Below are positions 1-64,000 of a stretch of 64,000 nucleotides of DNA, piece after piece. Every line of letters starts with the position of its first letter. Position 1 is the stretch's first letter. The translations under genes were made by a program, and so were the position numbers. The DNA comes from Macrostomum lignano (Eukaryota): NCBI GenBank assembly GCA_002269645.1, contig NIVC01003193.1, forward strand, positions 1-64,000, given 5' to 3'. The notes under the pieces were generated by a model. That model made no database searches. It was not told the DNA's origin and saw only the letters and a program-made list of their open reading frames with translations.

Positions 1-410
1 AAACTCAGCCTAGGGGCGGCCCAATGGCTCAGCCAATGAGAGAGCAGTAAGGAGAGAGTCAAAGTCAGACGGACGAACTCAGCCTAGGGCAGGCCCAATT
101 TGCTCAGCCAAAGAGAGAGCAGTAAGGAGAGAGTTCAAAGAAACTCAGCTTAGGGCAGGCCAATCTAGTCCAGCCAAATGAGAGAGCAGTAAGGAGAGAG
201 TTCAAAGGAACTCAGTCTAGGGGAAGGCTCAATCTAGTTCAGCCAATGAGAGAGCAGTAAGGAGAGAGTTCAAAGGAACTCAGTCTAGGAAAGGCTCAAT
301 CTAGTTCAGCCAATGAGAGAGCAGTAAGGAGAGAGTTCAAAGGAAAACTCAGTTAGGGCCCGGCCAAATCTAACTCCAGCCAATGAGAGAGCAGTAAGGA
401 TCAGAGGTCA
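1..410. repeat. Tandem repeat, ~67-bp unit, ~6 copies (intron upstream of the first visible ADAM-1 exon)
   Basis: AACTCAG recurs at about 2, 76, 142, 209, 277 and 346 with the shared core CAGCCAATGAGAGAGCAGTAAGGAGAGAG. Confidence 0.9.
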
Positions 411-606
411 AAGTCAGACACAAGCGGGCAAGAGGAAACCCAACTGTTTATCGTACATCTAGTTATTCTACATCTGCATGTAGTATCTGTGTTGAGGCCA
501 ATGTAAAGTGATTGTTAATAAAACTCAGAGTGTCGATAAAACTCAGGTAAGACCTCAAGCTTTCATTTGTCACATGCCAATTCCCTTCCATCCCCTTTTC
601 CAACAG

Positions 607-3600
607 CGTGAATCCGATCCACTTTTCCAACTGCTCCATACAAGAGTACAAACAGTTCTCGGTGGCCAATGGTCTCGGCTATTGCATGACCGGCCGCCGA
701 CCAAAGCCACCCTGGGCGGAATTGCGCACAAAGTGCGGCAACAGAGTGCTGGACTTCGGGGAGGAGTGCGACTGCGGCACGCCGCGGGTGAGTTGCCGTT
801 GAAAGGGCGGGTCGCCCCCCCCTTTAGGCGGAGACCAGAAAAAAATTAAAAAGGGGGACCAAGCGAATTTTCGCTAAATATACCGCACCCCCTCCGCTGC
901 CCTTGGGTCTTTACCCTCCAGAATCCGCCCCTTCAACAAATTTCTAGTTGCGCTAACTGCGCCACGGCAGACTTGAGTTGAAAAATGAAGTGGGGGTGCA
1001 AGGGTTGGACGGATTAAAGGTACCCCAATCAGTTTCCTCGTATCCTTTATTTCAGAATAGTCCAAAAAGAAATTGCTCACTGGCGCAATAGAGTGGCGAC
1101 TTTAGATGGGCAAAATCAGACGCATAGACATAAGTCATAGACACAAGGCCATAGACACAAGACCATAGACATAAGTCATAGACACAAGGCCATAGACACA
1201 AGACCATAGACATAAGTCATAGACACAAGGCCATAGACACAAGACCATAGACACAAGGCCATAGACACAAGACCATAGACACAAGGCCATAGACACAAGG
1301 CCATAGACACAAGGCCATAGACACAAGACATAGACACAAGGCCATAGACACAAGGCTATAGACACAAGGCCATAGACACAAGGCCATAGACACAAGGCCA
1401 TAGATACAAGGCCATAGACACAAGGCCATAGACACAAGGCCATAGACACAAGGCCATAGAGACAAGGCCATAGACACAAGGCCATAGACACAAGGCCATA
1501 GACACAAGGCCATAGACACAAGGCCATAGACACAAGGCCATAGACACAAGGCCATAGATACAAGGTCAATGACGTAAGGTAAGAACAGTGCGTGAAAAAT
1601 AGACCGTATTCGGTACCGCCTTTCGAATAATACGAGTTAGAGCTTCCCAGCAACCAGTGGAATGCAAACAAGGCAAGAGTGGCGACCTGGTCCTATTCTA
1701 GCTCATAGTCACATTTATCTTCATAAATAAACCAAATCTAGTTGAACTAGAACGTCTGCAATTTACACTAATTAGGACCTAAGACCTATAGTATCCAGGT
1801 GCGTGCGCATGCCTACAATAACATAACAGGTCCCAGCGAACTGAGTACCAAAATAATAAGAATTAATGAAATCAAAATACTTTCTTAAACTCTAGAATTT
1901 AAAAGTATACCCCCGAGGGTTGCCACACACACTTAATTACCCCAGCTAATGCTGGCACCCATTTTACAGCTGGGTGAACTAAAGCAATGCAGAGTTAAGT
2001 GTCTTGCTCAAGGGTCGGGAATCGGGAATCGGTCGGGAATCGAACCTCCGACCTTTCAGTCTTGAGTCCGACGCTCTAAACCCCTAGGCTACAACCCCCC
2101 CCCCCCAGTTCTCATTTCAACCCTGAATTCCAAACACCTATTTTAACTGGGCTTAACCCAACAATTTTGGCAGTTCTGCAACAACACCTGCTGCGATCCA
2201 ACCACATGCAAACTGACACCCGGGCCACCTGCGCCTCCGGCCAGTGCTGCAACACCACCACTTGCTCAATGGAGTCGAGTGGTTCAGTTTGCAGAGCCTC
2301 CCGAGGCGCCTGCGACCTGCCTGAGTACTGCAACGGCACCAGCGAGTGGTGTCCCGAGATCGACGATTACAAAATGGACGGCACCAGCTGCGCCACCGAT
2401 CCGGCTAATGCTTCGGTGAGAATTGCTGCGATTGCCTACTCACTAGTAGCGAGTAGAGAGTGAGGGATTGAATAGATATTGAAGATTTTCGTGAGGTGTA
2501 AAGACCTGCTGAAGGACCCGTGTGGTGTAGAGACAGATCTCCTGAATGAGCCTTGTAGTGTAGAGACAGAACTCCTGAAGGAGCCATGTGGTGTAGAGAC
2601 AGAACTCCTGAAGGAGCCATGTGGTGTAGAGATAGACCTGCTGAAGGACCCGTGTGGTGTAGAGATAGACCTGCTGAAGGACCCGTGTGGTGTAGAGATA
2701 GACCTGCTGAAGGACCCGTGTGGTGTAGAGATAGACCTGCTGAAGGACCCGTGTGGTGTAGAGACCTGCTGTAGTGACTGGGTGAAGAAGGTAGGTAAAA
2801 GCCTTAGATTTTTTATTCGAAAAGCCTGAAAAAAAAGATTATAGGGCGATTTTATCCCCGTAGTGAGCTCTAAATATATACTGCCAGTCGTGTCAAAATG
2901 TAATTTCGCCCATCATTCTCGTTCTCCCTCACATTTTCACACAGAGGGTTTTGGCCTATTGCTATCAGGGCAACTGCGTGACCAGAGACGCCCGCTGCAA
3001 GGCGCTGTTCACAGCTCCCGACTTCCGAGCGGCCCCCGAGTCCTACTCGGTCAAGACGAAGGACGATTCCGGCTTTGGCGAAGGCTACTGTAGCTACAGG
3101 ATTGAGACCTACAGTCCTGTCAAGTACACCTTTGTGCCGTGCACCACGCAGTGAGTTCGGTAGCTTAAACTCTCTTTAACACTAACTGGCGTAGGCTGCG
3201 ATTTTACGATCCGTGTGACTTTATCAAATGAAATTGCATCCATGTGACTTTCCCACATGACATTGCATCCGTGTGACTTTCCCTCATGACATTGCATCCG
3301 TGTGACTTTCCCTCATGACATTGCATCCGTGTGACTTTCCCTCATGACATTGCATCCATGTGACTTTCCCACATGACATTGCATCCGTGTGACTTTCCCA
3401 CATGACATTGCATCCGTGTGACTTTCCCTCATGACATTGCATCCGTGTGACTTTCCCTCATGACATTGCATCCGTGTGACTTTCCCTCATGACATTGCAT
3501 CCATGTGACTTTCCCACATGACATTGCATCCGTGTGACTTTCCCACATGACATTGCATCCGTGTGACTTTCCCTCATGACATTGCATCCATGTGACTTTC

Positions 3601-6600
3601 CCACATGACATTGCATCCGTGTGACTTTCCCTCATGACATTGCATCCGTGTGACTTTCCCTCATGACATTGCATCCATGTGACTTTCCCAGATGACATTG
3701 CATCCGTGTGACTTTCCAACATGACATTGCATCCATGTGACTTTCCCAGATGACATTGCATCCGTGTGACTTTCCCTCATGACATTGCATCCGTGTGACT
3801 TTCCCTCATGACATTGCATCCGTGTGACTTTCCCTCATGACATTGCATCCGTGTGACTTTCCCTCATGACATTGCATCCGTGTGACGTTCTCATCACGCA
3901 GAAACCAGCGCTGTGGAACTCTGTATTGCATTGGCACAATGCCAGACGGATTCCCAACAGCAAAGTGGAAAGGCTTTGCACTGAATGACGCCAAGTCCAT
4001 TGTGCCTATCAATCCGTCTGACCACACCCTGGCCTATGCTAGACTGGACTTGACAATATCCGGCTACCGAGATCCCGGCATGGTGCCGGATGGCGCAGAA
4101 TGCGGCCCAGGACTAGTGAGTTCGTTGAAAGTTTCTGGTAACATTGTTGGGAATTTCTACCAGCTCTGTTTGCTTAGAAGGTCTTGTTGGGGATGCTTGG
4201 GGCGGCCTTTAGGCCTTTCTCGTATAGAACTTTCCCCGAAGAAGCTTCGAGCCCCAAGCACTAGACTTAGACGAGATCCACGTAGACCTCCAGTTGTACC
4301 CAAGGGCACGCAAAATGGAGGGTCTACCGTCTAGAAAGCACCGATAGACTGAATTTCTTCATGCCTTTCAAACCTACGTTAAACGGTAGGAAACGGTGGT
4401 TTCTGGCATAAGGCCCAGGCTGGGTTGGCTTGGCCAGGTAATCCGACCATTTTACGAGACTGAATTCCTTACCTTGGCAATTTTGGTGGCATCTGTCTTT
4501 GCTTTTTTCTCGACACTTAATGTCCCCAATTTCCACATTTGAGCAGATGTGCATCAACTCAGAGTGCCTCAACGTAACCAAAGTGATGACCAACGCCACG
4601 ACGCTTGCCGAAGTGTCCAGCCTGCCGAACTGCAACGGCCAAGGCGACGTGACTCGGACGGGGCTGTGCTTCTGCTACTACGGCTTCAGCCCCCCGACTG
4701 TGTTGCTGTCGGATACGGCGGTTCGATCACCAATTTGCCGGCAGAGTCAGGTGAATAGCGGCCAGTCAGAGTATTCTTGAGTCATGAGAAATCAGAAAAT
4801 AGAAATGTACGTAGTGAAATCTACGAATGTGAAGAGAATCTCATGCAGAAGGTTATGCACTGATACTTAAACAGAGCCTAGAGCAATTTCATCCTCGGAT
4901 GAGGCCTTTTTTAATAGAGGCAGGGGCTGTGTGCACCCTGGCGCACTTTAAGCAACATTGTCGCACAACCGGCGAGAGGCATTACTGCCCATTCCACCGA
5001 CTCCCCTGAGCAGGCACACAAGCGCACGGATACGTACGCAGTCATACGCACAGGCACACACTCACACAGGAGTTTACAGCGGCTCTAACTTAATTTATCG
5101 TTAGGCATGTACACTTCATTGTGCCTTGGAGGTGGGCCTTAAGGGGCGTTAATTGCACGAGCAGAGCTAAGCCGAGATTCCAATTTAGCCCCAAATAAAC
5201 AGTAACATTGAAACTACCAAGATGGTTGGGAATTCCCGCTAGCAATTTTTTTGCTGCGCGGTAACGGTGCAAGGCAGGCACACAAAATTAAAAAACACGG
5301 CTAACTTTTTGTTTCGCACCTTCTTAAACAAGAATCAAGTCGCCAGCCCCACGAACCGTCTATATATTCAACAATTCTGTCTGAAAGTCGGATTTTTCCA
5401 TAAGCACTAGCGTATTCAGTACACCCCTGTGCGTTAATCAGCGCTGTGCCTCAATGCAGCCTTGTCAAGCCTCCAGATTTCATCAGCACGTCGACCACAT
5501 GTGTCTGTGTCAGCTCTGACTTCGATGGTCACTGGCTTTTACCCAGGCGGAGCTTTTGGACCTTCAACAGGTGGCACCAGGTGACTATGGACACTCTGGT
5601 GCGAACTTCTTTAGTTTCGCTGATCAAGCCTCGACAGTGGGCCAACCTCAACTGCTGGACATCCTCAGCTGGTCTCTCAAGCATTCCGTCAACACCCCGA
5701 CGCCGTCGTCACCTGGTGCCATCTGCTGAAGATTGTCGCCTCCTTGGTAGTTCGACGGGCGGAAAAATGGCTTGATATTCCTACTGTTAATGTGACTGCA
5801 CTTGGAATCGAGCCCGGGCCGCTGGCACATCAGAGCGCCGCGCTGGACCACTCTGCCACGCCCCCAGCTCACGGATGAGGTTCCCACGTGTAGCTTAGCG
5901 GTAAATAGTAGGAAAGTCAGAAACAGGTCTATCGCAATCTTTAATCTTACAATCAGAGTATGCAAGACAGCTCAATAGAGCGGCTCTTTGTTACGATTTA
6001 ATTCAAGCGAAGTTTGCTTTGGACATCTCTATTTCTCTCTATCTCTCTATGGCAACATTGGCAGGTTGCCATGGTAACAGAAGTAAATGGAGCTCTAAAC
6101 ACAATAGCTACTCGTATTTGAAAAATCGATTACAACCGTACAAATCTATCCATCAGGTGCCATCACAACGTCTACTATGACAACGCCTAAGCCAACAACA
6201 CCAACGACTCGACTTGAGTTCACAACGCTAGGTAAGAACTCTGATGGAACCAGATTAATAAAATTAATTTACCCCCCCCAAAATGGTCTGAAATTCAGTT
6301 TACAACAATTTGCACAGAACAAAGTCGTGACGACTTCTGGCTCTACATTGGCATCGGCATTGGCATCGCCATTGTGCTGGTCCTCGCCATTGTCTTCTTC
6401 GTGTGGCTGTACTTCTGGTGCCGTCGCAATGACTTCACGCCCTACATTGGCGGCTGCGACGTGCCCGTCCCCGACGCCAGCGCGGCTGCGAAGTTCCGCA
6501 GCTCCGCCGACATGCGCTCCTACCCGCTGGACGAGACGGCCTCGCCCGAGCAGGTTGCAGTGTCAACAGCGGGATTCAACCACAGCGGCAACGGCAGCGG

Positions 6601-6784
6601 TGGCGGCGGAAAGTCGTACATCGAGCGGCAATACGCGGCCAATTCGTACTTCAACGATGACTTTGACAACCCGGGCTACCACAGCGACGAATTGCGCAGC
6701 GGGCCGCAAGCTGTGGGCAGCGCTCAGAAGTATGAAATCGAACTCGAAGTCGGAGTGCCTGGCAAATTTGTGAAGAAGTGCTGA
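607..6784 (+). CDS. ADAM-family metalloprotease 1, 3' part (end of protease domain, disintegrin, Cys-rich, EGF-like, TM, cytoplasmic tail); 5' exons lie outside the window
   Basis: Exons 607-787, 2174-2415, 2945-3150, 3902-4115, 4547-4750, 6318-6784, all with AG/GT boundaries. Motifs: CGNRVLDFGEECDCG, CRASRGACDLPEYCNG, RCGTLYC, DPGMVPDGAECG, CNGQG..CFC, TM LYIGIGIGIAIVLVLAIVFFVWLYFW. Two -1 frameshifts (~2222, ~4690) are needed to keep the frame. Confidence 0.93.
1125..1560. repeat. Intronic minisatellite, 14-bp unit GGCCATAGACACAA
   Basis: Direct tandem periodicity of 14 bp. Confidence 0.95.
1915..2106 (-). mobile_element. tRNA-derived SINE with CORE-like central domain
   Basis: Minus strand: A-box TAGCCTAGGGG, B-box GGTTCGATTCC, then CCTTGAGCAAGACACTTAAC...CTGTAAAATGGG, resembling the MIR/CORE domain. 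Second copy at 52090-52270, degraded copy at 62505-62812. Confidence 0.8.
2505..2770. repeat. Intronic minisatellite, 33-bp unit
   Basis: CTGAAGGACCCGTGTGGTGTAGAGATAGACCTG in tandem. Confidence 0.95.
3215..3886. repeat. Intronic minisatellite, 29-bp unit
   Basis: GTGACTTTCCCTCATGACATTGCATCCGT in tandem, ending ~15 nt before the acceptor at 3901. Confidence 0.95.
4915..5875 (-). mobile_element. Second SINE family (tRNA-like head 5803-5875, body 4915-5192), split by ~600 nt of unrelated sequence
   Basis: Head on minus strand: TGGCAGAGTGG (A-box) and GGCTCGATTCC (B-box). Both the body and the head match the contiguous copy at 57620-57960. Confidence 0.65.
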
Positions 6785-7295
6785 GCACAGAGATTTACAA
6801 CTTCAACTATATTTTCGAGGATAGTTCGATCACTTTGAGCACTTTCAGCAGTAAAAAGTTAACGCCAAGTTGCCCCTACCTCCCATTTGTAAGCTATATC
6901 TTTCCTCAAATTCACAACCGTACAGCTAGCAACCAAAACAAATTTATTTTCAATCGCTTGCCACCTTCATCAGAAGCTTAGCTTAGGTTTTTTATTTAGT
7001 TATTTATTTATTATATTTATCATTTATTTACACAGTACTCTCGTATCGAAAGAAGCGCCTGAATTGCCAGCGTATACCAAAACATTTTCTAATGCACTGA
7101 TCCTAGAAATTTTTGTTTAAATAATTGCTTTCAACAAATTTTAATTTTAATTGAATTTCAATTGAATAAGATAATGAATTAAACTGTGCTCAATTGACAT
7201 GACCGCTTGCCCAGTCGCTTGTCAAATGCATGAACGAATTTGTGATTGTTAACTTTTTCATTTTTACATCAACTTTCTTGCCTCGTTAGTGCTTT

Positions 7296-7500
7296 CTAAC
7301 CCTAACCCTAACCCCTAACCCAAATCCCTAACCCAAACCCCTAACCCAAATCCCTAACCCAAATCCCTTAACCCAAACCCCTAACTCAAACCCCTAACCC
7401 AAATCCCTAACCCAAACCCCTAACTCAAACCCCTAACCCAAATCCCTAACCCAAACCCCTAACCTAAGGTCTAACTCTAACCCCTAATCCAAACCCTAAA
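7296..7500. repeat. Degenerate telomere-like (CCCTAA-containing) tandem repeat, interstitial
   Basis: CTAACCCTAACCC followed by CCCTAACCCAAAT/C variants. Confidence 0.8.
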
Positions 7501-7796
7501 TAAACCCTTTTACTGACGAAACGATAGCTGATTAACGCACCAATTTAAGAGGCCAAACGGTAACCCACCTGACTCCGCACGTTCGTGCTCGGAAATCGAC
7601 CTGTCTGAGGCTTCTAGATGCGATTCACGCCAAGGCACACAGTTGGGTACCACTGCCTGATAACCGAGAAAGTCGGGGCCGCCTGTACATTCTACAGTCT
7701 ACAACTCATGAAATCAAACAGACGTTTTGCATTCAGCTGCATGGTCTTTCTTGCGAAAGTGGAATACGTACTGGAAAATTCTGTTCATAGTTCTGC

Positions 7797-7920
7797 TTTA
7801 TACAGTCGATTGTGATGCTCTATACAGTCTATTGTGATGCTCTATACAGTCTATTGTGATGTTGTATACAGTCTATTGTGGTTACTCTATACAGTCTATT
7901 GTGATTCTCTATACACTCTA
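7797..7920. repeat. Minisatellite, 22-bp unit
   Basis: TATACAGTCTATTGTGATGCTC in tandem, ~5 copies. Confidence 0.85.
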
Positions 7921-8405
7921 TTGTTTGTATCTTGTTCTGACCTTCAGGCAGAACCCAACGGCTCATATCGAAAGCCGAACTCAATGCAGAAAATTCCTGA
8001 CCCAATCAACACTCAAAAGAACTCAAAGAGGGGGGGGGGCAAAGAAAAAGAGAAACAAAAAGCACAAAATAAAAAGGCCAGCCTAAACCGCAACGCTCCA
8101 GAGTTCTCAGATCCAGAGAGCAGTCAATCCCTACTCACACATGGCTCATTGGCTCAAATCACTTTCACGCGGGTAGGGCTATAGGTAAGGCAAAATCGAT
8201 AAGAAAGGCAATCTGCACCTTTTCTGGGAGCATGCAGCAGAGCCAATATTTGTTGTCGTGGGGGGGGGGGGGCAGGGCCCGGCCAAAGCCGCTTGACCCA
8301 GAGCTCATGTCAGCCTCAAGCCAGTTCTCGCTGACCGACTCAGACTCTAAAAATATCTCAGCGCAATAAATAAGCTGAGGTGACAGACAGACTCAGAGCT
8401 TTAGA

Positions 8406-50993
<42,588 letters not shown>

Positions 50994-52089
50994 TGTCGGA
51001 CAGCAGCCGCTGTGTCGGTAGCCATTGTTGGTCTTTTTAACAGAACGCATCATAACGCAGCATGTGGCCCCCAAAACATTTTAATGTCCTTCATACGCCA
51101 CTCTTTCAAACTGGGTTCTTGCTAATAATTCCCAGGTTGAGCGTCTTGACAATACACGCATCATCTCAAATTATTACCAAAATCAGCACTGCAAAGGACT
51201 ACTCAAAAAGCTCTATTGATATTCATAATAAAATTAAAAATCTATGTTAATTTTATATCCTGATATGTACATGTCCTGTTCCCAAAAAATCAAAAGAATG
51301 ACACAGCTGGACTCAATGGTTTTATGAATCTACTTGATTATTCTGATCCCTTTTGCTCTGCAGAGACTTCCGAAATTCTTCTGCATGGAGCCGCATACAG
51401 TGAACCATACAGGGGGCGGGTTGGCCTGGCTAGCCATGCCTTATGCCATTGCCACTTTTAGCGCCGCAGGCACTTATTTTGGCGCCGCAGGCACTCATTT
51501 TAGCGCCGCAGGCACTTAATTGCCTCCAGGTTTTTGGTATCCGCCGCGCCCAACCCCACCCCCCAGGCAATTGGGGGGGGGGCCGCGGCCCCCCCGCCCC
51601 CCCCCCTGGCTACGCCACTGCCTATAACAGCGGAATAAACGCGCGTACGAATTCAAAGAAATGTTTCTAGGAAAAAAAGTTTTTAAAAGCGCTTATTCCG
51701 GTGTTGGACTACGAAAATGCTAATCGACTGTACATGATGTATGCACTTGCAGTTTTCGTCAATCGTATATGCACCTGACTTTTTTATGCATGCACTTGAT
51801 ATATTTAATACGACTGCAAAAAGGCTGTATAGCAATAGATAAATAATCTTATAATTATTAACTATAAATGTACCAAGAAGCATGCAATCTGTTTGTTGCA
51901 TTCTTTCAATATTTTTTACTTTAACAACTTCTGCACTACCAGACCTTAAAATGAAATTTAGCAATAATAACAATCGATTACACCTGCCCCAATGGGCAGA
52001 TGTGCAACTGACAGCTCAGCCGCAGCTATTGAGCGGCGCATCTGAAGGCTCCGTACGGCTGCTCAGTCCAAGGACTGGGTGGTCGCCAC

Positions 52090-52270
52090 GCACACCCTCA
52101 ATTACCCCGGCTAATGCTGGCACCCATTTTACAGCTGGGTGAACTGAAGCAATGCAGAGTCAAGTGTCTTGCTCAAAGACACAAATTGTTCCAGAAGGAT
52201 CGGGAATCGAACCCCCAACCTTCAAGTCGTGAGTCCGACGCTCTGACCACCGGCCGGGCTACAACCCCCT
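52090..52270 (-). mobile_element. CORE-like tRNA-derived SINE, copy 2
   Basis: Aligns with 1915-2106 (GCTAATGCTGGCACCCATTTTACAGCTGGGTGAACT...GTGTCTTGCTCAA). Confidence 0.8.
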
Positions 52271-52590
52271 ACAACCCAAACTAAGAACTTCAGTTTGGCT
52301 GCAACGCACACACATTGCTTGCAGCTGCTTTGCTGATGCATGCAGAAAAAATTGGAACAATGAGATGGCTCAGCAGAGTCTACGGCTGCTAAGTGCAGGT
52401 CTTGCATAGCAAGTGGGGCGGCTATATTGTTGTACACCGATGCAGTACGCTATAGGGGGATGGGGGATGGGGAAGAGGATAGGAAGGGGAAACGCGGACG
52501 GTCGGCAGGCAGGATGTGAAAGCGGACAGCTTGCTGCTCAAAGTGAGAACTGTTTCTCCATTTTTCTGCATCCTGAGCCGCTTGCAGACC

Positions 52591-55500
52591 ATGTTCCTGC
52601 TGTTGTTTAGCAAGACCAAGAGAAAGTCCTCGGACAGCAACTTGGTCGCCATGGACTCGCTATCGGACAATCCGGAGGACCTCCTGCAGGAGCGGCGCCG
52701 CCTGTCCAAGCTGGAGAAGCGGCAGCGGGCCAGGGAGAAGAAGCGCCGTCGCGAGGCCAAGAAGCTGCGGCGGCTGCATCGATCCGGCAACGGAAGCGGC
52801 TGCCGTCACCTCTGCTGCTGCCTGGGCCGCTTCCCCTGCCTTCTGCTGCTTCTGGCAGGCCTGTCCGCCTTTCTCTACTTGTACTTTTATCGTGGACTCA
52901 GCATTCACTTGGCGCTGAGTGACCGGCTGCTCGATAGGCAGATGCTCCTGCGTAAGCAGCAACAGCAGCAACTGCCGCAGCAACAGTTGTTGCCCGCAAG
53001 GTTAGCTTATCAAAGATCAATACGTTTTGGGGCTTTGTCGTGCGATTCACCCATGAGGACCAACCCTCCAAGGCAAGAGTGTACCATGCTTTATGATTAG
53101 ACAATCAGAATTACCTCAACGCTGGAGTAAGATTCAACCCCACAGATGCTGGAATAACTGGATGGGCCACTCAGGCATATATAACTTAAGTAAAACAGCT
53201 TTCTACTTTCAGTTCAGTAGCAAAGAAGAATACATAAGGTATTTTATATAAAAGGCAGTTGAAATGACTTTGATTTAGAAGCCAAGCTTGCAGGCGTAAA
53301 ACAACTTGCGAATTGGTTCAGCAATAATGTACATTAGCCAGTCCATTGAAATGCACATGGCAGCTTTAGGCTGGAATTCCGAGAAAGGCAATAAAAACTG
53401 GGGCGGGGCGTTGGGGCGTAGTGTGTAAAGGCGCGGTTGGAGGGTTTCAGCTGGGGGTAAGAGGCAATAAAGAGCCTTGGCTTTAAAAATACATTAAAAT
53501 ACTTCTGTTTAACTTGCTACTGAACTGAAAGTAGCTTGCACGCAAATGCACTGAGTGACCCACCATCTAGTTATTCTGGCATTGAATGGCTAAATTTTTC
53601 CAGTGCTTAAGTTGACTCTAACCATAGCAAATCTACCCAACACACGATTTCCCCCATCTGCAGGCCACCTCCGGATTCTCATCTTCAAGCGGAGGCCTCG
53701 CCGCGTAGAAATTGGCGCCTTCGAAACGGTTCTTTAGTCTCCCAGAATCTGGTGCCGCATCAGTCGCCTACTCGGGCTTCGGCGAGACAGCCAAAAATCA
53801 TTCAAATGCCAAACAGATGCCCGAGTTCGTCTTTGTCCGCGCTGTTCCTGGCCACCCGTGATCAAGCAATCCGTGACGCGGCACCGAATTTTGTCCGTCG
53901 GCAGCGGGAAGCTGTGCGACGATCCTGGGGCGGCCCGGCCGGATTGAAGGCCGGAGGCTCCGTCGTCTTCTTGGTGACTGTGGAGAGACTGCGTACTACG
54001 CACTGAATCAGGTGCAAATTAGGGATGGGTTGCGTTGGCTCACTAGGAACCTGGGGGCTCAGTGGGGAATCTGAGGGTTCAGTCGGGAATCTGGGGGCTC
54101 TGTGGGGAATCTGAGGGTTCAGTCGGGAATCTGGGGGCTCTGTGGGGAATCTGAGGGTTCAGTGAGGAATCTGATGGCTCAGTGGTGAATCTGAAGGCTC
54201 AGTAGGGAATCTGATGGCTCAGTGGTGAATCTGAAGGCTCAGTATGGAATCTGATGACTCAGTGGAGAATCTGATGGCTCAGTGAGGAATTCGAGGGGCT
54301 CAGTGGGGAATCTGATGGCTCAGTGGTGAATCTGAAGGCTCAGTAGGGAATCTGAAGGCTCAGTGGGGAATCTGATGGCTCAGTGGTGAATCTGAAGGCT
54401 CAGTAGGGAATCTGATGGCTCAGTGGTGAATCTGAAGGCTCAGTAGGGAATCTGAAGGCTCAGTGGGGAATCTGATGGCTCAGTGGTGAATCTGAAGGCT
54501 CAGTAGGGAATCTGATGGCTCAGTGGTGAATCTGAAGGCTCAGTAGGGAATCTGATGGCTCAGTGGTGAATCTGAAGGCTCAGTAGGGAATCTGATGACT
54601 CAGTGGAGAATCTGATGGCTTAGTGAGGAATTCGAGGTGGCTCAGTGGGGAATCTGATGGCTCAGTGGTGAATCTGAAGGCTCAGTAGGGAATCTGATGG
54701 CTCAGTGGGAAATCTGATGGCTCAGTGGGGAATCTGATGGCTCAGTGGAGAATCTGGGGGCTCAGTGGGGAATCTGATGTCTCAGTGGGGAATCTGTGGG
54801 CTCAGTGGGGAATTTGCACGCGGGATTGGGGCTCACTGAAGAGAATTAAATAACCAACTCCAACAACCAACTGCTCGCGTGTAGGAGGCGAAGAAGTACG
54901 GCGACCTGATGATCATACAGTCGGCAGTCAGCAGCAACCCGAAGCTGGCGGAGCAGCAACCACACCTGCTGCTGTTTGCCCTGGCCAAGCTTCGGTCCCG
55001 CTGTCCTTTCGTCAGCCTCTACGGCAGGACAAACGCCGGGGTGCTGTGGAATCCGCGCCTGCTGAAGCAACTGCTACACCTGATGCAGCAGCGCGGCCAG
55101 CTTCAAGAAAGCCTCATGCTTGGCCGAGCCGTCCGCGGTCTGTCCAAGGACTCCAGCACCGGTCTCAACGAGCGGCTGGCCGCCGACCCGGGCTACCTAA
55201 TGACCGGCCGCGCGCTGGACGCCCTGTTGAAGTTGGCGAGAGGCAACCGCGACGAAGACGACGACCACCGGCTGGACGACGGTGTCACAGACAATCGCCT
55301 GACACAGTCATGAATACACGGAGTATAAAGTGAAAGGAAAGAAACAGTCCAGTGAATCGTGGTTGCCAGAAAGAGGACTACGCGAAGGATGCCCGACATC
55401 CCCAGTTCTATTTAATATCTTTCACCAAGCATGCATCAGGGAAGTTGAGGAGAAAAGAACACAAACAGCAAAGGAGAAAGAGCAAATATGTGGAATTGAA

Positions 55501-57104
55501 TGGACATACCTCCCAGGAAGCTCACTCCCACCTCAGCGAAGAAACCAGCCAAACTCGGAGACCAAAACCGAACTCATCAGGACAGTTCTATTTGCAGACG
55601 ACACCACTATCCTAGGCAACCGCAAGGAACTCAGCGCGGGCCTAGAGTCGACGAAAGAAATAATGGCAGGATTCGAAGAACAAACGAACGACAAAAAGCA
55701 AGAGGTAATGATATTCGGAACCAGAGAGGGAGGAAAAGTACGCATGCTAGGATCATGGACGGACACGAAGTACGACACGAGCCAGAGATTGCAAAAAGCG
55801 GCGAGAAGCTGGTCGACGATCCGTAGACGTTTCATCAAGTGCAGGTTGAAAAAGACCACGCAAGCGAAGGTCGTTGAAGCCTGTATAGAGAGCATCCTGC
55901 TATTCCACGCGAACATACGCCCATTCCTGAAGTCAGAAACGAAGCAACTACAAAGCTTCATGGACCGAATCTACCGGCAGATATGGAGCAGCAGGAAAAT
56001 GGAACCACTAAGGGAAATGGAGGCAAAAGGAATAAATATGCAGGACATTCGCAATGAACTAGAAGTAACGACAATACAAACAAAGATTGAGAAGAGCCAC
56101 CTGATCCGCATCGGACATGTGCTTCGCATGGAGGCGAACCGCCTAACGAAAAAGATGGTTCTCGGATGGTACAAGGGTCTGGAAAAGATAAGGAAAACAC
56201 GTAAGAGAAAAGGTAACACCATCGAATATTGGAAGCGACTACTACGCCAAGCAGGGATCGAGCCGGAAATGACAGAGAGACTAGCAACCGACCGCCAGAA
56301 ATGGCGTAAAATTGTTCAAGAACGCATAAGCCACCTCAAGAGATGGGAACAACAACAAGGAAAGAAGGCAGAAGCAAGGAACATCGAAAGGAACGACAAA
56401 CAGAAACAGGAGAAAACAAGAACATTCATATGTGAATACGAAGACTGCGGAAAGGAGTGCAAAAGCAAAGCAGGCCTGACCATTCACCAAAAGAGGATGC
56501 ACCGCAAGATAGAAGAACCAGTAACGTTCAAGTGCGTAAAATGCGAGAAGCAGTTCAGACAAGAGGCAACGTGGTTAAACCACGTAAAGGTCTGCGGAGG
56601 AGAGAGAGAAGTGGGAGGAAACCGCGTAAAATGCGCGACCTGTGCTCGAGAAATATCGAAATCAAACCTAGCGAGACACCGCAAAACCTGCGGTACAACG
56701 CGGGAAGAGACACGGTCCCCGGGAGGTGAGAGGAAGTACCGAGCGAAAACTAAACAATGCGAAGGTTGTGGGCGCACGCTCGCCGCGACGAACATGGCAC
56801 GCCACCTACGCACCTGCAAGGACTGCTGACGAGAGACCCCGAAGACTGCCCATGCCACACGGCGACAAAAGGGAAGAAGAAGAAGAAGGTGTCACAGACA
56901 ATCGCCTGACTGGCGACCTGAGGTTGAAGGCAGGAGTCCGTCTGGCAGACCTTGGCCGACAGCTGCGGGTGTCCCGCCGGCCACAGAGGTCGTTCTGCCT
57001 GGCCGGGCCTGAGCGCAGACGACATGGAGCACCAGTGGGCGAAGGTTTCAAGCAGCAGTCTGGAGTGCACGCAGTCGGCTGCTGAGCAGCCAGACGAAGA
57101 GTAG
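52591..57104 (+). CDS. Type II membrane glycosyltransferase-like protein, GT31 (B3GALT/B3GNT)-like; interrupted by an RTE insertion, so this copy is probably disrupted
   Basis: Exons ~52591-53000, 53664-54011, 54885-55303 and 56911-57104. N-terminal basic tail and TM (CLLLLLAGLSAFLYLYFY). GT31-like motifs RQREAVRRSWG, VVFL(G), EAKKYGDL, PGYLMTG and GLSADDMEHQW. A frameshift at ~53973 and a frame ambiguity after 56960. Confidence 0.7.
54050..54835. repeat. Intronic minisatellite, 20-bp unit GGAATCTGATGGCTCAGTGG
   Basis: Direct periodicity. Confidence 0.95.
55304..56887 (+). mobile_element. 5'-truncated RTE-clade LINE inserted in a coding exon
   Basis: Perfect 23-bp TSD GGTGTCACAGACAATCGCCTGAC (55281-55303, 56888-56910) and a (GAA)n tail. 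Confidence 0.95.
55330..56829 (+). CDS. RTE ORF, C-terminal portion (RT domains, RTE-type C-terminus, four zinc fingers)
   Basis: GLREGCPTSPVLFNI, LFADD, HLIRIGHVLRM, LATDRQKWR; one C2H2 and three C2HC motifs. Confidence 0.92.
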   Translation: MKGKKQSSESWLPERGLREGCPTSPVLFNIFHQACIREVEEKRTQTAKEKEQICGIEWTYLPGSSLPPQRRNQPNSETKTELIRTVLFADDTTILGNRKELSAGLESTKEIMAGFEEQTNDKKQEVMIFGTREGGKVRMLGSWTDTKYDTSQRLQKAARSWSTIRRRFIKCRLKKTTQAKVVEACIESILLFHANIRPFLKSETKQLQSFMDRIYRQIWSSRKMEPLREMEAKGINMQDIRNELEVTTIQTKIEKSHLIRIGHVLRMEANRLTKKMVLGWYKGLEKIRKTRKRKGNTIEYWKRLLRQAGIEPEMTERLATDRQKWRKIVQERISHLKRWEQQQGKKAEARNIERNDKQKQEKTRTFICEYEDCGKECKSKAGLTIHQKRMHRKIEEPVTFKCVKCEKQFRQEATWLNHVKVCGGEREVGGNRVKCATCAREISKSNLARHRKTCGTTREETRSPGGERKYRAKTKQCEGCGRTLAATNMARHLRTCKDC

Positions 57105-57149
57105 CCAAGGACCACTATAGTAAAACAGGACGGGAAATTCAAAGGAAAT

Positions 57150-57410
57150 TCCAGGAAATTGGCCTACAAAAATGCACTGCGGAGATATGAAGATATCTTT
57201 TTTTAATCACATAATCAAATGATTGCATTTGATCTGGGCAGTGTTATATTTTATATAGATGTGTAGTGAAAAGTTCATATTCATATTCATTGATATTTCA
57301 TAACATGCTGTGCATGCCAAATTTAAAGATGGTTAATCATCACTGCCCCAGATCAAGTGCGATCATTGATTTTTTTCCTATCTCAGCAGTGTATTTTTTC
57401 AGGAAATTTG
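57150..57410. repeat. Imperfect inverted repeat (foldback/MITE-like)
   Basis: TGATTGCATTTGATCTGGGCAGTG (~57220) versus CACTGCCCCAGATCAAGTGCGATCA (~57341). Confidence 0.55.
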
Positions 57411-57619
57411 CCTCCAAATAATACGATTTTTAAGTTTTACCTTTTGTTATACCATAGTGATGTCTGAGAGTAGTGTATGTAGCTCGCATTACAATTGAAA
57501 ATTTTTCCTAGGCTTCCTTAGTTTTTGTGTTCCGCACCAACTAGTAGTCAGTAAGGGATCTGAGTACATGGCCCACGAGGGGCGAACTCACATTAGGTAA
57601 ATGTGCCACCAGCCTTTTT

Positions 57620-57960
57620 ACTACAGACAGAGAGGCTGTGTGCACCCTGGCGCACTTAAATCGACCTTGTGACACAACCGGCGAGAGGCATTACTGCATG
57701 CCCATTTTGCAGACTCCCCTGAGCAGGCACACAAGCGCACAGGCACACACTCACACAGGAGTGTACAGCAGTCCTAACTTTATTTATCGTTAGGCATGTT
57801 CACTTCACTGCGCCTTGGGGGTTGGCCCTCAAGGGCGTTAATTGCACGAGCAGAGCCAAGTCGAGATTCCAATTGAGCCTCCAAAATTAATGGGGCTAAA
57901 TAACCAGGAATCGAGTCTGGGCCGCTGGCATATCAGGCCACAGCCGCTGTGCCACCATTC
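57620..57960 (-). mobile_element. Second SINE family, contiguous copy
   Basis: Aligns to 4915-5192 and 5803-5875. Confidence 0.65.
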
Positions 57961-58465
57961 TCACTTTTGTATCTTTAAAAAGCTGTAGACATTCCTTTCT
58001 GTTTTTACAATTTCACAATATGCATAGTGAAATAGTCACAAAAAAGTACACAATGTTCGTAAGACCTTGTGCGCGACTGAGTTTCAATATTTAAATGACA
58101 CTGCTGCCAAATATAAAATGTAAATAAATGTTTAACAAACTTTTTTAGACTTGAAATTGAGTTGTTCGCTATGAATAAAATTTACTGTACTATCTGTCGC
58201 GAGAAACTACTTATTTAAGTGTTCAAGTAGTATTTTATGTGCATTAAGTTCTTTCAAATCTTTTTGAAATCTTGCTATCAGTAGAACGTACAGAACAATA
58301 AAAAAGATTTTTCTTTCAAGCATTTAAATTGATACATCTCGAGAAACATTATCATAATTTTCGCAGAAGCCCAGTACATTTCTGGTAGACATGTTTCGAT
58401 TTTTATACTCGTAGTTAGATTTTCGTCTCTTGTTCACAAACTATTTCGAGAGCAGCGGTGGCAGC

Positions 58466-60394
58466 TCACTGGCCACCTCCGGCTGGACGGTGCAGTTCAA
58501 CAGCGGCTCGCTGCGCCAGCACCACCAGTACTTCGTTCTCCCACACGTACCGGCCGGGTTCGGGCTGCTTGGTGTGCCGGCTGTAAGCGGCCATGAAGTC
58601 GGTCATCAGGCAGTCGCGCTCAGACTCGGCCAGCTGCCAGGTGAACGGCACCAGCCAGGTGAGATGGCCGCGGCACTCCGCCTCGCTCTCCGTGGTGTAG
58701 GTGAAAGCCATGCGCTGGCAGAGGCTGACGGAGAAGCCGGCGGATGTCAGGATGTCGGCGAAGGCGGCCGCAGGATCCGGGGCGCAGCGCCAGTCGGCGA
58801 TGTTTGGATCCTGCCAGCGGGTGGAGTGCGCGAACTCCTGCGGGGATAAATGGGGACAGGGCGAGTATTATGGCACACCTAGCTGAAAAACTGGGAGGCA
58901 GACAATGATGACCCCTGAGGGACTGGGAGACAGACAATGACCCCTGAGGGACTGGGAGACAGACAATGACACCTGAAGGACTGGGAGACAGACAATGACC
59001 CCTGAGGGACTGGGAGACAGACAAGGACACCTGGAGGACTGGGAGACAGACAAGGACACCTGGAGGAGTGGGAGACAGCAATGACACCTGCAGGACTGGG
59101 AGACAGACAAGGACACCTGGAGGACTGGGAGACAGCAATGACACCTGCAGGACTGGGAGACAGACAAGGACATCTGAAGGACTGGGAGTCAGACAGAAAT
59201 TGGGGAGTTGTAAAACAGAGTCACGGGAAAATATGAAGAACTGAATAGGTCCGACAGGAAGGTGAATGGTCCGGGATTACCAATAAATATAACGTAAAAG
59301 GTAAAATCCCTTCCATTAAAAACTAACGGAAGTCTGAAATTCAGCCAAAGTGCGTCGACTTCTTTGAACCGAATTCCGTAAATTGCGCTACACAGTCCAC
59401 AGGAATTCAGTATTAAAGGGCGCAATTTACTGCATGTTTTAGCTAGAATAATTTGCAACGAGAAATTGGAGAAAATATATTACTCAATAGCTAGCTACTG
59501 TTAACCTAAATAAGAAGTATTCATTAAAAGTAGTTTAGTTTGCTGACACACCAAGGATAAATAATGAATTTAAAGAACTTAGATTTCATTAATAGTTAAG
59601 ATTCAACATTTGTTAATTAACTTTCTTCAGGTTTCTTAGAAGCGATAGCTGTCTATAAGAAGCAATAGGACTGGCTGACTCTACGAGAGAGTTGATTCTT
59701 AGAAAACCGAGAGAAACTAAGACTGGCACAAAAGCACATCACACGCGAGGAACAATGGCTTACCATGGGAAGACAGGTCCTTATAAGGCTAGACTAAATA
59801 TAATAAATAGAATCATTCCTGTCCTTCCTTAGCTTTGGGCCTTGCGAATCATCTATAAACAAGCCCGCAGTCTGAATTTGGAGCTTGTACACTTGAAGGT
59901 CAAGGTCAAAATGTACTTTTTTACGCATTTGCACACACGTGTAATGCAACATTTATAATGTACAAATGAACCATGTCAGACTAATGTAGTGTTAAACGTT
60001 ACATTTAATTTTCATGAGCAAAAGAAGAAGTTAAAATTTTAAAGATACAACTCAAGACAAGACTCACTTTGATAATAGGGCCCCATTTTTCTGTTGTTGC
60101 CAAATCCTTCATAGTGGCTTGAAAATTTGGCCCAGGTTTAATGCCAATCACATGAAACATAATAGTCTTGCTTGGCTTGATCAAACATTTTAGACTCTCT
60201 AAGCAGTTGGTCAGGTTCTTGATCCAATGCAATGTTAGAAAGCTAGTGATTATGTCATAGTCCATTGATGGCACATGTGCATGCCAATGAAGTTGATTGA
60301 GATCAACCAAGAGCAACTCAAGCTGTGGTTGGTCTGGTGTACTTTCCTTTGATTTCTGTTCATGCTCGGTTGCAAACTTTAGAAAGTTTGGGTT
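58466..60394 (-). CDS. Class I SAM-dependent methyltransferase (JHAMT/trans-aconitate MT-like), last two exons; 5' exons not identified
   Basis: Exon 60394-60068 (AG...GTGAGT, phase 0): NPNFLKFA...LVD...YDIITSFLTLHWI..L..LIKP. Exon 58837-58466 (CAG acceptor, phase 0): DP.AAFADILTSAGF...LVPF...FMAAY, stop TGA. The motif I (GxGxG) exon was not found. Confidence 0.72.
58890..59190. repeat. Intronic minisatellite, ~29-bp unit
   Basis: GACTGGGAGACAGACAATGACCCCTGAGG in tandem. Confidence 0.92.
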
Positions 60395-61050
60395 CTATAA
60401 AAGGTCAAGGAAAGGACTGATTTGGTCTAAAATATGACAAAAATAAAGACTAATTAGGCTAATAAACATTATAGGCAAAGGCCATTACATTAGGCCTAAT
60501 TCTTTAAAAATAGGCCTAGCCTTTAAAAAAACAAGTTTATATCTAGAAATTACAAATAGGATGTAGGCAGTAGGTCTAAATTTTAATCTAGGTCTATGTT
60601 TTGCTTACAAATTTTCAAGGCATAGGGCCTATCTAATATTGTAATAATAATTGGTAACATATCTATTTAACACTTAATAAGAATTATGATTGATTGCTAA
60701 CTAAATAAACCTATACGGCTATAGGCCTATTTCTAAAAATAGGGCTAAAATAGGCCTATTTAAAATCTAGAAATAAATATTTTTAAATTAGACCTAGCAT
60801 AAAATTTATCTCTATATTAATAAAATATTAAGGCCTACTTATATAATTACTTATATTTACTTAGGGCCTAGCCTATATATACAACTATATAGGCTAACAG
60901 GACTGCAATAGACTTTTTGCTCTAGAATGCTTTTTGGATATATAGTACAGTTTAAACCTTGACTACAATAAAGCTTTAGACTTAGACAATTATAAAATAC
61001 TTAGACAAACCTTAGACTAGCTTAGAGATTTAATATATTATGACTATAGG

Positions 61051-61947
61051 CAGTGTTGGGCACTAGTCCATTAATAAGCATTAATCCGTTAATAAGTGTT
61101 AATAAGCATTAAGATTTTTTAGTAACATTAATGGACTGCCATTAAGATTTTTTTGAACTAATGGATTAACAAATTTGCATTAATAATTTTGTAAGTTAAC
61201 AACAAATTCATCATTAACATTAATGGCAATGGCAATGTCAATGACCAAAGATGCAAAGAAAGGACAAAAATATAAGTCTGAAAAGAAGTTATAACATTAT
61301 GACTGTATTTAAAATTTATCCAAATGCTTAAATAATCTTTTTGTTTATGACGATGATCATGCAAATATAATAACTTCTTACTAATTAAATAATGAATTAA
61401 AATTGTGAAGGTTATTAGTTGCATGTAAGCATTGATTGCTTTGATTCACTTCTTTTTGAATCTTTTGTAACTTTCTGCTGCGCCTGTTAATGCTACTGAA
61501 ACAACCTTCCTATTTATATTTTATTATAAACTAATTAGCTTTCAATTATTAACTAATTAGTTCAAGTTTCAAAAAAGTAAGTTACTTCTTTTACCATATG
61601 CTTACTTTTAGTAGTATTATACATACAAGTTTTTAAAAATATTATTATTTATTATAAAAATTATTTATTACTTTTTTAGCTTGTGAATTGTTTAGATGCC
61701 CTCTGTGTTTCACTAAAAAGATGGAAAAGCAAAGACTGTATATTACGAAGTCTGCTTTGGAAAAAAAAGTGCAAGATTTTTGTGTTAACTTTAATAGATT
61801 AATGCTTATTAATGATTATCAGTTAACTTTCAGTTAACTTAACAAAAATAAGACATTAAGAGTTAATAAGTTAAGATTTTTTGTTTTAATGCTAATGCTT
61901 TTGCCATTAATGGAAGTTAAGATTTTCATTAATGGTGCCCAACATTA
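61051..61947. mobile_element. Non-autonomous hAT-like DNA transposon (degraded)
   Basis: TIRs CAGTGTTGGGCAC (61051) / GTGCCCAACATTA (61935-61947). 8-bp TSD ACTATAGG (61043-50) / ACTATAAG (61948-55). Internal CATTAATG-type repeats. Confidence 0.75.
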
Positions 61948-62504
61948 ACTATAAGGTACTTTTATTAGCTTATACAAGTCTAAGAATGTCTTGCATTTTA
62001 CTTTTGCATTTTATCAATATTTTCCTACTATGCCAAGTTGCCTAGATTCTAGCTAGACTATCAGTTTATCTATAATTTAAAACAATTAAAGATAGGCATA
62101 CAAAGTAATAAGATCTATAAAGAAAAATCAAAATAGGCCTAAGGTTTTAAGATACTGACACTAATATTATAGACTGCCATTTTAATTTAGCCTTTAATTT
62201 GATTGATTATACCTAAGTGTAGACCCAGAAAAATTTTGAAAGGGAGAAAGCTATATTAAGCACTAGGCCTACAATCCAATATTGGAAAATAAATCTAATA
62301 TAGTTATAGGCCAAAAAGTATAGCCTACATTTTTGGCCACAACAAAGCAAGAAGCATGACCCCTTGCCCCCCCTCTAGATCTGCCTTTGATTATACCAGC
62401 CATATTCTAATAGCCAAATGTCCAACTAACATATCAGCTGCCACTATTGCATGTTATATCTCAAGGCTACATATGGCTATTCAGTCTAAGGACTGAAGGG
62501 TTGC

Positions 62505-62812
62505 CATACACCTTTAATTACCCTAGCTAATACTATCATTAGTAAAAATTTTATAGCTAAGTAAATTAAAGCAATGTAAAGTTATGTGTTTTATTCAAGG
62601 TTATAAATTATTCTAGTAAGATTAGAAATCAAATGTTCAATAGGGAATAGGCCTACAATCTAGGGATCCTAAGATCCCGAAATCTTAAGATTAGGCCCAA
62701 ATCTTGGGATTCTAAATCTTAGGATTTTGATTATGCCTGAATCCTAGGATAGAATCCCTAATTCCCAACCTTTAAGTCATAAGTCTAATACTCTAACCAC
62801 TAGGCTCTAACC
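62505..62812 (-). mobile_element. Hypermutated CORE-like SINE copy with a nested ~120-bp MITE (62641-62760, TAGGGA...TCCCTA)
   Basis: Aligns to the 1915 and 52090 copies with almost exclusively C>T/G>A differences. Confidence 0.75.
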
Positions 62813-64000
62813 TAGTGACTAAGCCTTAAATATAGATAATAAGATAATAACTAAATTAGGCCTTAATTATAGAAAAAATGAATAATGATATATAATAAAA
62901 GCATTTATAATGATAAAGTGCAGGTAAAGAGCAGAGCAAGCTGCTATCCCTTTGGATGACCACCCTCCTATCCCCTTAGGTAAAATCCTCTATGATAAGA
63001 AGTGACCACTGTCTTATCTTTTTATGAGGTGACCTATTATAATTTTTTATATACAAGCTAATTTTATATGTATTCTTTATGAGATTTTAGCATAATGCAC
63101 TGCTCTAATTCTAAAAATTTGCAAGGGAAATGAGGTGACTACCCAACTACCACACCTTTCTAATTGAAAGTAGGGAATACAAAATCCAAAGTTTTGCCAA
63201 TCCTAGGATTCATAGGATTAGGATATCCTAGACTTTGAAAATCCTGGGATTCTTGCGATTGGGATAGGCCCTATCCCAGACTTTGTCAATCCTAGGATCT
63301 TGACAAATTGGGCCAAGATTCTAGGAGCCTATTATCAAAAAGGTTTCTAATATTTGTTTGTGACATTTTGGTTTATAAAGCCATATAATATGATTTTAAA
63401 GGGCTTTCAATGATAAAAGTACAATAGAAAAAATATATTTTGCAAATAAGAAACTGATAGTTAGCTCTAAATTGGAGTATGACATATAGGCTAGCCTAAT
63501 ATATATGCTTTTTTACATCTTGGTATTAGCTCAAGAAAATCACATTTGATTGTGATATATCTAGGGAATGATAGTTTATATAACTATGGCCTAAGGTATT
63601 AATACTAAGAATAAGAGGGGGATTAGACCTCACTCTCCTAGGGGCACCTATCCTAGGTAGAGAATTGGTAGGCCTAGCTTTGGTTGTAGTCTAGAAGATT
63701 CAAAATCCTAGGATATTATAGGCCTAATCCTAGGATTTCAAGATCTTTGGATTACATTCCCCAATTGGAAGTGCTACACTGCTATTGACTATTATATAAT
63801 GGTCTATTACAATGAAACTATTATTTGTATTTTGTAGCCTATGAATATTAGTAGGCCCTAGGCTTTTTTATTGCTTAAAGATAAGAACAACCTAGTGTAA
63901 GGTCTAATAAATTATGGCCCAGGAATTTTTGCAATCAAATGAATAATGCCACATTGTGACATTATATTATTACAACTTACCCAATCAATAGCAGTAATCA

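What the first reader, a model, noticed from the sequence alone, without database searches (positions are those of the whole stretch)
59500..64000. Sharply bounded domain of C>T/G>A hypermutation, RIP-like, in an animal genome
Seen: I count only ~8 CpG in 60001-64000, whereas other AT-rich intervals (51700-52000, 58000-58420) retain CpG. The SINE copy at 62505-62812 differs from intact copies almost only by C>T and G>A. Example: TTCAAGTCGTGAGTCCGACG becomes TTTAAGTCATAAGTCTAATA, 7 of 7 changes, including CG>TA doubles and CpA/TpG sites. MITE motifs appear as CCTAGG/CTTAAG/CTTGGG, consistent with ancestral CCCGGG. Known: 5mC deamination gives CpG>TpG/CpA, while progression to TpA via CpA is the hallmark of fungal repeat-induced point mutation, which I do not know to be described in animals. 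Inference: a regional germline process (dense CpG plus non-CpG methylation, or a deaminase) is erasing this segment, perhaps because it is duplicated. This is the best candidate in the window for an undescribed system.
Basis: partly seen in the sequence, partly recalled or inferred. Interest (0 to 1): 0.85.

Follow-up and report, generated by a model that had tools for sequence, protein, structure and literature searches.

The report
CpG-free mutated domain inside flatworm gene
In the flatworm Macrostomum lignano, the front two-thirds of a working methyltransferase gene has lost essentially all CpG sites and keeps accumulating extra C-to-T changes, which looks like the footprint of a sharply bounded germline DNA-methylation domain rather than a fungal-style repeat-destroying system.

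Summary
Window 60001-64000 has 8 CpG against 93.5 expected. A SINE inside differs from an intact copy by 63 C>T/G>A changes against 1 reverse transition.

The window is Macrostomum lignano contig NIVC01003193.1. The domain runs from 59,950 to about 64,500-65,100, past the window end. It covers the start-codon exon, intron 1 and exon A of an intact three-exon methyltransferase gene. The last exon lies outside it. GC3 is 0.19, 0.45 and 0.88 across the three exons.

An old paralog on another contig has the same layout. A homeologous copy aligns through the domain and both flanks. Transversions are equal inside and outside. Transitions are 2.4-fold higher per site inside, and 3.7-fold per G/C site. 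No CpG is conserved inside, while flank CpGs are not hypermutable.

The changes are strand-symmetric and depend on the 3' neighbour, not the 5' neighbour. Duplicated flanks are unaffected and the exons remain under purifying selection.

My best reading is a germline cytosine-methylation domain over the 5' gene body, with CpG and some non-CpG deamination acting steadily. It is not RIP, not an APOBEC-type process, not biased gene conversion and not an assembly chimera. Methylation itself was not measured.

The parts
59951..64000 (.). CpG-free, AT-rich domain (GC 0.25-0.37). It continues past the window end to about record 64,500-65,100.
   Evidence: 8 CpG against 93.5 expected. Extension seen in L001. 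Transitions against homeolog L004 are 2.4-fold those of the flanks, with equal transversions.
60068..60394 (-). Exon A of the methyltransferase gene (aa 1-109 of model PAA52728). It lies inside the domain. GC3 is 0.45 with 0 CpG. The donor GTGAGT is at 60067 and the acceptor TAG precedes 60394.
   Evidence: 100% match to P0078. Homologs align at 34-41% identity. Composition. Open in L004.
58466..58834 (-). Exon B, the last exon including the stop codon. It lies outside the domain. GC is 0.67, GC3 0.88, with 35 CpG in the 330 bases analysed (record 58505-58834).
   Evidence: Only 1 synonymous difference from L004.
63981..64000 (-). The last 20 bases of exon 0. The full exon is record 64220-63981, with the ATG at 64220 outside the window. 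It encodes the motif LDLGCGTCENTKWF. GC3 is 0.19.
   Evidence: tblastn of P0084 on L001. Composition. GTAAGT donor read from the sequence.
60395..63980 (-). Intron 1. It lies wholly inside the domain and carries the decayed SINE, a MITE-like element and CCTAGG-motif elements.
   Evidence: Exon mapping. Repeats.
58835..60067 (-). Intron 2. The domain boundary lies inside it at about 59,950. It contains a 29-bp minisatellite (58883-59195) and an AT-rich stretch (59200-59950) that keeps its CpG.
   Evidence: The stretch is shared with L004 and has baseline transitions, so the boundary is not the edge of a young insertion.
62389..62815 (-). tRNA-derived SINE copy, heavily C>T/G>A mutated, with an internal expansion at about 62635-62744.
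51976..52275 (-). Intact SINE copy outside the domain (15 CpG in the 51976-52290 stretch counted), used as the ancestral proxy.
1916..2100 (-). Second intact, partial SINE copy (9 CpG in the 1890-2125 stretch counted), used as a control pair.
61045..61953 (.). MITE-like element with terminal inverted repeats. The left end reads CAGTGTTGGGCAC and the right end reads as TAATGTTGGGCAC.
   Evidence: (I25).

Best explanation
The domain is the mutational footprint of a discrete, sharply bounded block of germline cytosine methylation. The block covers the 5' part of the transcription unit of a live class-I SAM methyltransferase gene in Macrostomum lignano: the promoter-proximal region, exon 0, intron 1, exon A and 120 bp of intron 2.

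Shown: within the block every CpG has been lost. Cytosines at non-CpG sites also turn into thymine about 3-5 times faster than in the flanks. This happens on both strands equally and depends on the 3' neighbour (CpG > CpA >= CpT > CpC). It has been going on steadily, both before and after the split of the homeologous subgenomes. Everything in the block drifts to AT: SINE, other repeats, intron and synonymous sites. Selection keeps the two exons open.

Inferred: the agent is DNMT1/DNMT3-type methylation, with CpG maintenance plus lower-level de novo non-CpG methylation, followed by 5mC deamination. The block is set by the gene's position or activity, because an old paralog carries the same block with different edges.
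For: Organism and enzymes. The window is M. lignano contig NIVC01003193.1. The species keeps DNMT1 and DNMT3 and has low-level 5mC of unknown distribution (PMC11292947, PMC9246332, PMC10658182).

Gene mapping. The three exons are colinear with homologs, and the boundary falls inside intron 2. GC3 is 0.19 / 0.45 / 0.88 across the exons, with CpG counts of 1 / 0 / 35.

Same layout elsewhere. Old paralog L002 is CpG-free from its ATG to mid-intron 2, with a CpG-normal last exon. The cDNA L003 is CpG-poor only over its first ~300 nt.

Internal control between L001 and homeolog L004:
- Domain: ts 240, tv 114 in 4308 sites.
- Flanks: ts 141, tv 134 in 5897 sites.
- Transversions are equal (p=0.24), and so are S<->W transversions (p=0.93).
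- Transitions are 2.4-fold higher per site (p=1e-16) and 3.7-fold per G/C site (p=6e-33).

CpG behaviour. Flank CpGs are not hypermutable (6%, like other contexts). In the domain 0 CpG are conserved, and non-CpG mismatches run at 20/16/10% of C for CpA/CpT/CpC against 3-7% in the flanks.

Signature. Mutation depends on the 3' neighbour and not the 5' neighbour. The changes are strand-symmetric (33 C>T against 30 G>A) and are not strand-clustered (chi-square p=5e-6).

Coding control against L003. Exon A shows 50 S>W transitions against 5 W>S. Exon B shows 10 against 14. Transversions are similar.

AT-richness control. The equally AT-rich neighbour 59200-59950 keeps its CpG and has baseline transitions, so AT-richness alone is not the cause.
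Against: No methylation measurement was available, so 5mC at this locus is inferred.

Classical invertebrate gene-body methylation is described as CpG-only, with much milder CpG loss and little GC shift. The strong non-CpG component here needs an extra assumption: non-CpG methylation or a methylation-linked deaminating activity.

With no CpG left, maintenance methylation has no substrate, yet the transition excess continues.

Most post-split differences could not be polarised. The few that could give 26 S>W against 16 W>S, so part of the excess may be T>C/A>G.

CpG loss also covers the ATG exon and at least 300 bp upstream of it, whereas gene-body methylation usually spares the promoter. The true transcription start is unknown.

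Only one gene family was sampled.
Confidence: 0.55

Rival explanations
1. A regional cytosine-deaminating or repair-deficient chromatin state that does not involve 5mC. Examples are a heterochromatin block with poor uracil or T:G repair, or a recruited deaminase. It would act on both strands of the 5' gene body.
For: The excess is transition-specific and domain-limited, and it continues after all CpG are gone. CpT is hit about as much as CpA after the split, which is not the textbook DNMT3 order.
Against: Complete and selective CpG loss, with CpG the most mutable context (73% and 50%), points to a CpG-recognising activity. There is no TpC or WRC 5' preference and no strand-coordinated clusters, which AID/APOBEC enzymes would give. 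There is no transcription-strand asymmetry.
Confidence: 0.17
2. A compositional effect of fixation bias. The flanks and last exon would be kept GC-rich by GC-biased gene conversion or selection. The domain would be a recombination-cold stretch drifting to the AT-rich mutational equilibrium, so nothing is hypermutated.
For: GC3 of 0.88 in exon B is extreme. Polarised recent changes in the domain are not far from balance, at 19 S>W against 13 W>S. The paralog's repeats show a moderate 4:1 per-site bias.
Against: Biased gene conversion acts on all S<->W changes. Yet S<->W transversions are identical inside and outside (1.25% against 1.22%, p=0.93), and only transitions differ. The S>W ts:tv ratio differs between exon A and exon B (p=0.008). 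The SINE shows 63:1, which would imply an equilibrium GC near 6%. CpG is specifically eliminated inside and is not hypermutable outside.
Confidence: 0.1
3. A true RIP-like, duplication-triggered premeiotic hypermutation. The segment would have been recognised as a repeat and mutated in bursts.
For: C>T/G>A occurs on both strands, with CpA hit at 54% in the SINE. The TpA/ApT product index is 1.0-1.13. AGGCCT, which is made only of resistant contexts, occurs 11 times in 4 kb against 8 times in the other 60 kb. The locus exists in three homeologous copies plus old paralogs.
Against: The duplicated flanks of the same homeologs are not mutated. Exon B is duplicated as well and is untouched. Both exons inside stay open and conserved. 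The substrate index (CpA+TpG)/(ApC+GpT) is 1.23-1.44, which fails the <1.03 criterion. The CpA preference is not reproduced in L002 or in the exon. The rate is compatible with steady decay.
Confidence: 0.04
4. An artefact: a chimeric assembly join to foreign or contaminant AT-rich DNA, or sequencing or polishing error.
For: Composition changes abruptly at about 59.95 kb. 36% of Mlig_3_7 assembly length lies in scaffolds that are chimeric between subgenomes (PMC10733133).
Against: One colinear gene bridges the boundary with canonical splice sites. The same domain and boundary occur in three independently assembled homeologous contigs and in a paralog. A host SINE lies inside the domain.
Confidence: 0.01

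Closest known systems
Mosaic / gene-body CpG methylation of invertebrates and its CpG-depletion footprint (sharply bounded methylated transcription-unit domains in Ciona; low-CpG o/e gene classes with 5'-biased gene-body methylation in insects such as honeybee). These details are from my own knowledge.
   Same: CpG loss is confined to part of a transcription unit in a species that keeps DNMT1 and DNMT3. Neighbouring DNA has CpG o/e of about 0.8-1 and non-hypermutable CpG. The edges are sharp. The gene stays functional.
   Different: The loss is far more extreme (o/e 0.09, with 0 CpG conserved between homeologs). GC falls by 20-35 points, and GC3 goes from 0.88 to 0.19-0.45 within one gene. Non-CpG cytosines are also 3-4-fold more mutable. 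The ATG exon and upstream few hundred bp are included. Methylation itself was not measured.
Fungal repeat-induced point mutation (RIP; RID and DIM-2 cytosine methyltransferase homologs) and the AT-rich isochores it leaves
   Same: C>T/G>A on both strands, specificity set by the 3' neighbour, TpA enrichment, abrupt AT-rich blocks next to GC-balanced DNA, and a likely link to a C5-methyltransferase.
   Different: It is not triggered by duplication, since duplicated flanks are spared. It is not gene-destroying. CpG is the top target rather than CpA. The canonical substrate index fails. The process looks slow and continuous rather than a premeiotic burst.
AID-driven somatic hypermutation and APOBEC editing / kataegis
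   Same: Cytosine deamination is concentrated over the first kilobases of a transcription unit, and both strands are hit (as in somatic hypermutation).
   Different: There is no WRC or TpC 5' motif and no strand-coordinated runs. The change is germline-fixed and shared by homeologs, it spans 4.5-8.5 kb, and CpG is the preferred target.
Vertebrate-type isochores / GC-biased gene conversion, and the deamination-feedback model of isochores (Fryxell and Zuckerkandl; from my own knowledge)
   Same: There is a large regional GC and GC3 contrast. AT-rich DNA accumulates more C>T.
   Different: The scale is a few kilobases, with the edge inside an intron. S<->W transversions are unaffected. An equally AT-rich neighbouring stretch shows no excess.

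Membership tests
Fungal-type RIP | Mutation is triggered by, and coextensive with, duplicated sequence | tested here: not met
   Homeologs L004 and L005 are duplicated for about 3 kb or more beyond both edges of the domain. Flank spectra are normal (ts/tv 0.96 and 1.15, against 2.11 inside). The duplicated exon B is unaffected.
Fungal-type RIP | G:C to A:T transitions on both strands, far in excess of the reverse | tested here: met
   The SINE has 33 C>T plus 30 G>A against 1 reverse transition. Exon A has 50 against 5.
Fungal-type RIP | CpA>TpA preference and RIP indices (TpA/ApT > 0.89 and (CpA+TpG)/(ApC+GpT) < 1.03) | tested here: not met
   The product index is 1.0-1.13, which passes. The substrate index is 1.23-1.44, which fails. 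The context order is CpG 73% > CpA 54% > CpT 26% > CpC 19% in the SINE. In L002 repeats it is 50/29/23/21%.
Fungal-type RIP | Inactivates the affected genes through nonsense and missense load | tested here: not met
   Exons 0 and A are open in L001, L004 and L002. They change less than the surrounding intron (1.7% and about 4.5% against 8.2%).
Fungal-type RIP | Depends on a RID/DIM-2-type cytosine methyltransferase acting premeiotically | not testable with these tools
   The literature reports only DNMT1 and DNMT3 in M. lignano. No genome-wide gene search was possible.
Invertebrate gene-body (mosaic) CpG methylation footprint | CpG depletion confined to a transcription unit, next to CpG-normal DNA | tested here: met
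   o/e is 0.09 inside and 0.8-1.2 in adjacent AT-rich DNA. The domain maps to the ATG exon through exon A. The same holds in paralog L002.
Invertebrate gene-body (mosaic) CpG methylation footprint | CpG sites are hypermutable only where methylated | tested here: met
   In the flanks, 6% of CpG cytosines differ between homeologs, the same as other contexts. In the domain, 0 CpG are conserved and all 8 counted CpG-context (YpG) sites in the domain differ between the two copies.
Invertebrate gene-body (mosaic) CpG methylation footprint | The organism encodes DNMT1 and DNMT3 and has 5mC | not testable with these tools
   Taken from the literature only: PMC11292947, PMC9246332, PMC10658182. The primary paper (Wasik 2015) is not held.
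Invertebrate gene-body (mosaic) CpG methylation footprint | 5mC is actually present on this stretch in germline DNA | not testable with these tools
   No bisulfite or native-read data were accessible.
Invertebrate gene-body (mosaic) CpG methylation footprint | The effect is restricted to the CpG context | tested here: not met
   Non-CpG transitions are elevated about 3-4-fold per cytosine. The SINE has 44 non-CpG C>T among 131 sites.
AID/APOBEC-type deamination | 5'-neighbour motif (TpC, CpC or WRC) and strand-coordinated clusters | tested here: not met
   By 5' neighbour the mutated fractions are T 47%, A 42%, C 45% and G 29%. There are 37 runs against 32.4 expected.
GC-biased gene conversion / isochore boundary | All S<->W changes, transversions included, differ between compartments | tested here: not met
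   S<->W transversions are 54/4308 inside against 72/5897 outside, p=0.93.

The most novel reading that the evidence does not exclude
Macrostomum lignano targets a mutagenic cytosine-methylation activity, at CpG plus CpA/CpT, to discrete 5' gene-body blocks in its germline. The activity is strong enough to erase every CpG. It raises non-CpG C>T several-fold and recodes live exons, taking GC3 from about 0.9 down to 0.2-0.45. This would be an animal counterpart of the methyltransferase-linked mutagenesis known from fungal RIP/MIP, but aimed at transcription units rather than repeats.
Probability: 0.25. Interest if true: 0.75.

Novelty: new variant of a known kind. Interest (0 to 1): 0.5.

Why it matters
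[quoted passage not shown] This locus predicts, from sequence alone, where the low-level 5mC of M. lignano sits and how sharply it is bounded.

If the non-CpG component is confirmed, a methylation domain would be shown to act as a local mutator that reshapes the codon usage and protein composition of a functioning gene. Within one gene, GC3 runs from 0.19 to 0.88. That bears on how intragenic compositional heterogeneity arises. It also bears on whether DNMT-linked deamination beyond CpG exists in animal germlines.

The three homeologous subgenomes of M. lignano give a built-in clock. They make the question testable genome-wide with existing data.

Tried and rejected
- BLAST of the domain against the rest of the window, in four letters and in purine/pyrimidine coding, found only the SINE. 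There is no hidden duplicate in the window.
- A word-indexed protein search with the exon A translation found nothing. The exhaustive HMMER search then found the gene model.
- Exact look-ups of the non-LTR ORF and of a UniRef model found no contigs.
- ARAGORN finds no tRNA genes in the window.
- Comparing the two arms of the MITE-like element gave an unreliable alignment beyond about 100 bp (ts 56, tv 38, 106 gap columns). I did not use it.
- L001 against L005 differ almost only in one 2-kb patch, where transversions are raised too (ts 30, tv 22). I read this as a conversion or recombination tract and not as evidence on hypermutation. I used it only for a small polarised count.
- Parsimony polarisation of exon A using the window gene as outgroup is confounded by parallel C>T. 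There are 26 shared sites against about 17 expected by chance.
- The primary M. lignano genome and methylation paper is not held. Searches for a M. lignano methylome or for RIP-like processes in animals found nothing relevant.
- Hypotheses rejected: contaminant or chimera, APOBEC/AID, transcription-strand-asymmetric mutagenesis (no skew), and AT-richness as a self-sufficient cause (control stretch 59200-59950).

Full report
**1. The observation**

A 1-kb scan shows GC falling from about 0.45-0.55 to 0.25-0.33 after 60 kb. CpG counts are 2, 4, 1 and 1 in the last four kilobases. That is 8 CpG against 93.5 expected (o/e 0.09). AT-rich intervals elsewhere keep their CpG: 51700-52000 has o/e 0.73, 58000-58420 has 1.20 and 59200-59950 has 0.81. 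The last regularly spaced CpG is at 59,997. Apart from tandem arrays, 59951-64000 is the only stretch of the window with <=1 CpG per 300 bp and GC<0.40.

Symmetrised dinucleotide o/e values in the domain, with the rest of the window in brackets where measured:
- CG 0.09
- CA/TG 0.97 (1.19 outside)
- TA 1.05 (0.74 outside)
- GC 1.59
- CC/GG 1.50

AGGCCT, made only of the least mutable contexts, occurs 11 times in these 4 kb. It occurs 8 times in the other 60 kb.

**2. The SINE**

The only homology between the domain and the rest of the window is a tRNA-derived SINE. Copy 62389-62815 was compared with the intact copy 51976-52275. It differs by C>T 33, G>A 30, A>G 1, T>C 0 and 19 transversions. 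Fisher p = 3e-18 for the directional asymmetry, and 6e-14 without CpG sites. Identity is 67.6% in four letters and 90% in purine/pyrimidine coding.

The intact copies carry the tRNA-like B-box sequence GGTTCGATTCCC and 15 and 9 CpG. The domain copy has 1 CpG. This fixes the polarity.

Mutation depends on the 3' neighbour (chi-square p=5e-6):

| 3' context | mutated / sites |
|---|---|
| CpG | 19/26 |
| CpA | 26/48 |
| CpT | 10/39 |
| CpC | 8/43 |
| GCC | 0/11 |

It depends hardly at all on the 5' neighbour (T 47%, A 42%, C 45%, G 29%). C>T and G>A changes are interspersed, with 37 runs against 32.4 expected.

**3. Organism and wider sequence**

The intact non-LTR ORF at 36048-39740 is 100% identical to Macrostomum lignano proteins. 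An exhaustive HMMER search with ORF 60008-60394(-) found NCBI model PAA52728, which is BOX15_Mlig009429g1. Its contig, NIVC01003193.1 of assembly GCA_002269645.1, has the same coordinates as the window.

The literature held here says M. lignano retains DNMT1 and DNMT3. [quoted passage not shown]

**4. What the domain contains**

The ORF is exon A (60394-60068) of a class-I SAM methyltransferase gene on the minus strand. A GTGAGT donor links it to exon B (58834-58466), which lies in GC-rich, CpG-rich DNA. A full-length homolog (P0084, 304 aa) maps a further exon 0 at record 64220-63981. Exon 0 carries the ATG and the LDLGCGTCENTKWF motif.

The CpG-free stretch runs from 59,950 to about 64,500. 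CpG stays sparse to about 65,100. It therefore covers the promoter-proximal region, exon 0, intron 1 (with the SINE and a MITE), exon A and 120 bp of intron 2.

The boundary sits inside an intron of one colinear gene, which excludes a chimeric join.

| Exon | GC3 | CpG |
|---|---|---|
| exon 0 | 0.19 | 1 |
| exon A | 0.45 | 0 |
| exon B | 0.88 | 35 |

**5. The pattern recurs**

An old paralog sits on another contig (L002). Its exons are only 65-73% identical at the DNA level and its introns cannot be aligned. It is CpG-free and AT-rich from its ATG (10001) to about 18,500, which is inside intron 2. Its last exon is again GC-rich and CpG-normal. In the cDNA contig L003 only the first ~300 nt are CpG-poor. 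Its exon A has GC3 0.89 and 21 CpG.

Taking L003 as reference gives a same-gene, same-age control:

| | S>W transitions | W>S transitions | transversions |
|---|---|---|---|
| exon A of the window gene | 50 | 5 | 39 |
| exon B of the window gene | 10 | 14 | 56 |

S>W transitions per S site differ with p=2e-12.

Repeats inside the L002 domain, compared with outside copies, show 106 G/C>A/T against 36 reverse transitions. By context the fractions are CpG 50%, CpA 29%, CpT 23% and CpC 21%. The CpA preference is therefore weaker there.

**6. Homeologs give a clock**

M. lignano has three homeologous subgenomes (PMC10733133). The protein cluster holds two more members, and their loci were fetched. 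L005 is nearly identical to L001. L004 aligns colinearly over L001 2221-13506 and has the same CpG-free domain.

L001 against L004:

| Region | transitions | transversions | sites |
|---|---|---|---|
| upstream flank | 65 | 68 | 2925 |
| domain | 240 | 114 | 4308 |
| downstream flank | 76 | 66 | 2972 |

Transversions are equal inside and outside (p=0.24). So are S<->W transversions (p=0.93). Transitions are 2.4-fold higher per site (p=1e-16) and 3.7-fold higher per G/C site (p=6e-33). The raised windows coincide with the CpG-free stretch. The adjacent AT-rich stretch that retains CpG (record 59,394-59,894) is at baseline.

In the flanks, CpG cytosines differ no more often than other cytosines (6%). 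In the domain no CpG is conserved. Non-CpG mismatches amount to 20% (YpA), 16% (YpT) and 10% (YpC) of cytosines, against 3-7% in the flanks.

Polarising the SINE with the intact copy shows that 61 of 63 C>T/G>A changes predate the L001/L004 split. After the split there are 7 S>W against 3 W>S transitions. From the shared and post-split transversions I estimate that the SINE is about four times older than the split. On that estimate the post-split per-cytosine rate would give roughly the observed 34% non-CpG loss. No burst is needed. This last step is my inference.

**7. The gene is alive**

All three exons are open in L001 and L004. Exon 0 differs at 4 codons and exon B at 1. Exon A differs at 14 codons. 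Surrounding neutral divergence is 8.2% in the domain and 4.5-4.8% in the flanks. Exon A aligns to distant homologs at 34-41% identity, which is higher than for exon B.

**8. Interpretation**

The process is transition-specific, strand-symmetric and driven by the 3' neighbour. It hits CpG first, is regionally bounded and is tied to the 5' part of a transcription unit. It persists over time and does not depend on duplication.

The best fit is the footprint of a germline cytosine-methylation block with 5mC deamination, including a non-CpG component. The species is known to keep DNMT1 and DNMT3.

The alternatives fit less well:
- It fails the defining tests for RIP. Duplicated flanks are spared, genes are not inactivated and the substrate index is 1.23-1.44.
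- It fails for AID/APOBEC. There is no 5' motif and no strand clusters.
- It fails for biased gene conversion, because S<->W transversions are unchanged.
- It fails for AT-richness acting alone, because of the control stretch.
- It fails for an artefact, because it occurs in three homeologs and a paralog.

What remains unexplained by textbook gene-body methylation is the strength of the CpG loss. The several-fold non-CpG excess, and its continuation after every CpG has gone, are also unexplained.

**9. Limits**

- Methylation was not measured.
- Only one gene family was sampled: three homeologs, one paralog and one cDNA.
- Most post-split changes are unpolarised.
- The species of run SRR28338165 is unknown.
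- The transcription start is not mapped.

Noticed in passing
window 36048-40858 (-): An apparently intact non-LTR retrotransposon. ORF2 is 1230 aa with endonuclease, reverse transcriptase and RNase H domains, and an upstream ORF of 372 aa precedes it. It is 100% identical to parts of many M. lignano UniRef gene models that fuse it to host genes, so those models are probably chimeric annotations.
   Followed up: partly
window 11194-17425, 19051-35830, 41213-41799: Large 23-bp satellite arrays (about 270 and 737 copies). The 19051-35830 and 41213-41799 arrays are AT-rich (GC 0.31-0.38) yet have CpG o/e of 1.3-1.8. The 11194-17425 array is CpG-poor (o/e 0.30-0.57). So AT-rich DNA outside the domain can keep its CpG.
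   Followed up: partly
window 3882-4334 (+) and 48367-49032 (+): Two ORFs share a cysteine-rich motif (...RDPG[ML]VPDGAECG...). This suggests paralogous exons of a host gene family separated by minisatellite-rich DNA. Neither has a Pfam hit.
   Followed up: no
window 7300-7496 and 42537-43079: A telomere-like variant repeat, CCCTAACCCAAAC, occurs about 15 times. A (TTAG) array of about 135 copies lies interstitially.
   Followed up: no
record 64220-63981 (L001 6175-6414); L002 14527-14871: The NCBI gene models are incomplete. PAA52728, PAA94774 and PAA62367 are marked partial because the ATG exon was missed. PAA78943 on the paralog contig skips exon A. The full gene has three coding exons.
   Followed up: yes
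L001 6001-8000 (record 64394-62394) against L005: L001 and L005 are almost identical, with 3 and 4 differences in 3.6 and 2.7 kb of flank. The exception is a 2-kb patch with about 2.6% divergence (ts 30, tv 22). This looks like a gene-conversion or recombination tract between subgenomes.
   Followed up: partly
record 68950-70394 (L001 1-1445): A second CpG-poor, AT-rich stretch (GC 0.29) lies upstream of the gene. It is absent from the L004 and L005 alignments. It shares a ~110-bp palindromic element with L002 14060-14169. What it belongs to is unknown.
   Followed up: no
L002 28471-30692: The 5' end of a threonyl-tRNA synthetase gene is also AT-rich (GC 0.29-0.33) with partial CpG depletion (o/e 0.24-0.74). 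This hints that 5' gene-body CpG loss may be common in this genome.
   Followed up: no
window 55330-56829 (+): A reverse-transcriptase fragment is fused in frame to C2H2 zinc fingers. This is probably a second, truncated retroelement.
   Followed up: no
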